A stretch of DNA of 64,000 bases from NCBI GenBank assembly GCA_036676495.1, contig JAKFCT010000067.1, positions 1-64,000 on the forward strand, given 5' to 3'. Each line of letters starts with the position of its first letter. The stretch's first letter is position 1. Under the pieces are notes generated by a model, which saw nothing but the letters and a program-made list of their open reading frames with translations, did no database searches and was not told the origin of the DNA. This stretch comes from Candidatus Sericytochromatia bacterium. Lineage in GTDB: Bacteria; Cyanobacteriota; Sericytochromatia; S15B-MN24; UBA4093. Positions 1 through 64,000 of the stretch are shown here, piece after piece. The position numbers and the translations under genes were made by a program.

Positions 1-223
1 GCCAGGACTGCTTGATCTGCTCCATGACGCGCATCACGAGGTCGAACACGCGGCCGAGCTGGGTGAGCTGCGCCTGGATCTGCTGAGCAGTGGCCGCATC
101 CGCACCCGCAAGCTGCTTGACCAGGTTGTCCATCTTGTCCATCAGCTTGCCCGCGACGTTCGTCGCGTTGACCATGCCGTTGTAGGCGTTAGTATTGACG
201 ACGTCTGCTCCACCCAGTGCCAT
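1..223 (-). CDS. Small alpha-helical protein, truncated by window edge (secretion needle/filament-subunit-like)
   Basis: ATG at 223 preceded by GAAGGAGG. Reads MALGGADVVNTNAYNGMVNATNVAGKLMDKMDNLVKQLAGADAATAQQIQAQLTQLGRVFDLVMRVMEQIKQSW and stays open to the edge. Not in the ORF track. Confidence 0.7.
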   Translation of the reverse strand, partial: MALGGADVVNTNAYNGMVNATNVAGKLMDKMDNLVKQLAGADAATAQQIQAQLTQLGRVFDLVMRVMEQIKQSW

Positions 224-516
224 GTTCAGCCTCCTTCAATATCGAGCCCCTGCTCAGGGATGCTACCAATCTCTCGCGGTTCCCACTCTTTCGGAAGCCG
301 AACCGCTCACAGTTTCTCTATACCCTCCGATCCCTCGCTTCCTGTCCCGGTTAATGAAGGTTTTACAAAGGCTTGACGCGTCTTTCGCGCAGGATCATCC
401 CCGCCTAACGGATCCGCCCCGAGCCAATGGCGCTTTAACAAAAAGCGAAGCGACATTCCGCCCGTGTTATCATTGGAAGGTCGTACGCCCTCTCTCTCAA
501 ACCGAGGTGCCATCTG

Positions 517-2217
517 ATGATCCCCCGCATGACCCTCCCGTCGGAGGCCCAGCGCCTGCTCGAGGACTACTTCCGGTCCTACTCCGAACGCCGCTACGCC
601 GATCACCTGGCATGCTACTCTCCCGACGCCCTGGTCACCGCCGGGGACCGGATCGCTCCGCGCGGCGCCATGACCGTCGCGGAGTACCAGAAGGCCCTCG
701 AAGAAGGCGACCTCAAGCCCTACCGTCTGCTGGCGATCGCACCCGAGGCCTACGCTCCCACCGCGGAGGACTGCGTGGCCGCCCTCCGGGTGAAAGATGC
801 CCTCGAGCGGGAATTCGACGTGCTCGCATGGTGCACCCGCGCCTCCGAATCCGAGCATCCTTCCGGCTGGACGATCGTGGGGCTGATCCCCCGGGAAGCC
901 GACTCCCTGCGCAGCTGGCCCGAGCTCCAGGCCCGCGTCTGGGGCGAGCTCGCCCAGCGCGACAACAAGCTGGCCTATCATCCGCTCGATCTCATGATCC
1001 GGCGCCTCTGGCCCCCGGAGCCCCCCAAGCTCGTCGCGCTCCCGGAGAGCCGCTTCACTTGCCAGGATCGCGGCGAGTGCTGCCATGTGGGACGCTGGGG
1101 AGTGGAGATTCCCGAGGAAGCCCATGAAGCACTCACCCGGGTGGAATGGAACGGCGTCATCACGGGGCTCGAAGGCAAGGAGCTCTTCCGCGAGCTGCCG
1201 CCTCGCGACGGCGAAGAGAAGCCCCGGATCAGCTTCGCGGTCAACGCCACCGACTCATGCGTCTTCCACCTGCCGGTCGAGGACGGCTCCCGCAAGATCT
1301 GCGGAGTCCACGCGACCCTGGGCCGCCCGGTCGTCCTGGTCTGCGAGACCTACCCGTTCACGTTCACGGAAACCCCGGATGGCGTCTGCGCCTACACCAG
1401 CTTCGTCTGCCGCAGCTCGGCCGCCAACCAGGGGCAACTCTTCTCCGAGCGCGCGGAGAACATCCTCACCCGCTTCCGCCGCCTGCAAGGCGCCGTCCCC
1501 CGGGTCGAGGATCGCGTGCCCTGGTCGCAGTGGTCCGACGCCATTCCCTGGACCGCTTACCGCCAGATCGAAGCCCGCCTGCTCGAGATCCTGGGCCGCG
1601 AGGACATTCCCCACTACAACCGCCTGGTCGACGCCTACCGCTTCATGGTGCTGCTCGAATCCAGCCGCGAGGTCGTGCAGGATGACGACGCATGGATCGC
1701 CAACGCTTGGGAGCGCCTCGCCTCCGCGCCTCCGCTGGAGATCGAGGAGCCCGTCGAGCCGCAGGACGAGATGGTCAAACTGCTGACCATCCTCATGCTC
1801 AGCAGCAAGGGCCATCTCGATCAGCTCTTCGACTACAAGGAATTCGAGGCGGACTACGCCAACCTGGTGGCCGCACCTCCCCAGTTGCAGCCCGATGCCG
1901 AAGGCTCGGATCTCCTCACCCGTTTCATCCGGCGCGTCCTCTTCCAGAAGCGCCACCTGGGCAAGCTCGGAGCCGTCTTCAACTTCCAGCTGGTCCTCCT
2001 GGCCTTCCGTGCGGTCAGCCTCTACGCGCGCTACCGCAAGTTCCGCAGGGGCGAAAGCCAGGTCGACACCGAGGACCTCTACACGGCCGTGCGCGCCCAC
2101 GACCAGGTCATGCTGCACACCTTCGCGGTGGCCGACGAGGGCTTCATCGAGCACCCCGAGAACTCCGCCCGCCTCCGGGACCTCTCCTCCGGAGCCAGCC
2201 TCCTGGGCCTCGGCTAA
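517..2217 (+). CDS. YkgJ/FliB-like cysteine-cluster protein with N-terminal NTF2/SnoaL-like region
   Basis: Cys motifs FTCQDRGECC, CVFH, CGVH, CETYPF and FVC follow the YkgJ/FliB pattern. Confidence 0.65.
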   Translation: MIPRMTLPSEAQRLLEDYFRSYSERRYADHLACYSPDALVTAGDRIAPRGAMTVAEYQKALEEGDLKPYRLLAIAPEAYAPTAEDCVAALRVKDALEREFDVLAWCTRASESEHPSGWTIVGLIPREADSLRSWPELQARVWGELAQRDNKLAYHPLDLMIRRLWPPEPPKLVALPESRFTCQDRGECCHVGRWGVEIPEEAHEALTRVEWNGVITGLEGKELFRELPPRDGEEKPRISFAVNATDSCVFHLPVEDGSRKICGVHATLGRPVVLVCETYPFTFTETPDGVCAYTSFVCRSSAANQGQLFSERAENILTRFRRLQGAVPRVEDRVPWSQWSDAIPWTAYRQIEARLLEILGREDIPHYNRLVDAYRFMVLLESSREVVQDDDAWIANAWERLASAPPLEIEEPVEPQDEMVKLLTILMLSSKGHLDQLFDYKEFEADYANLVAAPPQLQPDAEGSDLLTRFIRRVLFQKRHLGKLGAVFNFQLVLLAFRAVSLYARYRKFRRGESQVDTEDLYTAVRAHDQVMLHTFAVADEGFIEHPENSARLRDLSSGASLLGLG

Positions 2218-2219
2218 CC

Positions 2220-2267
2220 CCGCAAAAGCAGCGCCCCCGGTCCGATGGGACCGGGGGCGCTTTGCGG
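2220..2267. terminator. Bidirectional intrinsic terminator-like hairpin
   Basis: agcgcccccggtcc-gatg-ggaccgggggcgct lies between convergent genes. Confidence 0.7.
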
Positions 2268-2277
2268 TGAAAGGGGA

Positions 2278-3321
2278 TTACTTCTCGCCGATGAAGACGT
2301 TGTCGAGGAACGGGGCCGCCAGCGGGGTGGCTCCGCTGAAGAGCGTCGAGTAACCGAAGACGAAGCGGATCTTGAGGCCCTCGGACTTGAACTGGGCGAG
2401 GCTGACCTCGACGGCCTTCCAATCGCGGGTCTCCTCGGTCAGCTCGTAGACCTTCGTCCAGTTCCAGCCGTTGGTCGAGGCCTCGACCGCGAAGGTCGAC
2501 GACTTGAAGTAGCTCGAGGGGAAGAAGTTGCGGACGTCGAAGCGCAGGGTGGGGTTGGCGAAGCGGGAGGCGTTGATGGCCGACTTGAGGGTCATGGCGT
2601 AGGATCCGGGGTCAGCCACCTGGCCCTGCAGGCCACCGGGGGTCACGCCATAGGAGCCGGCCTTCGCGGCGGCAGCCGAGAGGCTCCAGTTGGAGGTGGG
2701 AGTCTCGACCGTGCTGTAAGCGCCCTTGGTGTAGGAGGCGATCCAGTTGTCGAGGCCGTAGAGGCTATCGAAACCATCCTGGAAGGACTGCGCCGGGGGC
2801 AGGCCAGGAGTGGTGGTCGGAAGCGGGGTCGGGGTAGGAGTGGGGAGGGGGGTCGGGCCGGACTCGACGATGGAGAGGTCAATCGAGATGCCGCCCGTCA
2901 GCTCGGGGGCGAGGGTGATCTGAACCGGGGCGTAGGTGATCTTGCCCGGCTCGATGGTCAGCGCCTGGCTCGAGGAACCGAGGCTCGCCTTGGACTCGTC
3001 GAGGGCCTCGACCTTGAGGTTCAGGAGGCCGGCAGGAAGCTCGGTGAAGGAAACGGTCTGGGTGGTGAAGGCCAGGGTCTGGGTCCGCGCGGGGAAGTTG
3101 GCTCCCTCCAGCGTGAACGCGATATGCTTGACCTGGGCGAGGGTCGCCTGGAGCTGGTAGGGGTTGCGGATCTGGATCTGGATCGCCCCGGTCTGCTCGG
3201 TCAGCGAGGTGCCGAAGGCCGATTTCGACGATAGGGGAGCGAGCTGGTAGTCCGCACCGCATCCGGCAGCCAGCATGGCTCCCATCAGCGCGAGTGCGAT
3301 TCCAAACTTCCGTCCTGCCAT
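2278..3321 (-). CDS. Lipoprotein with Pro/Thr linker and C-terminal beta-sandwich-like domain
   Basis: Lipobox LAAGC after a hydrophobic stretch; PTPLPTPTPTP linker; RBS GAGGAGGGAG before ATG 3321. Confidence 0.75.
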   Translation of the reverse strand: MAGRKFGIALALMGAMLAAGCGADYQLAPLSSKSAFGTSLTEQTGAIQIQIRNPYQLQATLAQVKHIAFTLEGANFPARTQTLAFTTQTVSFTELPAGLLNLKVEALDESKASLGSSSQALTIEPGKITYAPVQITLAPELTGGISIDLSIVESGPTPLPTPTPTPLPTTTPGLPPAQSFQDGFDSLYGLDNWIASYTKGAYSTVETPTSNWSLSAAAAKAGSYGVTPGGLQGQVADPGSYAMTLKSAINASRFANPTLRFDVRNFFPSSYFKSSTFAVEASTNGWNWTKVYELTEETRDWKAVEVSLAQFKSEGLKIRFVFGYSTLFSGATPLAAPFLDNVFIGEK

Positions 3322-3492
3322 GACTCCCTCCTCGTTTGCGAAAAGGCCCAAAACCTTCTAAGACGTTATCGGGACGCGGGCCCGCATGATTCTTATTGAG
3401 CCGTTAAGTTTGGGAGGTCACGCGGTTAAACATGCTCCGGCAGGCGCCGGGGAGTTCTGGTATCATCAAGGATTGATCGAAAGGACAGGACC

Positions 3493-4770
3493 ATGCAGGA
3501 ACTCCGAGACACCGCCATTCCCAAGGCGATCGCCGTGGGCGTTTCCACTCCCAAGAGCTCCAAGCGCGAAGTCGAGGAGCACCTCAGCGAGCTCGCCCAG
3601 CTGGCGGACACCGCCGGGATCCAGGTGATCCAGACCGTGATCCAGGATCGGCGCAACCCGGACCCCGCCACCTACATCGGCTCCGGCAAGGTCGAAGAAG
3701 TCCATCTCGCGGCCGTCGCCCAGGGGGCGGAGGTGATTCTGTTTGATGACGAGCTCTCTCCGGCCCAGCAGCGCAACCTCGAAAAGGAGATCGGCAAGCC
3801 GGTCACGGATCGGACGGGCCTGATCCTCGACATCTTCTCGCGCCATGCGCGCAGCCGGATGGCCAAGACCCAGGTGGAGCTGGCGCAGCTTCAGTACACC
3901 CTGCCGCGCCTGACCGGCATGTGGAGCCACTTCACCAAGCAGCGCGGCGGTGGCGTCAACATGAAGGGCGAAGGCGAAACCCAGCTCGAGATGGACAAGC
4001 GGATGATCAAGACCCGCATGGCCGAGCTGCGCCGCGAGCTGGCCGACATCGCCCAGCAGGCGGCCGTCCGCCGCAAGGGCCGGGAGGACGTCTTCAAGGT
4101 CTCGCTGGTCGGCTACACCAACGCCGGCAAGTCCACCCTCATGAACGCGCTGACCTCCGCGGGAGTGCTCGCGGAAAACAAGCTCTTCGCCACGCTCGAC
4201 ACCACCATGCGCCAGCTCGCGCTGCCCAACGGCATCGAGATCGTCCTTTCCGACACGGTCGGCTTCATCCGGAAGCTCCCCCACCAGCTGGTGGCCTCCT
4301 TCCGCTCCACCCTCGACGAGGTCGTGGACGCCGATCTGCTGCTGCACGTCGTGGACACGTCCCACGCCGAGTTCGAGGCCCAGATCGCGGCCACCGAAGG
4401 CGTGCTCGCGGAGCTGGGCATCGAGGGCAAGCCGACCCTCTTGGTCTTCAACAAGGTGGACGCGCTGCCCGAGCCGGGCCTGCGCGATCGCCTCCTGGCC
4501 ATGAACACCGACAAGGTCCTGGTCTCGGCCAAGTCCGGCGAAGGCATCGAGGCCCTGCTGGCGGCCATCCAGGCCCAGCAGGAACGGGCCTTCCAGGCCG
4601 TGACCCTCCTCCTTCCCCACACGGACGGCAAGGTCATGGCGCTCCTTCATCAAGTCGGCGCGGTGCTCGACACCCAGTACGAAGCCGAGGGCGTGATCGT
4701 CAAGGTCAAGATCACCCCGGCGGACCTGGCCCGAATCGAATCCTCTGCCCCCGGCGTCCAGCGGGTCTAG
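3493..4770 (+). CDS. hflX: GTPase HflX
   Basis: Motifs GSGKVEE, GETQLE, GYTNAGKST, LFATLD, DTVGFI and NKVD. Confidence 0.97.
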   Translation: MQELRDTAIPKAIAVGVSTPKSSKREVEEHLSELAQLADTAGIQVIQTVIQDRRNPDPATYIGSGKVEEVHLAAVAQGAEVILFDDELSPAQQRNLEKEIGKPVTDRTGLILDIFSRHARSRMAKTQVELAQLQYTLPRLTGMWSHFTKQRGGGVNMKGEGETQLEMDKRMIKTRMAELRRELADIAQQAAVRRKGREDVFKVSLVGYTNAGKSTLMNALTSAGVLAENKLFATLDTTMRQLALPNGIEIVLSDTVGFIRKLPHQLVASFRSTLDEVVDADLLLHVVDTSHAEFEAQIAATEGVLAELGIEGKPTLLVFNKVDALPEPGLRDRLLAMNTDKVLVSAKSGEGIEALLAAIQAQQERAFQAVTLLLPHTDGKVMALLHQVGAVLDTQYEAEGVIVKVKITPADLARIESSAPGVQRV

Positions 4771-4772
4771 CC

Positions 4773-5582
4773 GTGGAGATCGTCGCCCTTTCGGAAGCCT
4801 CGCTCGCAGAAGGCCTGGAAGCCTGTAACCCGGCCTTCCAGGCCTCGCGGGAGCCCATCGACTGGAGCCCCGCGATGCTCCAGCGCTGGATGACGCTCTG
4901 GGACATCCCCGCCGAGACCTCGATCTTGCTGCGCGTCGACGGCCGGCCCGCCGGCATCAGCCTGGGGGCGCTGAGGGGCGAGCGCGCCTGGATCACCACC
5001 TTCGGCATGCATCCCGACTTCCGGCGGCGCGGGCTGGGGAAGGTCCTGCTCGAGGCCCAGCTCGCGCGGCTGCGCGAGGCGGGGGCCCGAACGGTCCGGC
5101 TGGAGGTCCTGGCGGAAAACGTGGAAGCCCGCGGGCTCTACGAGGGCTGCGGGTTCCGCGTCCGGCGCGCCCTCTCTTCCTTCGAGGGGACGCTGCCCAT
5201 GGCCGCGCCACGCTCGGTCGACTTCGACTGGTCCCTGGCCCTCAATCCCCCCGCATGGCCCGAAGGGCGCGACGACGCCTGGCAGCGCGAGCCGGCCTCC
5301 AACCTCAACTTCTCCTGGGAAGCCGCCTGGTTCGGACAGGGAGCGGATTACGTCCTTTACCTGCCCATGCCCGGAGGCGTGCGGATCCTCGACCTTGCCG
5401 CCGCGCCGGGGCCCGGCTACCGGGAGCGCGTGCTGGAGCTTTGGGAAGAGCTCGCCGGCAGGTTCCCGGGCAGGCCCGTACGCCTGCTCAACGAGCCCGA
5501 CGACTCCGCGCTCTTCGAGGTGCTTCAGTCGCTGGGATGCATCGTCTCCGAGCGCTACGCCGAGATGGAGATCGCCCTCTAG
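4773..5582 (+). CDS. GNAT family N-acetyltransferase
   Basis: Acetyl-CoA motif HPDFRRRGLGK and N..A..LY..GF. GTG start immediately after hflX. Confidence 0.85.
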   Translation: MEIVALSEASLAEGLEACNPAFQASREPIDWSPAMLQRWMTLWDIPAETSILLRVDGRPAGISLGALRGERAWITTFGMHPDFRRRGLGKVLLEAQLARLREAGARTVRLEVLAENVEARGLYEGCGFRVRRALSSFEGTLPMAAPRSVDFDWSLALNPPAWPEGRDDAWQREPASNLNFSWEAAWFGQGADYVLYLPMPGGVRILDLAAAPGPGYRERVLELWEELAGRFPGRPVRLLNEPDDSALFEVLQSLGCIVSERYAEMEIAL

Positions 5583-5586
5583 CGGC

Positions 5587-8145
5587 CTAGGCGTTGGCGT
5601 TGGCTTTCGCCTTCTCCTGCACCAAGAGCACCCGCAGGGCGTTGATCTGATCCGAGATCGGGTCGACGCCCCGGATCTGCGCCCAGAGACCGCGAAGCTG
5701 CCGCAGCTGCTGGTCGCTGAGCTCGCTCGGCATGCTCGCGTAGAGCCTGGCGAGCGTCTGGTAGGCAGGGGTCTCCTTGACCTCGGACTCTGCCATGGTC
5801 AGGATCCCGGAGAGATCGTTGTAGAACTGCTGGGAGCCCGTCAGCCCCAGCGAGGTCTTGCTCTCGTCAATCGTGTAGTTGAGTCGCTGAAGTTCGGCCA
5901 CCAGGGCCCGGACGTCGTCGCGCTGGGCGGCGACGAGCTGCGCGAGCCGCCCTTCCAGCCGCTTCACTTCCCCCTGGTTCTTCTTCGCCTTCGCCTCGGT
6001 GATCTCCTTGTGGACCGAGGCGACTTCCTTCACCGACTCCTGGAACCTTCCCATGCGATCCCAGGCCCCCTGGAGGTCCCGGAGCTGGCGATCGGTGAGC
6101 TGGCTGGGCATGCTCGCGTAGAGCTGGTGCAGGGTCCGGTACTCCGGGATCTCCTTGACCACGTCCTCCACGCCCATGAGGACTCCGACGAGGTCGGCGT
6201 AGAAGCGCTGGGTCCCGGTGAGGCCGAGCGAGGTCTTGTTGGGGTCGACCTGATAGTTGAGGCCCTGCAGGCCCCGCACCATCGCCTGCAGCTCCGTGCG
6301 CTGGACGCCCGTCTGGGCGGCGATTTGCTGCTCGTAGAAGCGCACCGAGCCCTCGTCCTTGGCCGCACGGGCCACGTTGATCTGGACCCGGGCGTTGTTG
6401 ATGGCCTTCGCCGCGTCCGCGAAGGCCTTCATGCGGTCCTTGACGCCCGCGAGGTCCCGCAGCTGCTGATCCGTGAGCTGGTTCGGCATGCTCAGGTAGA
6501 GCTGATGGAAGAGCTTGTACTCGTCCATGGCCTTCACGTCGTCCTCGGCGGCCTGGAGCACTCCCACGACATCCGCGTAGAACTGCTGGGTGCCCGTCAG
6601 GCCGAGCGAGATCTTGTCGGGATCGACCGTGTAGTTGAGGCGCTTCAGGTCGGCCACCAATGCCCGGACCCCGCTACGCTGGGACTCGATCACCAGCTGG
6701 ATGCGGCTCTCGTACCATTCCACGTCCCGCTGGTTCTTGTTGGCCTTGGCGTCGTTGATCTGGCGGCGCAGCGTGGTGATGGCCTTCACCGTGTCCGGGA
6801 ACTTCTGGAGGCGATCGAAGACCGGAAAAAGATCCTGGAGCTGCTGATCGCTGAGCTGGTTCGGCATGCTCATGTAGAGCTCGTGAAGCTCCTTGAACTC
6901 CGGGATCTCCTTGACCACGTCCTCGACCCCCGTCAGGACGCCCACGATATCCGCGTAGAGGCGCTGCGCTCCCGTCAGACCGATCGAGGTCTTGTTCGGA
7001 TCGATCTGGTAATTGAGGCGTTGCAACTCGCCCACCATGCCGTTGACGGCCGTGCGCTGGGTGGCCGTGAGGCGCTCGATTTCCTGCTCGAGCCGCCGCA
7101 CTTCGCCGGAGTTGTTGTTGGCGCGCGCCTTGGAGATCTGGACACGGCGGTCGTTGATCTCCCGGACGGTCGAGTTGAATTCCTGAAGGCGGCTGGCGAC
7201 TCCTCCGAGCTCCCGAAGCTGCTGCTCGCTGAGATCGTTGGGCATGCTCGCGTAGAGCTGGTGCAGCGTCCGGTATTCCGGCGTGTCCTTCACGCCGTCC
7301 TCCGCGCCCGTGAAGACCCCCACCAGCTCCGCGAAGAACTGCTGGGCTCCGGTCAAGCCGAGAGAGGTCTTGCTCGGATCGATCGCGTAGCCGAGGCGCT
7401 GCAACTCGCCCGCCATGGCGCGAACCTCGTCGCGCTGGCCGCTGATGAGCAGCTCGAGCCGCCCCTCGAACCACTCCACGTCCCGCTGGTTCTTCTTCGC
7501 CTTCGCGTCGTTGATCTGGCTGCGCAGGGTGGTGGCAGCCTTCACCATCTCCTGGAAACCGATCATTTTCGCCCAGGCTCCATTGAGATCCTGAAGCTGC
7601 TGGTCGGTGAGCTGGCTGGGCATGCTCGTGTAGAGCTGGTGCAGCGTGCGGTACTCGGGGATCTCCTTGACCACGTCCTCCACGCCCATGAGGACGCCGA
7701 CGAGGTCGGCGTAGAAGCGCTGGGTCCCGGTGAGGCCCAGGGAGGTCTTGTTGGGATCGATCTTGAAGCCCATGCCGCTCAGGGCGGAGGCGATCGCCTC
7801 GAACTGCCCTTGTTGCACCTGGATCAGGCTCGCGATCCGGTTCTCGGTGCTGCCGCTGAGAGAGACGCTCGGCACGACCGGAGCCGGCGGGTCCACCCGC
7901 GGCGGGGTCGCGAGGTTGAAACGACGCGGAGCCTCCGCTCCCCCCGCTCGGGCCGCCGCATCGAGTGCGGCCTGCCCCTCGAGCCCTTGAGCCACATCAG
8001 CCGGGAGACCCGGGATGGCCGGGGCCGGCGCTTCGGCCGCCGGAGGGGCCACGGTGGAACCGAGATTCCAGTTGGTGGACCATTGGGGCGTCTGCGGAGC
8101 ATGAAGGGGAGCCGTCCCGTTGCGTGGTATGAGGGGTTGCGTCAT
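5587..8145 (-). CDS. Large helical tandem-repeat protein (6 x 126 aa)
   Basis: Recurring motif DPxKTSLGLTG...LHQLYxSMPxQLxDQQL; RBS AGGAGAGG; Pro/Ala-rich N-terminus. Confidence 0.85.
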   Translation of the reverse strand: MTQPLIPRNGTAPLHAPQTPQWSTNWNLGSTVAPPAAEAPAPAIPGLPADVAQGLEGQAALDAAARAGGAEAPRRFNLATPPRVDPPAPVVPSVSLSGSTENRIASLIQVQQGQFEAIASALSGMGFKIDPNKTSLGLTGTQRFYADLVGVLMGVEDVVKEIPEYRTLHQLYTSMPSQLTDQQLQDLNGAWAKMIGFQEMVKAATTLRSQINDAKAKKNQRDVEWFEGRLELLISGQRDEVRAMAGELQRLGYAIDPSKTSLGLTGAQQFFAELVGVFTGAEDGVKDTPEYRTLHQLYASMPNDLSEQQLRELGGVASRLQEFNSTVREINDRRVQISKARANNNSGEVRRLEQEIERLTATQRTAVNGMVGELQRLNYQIDPNKTSIGLTGAQRLYADIVGVLTGVEDVVKEIPEFKELHELYMSMPNQLSDQQLQDLFPVFDRLQKFPDTVKAITTLRRQINDAKANKNQRDVEWYESRIQLVIESQRSGVRALVADLKRLNYTVDPDKISLGLTGTQQFYADVVGVLQAAEDDVKAMDEYKLFHQLYLSMPNQLTDQQLRDLAGVKDRMKAFADAAKAINNARVQINVARAAKDEGSVRFYEQQIAAQTGVQRTELQAMVRGLQGLNYQVDPNKTSLGLTGTQRFYADLVGVLMGVEDVVKEIPEYRTLHQLYASMPSQLTDRQLRDLQGAWDRMGRFQESVKEVASVHKEITEAKAKKNQGEVKRLEGRLAQLVAAQRDDVRALVAELQRLNYTIDESKTSLGLTGSQQFYNDLSGILTMAESEVKETPAYQTLARLYASMPSELSDQQLRQLRGLWAQIRGVDPISDQINALRVLLVQEKAKANANA
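5680..7790 (-). repeat. Six coding tandem repeats with 378-bp period
   Basis: Anchor gag(g/a)tcttg occurs at 5852, 6230, 6608, 6986, 7364 and 7742, each exactly 378 bp apart. Confidence 0.9.
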
Positions 8146-8354
8146 CGGCCTCTCCTGGTATGAACTGGGGCTTCGATATCTTGTCGCCGGCGGGTCGGGA
8201 AACTCGCGGAAATTAACAGGGCCAAAACAAAGACTTCATCCGCGCTAATCATAGCTTAGCTAGGCTAAAAGAATCGAGGCATTGCTGGCGTTCATGCCCT
8301 CCGGGCTCGCCCCGGATCTCCCTCAATCGAAGACGCCAGGATGAGGAGGCTCCC

Positions 8355-8462
8355 GTGAAGGGATCGATCAACACGCCCGCCGATCGCGGGCTCTGCATGG
8401 TACTCGCCGTGCTTTTCGCGACGGCGCTCCAGGTTTCCCTCTTTCTGTTGGAGAGGCTCTAA
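8355..8462 (+). CDS. Putative 35-aa single-TM small protein
   Basis: GAGGAGG RBS then GTG; MKGSINTPADRGLCMVLAVLFATALQVSLFLLERL*. Confidence 0.5.
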   Translation: MKGSINTPADRGLCMVLAVLFATALQVSLFLLERL

Positions 8463-8529
8463 CCCAGGTATTCGCGAACGGATCATGCTGGCGACGCATT
8501 TGCGGCCAGGTCCATCCGCCGCCCCTTTT

Positions 8530-8566
8530 ACGAAGACAGCCGGGACGATGTCCCGGCTGTCTTCGT
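8530..8566. terminator. Hairpin downstream of ahcY
   Basis: acgaagacagccgggac-gat-gtcccggctgtcttcgt, with AAAA on the minus strand side (TTTT on plus at about 8526). Confidence 0.65.
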
Positions 8567-8596
8567 GATTGCGGATTCGAAGTCCGAGCGTTCGCG

Positions 8597-9904
<1,308 letters not shown>

Positions 9905-9971
9905 TGGGTTCTCCTTTGGCAGGCGGTACAAACGTCGGGAATCCTTGCATCATAACACGTTCTAGCCAGAA

Positions 9972-11117
9972 CTAAGACCGGGCTTTCTTGGCGATGAGGG
10001 CGGCGCCGACGAGCGCGCCGACGATGTTGGGCATCCAGGCCGCCGCCCAGGGGGACAGGTTGCCCGTCTGCCCCATGGCCATGCCCATGAACATGACGAT
10101 GTAGTAGACGAAGATGATCAGGATGCTCAGGCCCAGCCCGATGCTGGAGGAGCTGCGGTTGGGGCGCAGGCCCAGGGGCGCTCCCACCATCATGAAGATC
10201 ACGCTCGCGAACGGCACCGAGAGCTTCTGATGGAGTTGCACCTCGAGCTCGTTGATGGAGCCGCCCTGCTGGCCGGATTCCTTCAAGCGGGCGATGTGCT
10301 GGGAGAGCTCGCGGATGTTCATCTCGGTGGGCGTCCGATTCTCCTGACTGAGGGTCAAGAGCGATTCCTTGAGGGCGACGACCTGCTCCTTGAAGCGGAC
10401 GAAGAAGCGATACTCGCCCTTTTCTCCCGTCTGGTACATCTCGCCGTCGTAGAAGGTCCAGCCTCCCGGCTTCCACTGGGCGTGATTGGCGCGGATGATC
10501 CGGTCCAGCCGGTCCCCTTCGAACTCCTGGACCAGCACGCCGCGCATGGTCTGGCCGTCGAAGTTCCGCGCGTAGAAGAAGCGCTTGAGGCGGCCTTCCT
10601 CCAGCTCCTGGTAGAAGACGTTCTCGCGGGCCGTCGGCATCTTCCGCTGGTGCTGGGCCTCGTAGAGGATGTTCTTGGCGGCCCAGTCGGCATGAGGCAC
10701 GACGAATTCGTTGAGCGCGACGGTCGCGCCGCTGATCATCAAGCTGACCACCACCACCGGGGCCATGATGCGGAAGAGCGAGACGCCGCAGGCCTTGAGC
10801 GCGGTGATCTCCGACTCCCCGGAAAGCCGCCCGAAGGCGAGCAGGCTCGCCAACAGCATCGACATCGGGAAGGTGTAGAAGGCCATTTCAGGCAAGCGTA
10901 AAGCGAGCACCTCGAGCACGACGCTCAGCGGCAAGCCGAAGCGCACCATCATGGTGATCAGCTCGAAGAGGACCGAGGTAGCGGTCATGATCGCCGTGAA
11001 GGCTGCGACTCCGAAGATGAAGGGGCCGAGCAATTCCGAGATCAGGTAGCGGTCCATGATGGACAGGAGGCGGAAGCCTCTCGGGCGCGAAACTTCCTGG
11101 GGTTTGGCCGTGTTCAC
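9972..11117 (-). CDS. LptF/LptG family LPS export permease
   Basis: N-terminal [21 protein letters not shown], six-TM layout; directly downstream of lptB. Confidence 0.92.
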
Positions 11118-11833
11118 AGCGAGAATTCTTCTCCCAGGTAGAACTTGCGGGCGATCTCGGAGTTGGCGATATGCTGGGGATCTCCCGCCTCGACGATCCG
11201 GCCCTCCGAGAGGATGTAGGCGCGGTCGGTGATGGCAAGGGTATCGCGCACGTTATGGTCGGTGATCAGGACGCCCAGGTTGCGGTTCTTGAGCTGGCGG
11301 ATCATCTTCTGGATGTCGGAGATGGCCAGCGGGTCGATGCCGCTGAAGGGCTCGTCCAGCAAGAGGAAGCTGGGATTGGTGGCCATGGCGCGGGCGATCT
11401 CGACGCGGCGGCGCTCGCCGCCCGAGAGCTGAGAGCCCTTGGACTTGCGAATCTTGGTGATGTGGAACTCCTCGAGGAGCTCCTCGAGCCGCTCATGCTG
11501 CTCCTTCTTGGGGATGCCCAAGAGTTCCCAGACCGCCAGGAGATTCTCCTCGACCGACAATTTCCGGAAGACCGAAGGCTCCTGGGCCAGATACCCGATG
11601 CCCTTGCGGGCCCGCAGGTGCATGGGCAGGTGCGAGACGTCCTCCCCGTCCAGGGTGATCTGGCCGTCGTTGGGACGGACCAGGCCGACCACCATATAGA
11701 AGGTGGTGGTCTTTCCGGCGCCGTTGGGGCCAAGGAGACCGACGACCTCGCCGCGGTTGACCTGGATCGAGACGTCGTTGACGACCCGGCGGGTGCGGTA
11801 GGTTTTGATCAGGCTGGTGGTCTGGATCGACAT
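11114..11833 (-). CDS. lptB: LPS export ABC ATPase LptB
   Basis: [37 protein letters not shown] and C-terminal YLGEEF. Confidence 0.96.
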
Positions 11834-11837
11834 GCGA

Positions 11838-12353
11838 TTACCTCGCGGACGGGGTGCTGGCCGGAGTAGCCGAGGCCGGGACCATGATCCGGGTCTTCGT
11901 GCCGCCCTCCGCCAAGAGCCGGCGGGTCGGGAGGTGGAAGGTCACCGTCTCCCCGGTGAAAACGTTGGGACCGCGCTTCGCGATGACGTCCCCGTTGAAG
12001 AGCACGCGCTCCACCTTGGATTCGTCGTCGGAGGCGAAGATCGTCGCCTGCTTGCAGGTGACGGTCAGGTCCTCCAGGGTGATCCGGACGTTCCCGGTGA
12101 CGGTGTAGGTATGCTTCTGCCCGTCGTACTCGGTCGTCCGCGCCTCGATCTCCATCGTGGAGCTCTTGGCAGCGGCCGAGTTCTTGGCCGCTGCGGGGCT
12201 CTTGGCCGCCGGGGCCGCCTTCTGAGGGGCCGCCGACGCGGCCGGGAAGGAGGCCATCCAGGCCGCCGCCAAGGCGAGGGGAAGGATCAGTGCAAACGCT
12301 TTTTTCATCAGGCTCCCTGGAGCATCTAACAAAACCCCCGGATCGTTGCTCAT
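11838..12353 (-). CDS. lptA: LptA/OstA family protein
   Basis: Signal peptide followed by a beta-jellyroll pattern (TGNVRIT, GDV..K.G); between lptC and lptB. Start may be ATG 12308. Confidence 0.8.
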
Positions 12354-12955
12354 GGCGCCACCCGCGGCGGCTCCGCGTCAGGTCGTGTCAGACGCTCCAA
12401 GTCTACCACGACCCGCGCTTTGACGGGGGAACCCACCCGCGCCTGCATCAGCGAGCGATTGGCCCGAAGCTCCGGGCCCTCGACGGTGCTGGGGCCCCGG
12501 CGGAACACGACGTCCCCCGTGGCATGCAGCTCCTGGGTTCCGGCCTGCCATTCCACTTCCCGCGCTTCCACCGAGGTGGTCGCCTGGGTGGAAGTGACCC
12601 GGATCCCGCCTAACATGCGGATGTTTCGGGCCTCCGTCTCGAGGACGGCCCGGGGTGAGCGGGCGATCGACACGACCCGGTCATGCTCCCAGAAGCGGAC
12701 CTCGAGATCCGAGAGTTCCGCGAGCTGGCGATCGCGGTCGTAGACCACGTTCTCGGCGAATAGCTCCCAGAGCTTCTGCCCGCCGTCGTACTCGACCAGC
12801 TCCACGGTTTCCAGCTGGACCGCGGGACGCGGCGGCGGGGGTTCCGGAAGGGGGCGCGGCTGCATAAGCTGAAAGAGGCCCCAGCCCCCGCCGATCATGA
12901 CGAGGCCTGCGGCCGCGACAAGAAAGGCGTTCCTGAGTCTCACCGGTACCGTCAT
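12350..12955 (-). CDS. lptC: LPS export periplasmic protein LptC
   Basis: N-terminal TM, KLWELFAE motif and position in the lpt operon. Confidence 0.8.
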   Translation of the reverse strand: MTVPVRLRNAFLVAAAGLVMIGGGWGLFQLMQPRPLPEPPPPRPAVQLETVELVEYDGGQKLWELFAENVVYDRDRQLAELSDLEVRFWEHDRVVSIARSPRAVLETEARNIRMLGGIRVTSTQATTSVEAREVEWQAGTQELHATGDVVFRRGPSTVEGPELRANRSLMQARVGSPVKARVVVDLERLTRPDAEPPRVAP

Positions 12956-13045
12956 GGCTCCTGGCAGTATAACACAGCCCTCCCGGCCATCCTCATGAGG
13001 GAAGACGACGGGAGGGCCTGGAAAGTTCCGGTGTGCGCCCCGGAT

Positions 13046-14275
13046 CTAGCCGTAGAAATGCGCGCTGCGGAGACGCTCCTTGAACTCGGCCTCCGGCAAG
13101 CGCTCGCGGTTGCCGTGGGGGTTGAGGAAGTAGACCTGGCCGTCCTTGATCCCTTCGACCACGACCTGGTGGCCGCCGTCCCCCCAGGCCAGTCCGACCG
13201 GGACCCGCTTGCCGGCGGCCGTGTCGTCCGCCATCCGCTTCATCACCGAATCGGCGTTCCAGCGGTGCACGATGACGCCCTTGTAGTTGCGATCGTGAAG
13301 CTCCGAGAGGACCTTGTTGGCGCCGAAAACGAAGAGCCCTTCGTAGAGTCCCTTGTCGAAGGCCATGTGCTTGTCCTCGAGGGCATCGTACGCCAGCAGG
13401 CCGTTCCCGAGCTCCATCAGGGCTCCCGAGAGCAGGTGGGTCGAAGCGGTGCGATTCCCCAGCGACTCCTCCCACTTGGACTCGCGCGTGATGGTGCTTC
13501 CGCCCGCCAGCTTGACCTTGCCCTCGGGAGCCGCGAGCCCCGAGACCAGCCTCACGAGCTCGGCCGGGTTGCGCAGCGCGAGATCCATCACCGAGCTGGT
13601 CGCCACGCAGGTGTTCTTGTCCTTCTGGTTGATGACGACCGGGTTCTCCACTTCCTGGATCAGGTCGGAGACCAGGCTTTCCCGCACGAGGCCCTTGGCC
13701 AGGGTTTGCTCGGAGAGGGCGGCGAGGTTCTGCAGCAGGGTGCCGCCTCCCACCATGGCCTTGTCGCCGGGCAAGCGACCGTCCAGGAGCATGGTCTGGA
13801 GGGCTTCCTTGGAGAGCGGATCGGCCTGGATCAGGGATTGAAGCTTCTTGTAGCGGATCTGATCCACCGCGGAGAGGGTGGTGAGGGTCGTCGCTTCCGC
13901 CTTGGAACGGGCGGAGATCCGGGCCTCGATGGTCGCGGTGGACTGGCGCTGGGTATTGGCGTCGTCGGGGTTCTCGTAGCGATCGCCGTAGTCGCCCCAG
14001 TCCTTCTTGTACTCCCCCCAGAGGGTCTCCTCGACCGCCTCGCGCCCCTTCTGGGCTCCGATGTTCACCAGATCCTTGCCGGCATCGACCGCGTCGTCGA
14101 CCGTCTTCTTGGTCGACTCCCAGGTATCGGCGAAGAAGTCCCGGCCGCGTTCCAAGAGGTTCTTGGGCTCGGCCTTTTGGGCGTCGGCCTTGGAGGCCTC
14201 GGCCGGCTTCGTCGAGGGGTCTTGCTGGCTGGAGCGACGGAAGGGGTTCAGCTTGGTGAGGTTCAGGTGGATCAT
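13046..14275 (-). CDS. Papain-fold (C39-like) cysteine peptidase domain protein
   Basis: INQKDKNTC (Q..C) and GGHQVVV...YFLNPHG (H, N); low-complexity N-terminus with no signal peptide. ATG 14275 chosen as start. Confidence 0.65.
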   Translation of the reverse strand: MIHLNLTKLNPFRRSSQQDPSTKPAEASKADAQKAEPKNLLERGRDFFADTWESTKKTVDDAVDAGKDLVNIGAQKGREAVEETLWGEYKKDWGDYGDRYENPDDANTQRQSTATIEARISARSKAEATTLTTLSAVDQIRYKKLQSLIQADPLSKEALQTMLLDGRLPGDKAMVGGGTLLQNLAALSEQTLAKGLVRESLVSDLIQEVENPVVINQKDKNTCVATSSVMDLALRNPAELVRLVSGLAAPEGKVKLAGGSTITRESKWEESLGNRTASTHLLSGALMELGNGLLAYDALEDKHMAFDKGLYEGLFVFGANKVLSELHDRNYKGVIVHRWNADSVMKRMADDTAAGKRVPVGLAWGDGGHQVVVEGIKDGQVYFLNPHGNRERLPEAEFKERLRSAHFYG

Positions 14276-14515
14276 GCGGCATCCCTTTCGACAGATCACG
14301 TTAGGTCTCTTATCCCCTGCTCGCCGTTCAAGCTTGCGATCGATTTCGGGCGTTCGTCGCACGTTCGGTCCGGAGGGGCTGTCCTCGACCTCTTGGCCGT
14401 CGCTCGGCGCCCATGACTTCAAGACGCGGGGACTCCGGGATGCTCTTAAACTAAAGTTGAGCTAATATAGGGAGACCATCCCGGGACGCTATCGTCTAAG
14501 AAAGAGGTATTCCAC

Positions 14516-15601
14516 GTGCCACAGACTGAAATTCGTACCGGCACCAGCTGGGTTGAAGAGATCCTCGGCCGCGAGCATGCCAAGAACTTGCTGGAGTTCG
14601 ACTCCCCCAAGATCGGCAAGGACATGCTCCACCTGCCCGGTCCTGACTTCCTCGACCGGATCTTCATTCCCTCTGACCGCCCCATCCCGGTCGTCAACAA
14701 CCTGCACCGCCTGTTCAACAACGGCCGTCTGGCAGGGACCGGCTACCTCTCGATCCTTCCGGTCGACCAGGGCATCGAGCATAGCGCCGGCGCCTCGTTC
14801 GCCAAGAACCCGATCTACTTCGACCCCGAGAACATCGTCAAGCTCGCCATCGAGGGCGGCTGCAACGCCGTCGCCTCGACCTACGGCGTGCTCGCCTCGG
14901 TGGCCCGCAAGTACGCGCACCGGATCCCGTTCGTGGTGAAGATCAACCACAACGAGTTCCTGAGCTACCCCAACTCCTACGATCAGGTGATGTTCGGCAC
15001 CATCAAGGAAGCCTACGACATGGGCGCGGCCGCCGTCGGCGCGACCATCTACTTCGGCTCCCCCGAGTCCCGCCGCCAGATCGTCGAGGTCGCCGAGGCC
15101 TTCGCCTACGCGCACGAGCTCGGCATGGCCACCATCCTCTGGTGCTACACCCGTAACTCGGGCTTCAAGACCGCCGACAAGGACTACCACACCGCCATGG
15201 ACCTCTCGAGCCAGGCGAACCACCTCGGCGTCACCATCAAGGCCGACATCATCAAGCAGAAGCTGCCTGAGGTCTTCGATTCGGGCTACAAGGCCCTCAA
15301 CTTCGGCAAGATCGACAACAAGGTCTTCACCGATCTCTCCAGCCCCCACCCGATCGACATGACCCGCTACATGCTGGCGAACTGCTACATGGGCCGCGCG
15401 GGCCTGATCAACTCGGGCGGCGCCTCGGCCGGCGAAACCGACCTCCAGGAAGCCGTCGCCACCGCCGTCATCAACAAGCGCGCGGGCGGCACCGGCCTCA
15501 TCCTCGGCCGCCGGGCGTTCCAGCGCCCCTTCGAGGAGGGCGTCAAGCTCCTGAACGCCGTCCAGGACATCTACCTGAACAAGGACATCACGATCGCCTA
15601 G
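14516..15601 (+). CDS. fbaB: Class I fructose-bisphosphate aldolase
   Basis: [33 protein letters not shown] and AVINKRAGG. Confidence 0.96.
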
Positions 15602-15627
15602 CATGGGCCGCAGGCCCGCTCCTCGTC

Positions 15628-15868
15628 TTGTCCCCCCTCGCTCACGCGAAGCGTAACTGCGCCCGCAGGCGCAATGGGGGGACGGGGCGAAGCCCCAGGG
15701 GGGTGTTAGCCGGCGAAGCCAAGGCGTTCCTTAGCACCACGAAAGGGCCTTCCCAGATCGGGAGGGCTCTTTCTTTGGTATCATGAGGGTTTTCACCCCT
15801 TCATAAGGAACCTGGGATCAGTGACACCCCCCTCGGCTTCGCCGGTCCCCCCGTCGAAGGGGGGACAA
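15628..15868. repeat. Pair of inverted REP-like palindromic elements flanking the fbaB terminator
   Basis: acacccccct-(g/c)ggcttcgcc-..tcccccc...ggggggacaa on minus (15628-15706) and plus (15824-15868). Terminator gaaagggccttccc..gggagggctctttc at 15741-15776. Confidence 0.6.
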
Positions 15869-15885
15869 CTAGAGGAAGATTGCAC

Positions 15886-16647
15886 GTGAAACTCGTTACC
15901 TGGAACGTCAACGGCCTTCGCGCATGCGAACAGAAGGGCTTCTCGGAGTGGGTCGGAGGCTTCAAGCCCGACGTCCTCTGCATGCAAGAGATCAAGGCCG
16001 AGCCCGAGCAGCTCGTGCCCGCCCTTCGCGAACCTGCCGGCTACCTGCCTACCTGGCATCCCGCCGAGAAGAAGGGCTACTCGGGCGTCGCCACCTGGTC
16101 GAATCGCCCCGGAACCGTCCAGGTCGGCATGGGCCTTCCCGAGTACGACCGCGAAGGCCGGGCCATCTTCCACACGTTCGACGACTTCACCCTCGTGAAC
16201 GTCTACTTCCCCAACGGCCAGCGCGACCTCGGCCGCGTGCCGTTCAAGCTCGCCTTCTACGACGCCCTTCTCACTCAGCTGCTCGAGCGCCGGGCCGCCG
16301 GAGAGAACCTGATCGTCTGCGGGGACTGGAACACCTCTCACCAGCCCATCGACCTCGCCAACCCCGGCCCCAACTCCAAGTGCACCGGCTTCCTGCCCGA
16401 GGAGCGCGCCGAGATCGACCGCTGGCTCGCTGCCGGCTTCCGGGACGTCTTCCGGGAACGCCACCCCGGCGAGAAGGGCCATTACACCTGGTGGAGCTAC
16501 CGCCCCGGCGTTCGCGAGAAGAACATCGGCTGGCGTCTCGACTACTTCCTCATCAGCGACGGCTTCGCCGATCGGGTCAAGGACGTCTACCACCTGCCCC
16601 AGGTCATGGGCTCCGATCACTGCCCCGTGGTCCTGGAACTGAAATAA
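15886..16647 (+). CDS. xth: Exodeoxyribonuclease III
   Basis: TWNVNGLRA, QEIK, GYSGVA, GDWN, YTWWSYR, GWRLDY and GSDHCP. Confidence 0.96.
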   Translation: MKLVTWNVNGLRACEQKGFSEWVGGFKPDVLCMQEIKAEPEQLVPALREPAGYLPTWHPAEKKGYSGVATWSNRPGTVQVGMGLPEYDREGRAIFHTFDDFTLVNVYFPNGQRDLGRVPFKLAFYDALLTQLLERRAAGENLIVCGDWNTSHQPIDLANPGPNSKCTGFLPEERAEIDRWLAAGFRDVFRERHPGEKGHYTWWSYRPGVREKNIGWRLDYFLISDGFADRVKDVYHLPQVMGSDHCPVVLELK

Positions 16648-16681
16648 GCTTGGGGCCCGGGTGACCGGGCCCCTCGTCGCA

Positions 16682-17137
16682 TCAGCGGGACGTCGTGACT
16701 CCCTTCTGAAGCTCCTTGAACCGCTCCTGGACCTTCATCCCGAGATCGTTGAGCTTGTCCACGCCCCAGTTCTCGCGCAACTCCATGAAGAGCGTCCCCT
16801 CCTCCTCACGGATATGATGCTCGACCATCTCTTGAAGCACGCTGAGCTTGGCCACGTAGCGCTCGTTGCTCGGCTGGGTCTTCTCGATCTCCTCGAGGAG
16901 GATCTTCACCATGTGATGCTCTTCGAAGGCCTCGAGCACCGTTTCGCTGTCCACGTCCTTGGCCGGAGGATAGACGAGCTCCTCTTCCACCTGGGTGTGA
17001 CACCGCAACGTCTGGGTGATTTGCTCGACGATTTCGCTGCGCCGCTTGAACTCCCCGTCTCCCAGGGATTCGCATTCCTTGAACCACTGCTTGACCTGGT
17101 CATGCTGCTGGGTCAGGAACTTGGTCGCATCCATCAC
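16682..17137 (-). CDS. Hemerythrin/HHE cation-binding domain protein
   Basis: QQH, H..VEEELVYP, EEH and HHIREEE. Confidence 0.9.
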   Translation of the reverse strand: MMDATKFLTQQHDQVKQWFKECESLGDGEFKRRSEIVEQITQTLRCHTQVEEELVYPPAKDVDSETVLEAFEEHHMVKILLEEIEKTQPSNERYVAKLSVLQEMVEHHIREEEGTLFMELRENWGVDKLNDLGMKVQERFKELQKGVTTSR

Positions 17138-17241
17138 TCGCTCCTTTCGGTCGTCCCCGCGTAACGTGTCGCAACCTTAACACAGGATCCCGAACCTCCC
17201 CTCCCCCGGAAAGTTCGGCGAGACGCGGATCGTGGCTAGGG

Positions 17242-18612
17242 TTAGCGGACCGTGACGGTGCCAGTTTCCTGAGGATGCAAGCGACAGTGATACCGGAAGG
17301 TGCCGGGTTTCTCGAAACGCCGGGTGAACTGCGTCCCCGCCGCGATCGGACCCGACTCCCAGCCCGCGCCGACCCAGGCATGCGCCGTCGCGTCCCGGTT
17401 GAACCAGGTCACGCTCGACCCGCGCGGGAGACGGACCTGCCCAGGGCTCGGCTGGCCGTCTCGGATCATCACGATCCAGAGTTCGCTCGATTGGCTGCGC
17501 TCCGGTACCGCCGCAGGCTTGGCGGGAGACGGTTTCCTGACGGGCGCCTTCGCGGGAGCTTGATTCGCAGGCTTGGAGGTTGGCTTCGGCTTGGCCGTCG
17601 CCTTGGGCAACGGCTTCGCCGTCTCCGCGGGACGAGGTGCCCGGGAGGGTTCGAAAGAGGTAGGAAGGGGGGTCGGCGCGGCTACGGGAGGGGCCTTCGG
17701 CGCCGCAGGCTCGGCCTTCGGAGTCATGCGCGGCGGCGGACTCGCGGGCGCGGCGGCTTCCGGAGCCTGCGCGATCCGGACGGGCGTCGCCGGCAACGAC
17801 CTCGCCTCCGGGGCCGCCTTCAGGTCGGTCTGCGGCTTCACGAGCGAAGCAGGCGGCGTAGAGCCCCCCGCCCGGCCTTGCTGCCAGCCCGGAAAAACCA
17901 TGGCCATATCGACGCCGACCCGCAGGTCGGACGTGCCCAGGGAAGCCCCCTGGCGGCTCGAGGAGGGCGTGTTCGCGACATGCAGGGTCAAGGCGTAGGG
18001 GCTCGCCGGAAGCTGAAACTGGACGCCCGCCCCCCATGCCGGAAGCGCGCTCGCGTCGTTCACGACCTTGAAGACGTCCCCCACGAGGGCCAGCTGAGGG
18101 AAGATCCCCAGGCGCGCTCCCGCCCCGAAGCCCCCCAGGGGCATGCGGGCCCCATCGGCGTTTCCGAGCAGGCGCGCCGTACCCAGGAGGGTCAGGGGAC
18201 CGAGATCCCGACTCAACGCCAGCTCCCCGTCGATGCTATAAGCCCCCGTGTTCACCGCCCCCAGAAGGGAAGCCGACACGGGGGCTCCGCGTTCCTCGGA
18301 GAGCAAGCGCTGCTTGAGCGAGAACTCGATTTCGTGAGGGTTCCCGAGGTAAGCCCCGGAGCTGGAATAGCTCAAGCCCAGCCCTCCGCCCGACCAGGCG
18401 CCGACCCGCAGGCCCAGCGTCGGAATTCCGGTGGGTGCTTGAAGAGGGAGGAAGCGGCTTCCCAGCGAGAGCTCCGACACTCCGGGAGCCGGAATCCCTG
18501 CCCCCTCCTGACCGACTCCCCCGTGTCCCAGCCCCTGGGCCGCCACGCCTTGGGAAGAGGCCAGCACAAGGCTCAGGGTCAGCAACAACAAACGGGGCGA
18601 TCGGGCGCGCAC
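17242..18612 (-). CDS. Exported protein: beta-strand-rich domain, Pro-rich linker, C-terminal cupredoxin
   Basis: Signal peptide; C-terminal VTWFNRDATAH...FEKPGTFRYHCRLHP. GTG 18612 after AAGGAG. Confidence 0.75.
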   Translation of the reverse strand: MRARSPRLLLLTLSLVLASSQGVAAQGLGHGGVGQEGAGIPAPGVSELSLGSRFLPLQAPTGIPTLGLRVGAWSGGGLGLSYSSSGAYLGNPHEIEFSLKQRLLSEERGAPVSASLLGAVNTGAYSIDGELALSRDLGPLTLLGTARLLGNADGARMPLGGFGAGARLGIFPQLALVGDVFKVVNDASALPAWGAGVQFQLPASPYALTLHVANTPSSSRQGASLGTSDLRVGVDMAMVFPGWQQGRAGGSTPPASLVKPQTDLKAAPEARSLPATPVRIAQAPEAAAPASPPPRMTPKAEPAAPKAPPVAAPTPLPTSFEPSRAPRPAETAKPLPKATAKPKPTSKPANQAPAKAPVRKPSPAKPAAVPERSQSSELWIVMIRDGQPSPGQVRLPRGSSVTWFNRDATAHAWVGAGWESGPIAAGTQFTRRFEKPGTFRYHCRLHPQETGTVTVR

Positions 18613-18730
18613 GGGAACTCCTTCGGTCAGGGGGCTCAAATCCCGTTTTAATGGAAAATCAATGCCGGAGTATTGCTGCCCCATTAAGCTGAAAGCAACA
18701 GCTGAACGGCGTTTCGAGGGAGGGGCCGCA

Positions 18731-18970
18731 TTGAGAGCCTTACAAATGCTTAGCATCCTGTTGATGTTGGGGGTCACGGCCTGCAGCTTCGCGCCGAGCC
18801 TTCCGACGGGGCCGTTCATGCCCGGGGACGCCCCCCCGCAGGCTGAGGGGCCACTCCCTGCTCCTCCCGTGGTGGGTGCTCCGGCGCCCGCTCCCTCCGT
18901 GGAGCCGAGCCCGGAGCCGTCGACGCCTCCGGGCAAGGGAGACCGCCCCAAGCCGGGGCGCGACCGTTAA
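18731..18970 (+). CDS. Small Pro-rich lipoprotein
   Basis: Lipobox VTAC after a hydrophobic stretch; RBS GAGGGAGG. Confidence 0.5.
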   Translation: MRALQMLSILLMLGVTACSFAPSLPTGPFMPGDAPPQAEGPLPAPPVVGAPAPAPSVEPSPEPSTPPGKGDRPKPGRDR

Positions 18971-19045
18971 CACCCGCGGCCATCCGGGCCATTCGAAAAG
19001 AGAGCCCCCCTTCTCCGCGTGTCGACGGAGAAGGGGGGCTCTGGC

Positions 19046-19723
19046 CTAGCCGCGCTCCCTGGTTGGGGCGGGCACACTCATCCGAAGTCGGTCGCCGTGA
19101 ATTCCGAGGAGGCTCTGAGGCCGTAGTCCCGCGAAGGGAGCCTCGGGAGGAATCTCCATGTGAAAACTCATCACCTGGGCTCGCGCGGTGAGAGACGCCT
19201 TCCACTGGGCGGGGCGCCCGTCGACCAGGCTGATCACCGGCAAGTCGTAGGAAGCCGGAACGGCGAACCAGCGCGGGGCGGCCCAGAAGTCCAGGATCAG
19301 CTTTCCGTGCTGGGAGACCTGCAGCAGCGTGCTGTTCGGTCCCCGGGGCTCGGCCTGGGTCTCCCAGTCGAAGGTGGCGAGCTCCTTGGGCAGGCCCCAG
19401 AGGGAGCGGCCGCCCTGAAGCGACGTTTCATCATCCACGTAGATGTGCGAGACCCAGCCGCCGGTCTTTCCGCCCGAGCGGACGAGGGCCGGGACCACCA
19501 GCAGCTCCGAGTACGTGAGGACGGAGCCTTCGGTGTAGCGGGCGGCGGCGATCGCCCCGAGGGTCATGCCGGGAAGAACGGGCACGATCTCGAGGTCGGC
19601 GGGGACGACGGCGCGGGCGCGGGCGATCGGCATGAGGCCGCCGACGGCGAAGAACTCTCCCTGAAGCTGCCAGGGGGCGGGGGGAAAGCTGGAAGCGGGG
19701 AACTCAGACTCGGACGCAGCCAT
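19046..19723 (-). CDS. Acetoacetate decarboxylase family protein
   Basis: PPAPWQL, LTYSEL, IYVDD and GRSLWGLPKELA (catalytic Lys motif). Confidence 0.85.
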   Translation of the reverse strand: MAASESEFPASSFPPAPWQLQGEFFAVGGLMPIARARAVVPADLEIVPVLPGMTLGAIAAARYTEGSVLTYSELLVVPALVRSGGKTGGWVSHIYVDDETSLQGGRSLWGLPKELATFDWETQAEPRGPNSTLLQVSQHGKLILDFWAAPRWFAVPASYDLPVISLVDGRPAQWKASLTARAQVMSFHMEIPPEAPFAGLRPQSLLGIHGDRLRMSVPAPTRERG

Positions 19724-20381
19724 CGACCACCTCGATGATCCGGTCGGCGTGGCGGGCCAGCTCCGGGTTATGGGTGACCAGCACGATGGTCTGGCCCGTG
19801 GTTTGGTTGTAGCGGCGGAGCAGCTGGTAGATGGTTTCCCCGGTGCGGGTGTCGAGGTTGCCGGTGGGCTCGTCCCCGAGCAGGAGGGCCGGGCGGTTGG
19901 AGAGGGCGCGGGCGATCGCGACCCGTTGCTGTTCGCCGCCGGAGAGTTCGTTGGGGCGGTGGTCGAGCCGGTGACCGAGTTCCACATCCTCCAGCAGCTC
20001 CTTGGCGCGCGCCTCGGCTTCGGCACGGGGGGTGCCGGCGACGAGCTGGGGGACGAGGACGTTCTGGAGGGCGGTGAGCTCGGGCATCAGGAAGTGGAAC
20101 TGGAAGATGAAGCCGATGGAGCGGGAGCGAATCCGGGCGAGTTCGCGGTCACGCATCGGGGGGGTCGATTGACCCATGATCCGGATATCGCCGGAGCTGG
20201 GGCGATCCAGCCCCCCGAGAAGATAGAGCAGGCTGCTCTTGCCCGAGCCGCTGGGCCCCGTGATGGCAACGAATTCCCCCTGGTGGATGGCGAGGTCGAT
20301 CCCGTGGAGGGCTTCGACCCGCTGCCGGTCCTTGGCAAAGGCCTTGGTGACGCCTTGCGCTTCCAGGACGACGGCGCCCAT
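19704..20381 (-). CDS. LolD/MacB-like ABC transporter ATP-binding protein
   Basis: [33 protein letters not shown] and DEPTGNLD. Confidence 0.9.
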
Positions 20382-21605
20382 CTACTTGCCGTAGTCCTTG
20401 CCGACGACGACCGTGTAGTCCACCGAGTAGGGGGTGATGTCGTCACTGAGCTGCCACGGGGCGTCCGGGAGGAGGTTGCGGAGTTCGTTCGGCTGGTGCG
20501 GGTCGCCGTTCCGTCCGATCACCTTGGTGCCCTGGGTTTCGTTATCCAGGGGCTCGGTGCGGATGACCTGCATGCCGCGGTCGGTGAGGGTGGAGGCGAG
20601 CTTGACGGCGGCGTCCGACTGGGTGGAGGCGTAGAGCAATTCGACGGTGCGTTGCTTGTCGTCCTTGCGGGACTTCTCGCTGAGGTTGGCGACGAGTTCG
20701 TCGAGGCGGCCGCGATCGGCGACCCAGTAGCCGTTGTAGCCGAAGGTGCCGGGGAGAGTGGTGAAGGTGACGCCGGGCTTCTCCTTGGCGAAGTTCGCGA
20801 GGGATGCGAGCTTGGCGGCGGGCATGTCGGTCTGGAAGAGCTTGGCGCTGGCCTCGGCGAGGCGGGGCAGGCGCCACCAGACGGCGGGGGTCATGAGCTT
20901 GCGTTCGACGGCGTTGAGCAGGCGTTGCTGGCGGGAGACGCGGCCGATGTCGCCCATGGCGTCGTGGCGGAAGCGGGCGTAGCCGACGGCGGTTTTGCCG
21001 TCGAGGTGCTGCATGCCTTGCGGCAAGTCGATGAAGAGGCCTGCGGTGCGGTCGGTATACTTCATCTTCTGTTCGACGTAGAGGTCGACTCCGCCGAGTT
21101 CGTCGAGGAAGGAGATGGCTCCCGAGAGGCTGACGCTGACGGTGTGGTGGATGGGGATGCCGGTGACGGCCTCGACGGTGGCCTTGGTGCGCTCGATGCC
21201 GCCGATGGCGTGGGCGGCATTGATCTTCTCGGTGCCGTAACCCGGGATGAGAACCTGGGTGTCGCGGGGGATCGAGAGGACGTGGATGGCCTTCTTGCGG
21301 GGCTGGATGGTGGCGACCAGGATGGTGTCGGTGCGGACCCGGCGGTTCTTCTGGGTGAGGCGGTGGCCTTCGGGGTCGTAGGAGTCGTCGACGCCGACGA
21401 TCAGGACGTTCTCGGTCTTGGAGAGGCCACCAGGACCGCCCAGCCAGCCGAAGAGGCGGTCAGGAGGCAGTAGCCAGCGAGCGAGGCTGCCGACGCCCAT
21501 GCCCGCGAAGAGCATGACGATGCAGACGACGGCGAGCAGCGTGAGGCGCCGGCGGGCGAATCGGCGGCGTTGCGCCGAGGAACGAGGAACGACCTTGGTG
21601 ACCAT
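20382..21605 (-). CDS. LCP (LytR-CpsA-Psr) family protein
   Basis: RTDTI, LSIPRDT, KINAAH and YARFRH...GDIGRVSRQQ; C-terminal LytR_C-like VVVGKDY. Confidence 0.92.
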   Translation of the reverse strand: MVTKVVPRSSAQRRRFARRRLTLLAVVCIVMLFAGMGVGSLARWLLPPDRLFGWLGGPGGLSKTENVLIVGVDDSYDPEGHRLTQKNRRVRTDTILVATIQPRKKAIHVLSIPRDTQVLIPGYGTEKINAAHAIGGIERTKATVEAVTGIPIHHTVSVSLSGAISFLDELGGVDLYVEQKMKYTDRTAGLFIDLPQGMQHLDGKTAVGYARFRHDAMGDIGRVSRQQRLLNAVERKLMTPAVWWRLPRLAEASAKLFQTDMPAAKLASLANFAKEKPGVTFTTLPGTFGYNGYWVADRGRLDELVANLSEKSRKDDKQRTVELLYASTQSDAAVKLASTLTDRGMQVIRTEPLDNETQGTKVIGRNGDPHQPNELRNLLPDAPWQLSDDITPYSVDYTVVVGKDYGK

Positions 21606-21721
21606 TCGAGGATGCGAGCCTTCCATTCAGTGGGGGTTTATCGACGATTGTAGCATCAATCGGGATCTCCTGCCTGCCGCAAAGCGGCATGACCAGCGGT
21701 TAAAAGATCCAAAATGAACGC

Positions 21722-21750
21722 TTGACAAGCGCCAAGGCACCCGGTATCAT
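21722..21750 (+). promoter_or_regulatory. sigma70-type promoter of tRNA-Asn
   Basis: TTGACA-17 bp-TATCAT. Confidence 0.8.
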
Positions 21751-21793
21751 TCAAAACTGTTGTCGCGCTTAACCGCAAGACAACGACCGATAT

Positions 21794-21866
21794 TCCGCGT
21801 TAGCTCAGTCGGTAGAGCGGGTGACTGTTAATCACTAGGTCGCTGGTTCGAGTCCAGCACGCGGAG
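21794..21866 (+). tRNA. tRNA-Asn(GTT)
   Basis: Acceptor TCCGCGT/ACGCGGA, D arm GCTCAGTCGGTAGAGC, anticodon loop CTGTTAA, T loop GTTCGAGTC. CCA not encoded. Confidence 0.97.
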
Positions 21867-21867
21867 C
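21825..21867 (+). repeat. attL core (43-bp direct repeat)
   Basis: ctgttaatcactaggtcgctggttcgagtccagcacgcggagc, identical to 37725-37767. Confidence 0.95.
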
Positions 21868-21876
21868 TAGAATTGA

Positions 21877-21919
21877 CGAGGGTCTCGGGGAATCCCCGAG
21901 ACCCTCGCTCTTTGCTTTT
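21877..21919 (+). terminator. Terminator after tRNA-Asn
   Basis: cgagggtctcgggga-a-tccccgagaccctcg followed by a T-rich tract. Confidence 0.75.
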
Positions 21920-22014
21920 CGGCTCTTGCATCTTTTGCTTTACTTGCTCGCTTTACTCGACTGCGCCCCGTTTCCCGATGATCGGGAAACGGGGCGCATA
22001 TTTCGTAGGGGCGA

Positions 22015-22057
22015 AATCACAAGGTCGCTGGTTCGGATCCAGCACACGGTACTAGAA
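22015..22057 (+). repeat. Degenerate copy of tRNA-Asn 3' half (att scar) followed by its own terminator
   Basis: 37/43 identity to 21830-21872 by manual alignment; hairpin plus T tract at 22056-22098. Confidence 0.85.
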
Positions 22058-22151
22058 GGCAGAGGGGGCTCGAAACCCCCGAGCCCCCTCTGCCTTTTGC
22101 CTCTCGGCTTGACTACTTCTGCAGTTCTTGAATGCCGGCAGGAATTCCTAC

Positions 22152-23102
22152 CTACCCCTCGCCCGACACCTCCCTAAGCGGGAGATTCTGGAGCAATGTA
22201 CTGTCATCCAGTAGGCGATATAGAACGCTTGCTAACGCCAGCCACTCCAAGGCTCGCTGAGGATCGGTTGTGGCTTCAAGCCGGTGGGCCTTAGCATTCC
22301 GAAGCCCCATTACCATCCCCTTGAACATCCAGCCAAACCCAGTCTGTTCGTCTGGGTTGTCGGAGACCTTCAACAATGGCTGCTCACCGAGGAAGGCGGC
22401 GTTCATCAACTTGTCACCATCTAGCGCAACTCCAGTCCTAGCGTCCCTCGGCGTACCCGCCCGATCTCGGACCCGGGTTACCAGGTCAATGCAGGTAGAG
22501 AGGATGGCAGCATGGAGGTGCCCCTGGCCAAAAAGAGTTCCGGCGACTTCAATCACCCGGGGATGAAGTCCGTCCATCTGCAGCGAAGGCGCCATTTGGG
22601 TAGTCATAGGAATTTGATCGGCTTGCATCAGGTGCTCCAATCCCGCGTCTACAAGCGCTTCCTCCAGGTTAATTTCAGCAAGAGCATCCTTTTGGTTCCA
22701 ACTCTGAATCTCTGAAATCCGCTCATTGAATGCCTTCAGGACTGGCGACGAAAGCACGCCCTTCTTTTGAAGCATTCGGTCTTTCTCACGCTTGACCTTC
22801 TCAACAGCCAAGAAGCCCGCAATCTTGAGGAATGCAAGGCTTCTCCAGGACATACCTGCATCCTCGATGATCGCTCGATCATCTTTGAAGTTCTCAAGCT
22901 GTTCGTCGCCATACCGGACCATGTTCTCTACCCACCCGATATCTTCCTCGACTTCACGGGATGCTCTGCCGATTGCTAGCTGCACATCCCGGATCTCGAC
23001 TAAATGGGCAAGCAGGTCCCTCAGACCCTCGTTGAAGACCGCATACTTGTAGCGATAGAGGGCAAAGCCCAGGCTACCTGCGCGATTTCTTAGTACCGCC
23101 AT
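22152..23102 (-). CDS. TIGR02391 (Ymh-like) domain protein
   Basis: C-terminal LHPRV...GDKLMNAAF...EQTGF..MFKG....RNAKAH...ALEWLALAS. Alternative TTG start at 23132. Confidence 0.8.
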   Translation of the reverse strand: MAVLRNRAGSLGFALYRYKYAVFNEGLRDLLAHLVEIRDVQLAIGRASREVEEDIGWVENMVRYGDEQLENFKDDRAIIEDAGMSWRSLAFLKIAGFLAVEKVKREKDRMLQKKGVLSSPVLKAFNERISEIQSWNQKDALAEINLEEALVDAGLEHLMQADQIPMTTQMAPSLQMDGLHPRVIEVAGTLFGQGHLHAAILSTCIDLVTRVRDRAGTPRDARTGVALDGDKLMNAAFLGEQPLLKVSDNPDEQTGFGWMFKGMVMGLRNAKAHRLEATTDPQRALEWLALASVLYRLLDDSTLLQNLPLREVSGEG

Positions 23103-23133
23103 CCTCACACTCCACTTGATGTTCCTACTCAAT

Positions 23134-23163
23134 TATAGCGCTTGCTACTATAGCGCTTTCTAC
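23134..23163. promoter_or_regulatory. Tandem 15-bp direct repeat in divergent promoter region
   Basis: tatagcgcttgctac followed by tatagcgctttctac. Confidence 0.55.
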
Positions 23164-23240
23164 GTTTACAGGCACATGGCAAAGGTAGGACCAACCTGTG
23201 TAGGGGGAGAGAGCGAATTCATGTAAACAAAGGAGGCACT

Positions 23241-24344
23241 ATGATTTCCACAGACCTTCTAACGGTTGCCGAGGTCGCAGCCGACCTTCGGATCCACCCC
23301 GTCACGGTTCAGAAGTTCTGCCGCGAGGGCAAGTTGCCCTGCTCCAGGGTGGGGCGGAGCTACCGCATCCCCAGGGCGGCATTCGAGGAGTTCAAGCGGA
23401 GGTCCGAAGCCGGGCCAACGGCGACGAATATCAAGCCAACGCTAGAGCCTGAGTTGTCGGCGCTCGTCACCGCCTGGCTGCACGACATGGAGCACGGCCC
23501 CAGGCCCTGCTCCCTGGAGACAGTCAAAACCCACCGCCGCCACATGCACCGCTACGTCCAGGCCCTGCACGGAGACGATCCGAACGCCCGCGTCACCTAC
23601 CGGCAAGCCGCCTCGGAGACGGCGCTGCTCCGGGTGATGACGAGCATCCCCGTGGCGAAGTTCGCCACGCGTTATAACCTCTTCATGGCCGTGCTGAGCT
23701 TCTCCCGGTTCCTGGTGGGCCGGGGGCTGCTCGATGAGGCTGAGCGCGCGAGGATGAAGCGCCACAAGCCAAAGCGACTGACGCCACCAAAGAGGACGGT
23801 CCTCAGCTCGATGGACGAGGTCAACCGCTTCTTCGAGGCACTTTGGCAATCCGAGGCCCACACGACTTACGAGAAGACGCTGAACGCGGCGGCCATCGGG
23901 ACAATGGTCTTCGCGGGCCTCCGGGCCTCCGAGGTCGCCAACCTTGAGGTAGGGAACGTGGACCTCGCGAACCGCCTGATCCACGTCCACGCGGGGAAGG
24001 GCGGGAAGTCGAGGATCGTAGGCCTGAATCCCCGGCTCCAGGAGTCCATCGAGGCCTACCTGAGGGTCCGGCCGGTAGCGGCTTCACCCGAGCTGTTCCT
24101 GAGCGATCGGGGGGCTCCCCTCGACCGCGACAGGCTGAACAAGCGGGTCCGGCGCATCGCTAACAGGGCGGGGCTCGACGTGTCGTGCCATGGGCTGCGG
24201 AGGGCCTTCGGTACCATCAACGCCAACGCGGGGAAGAGCCTGAACCTCATCCAGCTCGCCCTAGGGCACAGCTCGCTGACCACCACACAGGCCTACCTGA
24301 TGGCCGACCAGCGCACTGCGGCCCAGGCAATGCAGGGGTGGTAG
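23241..24344 (+). CDS. Tyrosine integrase with N-terminal excisionase-type (HTH_17/MerR-like) domain
   Basis: N-terminal LLTVAEVAADLRIHPVTVQKFCREGKLPCSRVGRSYRIP; catalytic GLRASE, GKGGK, HGLRR, LGH and TQAY; RBS AAGGAGG. Confidence 0.93.
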   Translation: MISTDLLTVAEVAADLRIHPVTVQKFCREGKLPCSRVGRSYRIPRAAFEEFKRRSEAGPTATNIKPTLEPELSALVTAWLHDMEHGPRPCSLETVKTHRRHMHRYVQALHGDDPNARVTYRQAASETALLRVMTSIPVAKFATRYNLFMAVLSFSRFLVGRGLLDEAERARMKRHKPKRLTPPKRTVLSSMDEVNRFFEALWQSEAHTTYEKTLNAAAIGTMVFAGLRASEVANLEVGNVDLANRLIHVHAGKGGKSRIVGLNPRLQESIEAYLRVRPVAASPELFLSDRGAPLDRDRLNKRVRRIANRAGLDVSCHGLRRAFGTINANAGKSLNLIQLALGHSSLTTTQAYLMADQRTAAQAMQGW

Positions 24345-24350
24345 CTCTCT

Positions 24351-24386
24351 GCGCGGCGCCAGAACCAGTGGCGCCGCCTTTTTTTC
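24351..24386 (+). terminator. Terminator after integrase
   Basis: gcggcgcca...tggcgccgc followed by a T run. Confidence 0.7.
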
Positions 24387-24509
24387 AAGCATCAGCCAAC
24401 TAACATGACCCAGACCCCGACTTTCAGAATGTCATGTAGAATTGACATCAACAAGATAACTTCGGCAACTTCACGAACCAACATCCACTAGCCCACGGGA
24501 GAAGCAGTA

Positions 24510-26168
24510 ATGACAAGCACCCCCCTGTTGCTCGTAGCCATAGTTTTAGCCCTCTGCCTAGCGGTAGTTGGATTCCTCGCCTTTCGTTGGCGGCGAGAGG
24601 TTGAGCGACTCATACAGCGCTACGCGGCGGTTGAGGATGTAGACGCTGAACGCCTGAGGGTGCTTGGCGAGATCGATAAACTCAAAGCCGAAATGGCTCG
24701 TTTCGAAGGGGACTACCAGCAGCGAAAAAACGAGCTAGTCGCTGATGCTGACGCCGAACGTCAGAGGATTCTAAGTGAGATTGATGCCTTCCAAGGCGAG
24801 ATGGCCCGTTTCGAGCGGGAGTACCAGAAGAGGAAAGACGAACTGGTCTCCGACGCTACGGCCGAGCGCCAGAAGATCCGCAAGGATGTCGATTCCCTGC
24901 AGGCTGAGATCTCAAAGCTCGACACTGACTTCTACAAGAAGAAGCAGGGGCTGACCCAGAAATACGACAAAGCGACGCGAAAGTACGAGAGGCTCCTGAA
25001 AGAGATCAACACCCTTGAGGAGTCCCTTGAGATGATGGACTTTGGCGTGTACCGCCCCCACTATGACTACACCACCTCTGAGCAGTACAAGCAGGCGCTC
25101 GAAGCCCTCCGTGAACGTGAGAAGAAGCTAATCCGAGACGAGCGCGCCGTTATCTGCCGCACGGAGTGGTCGGTCGGGGGGAGCAAGGCCGAGGGCCGGA
25201 AGATGACCAAGCAGACCCACAAGCTGATGCTGCGAGCCTTCAATGGCGAGTGCGACGCCGCGCTCGCCAAGGTCAGGTGGGACAACATCCTCAAGATGGA
25301 GGAGCGCATGCGCAAGTCCGTCGAGGCAATCAACAAGTCGGCCGAGGTCAACCAGAGCTACATAAGCGAGGAATTCGTCCGACTGAAAATCGACGAACTC
25401 CGCCTCACCCACGAATACCAGGAGAAGATCCAGGAGGAGAAGGAGGAGCAGAAGCGCATCCAAGAGCAGATTCGGGAAGAGCAGCGGGCCGCGCGGGAGT
25501 TCAAGAGGGCGCAGGAAGAGGCCGAGAAGGAAGAAGCCCGGTATGAGAAGGCCTTGGCGAAGGCGCGCGAGGACCTCCAGAAGGCCTCCGGAGCCAAGGT
25601 CGACGCACTTTCTGAGAAGATAGCCCAGCTAGAGGAGGCCCTGGCCAAGGCCGAGGAGAACAAGCAGAGAGCCATTTCGATGGCTCAGATGACCAAGGCC
25701 GGGCACGTCTACATCATCTCCAACATCGGGTCCTTCGGTGAGGACGTGTTCAAGATCGGCATGACTCGTCGTCTGGAGCCGATGGACCGGGTGAAGGAGC
25801 TCGGGGACGCCTCGGTGCCCTTCGAGTTCGACGTACACGCGATGATCTACTCCGAGAATGCCCCCGACCTAGAACGGCGCCTCCACAGCGAATTCGCTGA
25901 ACTGCGAGTCAACCTCGTGAACCCGCGAAAGGAGTTCTTCCACGTATCCCTAGCCAACATTGAGAAGTGGGCTCAACGAGAAAATTTCCCCATCACGTTG
26001 ACCAAGGTCGCAGAAGCCAGGGCATATCGCGAATCGCTAGAAATCCGTAAGAACGGACAAGCTAAGACGGTCGGCGATGAGTTCGCACACCAGGTCCCCA
26101 ACCTCTTCGATGATGAAGACGACGGCCAAGAAGTTCTGACCGGAAAAGCCGGTAAGCAGTCCGCGTAG
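24510..26168 (+). CDS. TM + coiled coil + DUF4041 + T5orf172/GIY-YIG protein (SNIPE/PD-lambda-1-like)
   Basis: N-terminal TM; KLMLRAFNGECD; GHVYIISNIGSFGEDVFKIGMTRRLEPMDRVKELGDASVPFEFDVHA; RVNLVNPRKEFF. Confidence 0.9.
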   Translation: MTSTPLLLVAIVLALCLAVVGFLAFRWRREVERLIQRYAAVEDVDAERLRVLGEIDKLKAEMARFEGDYQQRKNELVADADAERQRILSEIDAFQGEMARFEREYQKRKDELVSDATAERQKIRKDVDSLQAEISKLDTDFYKKKQGLTQKYDKATRKYERLLKEINTLEESLEMMDFGVYRPHYDYTTSEQYKQALEALREREKKLIRDERAVICRTEWSVGGSKAEGRKMTKQTHKLMLRAFNGECDAALAKVRWDNILKMEERMRKSVEAINKSAEVNQSYISEEFVRLKIDELRLTHEYQEKIQEEKEEQKRIQEQIREEQRAAREFKRAQEEAEKEEARYEKALAKAREDLQKASGAKVDALSEKIAQLEEALAKAEENKQRAISMAQMTKAGHVYIISNIGSFGEDVFKIGMTRRLEPMDRVKELGDASVPFEFDVHAMIYSENAPDLERRLHSEFAELRVNLVNPRKEFFHVSLANIEKWAQRENFPITLTKVAEARAYRESLEIRKNGQAKTVGDEFAHQVPNLFDDEDDGQEVLTGKAGKQSA

Positions 26169-26195
26169 TCATAATCTATAGAATTGTCGCTCCAT

Positions 26196-26283
26196 AGGAT
26201 CGTTGGCCTGCCCTCATGGATCCAGGAGTCCATCGAGGCCTACCTGAAGACAGACCAGCGGACCGCCGCCCAAGCAATGCAGG
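26196..26283 (+). pseudogene. Internally deleted remnant of the integrase 3' end
   Basis: RIVGLPSWIQESIEAYLKTDQRTAAQAMQ matches integrase RIVGLNPRLQESIEAYL joined to ADQRTAAQAMQ. Confidence 0.85.
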
Positions 26284-26292
26284 AACGGCGAC

Positions 26293-26333
26293 AAAAAAGT
26301 CAGGCTCTCGTCGATGGAGAGCCTGACTTTTTT
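26293..26333. terminator. Bidirectional terminator
   Basis: aaaaaagtcaggctctc...gagagcctgactttttt. Confidence 0.75.
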
Positions 26334-26587
26334 CGATCCAAGGAGCAAAATCCCCCAGTAGGGAGCGCCCGATGGAGCAAACCCACGATCGCCAACGGCC
26401 CAAATATCCAGCATTCCTGGGTTACAAGAACTCCTCCGGGAGCCGAGGAGCCACGGGATCAGGCGGTTCCCGTGTCGTCCTGAATGCGGTTCCCCTGAAG
26501 AAGTCGGCTCCACGGTGGAACTCGATCCTCGAAAAATGAGGCCTAAAACCAGCGCCACATCAGGGTTGTAGTCTCTTTTCACCCCCC

Positions 26588-27319
26588 CTAATCCACATCG
26601 AAGAGAACTTCGATACCTTCCTCCATCCCGTTCCTGATTCCCTCGCTGAGTCGCTCGTTGGGGTCGTCCCTCTTCCACTCCTCGCGCATGCGCCAGACGG
26701 CGAAGTTCCCGTGGCCCTCCCTGCGGATGTTCCCGTCGGAGCGCCTCAGGGCCTCGTCCATCGCCACCCTGGCCGGAGGCCGCCCTTGGAGGCGTTTCGC
26801 CAGGTCGCCCTCCAGCTCGACCTCGTATGCCATGCCGCCCCGCCACGCGAGGGCCAGGGCCACCGCGAGCATCCGCCCGAGGTCGGCCTCACCGGGCCTC
26901 TCCCACGGAGCCGGGAAGCAGATGCCCCGGACCCTAGCGGCGGACGGGCACGGGAAGGGCGGGGAGGGGCGCTCCGGCGACGAGGAGAGGGCGGCCCGAA
27001 CCTCGCCCACGGTTACGAAGCTGTCCCCGGAGAGCCCGGGGATGCCGCTTGGGAGGGCCCCGGCGAGGCATGGGAGCGACAGGAGCCACCCCGCCCTGCC
27101 GTCGCGGATGCGGCCGGGGTGCCTGGACGCGTCCACCTTCATGGTCGCGAACTGGCCGGTGTGGAGGTCCAGGACTTCGAGAGTTTCGCCGTCCGAGGTC
27201 AGTTGGACACCATGGACGACCTCGACCCCCACGGTCGCGGGCGCAGGCTTCTTTCTCGGTTTGCTTTGCACTGTGATCGCCTTTCTTGTCACGTCTTTCC
27301 GGCGCCGGGAGCGAGCCAT
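26588..27319 (-). CDS. Hypothetical protein (element backbone)
   Basis: Open frame co-oriented with and downstream of the NTPase gene; start uncertain; no recognised motif. Confidence 0.45.
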   Translation of the reverse strand: MARSRRRKDVTRKAITVQSKPRKKPAPATVGVEVVHGVQLTSDGETLEVLDLHTGQFATMKVDASRHPGRIRDGRAGWLLSLPCLAGALPSGIPGLSGDSFVTVGEVRAALSSSPERPSPPFPCPSAARVRGICFPAPWERPGEADLGRMLAVALALAWRGGMAYEVELEGDLAKRLQGRPPARVAMDEALRRSDGNIRREGHGNFAVWRMREEWKRDDPNERLSEGIRNGMEEGIEVLFDVD

Positions 27320-27425
27320 CGGCGACGGGAGACGGGGATCGAACCCCTTGCGGCGCGCTGCTGAGGGCCTCGCAGGAGCTCGGTCCGGCCCCCGCGCCCA
27401 GGAGGGCGGGAGCCGTGGGAGCGGC

Positions 27426-29696
27426 CTAGGACCCAACCGAGGGGAAGCGCTCGCGGAGCATCCGCAGGGCGGCCCCGGGGTCCGGCAGCTGGACGGCGTT
27501 GGCCTTGTTGAAGCGACTGGAGAGCCTAACGTCCAGGCCCAGCGCCTTGCAGAACGCCTTGATGCGTTTGTTCATCGCGTGGTTGCCCCTCCTGCCGGGG
27601 GCCGGGGGGGCCCCTTCGAGGTGCTCAACGGCCAGGTTGCAGACGTGCTGGAGGGGGATCTCGGTGGCCTCGCCGCCCCGGTCCTCGATGGCCCGGGTGA
27701 GGCCCACGACGATCGCCTCGGTCTCGTCATCCAAACCCTGGGGCCCGATCGTTGCCTCGGCCTCCTCGCGCAGGGCCTCGAACATCTCCTCGCCCCCGAG
27801 GTGCTTGGCGACCGCGAGCAGCAGCCTCCAGAGGTCCGCGTGGCGGTTGGCCCCGACGGCCAGCGAGGGGTCGTGCAGGAAGGCGTTCCTGATGTCCATC
27901 CAGTTCCGTCCGGCCCAGAGGAGGAGCTGCCCCCGGAGCCACTGCCACTTTTCGAACTTCATCCCCACCTTGTTGAGGGCCCTGGGGTCCCCGGGGGGCA
28001 TCGGGCGCATCTCGATCACGATGGAGCGGGACCGGAGGGTCCGGGTCAGGCCCGAGAGGTTGGCGATGACCGTCGGTCCGAAGAGCCTGAAATACCGCAC
28101 CTTCTGCCCCTTCTCCACGAGGGGGTAGAAGGATTCCGAGCTATGGCGCGAGTTCAGAACCTCGATGATGTCGTCCTCGCTGCCGCCCGCGAGGTTCTCC
28201 TGCTCGTCCAGAAGGATCGTGCATCGGAGCGCGTCGGCCGTCCGGATGATCGAGGCCCGGCGGCTCTTGGAGGTCAGGATCGCGTTGAAGGCAAGACGAC
28301 TCAGGATCTCCATGAGCGTCGTCTTGCCGGAGTCCGGGGCAATCGAGTGCAGGGCGAGGAAGGGCACGCGGCGGGCGAGCGCGAAGACGTAGGTCATGGC
28401 GACGTAGGCCACGACGATCTGCGCGTGGACCGGCTTCTCGAACGCGACGTACTGCCCGACCACCGAGGCGATCCGATCCGCGAGGTCGGGGACCGGATCC
28501 TCCCCAGCGGCGAAGGCGTCCAGCCCCGCGTTGCTCCAACGGTACTCGCCCACGGGATCCGGCCAATCGATCATGCGGGCGGGGGTAAGCTCGGGCGGCA
28601 GCTCCTCGTCGTCGTACACGCTGATGCCGTCGCTCGTCACAGTCCGCGTGACGGCCACCTGGTTGACGATCTTTCGGCCCCTCGCATCCTTCTTGGGGTC
28701 GCCGGTCTTGGGATCGATCTCGGGGCGGGACTCCAGGAACGCGGTGGAGACGATCATGCGCTCTTCGTCGAAGCTCTGGCTCAGGTCCACGAGGCGAACC
28801 GACTCAGGGGCGTAGTCATCCCGGGGGCCCTTCAGGCGCTTGTGGTCCTCGGCGACCGCCCGGGCGAGGTCGTCGGGGAGCAGTGCCAGATCGCCAACAT
28901 TGCGCGCCCTGGCGAGAAAGGCGTCTCGATCGGGTTCCATCACCGCGTGGAGGGCGTCGTGGTTCCTACTGAAGATGTGGGTCAGGTTGTCGAGCCTGTT
29001 GTCGCCGCCGCTTCCGTTTCGGTGATGCTCTTCGTGGGAGGCCTCGAACACCCGGTAGCTCACGCCGTCCCCAACGACCGCCACGAGTTTGTGGAGCGCG
29101 GTGCTGTAGCTGGCGCTGTCGGGGAGCTTGCCTGCGCAGAGCTCAGCGAGCTCCGGAATCGCCAGGACCTTGGTGGTCGTAACTTGGAGGTAGTGGGTCC
29201 GCTTACCCCGCATGACACCGACCGGGATCATGCCGAGCGGCCAACCATTGCGCGCGACCAGCAGGGTGAGATCCAGGCTTTCGGACCAGCGCAGCCACAG
29301 CGAGATCCCGCTAGGCTCGTCGGCACACAAGAAGCCGGTGTGGATCCAGAATCGGTCGGACTCAAGGCCCGCGATGGAGAGGGCCTTGGCGAGGCTCCTG
29401 AGGCTTACGAGCGATGCCCACCGGGTCAGCTTCCCCTCAAGGCGCTTGGCGATCGTCGGGTGGTTCGTAAAGACCTCGGGCGCCGCGAGCGTCGTCGAAA
29501 GGTCACCGGGGCGCCCCTCGGTCACGATCTCGAAGGACCACTCCTCGTAGCCTTCGGCGACGACAGTGGCGGTAGATTCGCCGTCCAAGGTGATCGTGAG
29601 GGCATCCGACTCGTAAACGGGAATCGAGGCCCACTGGTCGGCCCCATCCCCACCGGCGGTGGGCTGATGCCCCACGCCGTCCTTTACTTCATCCAT
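27426..29696 (-). CDS. DUF3631-like P-loop NTPase (putative replication protein) with HNH-like motif
   Basis: Walker A APDSGKTT, Walker B ILLDE, IIEVLNS, LRSRSIVIEM and NRHADLWRLL; HHRNG..GDNRLDNL upstream. ATG 29696 after AAAGGAAG. Confidence 0.75.
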   Translation of the reverse strand: MDEVKDGVGHQPTAGGDGADQWASIPVYESDALTITLDGESTATVVAEGYEEWSFEIVTEGRPGDLSTTLAAPEVFTNHPTIAKRLEGKLTRWASLVSLRSLAKALSIAGLESDRFWIHTGFLCADEPSGISLWLRWSESLDLTLLVARNGWPLGMIPVGVMRGKRTHYLQVTTTKVLAIPELAELCAGKLPDSASYSTALHKLVAVVGDGVSYRVFEASHEEHHRNGSGGDNRLDNLTHIFSRNHDALHAVMEPDRDAFLARARNVGDLALLPDDLARAVAEDHKRLKGPRDDYAPESVRLVDLSQSFDEERMIVSTAFLESRPEIDPKTGDPKKDARGRKIVNQVAVTRTVTSDGISVYDDEELPPELTPARMIDWPDPVGEYRWSNAGLDAFAAGEDPVPDLADRIASVVGQYVAFEKPVHAQIVVAYVAMTYVFALARRVPFLALHSIAPDSGKTTLMEILSRLAFNAILTSKSRRASIIRTADALRCTILLDEQENLAGGSEDDIIEVLNSRHSSESFYPLVEKGQKVRYFRLFGPTVIANLSGLTRTLRSRSIVIEMRPMPPGDPRALNKVGMKFEKWQWLRGQLLLWAGRNWMDIRNAFLHDPSLAVGANRHADLWRLLLAVAKHLGGEEMFEALREEAEATIGPQGLDDETEAIVVGLTRAIEDRGGEATEIPLQHVCNLAVEHLEGAPPAPGRRGNHAMNKRIKAFCKALGLDVRLSSRFNKANAVQLPDPGAALRMLRERFPSVGS

Positions 29697-29760
29697 TCTT
29701 GTTTCTTCCTTTCTATGGTGACGCCCGGGCGACCGGAAAGCCGTCCGGGTGTTGTGATTG

Positions 29761-30048
29761 CTACGAATTCCGCAGGAGGTCGAGAAGCTCCTCGACCGGG
29801 AAGTCACCGGCGCTGAGCTCGCCGCCCGAGACGGCCCCCGCCAACCTGGCGGCGATGGTGGTGTGATCCAGGGCGTCGGCGGAGACCACCAGCTCCGGCG
29901 GGGCGGGGATCCAGCTCGTCCAGGTCTCGTACGTCTGAGGCGGCTGTCCCTCGGCCTCGACAACCAGGGCATCGCCAGAGAGCGAGAGCCTGAGCCCATC
30001 GCGGTTGAAGATCGTCCGATCCTTTCGGTTCTCGTCGTTTCCGGCCAT
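29761..30048 (-). CDS. Small hypothetical protein
   Basis: ATG with AGGA RBS, within a minus-strand gene run. Confidence 0.6.
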   Translation of the reverse strand: MAGNDENRKDRTIFNRDGLRLSLSGDALVVEAEGQPPQTYETWTSWIPAPPELVVSADALDHTTIAARLAGAVSGGELSAGDFPVEELLDLLRNS

Positions 30049-30203
30049 TCGTGTATTCCTACCTATTGCTTACTGCTCCGGGCCGCCGCTCGGCGGTCCT
30101 GGCAGGATTCGCGTGCTATTCGTCCCGGCTCGCGAACGCAGTGCCGAGGCTCAGCTTGTTGCGGTAGACGCCGGGCCCCGGATCCCCGAGGCCCGGGAGC
30201 GCG

Positions 30204-30524
30204 CTATTCAGCCCTGAAGGCTGCCTTCAGGGCCTCGACCGTGACGACCTCCACACCGCGCTCGACAAGATTGAAGCTGCAACCCGCCAGCCACTTCTCG
30301 ACGTCCCAGCCAGTGGAAGGAAACCGCATGACCGCAGCAAGGGGGGTGACGAGCATGCCCGGCGCGGCCTCGTTGCTGATCCACGCGGAGGTCTCAAGCT
30401 CGCAGCTCCCCGCGTCGAGGATGGCGAGAACGCCGTCGTAATAGCCGATCACGTATCCGGCCTCGTCAAAGAGGACCTGGTAGGGGTAGTCGCTGGTGAA
30501 TCCGTAGAAATCAGGGTCCTTCAC
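30204..30524 (-). CDS. Small hypothetical protein
   Basis: GTG start with GGAGG RBS, 3 bp from the upstream gene. Confidence 0.6.
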   Translation of the reverse strand: MKDPDFYGFTSDYPYQVLFDEAGYVIGYYDGVLAILDAGSCELETSAWISNEAAPGMLVTPLAAVMRFPSTGWDVEKWLAGCSFNLVERGVEVVTVEALKAAFRAE

Positions 30525-30527
30525 TGG

Positions 30528-30887
30528 CTACCTCCGATCTGCGAACTCGATGGCGAGGCCCACGAGCTCGTCGAAGAAGGCATCGAGCCTCGGCAAGGCC
30601 TCCGCCAGGTTCCGGGCCTGGTCGCGGATCCCGCCCGCGTCTCGCGCGGCCCTGATCAGGTACCGCATCGGCGATTCGCCCTGCGCGACGGCCCTGTCCG
30701 CATCGTCAAGGTGGCACCGGGTACTGTCGAGCATCCCGAGGTAGCCGATCTCGCCAAGGCGTCCCTCCAGGGTCTGCGCGTCGAAGATGAGGCCGCTCAA
30801 GTGGCTCTCGGGAGTCCTGGGGCCGATACTGAGGCAGCCGGGCTCGCTGACCGTCTCCGGGGGCTTCTTGGTCTGTTTCTTGGACAT
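30528..30887 (-). CDS. Small hypothetical protein
   Basis: ATG 30887 after AAAGGA; helical composition. Confidence 0.55.
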   Translation of the reverse strand: MSKKQTKKPPETVSEPGCLSIGPRTPESHLSGLIFDAQTLEGRLGEIGYLGMLDSTRCHLDDADRAVAQGESPMRYLIRAARDAGGIRDQARNLAEALPRLDAFFDELVGLAIEFADRR

Positions 30888-31012
30888 TCTGATGTGTATC
30901 CTTTCAAGCAGCACCAACTACCGGGCCGCCGCTCGGCGGCCCTTGATGGCACTCGTTTCTCAGTTGGTGTTAGGGGAAGTAGGGGATAGCAGGGTTGAAC
31001 TACACGTGAGCG

Positions 31013-31954
31013 TCACAAAGTTAGGTTTTGTAAGTCCCTCACGAGCGCTTCTTGATCCACCTTCACGTACAGCATGGTGGTTGACACAGATCCATGGCCT
31101 AGAATTTGCTGCAACTTCGGAAGAGGAATCCCTCTCTCGTTTGCACATGCTGACGCAAACGACCTTCTAAGATCATGCGGACGAACCTTGATACCCAGGC
31201 TCTTGCTTAGGCGGGCAAATCTCTTCACGAGAAGGTCTCTGGAGAGGGGCTTGCCCGTAGGGCCTAGGAAGAAGCAATCCGACGTCGATTCCGGTCGGTA
31301 GCGGACGTACAGCCTCAGGAGCGGCATCAGGTTGGCGCTGATGCCAAGAAGACGCTTGCGCCCACCCTTGCCATTTTCGACGCGGATCAGCCCCCGATCC
31401 AAGTCGATCTCAGAAGTACGCACACTACAGAACTCGGAGGCTCGCAACCCCGTGAAACAGAGAACGCAAAATACGACGCTATTGATGAGTCTTTCCAGGT
31501 CGTCGTACGCCCCCACGTCGAGTAGCTTACGGATGGCGTCCTTCATCTGATCGACCTCCAGATACGGCTGATGAGGCTGGCTCTTCGCCTTGAAGCTCAG
31601 CGACAGGATATCCTCGGCCTGCTCCCTACCGATGATTCCCACGTCCCAGAGGAACCGGGCGAACGTCTTCACGGCGTAGATCAGCTGGCGCCTCGTAGAG
31701 ACCTGCTCCACCGGGATCTGGCACAGGACGCGAATCAGGTTCGCCCTGGTGACCAGTTCGTGCAGGGACTTCTCGCCATCCGCCCCTGCCATCCGGAGGA
31801 ACTTCCGAAGGAAGCGGAGGTAGCCCGTCCTGGTGTCCTCGCGAAGGGGCTTGGGGCCGTTTCGCATGTACTCATAGAATTCGGAGATCAGGTGGAGCTG
31901 CGTCGCCATCAGGAGCGCGATGAAGAGCCCCAGGATCGCAGAGTTCAACGGCAT
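31013..31954 (-). CDS. Tyrosine recombinase (paralogue of 23241-24344, without the Xis-like HTH)
   Basis: GLRASE, GKGGRKR, HDLRR, LGHGS and TMLY. Confidence 0.92.
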   Translation of the reverse strand: MPLNSAILGLFIALLMATQLHLISEFYEYMRNGPKPLREDTRTGYLRFLRKFLRMAGADGEKSLHELVTRANLIRVLCQIPVEQVSTRRQLIYAVKTFARFLWDVGIIGREQAEDILSLSFKAKSQPHQPYLEVDQMKDAIRKLLDVGAYDDLERLINSVVFCVLCFTGLRASEFCSVRTSEIDLDRGLIRVENGKGGRKRLLGISANLMPLLRLYVRYRPESTSDCFFLGPTGKPLSRDLLVKRFARLSKSLGIKVRPHDLRRSFASACANERGIPLPKLQQILGHGSVSTTMLYVKVDQEALVRDLQNLTL

Positions 31955-32732
31955 CGTCGGCTACCTCGCCTCGGCATCACTATCACTGTTCGGTGCGTCT
32001 GCGGGCTTGCCGTCGAGCAAGATTGCAACGGCAATGGCGAGTTCGCTCCTGAGCGAGATACCCTTGTCAGTGTTCCCGAAGGGCTGATTGCGGGAATCCG
32101 CATGCAACAACCGGCTATTTCCTTGCCTCATACACGTGCTCCTTCCACCCCAGCAGGTCGCTTGCCCGTGGGGAAATGTTGACCTGCCTTGTCGAGTGGG
32201 GTAGAAGGGGAATGTGGGAAACCCCATCCGGTTCGCCGGATCGCTCTGCGGCTGTTGGCGCAGCCGCAGAGCCCTACCTCCTTGGACGTGTCAGATCCTT
32301 GTGATGACGTTCTCTACAGTATCTCTAGCTGCGGGGTTTTGATAAGAGACGGAGATTGGGCGCTCCCGGCCCATAGGCCGCTAAGGTCCAGGCGGTTCTG
32401 GACATCCGCTTCATTAAATACGGGTTAATTTTTGATTGTCTTTTGAATAATTTTTTCACTTTGCCCTAGGATATGTCCAATACCCAGGGCAAACGCTCAG
32501 GGCCCGGCCGGAATCGCTGGGTTCCTGCCCTGGGCGAAGGCAGCCGATTTCCGCCGTTTTCTAGGGCAACGCGTCCCACAAGCGGGGGGAATACTACAGC
32601 CCCCTGGACGGGCGAACCTAGAACCCGCGCCGACCACCTTTTCAAGCACACATCATCACCACGAAGGGCCCCTCGCCATCAACGCGAGGGGCCCTTCGTG
32701 GCCAATGACAGATTCCATCGCAAGGAGGCAAC

Positions 32733-33650
32733 ATGCCGAATGTCGTCCGTCTCGGCCTCCCCGGGCGCTCCGACCGCCCGCTGGCCGAGCACATCGAGGA
32801 CTTCCTCGCCGACATGCGGGCGGCCGGGAAATCCGACGCCACGCTTCGGAACTACGAGCGCGACGCCCTGGCGCTCGCCGTCTGGTACCGGGGCGACCTC
32901 GGGGCGGTGACAACCCCCGTGCTCCGGGAGTACCTTCGGGGGCTCGACCACCTAGCCCCGGCCACCCGCGCTAGGCACAGGGTCTCCATCCGGGCCCTGT
33001 TCAGGTGGGCCGCCGAGATGGGGCTGGTCGAGGCCGATCCCGCCGAGCAGCTGCCCGGGGTCAAGGTCCCCGAGGGCCAGCCGAGGGCCCTCCAACCCGG
33101 CGAGGTCGCCCGGATCCTCACCGTCATCACCGACAGGCGCGACCGCTTGCTCTTCCAGCTCATGGCCGACACCGGGGTACGGGTCTCCGAGGCTCTCTCC
33201 GTCCGCCTTGAGCGCATCAGGCTCGCGGCCCAGGAATTGACCGTCGTCGGCAAGGGCAAGCGAGAGCGCACCGTGTACCTCATCCAGACGGAGGCCCTCG
33301 GGCTGCTGCGGCGCTACCTCCGCCACCAGGGCTGGCTTGCCAAGGACGGGGAGACCATCACCGAGAAGGGGCTGCTCTTCCGCCCCGATGCTGCCAAGCA
33401 GAGAGCAGGGAAGGCCGGGCTGCCCATCCATTACACGACCATTCAGCAGCGTTGGAAGGGCTATTGCCAACTGGCCAAGGTAGACGCCACGGTCCACCAA
33501 TTACGCCATACATTCGCCACTCGGCTAGTCAACGAGGGGAAGCCCTTGGAAGTGGTCCAGAAAGTCCTCGGACACCGAAACCCAGCCACCACCCAGCGCT
33601 ACGCGGTCGTCAGCGACGAGACCGTGCGGCGTGCCCTCGCAGACGACTGA
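32733..33650 (+). CDS. XerC/D-like tyrosine recombinase
   Basis: N-terminal SAM-like domain; TGVRVSE, GKGKRER, HQLRHTFAT, LGH and TQRY; RBS AAGGAGG. Confidence 0.93.
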   Translation: MPNVVRLGLPGRSDRPLAEHIEDFLADMRAAGKSDATLRNYERDALALAVWYRGDLGAVTTPVLREYLRGLDHLAPATRARHRVSIRALFRWAAEMGLVEADPAEQLPGVKVPEGQPRALQPGEVARILTVITDRRDRLLFQLMADTGVRVSEALSVRLERIRLAAQELTVVGKGKRERTVYLIQTEALGLLRRYLRHQGWLAKDGETITEKGLLFRPDAAKQRAGKAGLPIHYTTIQQRWKGYCQLAKVDATVHQLRHTFATRLVNEGKPLEVVQKVLGHRNPATTQRYAVVSDETVRRALADD

Positions 33651-33724
33651 AACCTAAGGCAAATCCCCATCTCATTCGTCCCCAGCCCCACCGGTTGGGG
33701 ACTTCTTAGTTTTCGGAGGAGAGC

Positions 33725-34153
33725 ATGAGACACATCAAGACTTACCAAGACATCAGGACGATCATCGACGGAGGCGATCGCCGTTTCGTCGAACTCCTTT
33801 GCGACCGCATGAGCGCGGTTCAGTCTGCGTTCCGGCAGGCGGGCGCTACCTGGAACTCAGACGAATTCGGCTACTTCTGCCTCGTCGAGGAAGGCGATGA
33901 CGTGCGGGACATGCGCGATGTCGGCCTCAATCCCGAGGACCTAGGGCTCATTGGAGCCATCAAGGAGGTCGTGCTCTGGCACCCCGGGAGCCGCTGCTGG
34001 GAGGCCGTGGTCCTCTACGGCGGGGACTACGGCATGACCTTCTTCATCCCGGACGCGCCCTGGCTCGAACCCGATCTCCGGGCGGCGCTCGTCGTCGAAG
34101 CCGTACCCCACGAAGAAGCTTCCCCCAGCAGCAAGGAGGGGATGCGATTCTGA
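33725..34153 (+). CDS. Hypothetical protein
   Basis: RBS GGAGGAG; 142-aa globular-looking ORF. Confidence 0.7.
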   Translation: MRHIKTYQDIRTIIDGGDRRFVELLCDRMSAVQSAFRQAGATWNSDEFGYFCLVEEGDDVRDMRDVGLNPEDLGLIGAIKEVVLWHPGSRCWEAVVLYGGDYGMTFFIPDAPWLEPDLRAALVVEAVPHEEASPSSKEGMRF

Positions 34154-34265
34154 GGCGCTTTCATGCCCATGTCGTTCCGAGAGTGCGCATCCCAATCCGA
34201 GCTTGCCGATGCTCGGCCAAATCCCGACTACCAGTTTCCGATTCCGATTCGAAAGGAGAGATCCA

Positions 34266-34373
34266 TTGAAGGAAGCAATCCTAATCGCCAAAGTGGCTCT
34301 GGCCGTCCTGACTCTGACGGTGAAAGCCGTCGAAGCGCTCGACGATGCGCCCTGGGATGGGTGGTGGTCGTGA
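34266..34373 (+). CDS. Putative 35-aa peptide
   Basis: AAAGGAG RBS then TTG; MKEAILIAKVALAVLTLTVKAVEALDDAPWDGWWS*. The stop overlaps the next GTG (GTGA). Confidence 0.5.
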   Translation: MKEAILIAKVALAVLTLTVKAVEALDDAPWDGWWS

Positions 34374-34636
34374 TCCTGAGCTACGACCCCATCGCCGGTG
34401 AGGTCGAGGTCGACCACGAGGACGGCAGACCCAGGCTGGGCTACCCCACCCGTCGGCTCATCGTCAAGCAGTACCGAGAGGGAGGAATCCTCTTCGCCGA
34501 AGCCTCAGGGCACACCGTGGAGATCGGCATCCTGCCCGACTTCGACCCTGTGGCAAGCCCAATCCTGGTCCCCCTGGGGGGACTCCGATGGAGGGTGGAA
34601 CTCAGCTCCGGGACGACAGGCCTAGGGCCAGTCTGA
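34370..34636 (+). CDS. Small hypothetical protein
   Basis: 3' part of ORF 34163-34636; GTG coupled to the upstream stop. Confidence 0.45.
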   Translation: MILSYDPIAGEVEVDHEDGRPRLGYPTRRLIVKQYREGGILFAEASGHTVEIGILPDFDPVASPILVPLGGLRWRVELSSGTTGLGPV

Positions 34637-34958
34637 GCAAATCCTGACGCTTCTCGGGCGGTAGCGACCGGAAGATGCCGATCAGGTCCCACTCCTCGGG
34701 TTCGAGCTCGATGCCCGGCTCGTGTCCGGCCTCACGGAGTAGCTCGGCGGGTGGCACACCGAAGGCGCGGGCGAGCCTGATGACGGACATATAGGACGGT
34801 ACGAACGACTTGCCGCTGTGCGCGTCGATGCCGCGTTCGATCTCGCCTAGGCGCCCGAATGAGAGTCCCGATCGATTTGCAGCTTCCCTGAGGGTCCAGC
34901 CCTTCTTCTGGCGAAGCTCGTATATGAGGTCACCGAAGGACCTCCGCTCGTCTGACAT
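34602..34958 (-). CDS. XRE-family HTH transcriptional regulator
   Basis: FGDLIYELRQKKGWTLREAANRSGLSFGRLGEIERG. Confidence 0.9.
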   Translation of the reverse strand: MSDERRSFGDLIYELRQKKGWTLREAANRSGLSFGRLGEIERGIDAHSGKSFVPSYMSVIRLARAFGVPPAELLREAGHEPGIELEPEEWDLIGIFRSLPPEKRQDLLRLALGLSSRS

Positions 34959-35099
34959 ACGTCCAGTCTGCCGGACGAACCTTGTGTGGTTTCCGCACAA
35001 ACGAGGTAAAATATCCCTCGATCGCTAGCAGGGCAGGTTGGCCTGACGAGCAGATGCCCATCTTCACGAAATTGCCCCCCTCTCAGAAAGGAGATTCCT

Positions 35100-35294
35100 G
35101 TGTTCAAGTATGTTCAGTGGGTCGTGTTCCTACTGATTTTCGTACCAAGCGTATTCCTTGGAAACGCAAACGACGGTCTTGGAGTCAAGCTCGTACTAGG
35201 CTTTGTACTTGCAACCGTTGGCACATTTATTGCCACTCTGTTCCTCAGGCCGGTGTGGAACATGTTCGCCGGGATGTTCGGCGGCCAAGACTGA
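35100..35294 (+). CDS. Small two-TM membrane protein
   Basis: AAAGGAG RBS then GTG; two hydrophobic helices. Confidence 0.6.
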   Translation: MFKYVQWVVFLLIFVPSVFLGNANDGLGVKLVLGFVLATVGTFIATLFLRPVWNMFAGMFGGQD

Positions 35295-35377
35295 CGTCAA
35301 AGGCAGAATAGGCGCTCAACAACCGCCAATTCCCGGCCATAAGCTACATTATCCGACTACCTACACTCCTCACAAAC

Positions 35378-35417
35378 AAAGGTCCGTCAGTCGCAAACCC
35401 TGACGGACCTTTTCTTT
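35378..35417. terminator. Bidirectional terminator
   Basis: aaaggtccgtcag...ctgacggacctttt between convergent genes. Confidence 0.7.
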
Positions 35418-35446
35418 CGGGCTTCTCCGCCCACTACCTACCCTTC

Positions 35447-36094
35447 CTAAGGCGCAAGCGTAGGGGCTACGGATCTATCTATGAGCTTGCCTTGAGCGTG
35501 AGCAGCTTTAATTACATTTCCGTTGGCCGTAAAAACTTGAATGCCGGGCACAGTTACGTAGTCACCATCATCAGTAACGACTTGAAGGATCCCTGCTCTA
35601 TTCATAGTTTCGATCATGAACAAGTCGTATCCATCCAGCAATTGAGTTTCAAAACGGTCCAGCGCCTTATCTGAGAGCGTGGAATCAATCGTGATATCCA
35701 ACTCGCTTGCCATAGACTTAACTTGCGTCCATGCAAGATTCACTTCATCATAAACATCTTTTCGCAAGTGAGGGAGGTTGTGGCGAAACTCTTTAGGCTT
35801 TACAGGGCCATTTGCCTTCTCATAAATTTCTCGCTCTGTCTTTTCAATTAAGTGTGATAATTCAGACAATGAAAGAGCAATATGATGAAGTTTCGATTTA
35901 TTACTCAAAGCTTTCCGCATATACGCAGGATAAATTCTAGCTTGGTATCCCGAGTAGGGTGAAACACTTACACTTGCCTTGGTGTAAGTCATCCAGTACC
36001 AAACGTTGGTATCGACCCAGAAAGTATCACTTGGCTTTGGGATATCCGAGCGGATATCCACAACGTCTGCGACGATAGTATAATTTACGGCCAC
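35447..36094 (-). CDS. PIN domain ribonuclease
   Basis: Acidic PIN active site: VDTNVW, LSEL, DGYD and VTDDGDY. Confidence 0.88.
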   Translation of the reverse strand: MAVNYTIVADVVDIRSDIPKPSDTFWVDTNVWYWMTYTKASVSVSPYSGYQARIYPAYMRKALSNKSKLHHIALSLSELSHLIEKTEREIYEKANGPVKPKEFRHNLPHLRKDVYDEVNLAWTQVKSMASELDITIDSTLSDKALDRFETQLLDGYDLFMIETMNRAGILQVVTDDGDYVTVPGIQVFTANGNVIKAAHAQGKLIDRSVAPTLAP

Positions 36095-36097
36095 GCG

Positions 36098-36460
36098 TTA
36101 TAGCGCCTCTTGCTCATTAATTACTTTATCAAGTATCTGCCTGTGCTCGGAATTTGCATAATACTCGGCAGCATTCCTTAGTACTAAGTCGAGCACGCTT
36201 CTACCATCTGCTCGGATATTAGATACAATGAGGCGTTCCCGTAAATCTACCGGGTCAACATCTTTAAGAAGGCGACCAATTGCCGAGTTGAAAAATGGGG
36301 AAGCAAATATTGTCACGCCCAAGAAATCAATCTCGACGCACTTTCCAGCAATTATGTCGGGCGCTATTAAGTCGTAGACTTTATTTCCATCTTCAAGCGT
36401 AATAGCATGCTCGCCGACAACTTTGAGCAGTTCCATTTTCATCAGAATCATCTCATTCAC
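36098..36460 (-). CDS. STAS-like (DUF4325) protein
   Basis: VEIDFLGVTIFASPFFNSAIGRL, with a Ser at the usual STAS phospho-acceptor region. Confidence 0.85.
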   Translation of the reverse strand: MNEMILMKMELLKVVGEHAITLEDGNKVYDLIAPDIIAGKCVEIDFLGVTIFASPFFNSAIGRLLKDVDPVDLRERLIVSNIRADGRSVLDLVLRNAAEYYANSEHRQILDKVINEQEAL

Positions 36461-37350
36461 TAGAAAAGCGGCTGGTTCACAACCTCGGAAGCAAAGTGGT
36501 AATAGGCCTCATTGCAAGTTAACGAAATGTTAAATATCGTCCCTTGGAAGCTACTCTGCCTCGCCTCGTAGATCTCTTGGCTGCTATCTATTCTAGCATA
36601 GCCATCGTTGCTATAAACCTCTAGGCTGCCCGAGTTCGCTTTAACAAAGGCTTTCAGCAAATCTAAACCGAGACCTCTGCCAATGCCGCCAGAGTTGGTA
36701 GAAGCCCCCCTCTGAAAAGCCCAACGCATGCAGCTATCCGACCTCAAGCCTGTGGCGCCTTGTAGTTGAGCGAAATAGTTCCTGACTCTGGTCGGAATTC
36801 CTATACCAAAATCCACTACGGATAGCTTCAACTCCCCCATTTGTGGGAAGTGCTGCCCACAACTGTAGATTCCGACTTGTGAGTGCCCATGTTCGGCAGC
36901 GTTGGCGTAAATCTCCCAAACCCTACCTACAATGGCATCTCCTAATAATGGACTAATGTGGACCCAGCCACGTCCAAGCCAACTCACCTTTAGAAAATTC
37001 ACAATATCGCTCGCGACAAGCACTCTATCTTCGCGATAAGGGACAGAATTTCCGCTATTGAAACTTACAAAATTCCCGAAAGCCGGCATGAAACCATTTT
37101 TCATCAGAGTATTACGGACACTTACGTGAAGAGTATCCCAGAGAAAGTGGACTCTCCCACCACGAGATTCCACTAGGCGTGCTAATCCCCCTAAGAATGC
37201 AACAGCATTAGGGCGCAAGAAGCGACATATGGAAAAATCAAACCTGTACTCTTCGAACCAGAAATCGCATTGACTAGCAACGAAAAAAAGGCGGTCAAAG
37301 TCGGACGATTGATCGTTGATGGTTGGAATATAAACAGTCTTCAATGTCAA
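36460..37350 (-). CDS. RsbW/SpoIIAB-like HATPase_c protein with N-terminal STAS-like region
   Basis: N box WEIYANAAEHG, G1 VVDFGIGIP and G2 GRGLGL; no HisKA His box; N-terminal DFSICRFLRPNAVAFL. Confidence 0.85.
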   Translation of the reverse strand: MTLKTVYIPTINDQSSDFDRLFFVASQCDFWFEEYRFDFSICRFLRPNAVAFLGGLARLVESRGGRVHFLWDTLHVSVRNTLMKNGFMPAFGNFVSFNSGNSVPYREDRVLVASDIVNFLKVSWLGRGWVHISPLLGDAIVGRVWEIYANAAEHGHSQVGIYSCGQHFPQMGELKLSVVDFGIGIPTRVRNYFAQLQGATGLRSDSCMRWAFQRGASTNSGGIGRGLGLDLLKAFVKANSGSLEVYSNDGYARIDSSQEIYEARQSSFQGTIFNISLTCNEAYYHFASEVVNQPLF

Positions 37351-37724
37351 CCCTCAGCCAGGCTACTTATGAGCGCTCTTGTATCAACATCAAGATTACT
37401 TTGGATCCGATCATACACCAAGCAAGCGTCTTTATGCGCTTGGTTCTGGCACTGCACTTGAGCATGTGAGACATCCGAATCAAGGTTCAGAGAGTTCATC
37501 GCAGACCTCGTGGTTGCAACCATCGACACCTTTGTCGTCACAATCGTCCTCAAGCCATTCTTGAAAATGTTCGACGGAATGTCCGGCAAGGACTGGCGCC
37601 CATGCTGACTCGAAAAGCCCACACGTTTGGACTCAGGCCAGACACCATGACAAGTAAAAAATAAAGTCGAAAACCGGTGTACAGGTCTAATAGACGCCTG
37701 ACGCTTTGCTTTGCTACCTAAGTC

Positions 37725-37767
37725 CTGTTAATCACTAGGTCGCTGGTTCGAGTCCAGCACGCGGAGC
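37725..37767 (+). repeat. attR core (43-bp direct repeat of tRNA-Asn 3' half)
   Basis: Identical to 21825-21867; followed by a terminator at 37770-37813. Confidence 0.95.
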
Positions 37768-37931
37768 CTAAAAGCAGAAGGGTCCCGGGAATCCCGGGAC
37801 CCTTCTGCTTTTTGCCTTGGCCTCGCTTCCCTTGCATCTTTCACCCCTCTAGTCTTTTCCGACGCCCCTCTGTACTGTCCGGACTCCTCCTCGTTGTATC
37901 GTGAGGAGGTCACGCGCCGGAGGATGATGCC

Positions 37932-38171
37932 ATGACGGCAAAAGCAGGTGAGCGGGCCCTGGAAACTGGCACCTTCCACTGCGACCTTTGTAGTCATACG
38001 GTTCGGGTGGAAAAGGGCCAGGTCATCCCGCCATGCCCATGTGGCGGTGGGTACGGAAGCCGAACGAACGAGCCCAAGCCGCCCGAACCGGAATTTCGGG
38101 CAGCGATGCCTGAACAGGCGGATCAGAAGCGAAACCTCGAGCGGCTCACGCGACGGAGCGATTCTCTATGA
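37932..38171 (+). CDS. Small zinc-ribbon protein
   Basis: KAGE..ETGTFHCDLC...IPPCPC; RBS GGAGG; stop overlaps the next ATG. Confidence 0.7.
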   Translation: MTAKAGERALETGTFHCDLCSHTVRVEKGQVIPPCPCGGGYGSRTNEPKPPEPEFRAAMPEQADQKRNLERLTRRSDSL

Positions 38172-39529
38172 GCATGCGCGTTGCCATCGCAGGGGGCGGG
38201 CTAGCCGGTCTAACCTGCGCCAAGTACCTGGTCGATGCCGGATGCGATGTGCAGCTCTATGAGGGCATGCCCTTCCTAGGCGGACGGGCATCGACGTATC
38301 GGGATCCGGACGGGGAGTGGGTTGAGCAGGGCCTACACCTGTTCTTAGGTACCTACTCTGAGTTCAAGGCCTTGCTGCGTTCAATCGGGCAGGCGCCGGA
38401 CGAGGTCCTCTGCTGGATGGACGAGATTCGCTTCCAGGACCCCGAGGGCCCACAGGCGCGCTTCGGGATCAATCCCTTTAGCAATCCCGTCAAGACAGCA
38501 CTGAGCTTCCTCGGCCAAAACGATTACCTGGATCCGCTGGACAAGATCTCGCTCTTGCCGCTCGTCGCACCAGCCCTCTTGGACTTCGATTACCTACAGC
38601 GAGAACATGACGACAAAACCGTTACCGACTGGTGGCGACGCCTGGGCGGCACCCCCAACGTCCTGGAGCGATACCTGCGTCCGTTCTGCCGAGCCATCCA
38701 GTTCACCGATCCGGATGACTTCTCGGCCTTCAATTTCCTCGGCTGGGTCCACCATACGGCATATGATCTCGCCCATGCCTATGCCGGTGGGTATCGCGGC
38801 CCTCGCGACGAGACGATCTTCAAGCCACTCGCCTCTTACCTGGAACAGCGAGGTGCATTGCTTCGCACCGGGGTTCGACTCGAAGGGGTCGACTTCGATG
38901 TCGCGCGGGGCCGCGTGGCAGCCTTTCACCTTTCCGACGGCAACCGGATCACGGCAGATGCCTTCGTCCTTGCGCTGCCTGCCTGGTCAGTGGCGCCGAT
39001 CCTGCCTCCAGCCTTGCGCGAAGATCCGTTCTTCTCGAAGATTGCCAGCCTCCCCATCTCTCCGGCGATCTCCGTCCAGCTCTGGTTTGATGGGAGCGTC
39101 ATTGATTCTGCCGATTACACGCTCGTGGCCCGCTCCATTGCCTCTGTCTACCAAGATCAATCGACGAACGCCTATCCGGATCCGCGAGGGAGCCGGGTCT
39201 CGATCATCGTCTCACCGGCTGATGATTGGCTCGACCTTGATGACGCAGAGATTCTCGACGAGGTCCTTAGGGTGCTCGAACAGGTGCAACCGCCCGTCCG
39301 AGGGGCAACCTTGCGTAAGTCCGTGGTCCTGAAACACCGGTCCCACTTGATCCGCCCCTTGCCAGGAGCAATGTCCCAGCGGCCCACCCAGCATACTCCA
39401 GTACCGAATCTTTTCTTAGCTGGCGATTGGACCCAGCAAGACTACTTCGGAAGTCAGGAGGGAGCCGTACGGAGCGGCAAGAGCTGCGCGGACACCTTGC
39501 TGGCGAGATGGCTGGATGTGTCGTCCTGA
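38168..39529 (+). CDS. FAD-dependent oxidoreductase, phytoene/zeta-carotene desaturase-like
   Basis: GGGLAGL, GGRASTYRDPDGEWVEQGLHLFLG and NLFLAGDWT.Q.Y..SQEGAVRSG. Confidence 0.85.
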   Translation: MSMRVAIAGGGLAGLTCAKYLVDAGCDVQLYEGMPFLGGRASTYRDPDGEWVEQGLHLFLGTYSEFKALLRSIGQAPDEVLCWMDEIRFQDPEGPQARFGINPFSNPVKTALSFLGQNDYLDPLDKISLLPLVAPALLDFDYLQREHDDKTVTDWWRRLGGTPNVLERYLRPFCRAIQFTDPDDFSAFNFLGWVHHTAYDLAHAYAGGYRGPRDETIFKPLASYLEQRGALLRTGVRLEGVDFDVARGRVAAFHLSDGNRITADAFVLALPAWSVAPILPPALREDPFFSKIASLPISPAISVQLWFDGSVIDSADYTLVARSIASVYQDQSTNAYPDPRGSRVSIIVSPADDWLDLDDAEILDEVLRVLEQVQPPVRGATLRKSVVLKHRSHLIRPLPGAMSQRPTQHTPVPNLFLAGDWTQQDYFGSQEGAVRSGKSCADTLLARWLDVSS

Positions 39530-40433
39530 CTCCCTCGGTCCAGCCTCGGATCGGCAGCCAGTCTGCAGGCCGTCGGGACTCCCGAAGATCCGATCGTCTT
39601 CCAGGCCCACCCCGGCGACGAGCGTTCCGCCTTCTGGGACGGGGCAAGTTTTATCCATTGGCTTCCGAGAGCCGGCTCGAGCACGTCACGATCCGGCACG
39701 GCGGGTCCTCGGCACGGGCGTATTCCGGAGCGCTGCACTTCCTTGGGACCACGGCCACGCTGAAAGGCGTGAGGATCGAGTCCTCGGAGCTAGGAAATTC
39801 CATGCGTAGCGAGGGCTCGAAGGGCTATCCCATGGGCTACTTCTACCAGGGTGCCGGCAAAGATGAGGGCTCCTTCGGACAGGGAGATGCCAAGAACCGC
39901 GACGATATCTTCGAGCGCCCCTACCTCTGACAAGACGTCGAGGCATCTACCCCCGAACGCGCTCCTGAAGCCATCATCCCCTTCCGAATAAGTCGCCTTG
40001 ATCGCCCTCGATGGGTCAGGCGGCGTTCGTTTCCCGCAGGATCTGGAAATCGGCTAGAAGTAGCACCAAGCCCGGCTCTCGTAGCGCTTGGCATGCTGCT
40101 GCTGAGATAGAGCATTGGGCTCGACGCCCTAGTGCTTGGCGAATTCGAACAAGGGGTAAACCAGTGCGGTGTAATACTGATTTGATAACGAAGGAATTTT
40201 TGGTAGTCTGATTGCTAGGTACTGGGTTTCCCCTGTGGTGGGGTTGCGGCAATCGGGCGCCAGGCGGAAAGCCACCCAACAGTTTCAAGCGAGCGTCCCA
40301 TTCTCCTGGCATTTTGACTACGCCGGGAGCCGCGATGTCCCGAGGCCTGAAGCTTTTTGCACCAAGCCGGTGGACGTCAGGGCCCCTGGGACTGGTACGG
40401 TCCGGAGTGAAATCTCCCCTTGGAGTGGATGGA

Positions 40434-41225
40434 ATGAAGCGACTCTTCCTGCTCTTGCCCTGGCTCTTGATTCAGGGATTCGCTCCCCTGGGAGACCTCC
40501 CCGACGACCTCAGCGATCAGATTCGCCCCTTCTATGCACGGCGCCAGGTGGTGGAGGCTCTCTCCCTACTCAAAGAACGCGCCAAGACCGATCCGAGAAA
40601 CTTCGGGATGCAACTGGAACTGGGGCGGTTAGAGGCCTACCGTGGGGAAGATGCCAAGGCACTCGAGCACTTCAAGGCAGCCCTGGCGCTCCGACCCGAA
40701 TCGATCGAAGCCCAGGTGCTGGAGGCCCAGTCCTGGAACGATCAAGGCGCGTACAACCAGACCATTGCCTTGCTGGAAAAGCGAATCCCGGAATGGGAGC
40801 GGCAACATGAGCATCCCCGCTGGCTAGCCAGGGCACTCACGGTCCTGGCCCACGCGCAGGCCCTCAAGGCCAGCAAGGAGGGCCTGGTTGCCATGATGGC
40901 CTACGGCCCCCAGGTTCAGAGCAACCTGGAAAAGGCACTCCCACTCGATCTCAATGGGGCCCGAACGCGCTACATGCTGGGCCTCTATTACTTGCAGGTC
41001 CCCGCCTTCGCCGGTGGCGGCAAGCAAAGGGGAATGGAGTTCATGCGCCGCGCCGCTCAACTCGATCCGGACGATCACGTGGTGCGGGAAGGGTACATCC
41101 GGCAGGTTCTCGAGCAAGAAGGCAAGGAGGCCGCCAAGAAATTGTTCGAAGCCTTCGTCCGGGATTTTCAGTCGATGTCGCGCGTCATGGAGCGGGTTTC
41201 CGATCTGAAGGCGCGACTGCAGTAG
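40434..41225 (+). CDS. Exported TPR-repeat protein
   Basis: Signal peptide and TPR-like helices (ALEHFKAALALRP; YMLGLYYLQVP..AGG). Confidence 0.75.
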   Translation: MKRLFLLLPWLLIQGFAPLGDLPDDLSDQIRPFYARRQVVEALSLLKERAKTDPRNFGMQLELGRLEAYRGEDAKALEHFKAALALRPESIEAQVLEAQSWNDQGAYNQTIALLEKRIPEWERQHEHPRWLARALTVLAHAQALKASKEGLVAMMAYGPQVQSNLEKALPLDLNGARTRYMLGLYYLQVPAFAGGGKQRGMEFMRRAAQLDPDDHVVREGYIRQVLEQEGKEAAKKLFEAFVRDFQSMSRVMERVSDLKARLQ

Positions 41226-41255
41226 CCCCAACCTCTCAATCATCGGGTAACCAGC

Positions 41256-42185
41256 ATGTTTCAAATCGGATGGCGGATCGCGCTCCTCACCTTGGCCTAC
41301 CTCGCTTGCTTTGTCGTGGCCAACGGGACCGCGGTGCAGCCCTATCTACCGCAAAGCTACTCCGAACTCATCTCGCAACAGGACGCAGGGCGTGCCGGCC
41401 TGGCCATGCTCGCGGTGAGCCTCCTCAACACGGCCGTCGTCTCGCACCTCGTGCTGCGATCCAAAGCCGGAGGCTGGCGGCTCAGTTCGGCGATCTTTGT
41501 CATCCTTTACGGTTCGATGACCTTCATGGCCCAAATCGAGACGGCGGCCTTTCCTCCCGTCGCCAACCGGCTTCCGCCAGGCATGCTGGGCGGGCTATTC
41601 CTGATGGGCCTCTTGCTCGCCGCCCCTTATTCCCTGTTGGCGGTCTGGGTTCTGGGCAAGTGGAAGGAGAAGGCGCCAGAGCCTCCGAATCGCTTGCCGC
41701 CGCTACACGAGTGGGCGTGGAAGCTCCCGCTGATCGCGGTCCTGTATGCCACCCTCTACTTCACCTTCGGCTACTACGTCGCATGGAAGTCTCCCGCCGT
41801 CCTGGCCTACTACGGGGGCACGGATCCTGGCAGCCTCTGGCTGCAACTCGAGCACGTCATGCGCACGACCCCTTGGATGCCCTTCTTCCAGTTGCTGAGA
41901 GGCGGGTTATGGCTGGCGATCGCCCTTCCCGTCATTCGACTGATTAAGGCCCCTTATTGGGAAATCGCCCTGGCCGTCGGGCTTTCCTACTCGGTGCTCA
42001 TGAACTCCCAGCACCTGTTCGCCAATCCGTTCATGTCGGATGCCGTCCGGTACACCCACCTGGTGGAGACCGCCAGCTCCAACTTCATCTTTGGCGTTCT
42101 GGCGGTTCTCATCCTCTTTTGGACGCCCGGTCGGCTTGGGAAGGTGACTAACGCTGGTCACCCTTCCCAACTCGGCAGCCGCTAG
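41256..42185 (+). CDS. Multi-pass membrane protein
   Basis: About 8 hydrophobic segments. Confidence 0.75.
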   Translation: MFQIGWRIALLTLAYLACFVVANGTAVQPYLPQSYSELISQQDAGRAGLAMLAVSLLNTAVVSHLVLRSKAGGWRLSSAIFVILYGSMTFMAQIETAAFPPVANRLPPGMLGGLFLMGLLLAAPYSLLAVWVLGKWKEKAPEPPNRLPPLHEWAWKLPLIAVLYATLYFTFGYYVAWKSPAVLAYYGGTDPGSLWLQLEHVMRTTPWMPFFQLLRGGLWLAIALPVIRLIKAPYWEIALAVGLSYSVLMNSQHLFANPFMSDAVRYTHLVETASSNFIFGVLAVLILFWTPGRLGKVTNAGHPSQLGSR

Positions 42186-42386
42186 GGGGCCGGCTTATCC
42201 AGGGGTTCGAGACAGCAGGCCCGCGTGAACGAGACGATGAGTGTTTACAGCTTATCGACCTTTACCTCGCCGCGATGCCCCTTAATGTCCCTCGGGGCAA
42301 TAAGAAATAGCCCGCACAATTCCGGTCGCACCGAAAGGCTATCTGCCCTATCTTGGCCAGTTCTGATTACCAAGGCTAACTAGATC

Positions 42387-42421
42387 CTGTTAATCACGAG
42401 TTCGCTGGCACAAGTCCAGTA
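42387..42421 (+). repeat. Degenerate att-like copy of tRNA-Asn 3' half
   Basis: 29/35 identity to 21825-21859 by manual alignment. Confidence 0.75.
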
Positions 42422-42620
42422 ATTAGCGCAAGCGTCCTCACCATCGGGTAAAGCGCCCTTTTTCTTGGGAAGTTCGGACAACAGAATTGCCTGAATAACA
42501 TTTTTCGGAATATAGATTGACTCGCCTTTAAGAAAGTGCTTGACAAGCACGAATTTCACAGGATATATCAAACACAAGCTCTAGATCATGTTATTTCACC
42601 TGAAGGGAGAGAATCAGGCC

Positions 42621-42914
42621 ATGCAGGTAACAAATATTAACGGTACAAGCGACAACACTTGCAAATGCATCAGCTGGCTAGACCACTGGAAGACTTACAG
42701 CAAATCTTCTCTGCCCTCATATTGCCCTGAATCCAGCTGCTTGCAAAAGCCTGAAGTTGGCGCACATGTTCAAAAAAGTGGGAGCACTGACAAGGCCTGG
42801 TACATTATCCCCCTTTGTAAAACACACAACGGAAAAACAAATCAGTCGCTTACGGTGAGTGACTCAACCGTACTTGCCCCCGCAAACGTAAGTAATACAT
42901 GCGGAAGGAACTAG
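42621..42914 (+). CDS. Small Cys/His-rich protein (His-Me finger-like)
   Basis: SWLDHW, C....C, VGAHV and YIIPLCKTHN; AT-rich. Confidence 0.7.
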   Translation: MQVTNINGTSDNTCKCISWLDHWKTYSKSSLPSYCPESSCLQKPEVGAHVQKSGSTDKAWYIIPLCKTHNGKTNQSLTVSDSTVLAPANVSNTCGRN

Positions 42915-43139
42915 GAGCGGATTTGAATCCAGATTGCGGATCTAAGAGGCGCTTCATCGAGAGATGGGGGGCCTTTTTTGTTGGGCAGTCGGGTCAAAAT
43001 AGGCTTGGGGGCAACAGGCTGGATGAAGCCAGTATAAGGACAAAATAGATTTGGACGCACCGAAGGGTAGTCAGAATGGGCATATAAATGTTGTTGCAGA
43101 ACAGGCGTCTCCTTATATGTGTAAAGTAGGAAAAACCAA

Positions 43140-43730
43140 ATGCCAACTCTAGGAAGTCTGCTTGACTTGGATCGGTGTCCACACTGTGTGACTCACCGCC
43201 CAACGCTTAAATTACTCTGGCAGGGCGATACGAACGACTACCTAGGCCAAAACGAACGACAATGGGGAGCGTATGCGTGCACAGCCTGCGGCGGCGTAGT
43301 CATTGCCCAAGGCAAATGGGGAGGTGGGGTTGTAAGATTTTTCCCTGGGCAAGATTTGAGCGTCGACGCAGCCATCCCAGATAGAGCACAAAAATACCTT
43401 CAGCAAGCGATTGATTGCCTTGCTGCGCCATCTGGCGCTGTGATGCTTGCATCAAGCGCCGTGGACGCAATGCTTAAGGTAAAGGGGTATACCGAGGGTA
43501 ATCTTTATAGTCGGATTGAAAAAGCTCGAGACGACCATTTGATCACACCGGAAATGGCTGAGTGGGCACACGAAGTCCGCCTCGAAGCAAATGGGCAACG
43601 GCATTCGGACATGGATGATCCCCTACCAGATCTTCACCAAGCACGAAAAGCCGTGGAATTCGCGCAAGCCCTTGGTGAATTTTTATACGCTCTTCCCTCC
43701 CGGGTCGAAAAAGGGAGGAATCTCCCCTGA
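43140..43730 (+). CDS. Zn-ribbon + DUF4145 (HEPN-like) protein
   Basis: CPHC and CTAC; GNLYSRIE...IT..MAEWAHEVRLEANGQRH. Confidence 0.85.
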   Translation: MPTLGSLLDLDRCPHCVTHRPTLKLLWQGDTNDYLGQNERQWGAYACTACGGVVIAQGKWGGGVVRFFPGQDLSVDAAIPDRAQKYLQQAIDCLAAPSGAVMLASSAVDAMLKVKGYTEGNLYSRIEKARDDHLITPEMAEWAHEVRLEANGQRHSDMDDPLPDLHQARKAVEFAQALGEFLYALPSRVEKGRNLP

Positions 43731-44211
43731 GCATTTTCTGATCTTCGCGTCCATAACTACGCACAAAACAAAGAGCAAATTGAATAGTTCATGCGCATTT
43801 TGGCCGAGGCAGCAATTCACTTCGGCTATGTAATTGGGGGCAGGTCAAAAAGGACCTAGGGTATCTCTGAGGCCCTTCGACTTTTCTCCTCTCGGCCTTG
43901 CACCTAATGTCAGGCTCGCGCGCATTATGCCCCACTCGTCTCGTCACGCTTCCTTCAAAGTAAGGAACAGAGGGAACGCCGCCTCGTCCCACCCAGACGG
44001 CGCGCGGAATTCGGGCAACTGCGCAGTGCCTGCCACTCCAAGTCCAGCTCCTTGGGACCGCGCATTGGGCATGGCCCGCACCCGGCTGACGCAAATGCTG
44101 GCGTTTACCGAACGATGCTTCAGGGGCATAATTTGCTAGTCCCATGATTGCCCGGTGGCGCCTCAGGGCGCTCGTTGCAACCCGTTGATACCCAGTGAAA
44201 GGACCGCGACC

Positions 44212-46584
<2,373 letters not shown>

Positions 46585-46685
46585 GCCTTCTCCTCTCGCA
46601 AAGCCAAAAGCCGCCAGGGTCGAAACCTTGGCGGCTCTATCTTTGTCGAAGCATGCGAGTCCTAGGTGGGAAACGGAGCTCCATC

Positions 46686-46832
46686 CTACGAAGCGCGAGC
46701 GAGCGCAAGCCGTAAGGCTTCCTCGAAGCTGCCGGTCGTCCCAGCCGGAGTCGAAGGCTTCTCCTCGGGCCGCCACGGGAAATAGGGAGATTGATGCCGG
46801 TCGCCTGCCGTGATCACCGTATCGATGCCCAT
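46686..46832 (-). CDS. Putative 48-aa small protein
   Basis: GAGGAGGT RBS; MGIDTVITAG...GSFEEALRLALARAS*. Confidence 0.5.
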   Translation of the reverse strand: MGIDTVITAGDRHQSPYFPWRPEEKPSTPAGTTGSFEEALRLALARAS

Positions 46833-47122
46833 CGCTACCTCCTCGGAATAACCTGGTCGTTGAGGACATCGTAAAAGAAGTATTTTGCGTCCATTAAACG
46901 CTCGCATCACCCCTAGATTAATAACGCGGTCGCGCGTACCTGGAGGCACTCATCCGGGCAGTAAGAGGCCGGCACATTCATCGCCTGTCACCCGACCCGA
47001 GGTTAAGCCGATATGATCGCAAGCTTAGCGAACCCCTGGCGCTTAACCGTATAATGGAAGCCATGGCCTGCCGCCTGCCAGCCGGCTCCCCACCTGAAAT
47101 CTGGAAGAGGAAAAACAGCCGT

Positions 47123-48016
47123 ATGTCGACCTTTCGCCCCTTGATGCTGGGCTTCTTGACCGCCTTGACCCTGGCGACGGCGGCTGGCTGCGGCCAGTAC
47201 GGCAAGGTCGCCTCGACTCCGTCCCTGGCGGACTCGGAAGCGCGCACGGGCGCCTTCACCAGCCACGGCGTCACGTACAAGCTGGGTTACGACTACGTCC
47301 GCTACCGGAAGCTCTTCAAGCATCAGGCGCCCCAATCCAATCAAATCCACGACAGCGTGCGTCCCGCCAAGGTGGACCTGCGCGATGAGCAGGGGCCCGT
47401 TTACGGCCAGGGCGCACTGGGATCCTGCACAGCCTTCGCGATTACCAAGGGCTTGCGCGAGCACCTGCAACGCAGGAACGGTGAGCGTCAGCTCCCCTTG
47501 TCGGCCCTCTTCGGCTACTACGAGACCCGCCGAGTGGCTGGACACAACGTCTTCAAGGATACCGGCGGCACCATTGTCGAAGGCATGAAAGCGCTTCAGC
47601 TCTCCGGCTCCGCCCCCGAGGCGCTTTGGCCCTACGACATCGCGAAGTTCCACATCATGCCCACGGTGGAAAGTTACATGGCGGCCCAGGAGTTCAAGGT
47701 GAAGCAGACGAGTCAGCTTGCCGGCCTGGAGGACGTCAAGGCCGCGCTTGCCAGGGGCCAATCGGTCGCCTTCGGCTTCGTGTCAGTCGGAAAAATCATG
47801 AGCCCCGATGCGAAGGGCGTGATGCCGATGCCCCAGCCTGGCGATCCGATCCATGGCGGCCATGCGATGCTGGCGGTCGGCTACGACGACACCCAGCAAC
47901 ACCTGATCGTCCGCAACAGCTGGGGCGATAAGTGGGGGATCGCCGGATACGCCTACATGCCTTACGCGTTCTTCACCACCACTCCCCACGCCATGGACTT
48001 CTGGACTGCCAGCTAA
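47123..48016 (+). CDS. C1A papain-family cysteine peptidase, lipoprotein
   Basis: Lipobox AAGC; QGALGSCTAFA, GGHAM.AVGY and RNSWG..WG..GY. Confidence 0.92.
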   Translation: MSTFRPLMLGFLTALTLATAAGCGQYGKVASTPSLADSEARTGAFTSHGVTYKLGYDYVRYRKLFKHQAPQSNQIHDSVRPAKVDLRDEQGPVYGQGALGSCTAFAITKGLREHLQRRNGERQLPLSALFGYYETRRVAGHNVFKDTGGTIVEGMKALQLSGSAPEALWPYDIAKFHIMPTVESYMAAQEFKVKQTSQLAGLEDVKAALARGQSVAFGFVSVGKIMSPDAKGVMPMPQPGDPIHGGHAMLAVGYDDTQQHLIVRNSWGDKWGIAGYAYMPYAFFTTTPHAMDFWTAS

Positions 48017-48033
48017 AGCCGGTCACTGTTTTT

Positions 48034-48801
48034 GTGAAAGCACTTCCCCAATCGAGAACCTTAACCGTCGGCGGCTCCGAACTGGAATACGCACGGGCCG
48101 GAATGGGTTCGCCCACCATCGTTCTGATCAACGGATCGGGCGGCCCCATCGAAGGCTGGCACCGGGTGTTTGCCGATCTTGAGAAGATGGGGACGGTTAT
48201 TGCCTACAACCGCCCCGGCATCGGCAAGAGCACCAAGCCGACGTCACCGCAAACCGGCGAGGTGATGGTCGAGACCCTCCGCGCGCTGCTGCTCGCGCTG
48301 GATCTCGCTCCGCCCTATCTGCTCGTCGCCCATTCATTCGGGGGGCTCATCGCCAACCTCTTTGCCCGCAGCCACCCCCAGGACGTCAGTGGGATCGTCT
48401 TCCTTGATGCCACCGCCCCGGCGGACATCGCGGCGATGACCGAGTTCGAAAGCCGCACTCAGCGCGTTCTGAAGGGAGTGGTCGATCGGGTGTTCGGCAA
48501 TGACCCTTTCGGCGAAACCACCCATGCCCCGCGCACCATCGCGCTTATCGCGCAGGCTCCCTCATTCCCAGATATTCCCGTTTTGGTCGTCACCGGTGGC
48601 AAGCCCGCAATGGCATGGCTGACCCCGACCCCTGCCTTGGCGGCTCGCGCCGCTCATCAGCTCCAGCTCGCCTCGCTGTCGCCGAGCGGCATGCAAATCG
48701 TTGCGGCAAAAAGCGGGCACTTCCCCCAATTCTCAGAGCCCGAGGTGGTGATCCGGGCGGTCCGTGAGGCGATCGCCAGGACGATCAACGCCAGGAATTA
48801 A
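48034..48801 (+). CDS. Alpha/beta hydrolase
   Basis: YNRPGIGKS, AHSFGG and SGHFPQ. Confidence 0.88.
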   Translation: MKALPQSRTLTVGGSELEYARAGMGSPTIVLINGSGGPIEGWHRVFADLEKMGTVIAYNRPGIGKSTKPTSPQTGEVMVETLRALLLALDLAPPYLLVAHSFGGLIANLFARSHPQDVSGIVFLDATAPADIAAMTEFESRTQRVLKGVVDRVFGNDPFGETTHAPRTIALIAQAPSFPDIPVLVVTGGKPAMAWLTPTPALAARAAHQLQLASLSPSGMQIVAAKSGHFPQFSEPEVVIRAVREAIARTINARN

Positions 48802-48942
48802 GTACGTCGCTCCCGGCTAAACGAGTGTTCCGCTCAGCTAAATCAAGCCCTCTCCCGGGGCAAGATCTCGCATAACCCGCCCCAACACGGGTAAGAAGCG
48901 AGAACGTCCTCAGCTTCCAACCGCTACTCGAACAGGAGCCCC

Positions 48943-50430
48943 ATGCCATCCCAACCCTCCACGGCAGCCCAGCCGCCCACCGCGCCTGCCCTCGATTCCG
49001 CCACGGCCTCACGAAACCGGCTCGTCATCTCTCTTCTGCTCGTCTCGACGTTCGTCGTCATCCTCAACGAGACGATCATGGGCGTCGCGATCCCGCACCT
49101 CATGGAAGACCTCCGGATCACGGCGAGTACCGCCCAATGGCTGACCACGGCCTTCATGCTGACCATGGCGGTGGTCATCCCGATCACCGGCTTCCTGCTG
49201 CAGCGACTCAACACGCGGCCGGTCTTCATCCTGGCCATGAGCACCTTCAGCCTCGGCACGCTCATCGCGGCATTGGCACCCGGGCTACCGCTGCTGATCG
49301 TCGGGCGCGTCGTCCAGGCGATCGGCACCGCCATCATGATGCCCCTGCTCATGACCACCCTCATGACCCTGGTTCAGCCGGAATCCCGCGGCAAGACCAT
49401 GGGCAACATCTCGATCGTCATCTCGGTGGCCCCCGCCATCGGCCCGAGCCTCTCGGGACTCATCCTGAACCACCTGACCTGGCGCTGGATGTTCTGGTTG
49501 GTGCTGCCCATCGCTCTCGGTGGGCTGATTCTGGGGGCGGCGCGCATCTCGAACGTCACGACCCCCAGCGATGCGCCTATTGACCTGCCCTCAGTTCCCC
49601 TCGCCGCGCTTGGCTTCGGCGGTCTCGTCTACGGCCTCAACCAGCTGGGCGTCACGAGCGGCGAAGCCGGCTCGCTCCCCGGCTGGGTGCCACTCGCCGT
49701 CGGCGCCGTGGCGCTGCTCGCGTTCATCTGGCGTCAGCGCATCCTGCAACGGGAAGAACGCGCCCTCCTCGACCTGCGCACCCTCTCCTCGAAGAACTTC
49801 ACCCTCTCCATGGTCGCGCTCGCGATCGGCATGATGTCGCTCTTCGGCACCTTCATCCTCCTGCCCATCTACACGCAACACGTCCTGGGCATGGATGCGC
49901 TCAATACCGGCTTGCTGCTCCTCCCCGGAGGCCTCCTCATGGGGTTGATGGCTCCCACGGTCGGACGCCTCTACGATCGCCACGGCCCCACCGTCCTGAC
50001 CGTCCCCGGCACGATCATCACCTCCGCCGTGCTCTGGGTGATGACGACCATGAACGAGCACACGGCGATTCCCTTGCTGCTGGGCGCCCATGTCGTGCTC
50101 AGCATCGGCCTGGCCCTGACCTTCACCCCCCTCTTCACGGCCGGTCTCGGCTCGCTGCCGCCCAAGCTCTACGGGCATGGCGGCGCCCTCGTCGGCACGG
50201 TCCAGCAACTGGCGGGAGCCGCGGGAGCCGCGCTTTTCATCGCCCTCATGTCCTTGAAAACGGCCACCCTGGTCTCCGAGGGGCTGCCCCCGATCGCCGC
50301 CACCGCCGGAGGCATTCGCGCGGCCTTCCTCTGGGGAGCCGTCATCTCGCTCTTTGCCATCGTGGCGGCATTCTTCGTGAAGAAGCCTGCCAACGAACCG
50401 GCGATCGCCGCCCCCCCTCCCACGCCCTGA
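48943..50430 (+). CDS. DHA2 family MFS multidrug efflux transporter (LmrB-like)
   Basis: 14-TM pattern; LNETIM, QWLTTAFML and GRVVQAIG. Confidence 0.92.
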   Translation: MPSQPSTAAQPPTAPALDSATASRNRLVISLLLVSTFVVILNETIMGVAIPHLMEDLRITASTAQWLTTAFMLTMAVVIPITGFLLQRLNTRPVFILAMSTFSLGTLIAALAPGLPLLIVGRVVQAIGTAIMMPLLMTTLMTLVQPESRGKTMGNISIVISVAPAIGPSLSGLILNHLTWRWMFWLVLPIALGGLILGAARISNVTTPSDAPIDLPSVPLAALGFGGLVYGLNQLGVTSGEAGSLPGWVPLAVGAVALLAFIWRQRILQREERALLDLRTLSSKNFTLSMVALAIGMMSLFGTFILLPIYTQHVLGMDALNTGLLLLPGGLLMGLMAPTVGRLYDRHGPTVLTVPGTIITSAVLWVMTTMNEHTAIPLLLGAHVVLSIGLALTFTPLFTAGLGSLPPKLYGHGGALVGTVQQLAGAAGAALFIALMSLKTATLVSEGLPPIAATAGGIRAAFLWGAVISLFAIVAAFFVKKPANEPAIAAPPPTP

Positions 50431-50579
50431 CCCACCTGCAGGCCTTCGCCCATGGAGGCCCGCCAAATCCCCTCTACGCTCGAAGCGGGTTTCAGTCGAA
50501 AGGCTGAAACCCGCTTCTCCTCTGGGGATGCCCCGGAGCGAGCTCCCGGCCGCGCCGGCTCGCCCTCGCGCCATGGAAG

Positions 50580-50619
50580 TTGACAGGCGACCAAACCATG
50601 ATACATAATCACCGTTATG
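50580..50619 (+). promoter_or_regulatory. Promoter with palindromic operator overlapping the tetR start
   Basis: TTGACA-18 bp-CATAAT; inverted repeat CATAA-6 bp-TTATG at 50604-50619. Confidence 0.55.
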
Positions 50620-51264
50620 CCAAAAAGAGTCGATCATGTCTCCCAGCGCCGCAGCATCGCGGAAGCGGCGATCGCCGTCATCAGCGAGGCCGGCCTCGAT
50701 CAGGCCCGCTTGCGCGACGTCGCACGCGCGGCCAACGTCACCACCGGCGCCGTCACCCATTACTTCGACAGCAAGGACGCCGTCCTGGTCGCAGCCCTCG
50801 AGGAAGTGGTCCGCCGCACGCTCGCAAAGCAGGACCGCGCCCGCAAAACGCCCAAAGCCATGGAGGTTGGGATCTTCATCCAGCAGGCCGCCTCCTACCT
50901 CCCGCTCGACGCGGAAAGCCGCATGGAATGGCGCGTTTGGCTCGCCTTCTGGGGGCGCGCGATCGCCGACGACCGCCTCCGCGCCCTGCATCGCCAGTAC
51001 TACGCCGAGATCGTCGAGCGCCTGATAGACGTCTTGCCGGCCATTCGCCAAGCGGATCCGATGCCTTCGACGGACCAGTTGCGTCACTGCGCCGACGCGG
51101 TGATTGCGGCCCTCGACGGCATCGGCACGCGAGCCACCCTCGAGCCCGAAACCTGGCCCGCGGAGCGCCAGCGCGAAACGCTCGCGACCATGCTCCTGCC
51201 CGTGCTCACGGCGTTCGCCACGGGTGCGAACGCACGTGAGGCTCGAGATCACCACGCAAGCTGA
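50617..51264 (+). CDS. TetR family regulator (BetI-type C-terminus)
   Basis: MPKRVDH...LRDVARAANVTTGAVTHYFDSKD. Confidence 0.92.
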   Translation: MPKRVDHVSQRRSIAEAAIAVISEAGLDQARLRDVARAANVTTGAVTHYFDSKDAVLVAALEEVVRRTLAKQDRARKTPKAMEVGIFIQQAASYLPLDAESRMEWRVWLAFWGRAIADDRLRALHRQYYAEIVERLIDVLPAIRQADPMPSTDQLRHCADAVIAALDGIGTRATLEPETWPAERQRETLATMLLPVLTAFATGANAREARDHHAS

Positions 51265-51307
51265 AACCTGGAAGGTATCCCCCTCTCTAAGACAAGGAGC
51301 CTGACGC

Positions 51308-52144
51308 ATGCCGAACCGCGCCATGACCCAGGACGATCCGCTCGAGGATTTCGCCGCCCGCGCGATCACCCTCGACGACCAGACGAAGACGGTGTACGTG
51401 GCCGGTTCCGGGCCCGCCGTGATCGTCATGACGGAGATGCCGGGCATCAGCCCGCACGTCGCACGCTTCAGCCGCTGGGTGCGCGAGGCGGGCTTCACGG
51501 TCTACATGCCCTCGCTCTTCGGTCGCGACGGCGCAGTGCCGAGCGCCGACGAGGGGGCGGCCGTCTTCAAGCGGGCCTGCGTCAGCGCCGAGTTCCGCGC
51601 CCTCCAGGCCAACGCGTCCAGCCCGGTGACCCAGTGGCTGCGCGCGCTCGCGCGATTGGCCCACGCGGAGTGCGGTGGCCCGGGCGTCGGAGCGATTGGC
51701 ATGTGCTTCACGGGCAACTTCGCGCTCACGATGATGCTCGAGCCCTCGGTGCTCGCACCGGTCCTCTCCCAGCCGTCGCTGCCGCTCAACGATCCGGCCG
51801 GCCTGGAGATCGCCCCGGACGAGCTTGCCACCGTCAGAGAGCGCCTCGATCGCGAGGACCTCAGCGTCCTCGCCTATCGTTTCGAGGGCGATCGCTTCTG
51901 CATGGCCCAGCGGTTTGCGGCCTACGCCGAGGCGCTGGGCGATCGCTTCGAGGGACGGATCCTTCCAGATAGCGCCGCCAACCCGGACACGGCGCCGTTC
52001 TTCGCGCGCCACGTGAACTTCCCGCACAGCGTCGTGACGGCTCACCTGATCGATGAGGCCGGCCAGCCGACCCTCGCCGCGCGCGACGAGATCCTGGCCT
52101 TCTTCACGCGGCGCCTCGCCTCGGGTGAGAAGGTCGGGGGGTGA
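51308..52144 (+). CDS. Dienelactone hydrolase family protein
   Basis: EMPG, GAIGMCFTG and HSVVT. Confidence 0.88.
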   Translation: MPNRAMTQDDPLEDFAARAITLDDQTKTVYVAGSGPAVIVMTEMPGISPHVARFSRWVREAGFTVYMPSLFGRDGAVPSADEGAAVFKRACVSAEFRALQANASSPVTQWLRALARLAHAECGGPGVGAIGMCFTGNFALTMMLEPSVLAPVLSQPSLPLNDPAGLEIAPDELATVRERLDREDLSVLAYRFEGDRFCMAQRFAAYAEALGDRFEGRILPDSAANPDTAPFFARHVNFPHSVVTAHLIDEAGQPTLAARDEILAFFTRRLASGEKVGG

Positions 52145-52352
52145 GCAGCGGAGGCGTCGGCGGGACTCCCGCCTTTGCCACTTGTTCGATTCGCGCGTAT
52201 TGCCTACACTTTGCTTGAATGGAAGACCATGGGGGAGGCGCACGTCGCTTCACCGTTGGACGGGAGCCTCCCCTGGGGCAGGTCGCGCAGAAGGTGGACT
52301 TTCACGGAAGGTGGACATGGTGAGCGGCTCGACTCGCAAGCGGAACAAGGAC

Positions 52353-53024
52353 ATGACGACGGCTCAGGACCCGGCCCCCCGGGCTCCTCTCAGCCGGGAG
52401 CGGGTGCTACGGGCCGCCATCGAACTGGCCGATCACGAGGGCTTCGAGTCGCTTTCCATGCGCAAGCTGGCCCAGGCGCTCGGGGTCGAGGCCATGTCCC
52501 TTTACAACCACGTGGCGAACAAAGGCGAGATCCTCGATGGCATGATCGACATCGTCTTCGGCGAGATCGAGCTTCCCGCCGAGGACGACTGGAAGCAGGC
52601 CATCCGTCAGCGCTGCATCTCGTTCCGCAAGGCGCTGTCCCTGCACCCCTGGGCCCTCGTGCTGATGGAGTCGCAGCACAACCCGGGCCCCGCCACGCTG
52701 AAGCACAGCGATGCCGTGCTCGGAAGGCTTCGGGGTGCCGGCTTCTCAATCGTGTCGGCGGCTCATGCGTGTTCGGTGCTCGACAGCTACGTCTATGGGT
52801 TCGCCCTGCAAGAACGGCGCCTGCCATTCAACCCCGCGAAGGAAATGGACGTGCCGGCGGTCGAGCTTTTCGAGCAAATGACCGCCCTCGCCCATGCCTA
52901 TCCCCACCTCGCCGAGATGGCCCAGGGGTATGCCCTCACCCCCGGTTACACCTACTCCAGCGAGTTCGAGTTCGGGCTCGATCTCATTCTCGACGGCCTC
53001 GACCGGATCCGCGAAAACACGTAA
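52353..53024 (+). CDS. TetR family regulator (TetR_C type)
   Basis: LSMRKLAQALGVEAMSLYNHVANK and FEFGLDLILDGL. Confidence 0.92.
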   Translation: MTTAQDPAPRAPLSRERVLRAAIELADHEGFESLSMRKLAQALGVEAMSLYNHVANKGEILDGMIDIVFGEIELPAEDDWKQAIRQRCISFRKALSLHPWALVLMESQHNPGPATLKHSDAVLGRLRGAGFSIVSAAHACSVLDSYVYGFALQERRLPFNPAKEMDVPAVELFEQMTALAHAYPHLAEMAQGYALTPGYTYSSEFEFGLDLILDGLDRIRENT

Positions 53025-53062
53025 CGTCGAACCGCCCCTTCCCGGGTGAACAAAATCGGAGC

Positions 53063-53097
53063 TTGACGAAACTTACAGCGTACGCTTACGCTGTAAG
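53063..53097 (+). promoter_or_regulatory. Promoter with probable TetR operator
   Basis: TTGACG followed by a perfect 11-bp inverted repeat cttacagcgta-cgct-tacgctgtaag. Confidence 0.65.
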
Positions 53098-53186
53098 CAA
53101 TCAAGCAAGCCATGCCGTCCTCGGCCCAGACGCAAGCGAGGTCGAGATGGAGTCCGGGTGGTTCAACGCAGGAAGTGAGGTTCGCC

Positions 53187-53606
53187 GTGAAAGCAGGGTT
53201 GGTTCTAGCGCTTGTCTTCGCCCTTTCGGGTTGCACGTACAACATCGTGAGCAAACGGGATGAGGCGCGCGTCTATTCGCAGGTTGGGATCAAAACGGCG
53301 TCCATTGCGGCCATCAACGCGGTGAGAAAGGCCAACCTATCGGTGACCTCCTCGACGGCGCCGGCCGACGGGGTGGTGGTCGTCTCGGCGATCGGCGGCC
53401 GCAATGTCCTGTTTCAGACCGAACCCGCAAGACTCACGCTGGCGATCTTTCAGTCCGGCGACAGCGTCCGGATCGAGGCGACCGCGATTCAAGGCGGGCA
53501 AGGAGGCGACGCGGGCTACGCGGATGGCATGGTCAGGGACGTCTTCACGCATCTCGATGCGCAACTGACCCGAGGCGGGACGTCCTTGGGGGCCTCGACC
53601 CCTTAA
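53187..53606 (+). CDS. Lipoprotein
   Basis: Lipobox LSGC. Confidence 0.65.
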   Translation: MKAGLVLALVFALSGCTYNIVSKRDEARVYSQVGIKTASIAAINAVRKANLSVTSSTAPADGVVVVSAIGGRNVLFQTEPARLTLAIFQSGDSVRIEATAIQGGQGGDAGYADGMVRDVFTHLDAQLTRGGTSLGASTP

Positions 53607-53666
53607 CCGCCCGAAGCCTTAGCACGACGACCCTTGAGCCCGACGCTTCCCGAAAGGAGTGCTTCC

Positions 53667-54332
53667 GTGTCCACGGCCACCACGACCCGAGCGAAACTGG
53701 ATTGGTTGGTCCCCGCCGGGTTGATCGCCCTCAGCTTCATCCCCGTCATCGCCGGCACCTTCCGACTGTTTCAGCTCGGCGGCGCCCCGCTTACGCCCGA
53801 GAACGCCCGCTTCCTTGCAGCCCCCCTGCCCATCGCGCTGCATATCGTCTCCTCGGTGCTCTATTCCCTCCTGGGAGCGTTCCAGTTCTCCCCCGGCATC
53901 CTGCGCCGCCACCCCAAGTGGCACCGCACGGCCGGGAAGGGGCTCATCCTCAGCGGGCTGGTCTCGGCCCTATCCGGCATCTGGATGACTCTGATCTATC
54001 CGATCGCCAAACCCGACGGCCTCGGCCAGTTTGACGGCCTGAGCCTGTATGCCGTCCGGCTGCTGGTAGGCGTGGCCATGGTTGGGTTCATCGTTCTCGG
54101 CTACAGCGCCATCCGCAAGCGCGAGATCCCGCGGCACCGCGCCTGGATGCTGCGCAGCTACGCCCTGGGCCTGGGCGCCGGAACGCAGGTCTTTACCCAT
54201 ATCCCCTGGTTCGTCTTCCCGAGCATCCACGGAGAGCTGGCCCGAACCCTCTGCATGGCCGCGGGCTGGGGCCTCAACCTGATCCTGGCCGAGTGGCTGA
54301 TCGCACGAGAACGACGCCAGCGGCTCGCCTGA
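53667..54332 (+). CDS. DUF2306 family membrane protein
   Basis: LGAFQF...WHR..G and HRAWMLRSYALG. Confidence 0.85.
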   Translation: MSTATTTRAKLDWLVPAGLIALSFIPVIAGTFRLFQLGGAPLTPENARFLAAPLPIALHIVSSVLYSLLGAFQFSPGILRRHPKWHRTAGKGLILSGLVSALSGIWMTLIYPIAKPDGLGQFDGLSLYAVRLLVGVAMVGFIVLGYSAIRKREIPRHRAWMLRSYALGLGAGTQVFTHIPWFVFPSIHGELARTLCMAAGWGLNLILAEWLIARERRQRLA

Positions 54333-54404
54333 GGCAAAGGCTCGTTTCCTCGTTTGACCGGTCGGGTATGAAACCCCAATGACGTTGCAACATGAGGGGT
54401 TTCC

Positions 54405-55259
54405 ATGCATCGCCGCGTGACGGTTTCGCTCGCCACCACCCTATTGCTGATCGTTTCACCGCTTTCCCAGGCCTCGGGGGCGGAACCCGAATTGACGCTC
54501 ATGCTCAACGGACGGGAAAAGGTCTTCACCCGCGCTCAGCTTCTCGCTCATCCGCAAGCCAAGACCCTCCACGTCCCCTTTGACGTCACCTATCGCCGGG
54601 CCATGAACTACCGGGCCATTCCCGTCGCTGCGCTCTTCGCGGGCGAAACGGTCGACCCGCAGGCCAGCGTGCAGTTCGTCGCAACCGATGGCTTTTCGGC
54701 CTCCATCGCCCCGTCGCGCTTGTTGAACACGGCGCCGTCCGGGGCGATCGCCTTCGTGGCCATCGAACCTCATGACAGCCCCTGGCCCCCGCTTCGCCCG
54801 GGCTCAAAGTCCACCGCCGGGCCCTTCTACGTCGTCTGGGAAAATCCGGAGCGCTCCAAGATCAGCCCCGAGGAATGGCCCTTCCACCTGGCGAAGTTCG
54901 CCATCCAGGACCCGGTCCACGTGCGCTTCCCGGCCATTCGACCCGCGTCCGGGCTCGGCGACGATCACCCGGTCAATCGGGGCTTCGTGCTCTTCCAGCG
55001 GAACTGCTTCGCCTGCCATACCCTCAACGGGAGCGGCGACGGGACCATGGGGCCGGACCTGAACATCCCCTTGAACCCGACCGAGTACCTCACCCCCAGC
55101 GCCTTGCGCCAGTACGTGCGCGACCCGCAGAGCGTCCGCCGCTGGGCCGGGAGTCGCATGAGCGGCTTCAGCAAAGCGGCCCTCTCGGAACATGAGCTCG
55201 ACGACCTCATCGCCTACTTGAGCCATATGGCGACGCGCAAGGTTTCATCGAAACCCTGA
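54405..55259 (+). CDS. Exported c-type cytochrome
   Basis: Signal peptide; CFACH, GPDLN and a distal Met. Confidence 0.85.
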
Positions 55260-55290
55260 GTCGCCGTCGTGCTCTCGGCCGTCCGCAACC

Positions 55291-55797
55291 ATGAAGGAGA
55301 ATGACCCCATGACCGCCTCGCTTCCCTATCAGCCCGATCCCCGGTTCGACCTCGTCCTCGAGCGCATCGTGGACATCCCCCCGGAACTCGTCTGGAAGGC
55401 CTGGACGACCCCGGAGCACCTCATGAAGTGGTTCTGCCCCTTGCCGTGGACGACGGTGGAATGCGAGATCGACCTCCGTCCCGGCGGCGCCTTCCGGACG
55501 GTCATGTGCTCGCCCGAAGGAGAGCGCATGCCTTCCGAAGCCGGCTGCTACCTCGAGGTGGTCGAGAACAGGCGCCTGGTGTGGACCGACGCGCTCAAAC
55601 CCGGCTACCGCCCGTCCGAAGAGGGCTTCTTCACGGGGATGATCCTGCTGGAACCGCACGGGAGCGGCACGAAGTACACGGCGATCGCCCTCCACAAGGA
55701 TGAGGAATCGGCCAAGAAGCATGCCGAGATGGGCTTCCTCCAGGGCTGGGGCATCGCCCTCGATCAGCTCGTGGCGCATATGAGGGCCCTCGTCTAG
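55291..55797 (+). CDS. SRPBCC/AHSA1 family protein
   Basis: [21 protein letters not shown] and MGF..GW. Confidence 0.9.
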
Positions 55798-55988
55798 TCC
55801 CTTCGAAGCTCGAACGGGCGGTCTCTCGTCCCCTTGACGAAACCGAACGTTTGTTCTCATACTCGAGGATGGGGTTTGCCTGCAAACGAATCCGCGGCCC
55901 CTGGCCGAAACCCGGCCCGCCCGATGGGGACGGGGCCGCGAGGCTGCCCCGTCCTGCCACGCTCACACCCCCAACAGGAGTCGCATCC

Positions 55989-56402
55989 ATGCAATCCGCA
56001 CTGAACCCTTACATCAGCTTCAAGGACAACGCCCGCGAGGCCATGACGTTCTACCAGACCGTCTTCGGCGGCAAGCTCGAACTCAGCACGTTCAAGGATT
56101 TCCATGCGTCGGAGGACCCTTCCGAGGACGACAAGATCATGCACGCGATGCTCCAGGCCGATAACGGCATCAGCTTCATGGGGTCGGATACTCCCGACCG
56201 CATGGCGTACACGCCCGGCGCCCGGATCAGCATGGCGCTCAGCGGCGACAACGTCGACGAGCTCACGGGCTACTTCAACAAGCTCTCGGAAGGCGGCAAG
56301 GTCGTCATGCCCCTCGGCCAGGCCCCCTGGGGAGCCTACTTCGGCATGGTCGCCGACAAGTTCGGCGTCGAGTGGATGGTCAATATCGCTCCCAAGGCCT
56401 AG
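55989..56402 (+). CDS. VOC/PhnB family protein
   Basis: LNPYISF, IMHA and WGAYFGMVADKFGVEWM. Confidence 0.9.
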   Translation: MQSALNPYISFKDNAREAMTFYQTVFGGKLELSTFKDFHASEDPSEDDKIMHAMLQADNGISFMGSDTPDRMAYTPGARISMALSGDNVDELTGYFNKLSEGGKVVMPLGQAPWGAYFGMVADKFGVEWMVNIAPKA

Positions 56403-56583
56403 CCGCCTGGGTCGCCGCGTTTAAGCCCACGTTCGCCTCGAACGCGCCCCCGTGCCACCCCGCTCACCGCCTGGGTGGCACGGGATTTTTATGCCTCGGG
56501 CTCGCGGCGGGACGGAGCGCCCCACGCCCGCCCGATTTTCGGTATGATTTGAGACGCACGGCATTCACCGCGGGAGGCGCCAC

Positions 56584-56964
56584 ATGGCCAAGGGCTTCGA
56601 CGCTCACAAGGAACGACAAGAGGCGATCGCCAGCTTCGGCAAGGTCCTCGCCAAGCGCGCCGGATTCAAATGCGAATTCTGCGAGGGCGATCAGGACCTG
56701 CGGCCCGTCGATCTCGACCCGACCGCCGAGCCCTCCGAATCCACGCTCGCCCTGCTCTGCGAGGCGTGCCGGACGCTCCGGACCAGCAAGAAGATCGACC
56801 CGACCCGCCTCCGGGCGCTGAGCGGCGCCATCTGGCATCCCGAGCCCCTGGTCGCAGGGGAAGCCGCCCGCGTCCTCGCGGCCTCCCGCGAGGACTGGGC
56901 CCGCCAGCTCGTCGAGGACAGCCTGCTCGACGAGGAAACCAAGGCCAAGCTGCTCAAGCATTAG
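56584..56964 (+). CDS. PhnA-like zinc-binding protein
   Basis: GKVLAKRA..KCEFC...LLCEAC. Confidence 0.7.
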   Translation: MAKGFDAHKERQEAIASFGKVLAKRAGFKCEFCEGDQDLRPVDLDPTAEPSESTLALLCEACRTLRTSKKIDPTRLRALSGAIWHPEPLVAGEAARVLAASREDWARQLVEDSLLDEETKAKLLKH

Positions 56965-56990
56965 GCTCAGCACGATTAAAGGAGTTCGCC

Positions 56991-57182
56991 ATGGTCGGCC
57001 AAGATCGCCAAGCCATCCAAATCGGCCTCGAGGTGGGCATCGTCCTCAAGGCGGATCAGCGCACCAACCGGATCACGCGCGGCGTCGTCCAGGACATCCT
57101 CACCAAGTCCGCCTTCCATCCCCATGGCATCAAGGTCCGGCTGACGGACGGCCAGGTGGGTCGGGTGAAGGAAATCTACTGA
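56991..57182 (+). CDS. YwbE (DUF2196) family protein
   Basis: IVLKADQRT...ILTKS..HPHGIKVRL.DGQVGRV. Confidence 0.88.
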   Translation: MVGQDRQAIQIGLEVGIVLKADQRTNRITRGVVQDILTKSAFHPHGIKVRLTDGQVGRVKEIY

Positions 57183-57348
57183 CCGCGTCGTTGCGCGGCC
57201 CCGGGCTTCGTGATACACATGAGAGAGCCACCCACGTGCCGATGGCGGTACGACCCCGCGTCGTGACCGTAGGGCGTCCTCGGGTGGACTCCATTCAAAA
57301 AAATGCCGCCCGACCGTTGTCACCCCCGTTTGTCGCAGGAGGGCCAAA

Positions 57349-58395
<1,047 letters not shown>

Positions 58396-58407
58396 ACGGA
58401 GCACCCG

Positions 58408-58782
58408 ATGACGACCAAGATTCAAGGCCTCGATTTCATCCTCCTGCCGACCCAGGACAAGGCCCGCGCGATCGCCTTCTACCGCGACGCGCTCGGCCTC
58501 GAACTCGATAGCGAGTGGGGGGAAATAGGCGCCGAGTTCAAGCTCGACGGCGCGATCACCCTCGCCGTCGCCGATCCCACGGTCGCCAACCGGCCGTTCG
58601 TCCCCCTGACCGCCGGGGCGATCGCCATCAAGGTGGCGGACGTCCCCGCCGCGGTCGAGGCCCTCAAGGCCAAGGGAGTCGAATTCGTCAGCGAGATCAT
58701 CGACTCGGGCGTCTGCAAGATGGCCTACTTCAGCGACCCGGACGGCAACAGCCTGATGCTCCACTGCCGCTACGCCGACTAA
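58408..58782 (+). CDS. VOC/glyoxalase family protein
   Basis: FYRDALGL and FSDPDGN. Confidence 0.88.
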   Translation: MTTKIQGLDFILLPTQDKARAIAFYRDALGLELDSEWGEIGAEFKLDGAITLAVADPTVANRPFVPLTAGAIAIKVADVPAAVEALKAKGVEFVSEIIDSGVCKMAYFSDPDGNSLMLHCRYAD

Positions 58783-58788
58783 ACCCGC

Positions 58789-59151
58789 ATGAACCCGGAA
58801 ATCGACCGCTTCTTCGAGCAACGGCCCCTGGCCAAAGCGCTCTTCGAAGCGGTCGATTTCATCATGCAGGAGGTCGCCCCCTCCACGCCCCATGTCACTC
58901 GAAGCCAGATCGTCTTTCGCCGCCGCACGGCCTTCGCTTGGGTCTGGACTCCCGATCGCTGGCTGAAAGGCCAGACGGCTCCCCTCGTGCTCTCCCTGGC
59001 CCTCCGACGACGGGATGCGTCGGCGCGCTGGAAAGAAGTCGTGGAGCCGTCCCCCGGCCATTGGATGCATCACCTGGAGCTTCGCGAGCCCGCGGAGATC
59101 GACGACCGCGTCAGGGCCTGGTTACGCGAGGCCTGGGAGAGCGCCGATTGA
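58789..59151 (+). CDS. DUF5655-like protein
   Basis: PGHWMHHL...EID..V.AWLREA. Confidence 0.7.
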   Translation: MNPEIDRFFEQRPLAKALFEAVDFIMQEVAPSTPHVTRSQIVFRRRTAFAWVWTPDRWLKGQTAPLVLSLALRRRDASARWKEVVEPSPGHWMHHLELREPAEIDDRVRAWLREAWESAD

Positions 59152-59160
59152 TCGGCTGGC

Positions 59161-59700
59161 CTAGTTCACCGTGAAGAGCTGCGGGGCCGTCCGGCTCCAC
59201 TCCAGCTCGGAGCCGGTGGGCGACTGGTAGACGTGGAAGATATCCAGGTGAATTGCGCTGTGCGAGACGTCGAATTCGTGCTCCCCATCCAGCGTGTAGC
59301 GGAGCGGAAGCCCCACGATCAGCTGGTTCGCCTGATAGCTTCCGACCCGGTACCAGAGCTCGGTGTTGGTCTTACCCGACGAGATGTAGATCCCCCCGTC
59401 CTTTCCCAGGAAGAGGCGGCTGCCGCTGGCGCTGCCCCGCCACCGCCGGGTCCGCTGGTCCATGAAGGTGTAGAACGCGTAGTCCTGGACGATGTTCTTG
59501 AGAAGCGGGCGCTTGGCCTCGATCGCCATGACCAGGACGTCCTGACCCGCCAACTGGGCCTTGGCCACGGTCCCGACCACCTTGACCTTCGCCTGGGCCT
59601 GAGCCGAGGTCTCCTCCGCCGACGTCAGCGTCGCGACGGGGCTCGTCCCGCAGCCCGCCAGCAGGGTCATCGCAAAAAGGGGAACGAAAAGACGCTTCAA
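59161..59700 (-). CDS. Lipoprotein
   Basis: TTG after AAGGAG; lipobox LAGC. Confidence 0.75.
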   Translation of the reverse strand: MKRLFVPLFAMTLLAGCGTSPVATLTSAEETSAQAQAKVKVVGTVAKAQLAGQDVLVMAIEAKRPLLKNIVQDYAFYTFMDQRTRRWRGSASGSRLFLGKDGGIYISSGKTNTELWYRVGSYQANQLIVGLPLRYTLDGEHEFDVSHSAIHLDIFHVYQSPTGSELEWSRTAPQLFTVN

Positions 59701-59923
59701 AACCAGACTCCTTTATTAACACTTAATTAATCAATAACGAATCGTTAATGTTATCGCCGCATTCCCTGGGAGGTTTCTTAACCTCCCGCTATCCTTGGGT
59801 TAAGCTTCGGGAAAGCCCTGCGCATCGCCCCCCCTCCCCCATGGCCGCCTTTTGTCTTCAGGGGCAAAAACCCCGATAATGGAAGCCCCCACGTCCCCGA
59901 TTCGCTACCTCGAAGGTCTGAAG

Positions 59924-60292
59924 ATGCCTCAACGCCTGATCGATTACGCCCTCAGCAAGCCGGGGGCCGTCCCCACCCTTCCCTTCGGACCGGACGTCCT
60001 CGTCATCAAGGTCATGGACAAGATGTTCATGCTGACGCGCCGGGGCGAGTCCGTTCCGAGCCTCAACCTGAAATGCGACCCCGAGCGGGGGCTCGCCTTG
60101 CGCGAGGCCTATCCCGCCGTCACGCCCGGCTACCACATGAACAAGCGGCACTGGAACACCGTCGCGCTCGACGGATCGCTCGGCGAGGAGGAGATCCAGC
60201 GCATGATCGATCACTCCTACGAGCTAGTCGTCCGCTCCTTGAAGAAAGCCGAGCGGCAGCGCCTTTCACAGCCCCCAGTAGGAACGCGTTGA
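59924..60292 (+). CDS. MmcQ/YjbR family protein
   Basis: PFG..V...KV..KMF, NLKCDP and PGYHMNKRHWNTV. Confidence 0.9.
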   Translation: MPQRLIDYALSKPGAVPTLPFGPDVLVIKVMDKMFMLTRRGESVPSLNLKCDPERGLALREAYPAVTPGYHMNKRHWNTVALDGSLGEEEIQRMIDHSYELVVRSLKKAERQRLSQPPVGTR

Positions 60293-60345
60293 CGCCGGGA
60301 CCTTCGGGCGAGAAAGCCTTGCCGAAGCCGGCAGCACTTGAGACC

Positions 60346-61281
60346 ATGGCCGCAATGACGACCGCATCACCCCAGGCCCCGCAGGCCCCCGAGGCACCCA
60401 CCGCGCCCCCGCGCTACTTCGACCCACGGCACGGCGAGGAGGCCGCGAGGGTCGGCGACTTCGCCTTCGACCCGGGGCTCAACGCCCTCCCCCGGACCAA
60501 CCAGTTCGCGCTCTACCTCGTCGAGGCCGGGGCGGGGATCTGCGAGGTCAACGACGCCCACCACGCCTTCGAGGCAGGCGACGTCCTCTGTCTCGCCCCC
60601 TACCAGCATGTCTCGTTCCAGGCGACGGCGGCCACGCACGGCCAGGTCCTCCACTTCCACGCGAACTTCGTCTGCCTCGAGATCTTCCACGCCGAGGTCG
60701 GCTGCAACAGCAAGCTCTTCGACGATCCCTTCGGCGGAGTCGCGGTTCGGCCCGAGCCGGCAACCTGGACGGAAATCCACGCGCACGTGCGCCGCGTGGC
60801 CCGCGAGCTTCAAACCCGGAGCACGGGCTACCGCGAGGCCGCCATCGCCTACCTCAAGCTCGTGCTCGTCGCCCTGACCCGCGCGAAGTTCGCCAGCCTC
60901 GAACGCGCCGAGGCGATTCGCCGGCTCGAGCCCCCGACCCTGCAAGCCCTACGCGAGGCCATCGAAGCGAACTACACCCGCCTCCACACCCCGGCCGACT
61001 ACGCCGCGCTGCTCGGCGTGACGCCCAAGAACCTCGGCCGCCTCGTCCGCCAGCATCACCAGAAATCCCTCACCACCCTCATCCGCGATCGCCTCATGAT
61101 CCACGCCAAGTGGGAGGTCCTCCACACGCTTCGGCCCATCAAGGAGATCGCCTTCGAACTCGGCTTCGCGGACGAGTTCTACTTCAGCCGCCTCTTCAAG
61201 AAGGCCACCGGCATGGCGCCGACCCAGTTCCGGACCTTCGAAACCGAAATCCGCTCGGGGAGCAATCTGTCCAGGCCTTAA
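60346..61281 (+). CDS. AraC family transcriptional regulator
   Basis: IKEIAFELGFADEFYFSRLFKKATGMAPTQFR. Confidence 0.92.
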   Translation: MAAMTTASPQAPQAPEAPTAPPRYFDPRHGEEAARVGDFAFDPGLNALPRTNQFALYLVEAGAGICEVNDAHHAFEAGDVLCLAPYQHVSFQATAATHGQVLHFHANFVCLEIFHAEVGCNSKLFDDPFGGVAVRPEPATWTEIHAHVRRVARELQTRSTGYREAAIAYLKLVLVALTRAKFASLERAEAIRRLEPPTLQALREAIEANYTRLHTPADYAALLGVTPKNLGRLVRQHHQKSLTTLIRDRLMIHAKWEVLHTLRPIKEIAFELGFADEFYFSRLFKKATGMAPTQFRTFETEIRSGSNLSRP

Positions 61282-61375
61282 CGCCTTTTCCCCATGGCCT
61301 CGCGCAACCCGACGCGATAGGCTCGAAGGGTGCCCCCTGCCGCTACGGCATGCCCCCTTCCACAGGAGCCCCCCT

Positions 61376-61948
61376 ATGACCTCCCTCACCAAACTCCTCG
61401 AATCCGCAGCCAGCCTCGATCGCTGGGCCGTCCCCGTCTTGCGCCTGGGCTTGATCCTCGTTTTGCTTTGGATCGGTGGCCTCAAAGCCTTTCCCTACGA
61501 GGCTGACGGGATCATTCCCTTTGTCGCCAACAGTCCCTTCATGAGCTTCCTGATCGGCCAGCCGGAGCACTACGCCGCCCATATGAACCCCGAAGGCGTG
61601 CTCAACGAGCTCAATCGCGCCTGGCACACCCAGAACGGCACCTACCTCTTCTCCTACGGCCTCGGGATCGTCATCGTCTCCTTCGGCCTGATGCTCTGCC
61701 TCCACCGCTGGCTCCCCGAGGTCGCCGCCCTGGGCAGCCTGCTCGTGGTCGGCATGTCGTTCGTCACCCTCTCCTTCCTCGTCACCACCCCCGAGACGTG
61801 GGTGCCCGCCCTCGGAGACGCCCATCACGGCTTCCCGTACCTCAGCGGGCGCGGTCGATTGGTGGTCAAGGACGCCATCATGCTCGGCGCGGGACTCGTC
61901 ACGCTCGCGGACTCCGCCAAGCTGGCGCTGCAACGCCGCCGCGCATGA
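61376..61948 (+). CDS. DUF417 (YkgB/RclC-like) membrane protein
   Basis: WIGGLK...YEADGI.PFVANSP and GFPYLSG.GRLVVKD. Confidence 0.88.
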   Translation: MTSLTKLLESAASLDRWAVPVLRLGLILVLLWIGGLKAFPYEADGIIPFVANSPFMSFLIGQPEHYAAHMNPEGVLNELNRAWHTQNGTYLFSYGLGIVIVSFGLMLCLHRWLPEVAALGSLLVVGMSFVTLSFLVTTPETWVPALGDAHHGFPYLSGRGRLVVKDAIMLGAGLVTLADSAKLALQRRRA

Positions 61949-62109
61949 GGCCCCATGCACCCCGCCCGGTCGGGCGGGGTGCATCGGACCGTCACAAGCC
62001 CGAAGCCACATTGACGTCCCGCGTTGACGGGGAGGGCAGCCCGCCCTATGATGGGTCTAACTAGACCTATCCACCCGCCTGGGTGGCCCGCTGCAGAGAG
62101 GAGTCTCCC

Positions 62110-63003
62110 ATGCCTTTGGAATCTCAGAAGCGCTCGCGCTCCGTGCTTCGGGTCCTGCCCAGCATCCGGGCCCTCGAAGGGGATGGATTCGAGATCCGGC
62201 GCCCCTTTCCCACCGACTGGATGGATCATGTCGACCCCTTCCTCCTCCTGGATCACATGGGCCCCTTCGACCTCGAGCCCGGCCAGGCCAAGGGAGCCTC
62301 GGCTCACCCGCACCGCGGCTTCGAAACCGTCACCTACGTGCTCGAGGGCGAGATGCAGCACAAGGACTCCGCAGGCAACTCGGGAAACCTGGGCCCCGGC
62401 TCCGTGCAGTGGATGACCGCGGGCCGCGGCATCCTCCATGACGAGCAACCCGGCCCGAGCCTGCTCGCCAACGGCGGCCGCCTTCATGGCTTCCAGATCT
62501 GGGTGAACCTTCCCGCCCGCGACAAGATGATGGCTCCCCGCTACCAGGAGCTTCCCGCCGAGCAAATCCCCGTCGTCCGGACCGACGACGGCTCGGTCTC
62601 GGTCGTCGTCATCGCCGGGGAAGCGCTGGGGACGCGCGCCGTGATCGACACCCGGACCCCCATCATGTACTTGCACTTCACCTTGCAGCCGGGCGCATGC
62701 CTCTTCCAGCCGGTGCCCGAGGACTACAACGCCCTCGCCTACCTCATCTCGGGCGAAGGGCGCTTCGGAACCGAGGAGCGCCCCGCCTCCGAAGGGCAGG
62801 CCGTCCTCTTCGGCTCCGGTGACGAGGTGCGGCTCGCCGTTCCGGAGGACGCCCAGGAACCGGCGAGCTTCTTGCTCTTGGCCGGCGTGCCCCTCAACGA
62901 GCCCGTCGCCCGGTACGGCCCGTTCGTGATGAACACGCGCGAGGAGTTGCTGCAGGCCATCGACGACTACAACGCGGGCCGCTTCGCCTCGATCACGCAC
63001 TAG
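62110..63003 (+). CDS. Pirin family protein
   Basis: DPFLLLD, HPHRGFETVTY, QWMTAGRGI.H.E and GPFVMNT. Confidence 0.95.
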   Translation: MPLESQKRSRSVLRVLPSIRALEGDGFEIRRPFPTDWMDHVDPFLLLDHMGPFDLEPGQAKGASAHPHRGFETVTYVLEGEMQHKDSAGNSGNLGPGSVQWMTAGRGILHDEQPGPSLLANGGRLHGFQIWVNLPARDKMMAPRYQELPAEQIPVVRTDDGSVSVVVIAGEALGTRAVIDTRTPIMYLHFTLQPGACLFQPVPEDYNALAYLISGEGRFGTEERPASEGQAVLFGSGDEVRLAVPEDAQEPASFLLLAGVPLNEPVARYGPFVMNTREELLQAIDDYNAGRFASITH

Positions 63004-63009
63004 CGGGCC

Positions 63010-63480
63010 ATGCCGGAGACCTCCCGAACCTGGGAACCCGTTCCGAACGACGTCTCGCTCTTGCCTGCCCTCAGGGCCCTCTACGAGTGCCAAGCTGAAG
63101 TCGCCCGGGTCAGCTCCCGGCACATCGATTCGCTGGGCCTGACGCCGGCCCGCTTCGAGGTGCTCGCCGCGCTCGGGGACACCGAGGGCATGAGCGTGAA
63201 GGAGCTCGGGGACCTTTCCCTCATCAGCAAGGGCAACCTCCTGCATGTGCTCGGCTACCTCGAGGAAAAGGCGCTCGTCCGGCGAGCCAAGAGCAGGGCC
63301 GACAGCCGGCAAACCATCGTCTCGCTGACTCCCGACGGGCAGGCCCTCTACGAGCGGACCTTCATGGTGCATGTCGAGACCATGCGCGGGTACTTCGACC
63401 AGCTCTCCCCGCACGAACAAACCACCCTCACGACGCTACTCAACAAGCTCAAGGGCATCTTCGCCCAGGAGCAAGGCTAA
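63010..63480 (+). CDS. MarR family regulator
   Basis: GLTPARFEVL and LEEKALVRR.....DSR. Confidence 0.9.
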   Translation: MPETSRTWEPVPNDVSLLPALRALYECQAEVARVSSRHIDSLGLTPARFEVLAALGDTEGMSVKELGDLSLISKGNLLHVLGYLEEKALVRRAKSRADSRQTIVSLTPDGQALYERTFMVHVETMRGYFDQLSPHEQTTLTTLLNKLKGIFAQEQG

Positions 63481-63511
63481 TCACCGCAAGGCTGCGGAAG
63501 GAGATTCACGC

Positions 63512-64000
63512 ATGTACGACATCGCCATCATCGGAGCCGGCCCCGCCGGAGCGACGGCCGCCCTCTACGCCGCCAAGGCCGGCAAGAAGACCCTGCTCGT
63601 CGACGACGGGAAGTCGGTCACCAAGCGCGCCCTGATGAAGAACTACTACGGCCTCTTGGAGGTCACCGGCCCCGAGCTGGTGGAGACCGGCAAGAAGCAG
63701 GTCGAAGCGCTCGGCGGAGAGCTCGTCGAAGCCACGGTCAGCGCGCTCGAGAGCATCGCGGGCGGCGTCCGGCTGCAGGTGGGCGATCGCCCGATCGAGG
63801 CCAAGCACGTCATCCTCGCCACCGGCATGGTTGCAAGCCTCGCGGAAGCCAGCGGCATCACCACCAAGCCCGGCACCGAGCCCCGCATCAAGACCATCGT
63901 CGACGTCGACGCGCAGGGCAAGACCAACGTCCCGAACGTCTGGGCCGCCGGCACGATCGCGGGCGTCAGCATGCACGTGATCATCACGGCCGGAGACGGG
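63512..64000 (+). CDS. Thioredoxin-reductase-like FAD oxidoreductase, truncated by window edge
   Basis: MYDIAIIGAGPAG, ILATG and TNVPNVWAAG; RBS AAGGAG. Confidence 0.85.
   Translation, partial: MYDIAIIGAGPAGATAALYAAKAGKKTLLVDDGKSVTKRALMKNYYGLLEVTGPELVETGKKQVEALGGELVEATVSALESIAGGVRLQVGDRPIEAKHVILATGMVASLAEASGITTKPGTEPRIKTIVDVDAQGKTNVPNVWAAGTIAGVSMHVIITAGDG

Follow-up and report, generated by a model that had tools for sequence, protein, structure and literature searches.

An intact VapKSC operon on a tRNA-Asn-integrated element in a Candidatus Sericytochromatia genome

A cluster of three genes in the genome of a Candidatus Sericytochromatia bacterium raises the question whether it encodes a new type of toxin module or a further copy of a known one. 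In the original prediction, the genes were read as a kinase, a STAS protein, and a PIN nuclease that may form a three-component toxin-antitoxin or abortive-infection module, controlled by phosphorylation or ATP state and possibly novel. The window analyzed here is the whole stretch of 64,000 nucleotides (contig JAKFCT010000067.1, positions 1 to 64,000). The genes and their presumed control regions are as follows:

36460..37350, minus strand: vapK, open reading frame of 296 aa with a STAS domain (residues 1-93) and a SpoIIAB-like GHKL kinase domain (residues 100-282)
36098..36442, minus strand: vapS, STAS (DUF4325) antitoxin with a C-terminal helix, 114 aa from its likely start, predicted phospho-acceptor Ser48
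35447..36094, minus strand: vapC, PIN-domain RNase toxin by homology, 215 aa
35379..35401, minus strand: terminator-like hairpin directly 3' of vapC, a consensus match only
37351..37724, minus strand: presumed promoter region from attR to vapK, 374 bp, 49% GC

The locus almost certainly belongs to VapKSC, a system described by Chambers et al. (EMBO J 2026; PMC13373217) with a crystal structure (9Z7O) and 289 listed instances; the literature found under this name consists of that paper and its own preprint. The proposed phosphorylation-gated module thus coincides with the VapKSC model as published in PMC13373217, and the suggestion of novelty falls, because the system has already been named and crystallized. 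As one more copy of a named, crystallized, and phage-tested system, the locus adds little by itself.

The order of the genes (kinase, STAS, PIN) is the same as in VapKSC, the domains are the same, and all three proteins are homologous to their VapKSC counterparts over their whole length. Searches against Pfam assigned gene 1 to HATPase_c above the cut-off (E = 4.2e-7), bearing out the GHKL ATP-binding boxes noticed earlier, and gene 2 to DUF4325 (E = 5.5e-13), while the match of gene 3 to PIN stayed below the cut-off (E = 0.005). Against the Escherichia chains of PDB 9Z7O, gene 2 matched VapS (E = 1e-15, residues 12-117) and gene 3 matched VapC (E = 4.8e-49, residues 1-205, with Asp28 aligned on Asp28). 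A PDB search with VapK returned nothing below E = 0.24, and no VapK has been solved; therefore, an E. coli vapKSC copy was taken as reference. The VapK of this copy differs from the VapK in Table S2 of PMC13373217 at 25 of 297 positions (~92% alike, counted by eye), and all computed identities refer to this near-identical E. coli copy, whereas the PMC13373217 VapK itself was compared by eye. Identity between the window proteins and their E. coli counterparts is no higher than 30-45% (VapK 45%, 131/288; VapS 30%, 33/111; VapC 45%, 93/207). The window copy also differs in its location, an integrative element at tRNA-Asn in a host with 66% GC, and in being known from sequence alone; like published instances, it lies near other defense genes.

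The operon is intact and is a horizontally acquired VapKSC. As originally observed, the triad is more AT-rich than its host: its GC content is 45.3% compared to 65.9% for the genome, equally low values occur in 0.13% of 3983 equal-sized genome windows, and the GC3 of the three genes is 0.43-0.50. Models of the triad are absent from PADLOC 2023 and NCBIfam, which says nothing on novelty because these libraries predate or omit VapKSC. A Foldseek search retrieved generic GHKL proteins only, and a weak PADLOC match of gene 1 to DrmA (E = 9e-4) was rejected as reflecting the shared ATPase domain.

The three genes are closely packed on the minus strand, as first described, and the 3-bp gap between vapS and vapC stands (a 1-nt overlap is found at this junction in 69 of 80 triads). 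The reported 1-nt TAG/GTG overlap of genes 1 and 2 is probably a start-calling artefact. The open frame of gene 2 spans 36098-36460 and would encode 120 aa from the GTG at 36460. Met1 of E. coli VapS aligns to the ATG at 36442, a column with Met in 71 of 81 relatives, and this start gives a 17-nt gap, a protein of 114 aa, and the numbering Ser48; gaps of 13-17 nt between the kinase and STAS genes occur in 50 of 80 triads. For vapK, a GAGG motif 7 nt upstream points to the second TTG at 37344 as the probable start. A promoter scan yielded matches at chance level (5 found, 3.8 expected), and the 374-bp stretch upstream of vapK showed no similarity to sequences in 85 related loci and no hsdS remnant. 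An ORF of 91 aa at 37347-37622 had no match and was treated as non-coding.

The VapK model (mean pLDDT 87) confirmed the proposed STAS-like N-terminus, as residues 1-93 fold as a STAS domain resembling anti-sigma antagonists (Z 9.3, rmsd 2.3, 89 aligned). The kinase domain is nearest to SpoIIAB (Z 14.7, rmsd 2.3, 136 aligned) and also resembles RsbW (Z 12.2), with UsfX likewise among the nearest solved folds. No DHp helix pair separates the STAS and kinase domains in the model, no Pfam match to HisKA was obtained for gene 1, NCBIfam kinase matches remained far below their cut-offs, and the sole invariant His of VapK, H154, is part of the N-box helix. The absence of a phospho-His box was thus read correctly, and a classical two-component histidine kinase, which would have a DHp domain and a phospho-accepting His, was rejected. 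Phe44, Glu146, Asn150, His154, Asp180, and Gly182/184/226/228 agree with the family; the Phe of the ssDNA site is shared by 81 of 85 relatives and the N-box Asn by all 82 ungapped ones.

In PMC13373217, VapK residue numbers run five ahead of the sequence in its own Table S2, and the position of F54A needs checking. With a single offset of 5, the published F54, N160, and K180/K181 would be F49, N155, and K175/K176 of Table S2, which align to Phe44, Asn150, and Gln170/Met171 of the window VapK. The latter pair stands in contrast to the two loop lysines drawn beside ssDNA in the published model. Since 45 of 82 relatives likewise have no Lys or Arg at these two positions, the lysines are not family-wide.

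Three longer VapK relatives (P0051, P0055, and P0111) were considered as kinase-STAS fusions and rejected, as their 100-120 extra residues are N-terminal extensions. The two that were scanned gave no Pfam match for these residues, and the extensions of P0055 and P0111 contain Cys pairs suggestive of metal binding.

Gene 2 is, as predicted, a DUF4325 STAS protein whose Ser in the ASPFF motif is conserved, with Ser or Thr at position 48 in 79 of 80 ungapped relatives. The acidic site of the PIN domain, Asp28, Glu78, Asp154, Asp157, and Asp175/176/178, is likewise present in the window VapC and occupies invariant columns in the relatives. Hence, the residues that we equate with the positions whose mutation abolished phage protection in VapKSC (Asp28, Ser48, and Phe44) are all kept here. 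The only Ala at the phospho-acceptor position among the 80 relatives occurs in a VapS on a MAG contig labelled as archaeal (L002:1501-1845), where kinase and toxin look intact despite this exchange. A candidate counterpart of the window VapC is the PIN.4 cluster of a PIN-domain catalogue (Matelska et al. 2017; PMC5499597), which is coupled there to DUF4325 genes and stands as a catalogue entry only.

The triad is highly conserved. GTDB genomes yielded 151 confirmed kinase relatives, of which the 80 best were analyzed further, and the whole triad was present in all 77 untruncated kinase-anchored genome loci (76 by tblastn, the 77th with a divergent STAS ORF), the remaining three ending at a contig edge. 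Nine of the 80 genome loci carry strain names that appear in Dataset EV3 of PMC13373217. A single-sequence scan of viral contigs found nothing, whereas an alignment-based scan found five viral-collection loci, with the kinase in all, a STAS gene in four (tblastn), and a STAS-like ORF in the fifth. A PIN-anchored metagenome set comprised 68 loci with 60 distinct genes; wherever the upstream DNA was long enough, the STAS gene preceded the PIN gene (60 of 60 loci), with a kinase gene in 48 of 54. The other six loci (L108, L122, L146, L151, L154, and L158; five distinct genes) are vapS-vapC pairs that keep the Ser and have no adjacent kinase gene; a kinase elsewhere in these genomes is possible. 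In the host group, a PIN profile search of 40 related genomes (64-100% complete) showed no vapKSC. No match was obtained in PLSDB plasmids (72,556) and INPHARED phages. The window DNA itself matched no E. coli genome, and a Pseudomonas copy used as DNA query hit 2 of 5426 E. coli genomes (a short DNA match only). In a quick tree, E. coli VapK fell among the same relatives, and the position of the window VapK was unsettled, with a long terminal branch (0.6).

For the system of Escherichia sp. E4736, PMC13373217 reports that VapC is toxic and its D28A variant is not, and that VapS binds VapC in a 2:2 complex and neutralizes its toxicity. Deletion of the VapS C-terminus or the exchange S48E abolishes rescue, and S48E also abolishes binding (PMC13373217). 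The operon conferred ~2-log protection against phage Bas42, which was lost with D28A, S48A, or VapK F54A, and the proposed VapC target is rRNA or tRNA (PMC13373217). In the same account, VapK was insoluble and VapS phosphorylation, not seen directly, is supported by the phosphomimic and the Ser-to-Ala genetics, while ssDNA binding by VapK is predicted only and accompanied by the loss of protection in the Phe mutant. For the related CapK, activation in vitro by ssDNA of ~20 bases and direct Ser phosphorylation were shown (PMC13373217).

By homology with these proteins, the window operon would work as follows. VapS would use its STAS domain to bind the VapC dimer (2:2) and its C-terminal helix to block the RNase, as is known from the Escherichia orthologues. 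The trigger would be ssDNA arising from phage infection or DNA damage, which could activate VapK by binding at Phe44, between its STAS and kinase domains, as shown for CapK. VapK would then phosphorylate Ser48 of VapS, as SpoIIAB does SpoIIAA, whereupon VapS would let go and VapC would cut host RNA, so that growth stops and phage spread is limited. We consider it very likely that the core of this scheme applies here, namely that VapS blocks VapC, VapK phosphorylates Ser48, and VapC is thereby freed. The role of ssDNA as the trigger is probable by analogy with CapK, and it takes the place of the ATP state that had been suggested as a means of control. Consistent with phosphorylation of VapS, a model of the kinase-STAS complex with ATP scored 0.78 compared to 0.02 for the best control (a mark reached by 116/157 solved and 2/215 mismatched pairs), which may owe to its likeness to SpoIIAB-SpoIIAA. 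At least 77% of contacts recur between model runs, the partner has a pLDDT of at least 84, and Ser48 touches the VapK ATP-lid residues 227, 228, and 231, a contact that is a property of the model and no evidence of binding. The trigger of VapK, the RNA target of VapC, and the real physiological role are the questions for the field, and the divergent window copy may offer a second system in which to study them, given the insolubility of the Escherichia VapK (PMC13373217).

The mechanism has two nearby relatives. CapK-CapS, as described in PMC13373217, is alike in that a STAS-GHKL kinase targets a conserved Ser in its STAS partner, but differs in the N-terminal HTH of CapK, the winged-helix repressor domain of CapS, and the output, which is promoter de-repression. 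We rejected the assignment of the window genes to CapK-CapS, as the gene 2 product, of 114-120 aa, aligns with VapS over its whole length and the model of gene 1 begins at the STAS strand. In the SpoIIAB and RsbW switches, a sigma factor held by the kinase is released, and the system is reset by a PP2C phosphatase. SpoIIAB-SpoIIAA and RsbW-RsbV share the kinase fold and a Ser-bearing STAS substrate with VapKSC, in which, by contrast, the STAS protein holds a toxin and the kinase has a STAS domain of its own; VapKSC is also not known to have a phosphatase.

The operon is cargo of an integrated element, which has the following features:

21794..21867, plus strand: tRNA-Asn(GTT), the integration site, holding attL at 21825-21867
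22152-23132, minus strand: gene at the attL end (54% GC) for a protein of 326 aa that ends in a Ymh domain (PF09509)
23241-24344, 31013-31954, and 32733-33650: three tyrosine recombinases, of which one is a fusion with an excisionase-like HTH_17
24510..26168, plus strand: PD-lambda-1/SNIPE homologue, 552 aa (PADLOC PD-Lambda-1, E = 3.6e-173; Pfam DUF4041 and T5orf172)
27426-29999: 857-aa protein with a weak DUF3631 match
37725..37767, plus strand: attR, identical over 43 bp to the 3' end of tRNA-Asn

A perfect 43-bp direct repeat (21825-21867 and 37725-37767) bounds the 15.9-kb element, and vapKSC adjoins attR, so that its original placement at the attR end of a tRNA-integrated element was right. 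The 21-base core of the repeat occurs three times in the window against 0.01 expected. The element also encodes an HTH_3 repressor, and no capsid or conjugation families were found among the 14 ORFs scanned in its region. In the probable source run, the element was recovered as one contig of 15,917 nt with no differing letter and at a depth equal to that of the flank. The sequencing runs X2, X6, and X7 had no coverage of the operon, which proves nothing alone. The PD-lambda-1/SNIPE homologue has an N-terminal hydrophobic segment and lies 9.3 kb from vapC in the same element. According to the part of PMC13190303 concerned, SNIPE constructs were built from a PD-lambda-1 plasmid, and the layout of DUF4041 plus membrane anchor is common to both. 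The Ymh-domain protein, which has weak matches to PADLOC PD-Lambda-3_B and Aga_HEPN, is a possible second defense cargo at the attL end. Together with the PD-lambda-1/SNIPE homologue, the matches to type I RM, Dsr2, IetAS, and SoFic adjoining relatives of the operon support a defense context.

Published protection by VapKSC is weak and narrow: the review file of PMC13373217 gives it as under 2 logs, against five of the BASEL phages 14-69, in an unreplicated screen. The same switch could therefore serve as a general DNA-damage dormancy or element-maintenance module with phage protection as a side effect. The authors of PMC13373217 themselves call the line between immunity and stress response blurred, and 64% of their 289 instances have no PADLOC match within 10 kb. 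A toxin-antitoxin pair could also stabilize an integrative element such as this one with its three tyrosine recombinases. We nevertheless regard this reading as rather improbable, as protection depends on all three key residues (PMC13373217), the element also carries a known defense gene, relatives adjoin the defense matches listed above, and the 72,556 plasmids, on which one would expect addiction modules, gave no match.

Alternatively, the window VapK could be weakened or dead, with VapS and VapC acting as an ordinary type II toxin-antitoxin pair. This is favored by three unusual substitutions at conserved positions, namely Ala152 in place of a near-invariant Phe (Ala in 0/82 relatives), a difference from the E. 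coli protein as well, Phe119 in place of a near-invariant Tyr (Phe in 0/83), and Ala25 in place of a near-invariant Trp (Ala in 2/84), and also by the long terminal branch and the natural vapS-vapC pairs that have no adjacent kinase gene. The vapK frame is, however, intact with every catalytic GHKL residue present, the VapK model is confident, the complex model sets Ser48 at the ATP lid, and the probable source run shows the element as one contig free of differing letters; loss of the kinase is thus very unlikely. The likeness of the kinase to SpoIIAB, RsbW, and UsfX would also fit an RsbW/RsbV-type partner switch for a distant sigma factor with an unrelated PIN gene next to it, which is extremely improbable given the STAS orthologue crystallized bound to VapC (9Z7O), the invariable placement of the STAS gene ahead of the PIN gene in the metagenome loci, the 1-nt overlap of the two genes in most triads, and the lack of a sigma factor nearby. 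Sigma factor and PP2C families were found neither among 58 window ORFs scanned (a mechanical, non-exhaustive pick), in agreement with the first reading, nor among the commonest identified neighbor clusters of the relatives.

Clustering of 825 neighbor ORFs yielded three dominant families, which PADLOC identified as type I HsdS, HsdM, and HsdR. Directly upstream of vapK and co-oriented with it, hsdS was found in 28 of 85 loci, the intergenic distance being between -4 and +4 nt in 22 of these; the gene order in coupled loci is hsdR-hsdM-hsdS-vapK-vapS-vapC. A profile built from 21 neighbor HsdS proteins placed hsdS directly upstream of vapK also in 12 of 40 metagenome loci outside the profile (duplicates included). 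In a quick tree, the coupled loci are spread over several VapK subclades and phyla, although kin are not independent, and the 85-locus sample is biased to close relatives, namely uncultured Desulfobacterota, Nitrospirota, and cyanobacteria. Defense genes cluster anyway. In Dataset EV3 of PMC13373217, RM_type_I lies within 10 kb in only 24 of 289 instances by our own count. For capKS, the same paper gives 88 of 443 as directly downstream of an R-M system, and the passages that raise R-M coupling do so for CapKS, without discussing VapKSC. The terms hsdS and hsd do not occur in the main text and review file of PMC13373217, and nothing on the link turned up among the further literature listed; the preprint and supplements may mention it.

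We tentatively suggest that in the nearest subfamily vapKSC could form the tail of a type I restriction operon, as a second line that reads restriction output or failure and responds with abortive infection, though the odds are against it. The signal would be ssDNA from HsdR cutting or from phage anti-restriction, and the weak protection by the lone Escherichia operon could reflect a missing partner. No RM genes are found beside the window vapKSC, and the coupled RM genes had no close match in the host genome, with one weak methyltransferase match. The window copy would then be a detached version paired with SNIPE, which could supply broken DNA. The coupling of hsdS and vapK bears on whether restriction activity primes a toxin.

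Comparison with other assemblies indicates a mobile setting. In one contig, from another study, 21869 is linked to 37855, the junction expected of an unoccupied site. A third study contributed a contig that tracks the element to 35357 and continues with 1315 other letters, which suggests that vapKSC may occupy an exchangeable position next to attR; both observations come from single contigs of other strains. Synteny with a same-genus genome is regained only at 43893; therefore, this tRNA is an insertion hotspot that has taken up additional DNA, apparently through stacked insertions. The DNA right of attR (37768-43892), which includes a 50%-GC DUF4145 gene (43140-43730), is largely absent from the same-genus genome. 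A third, degenerate copy of att (22010-22103) is located 185 bp past attL, and a similar hairpin follows each copy. Elsewhere, the vapS-vapC pair of L151 begins ~220 bp after hsdS, and the E. coli vapKSC copy (L088:4682-6541) is located at a prophage end, beside baseplate and tail-fibre genes.
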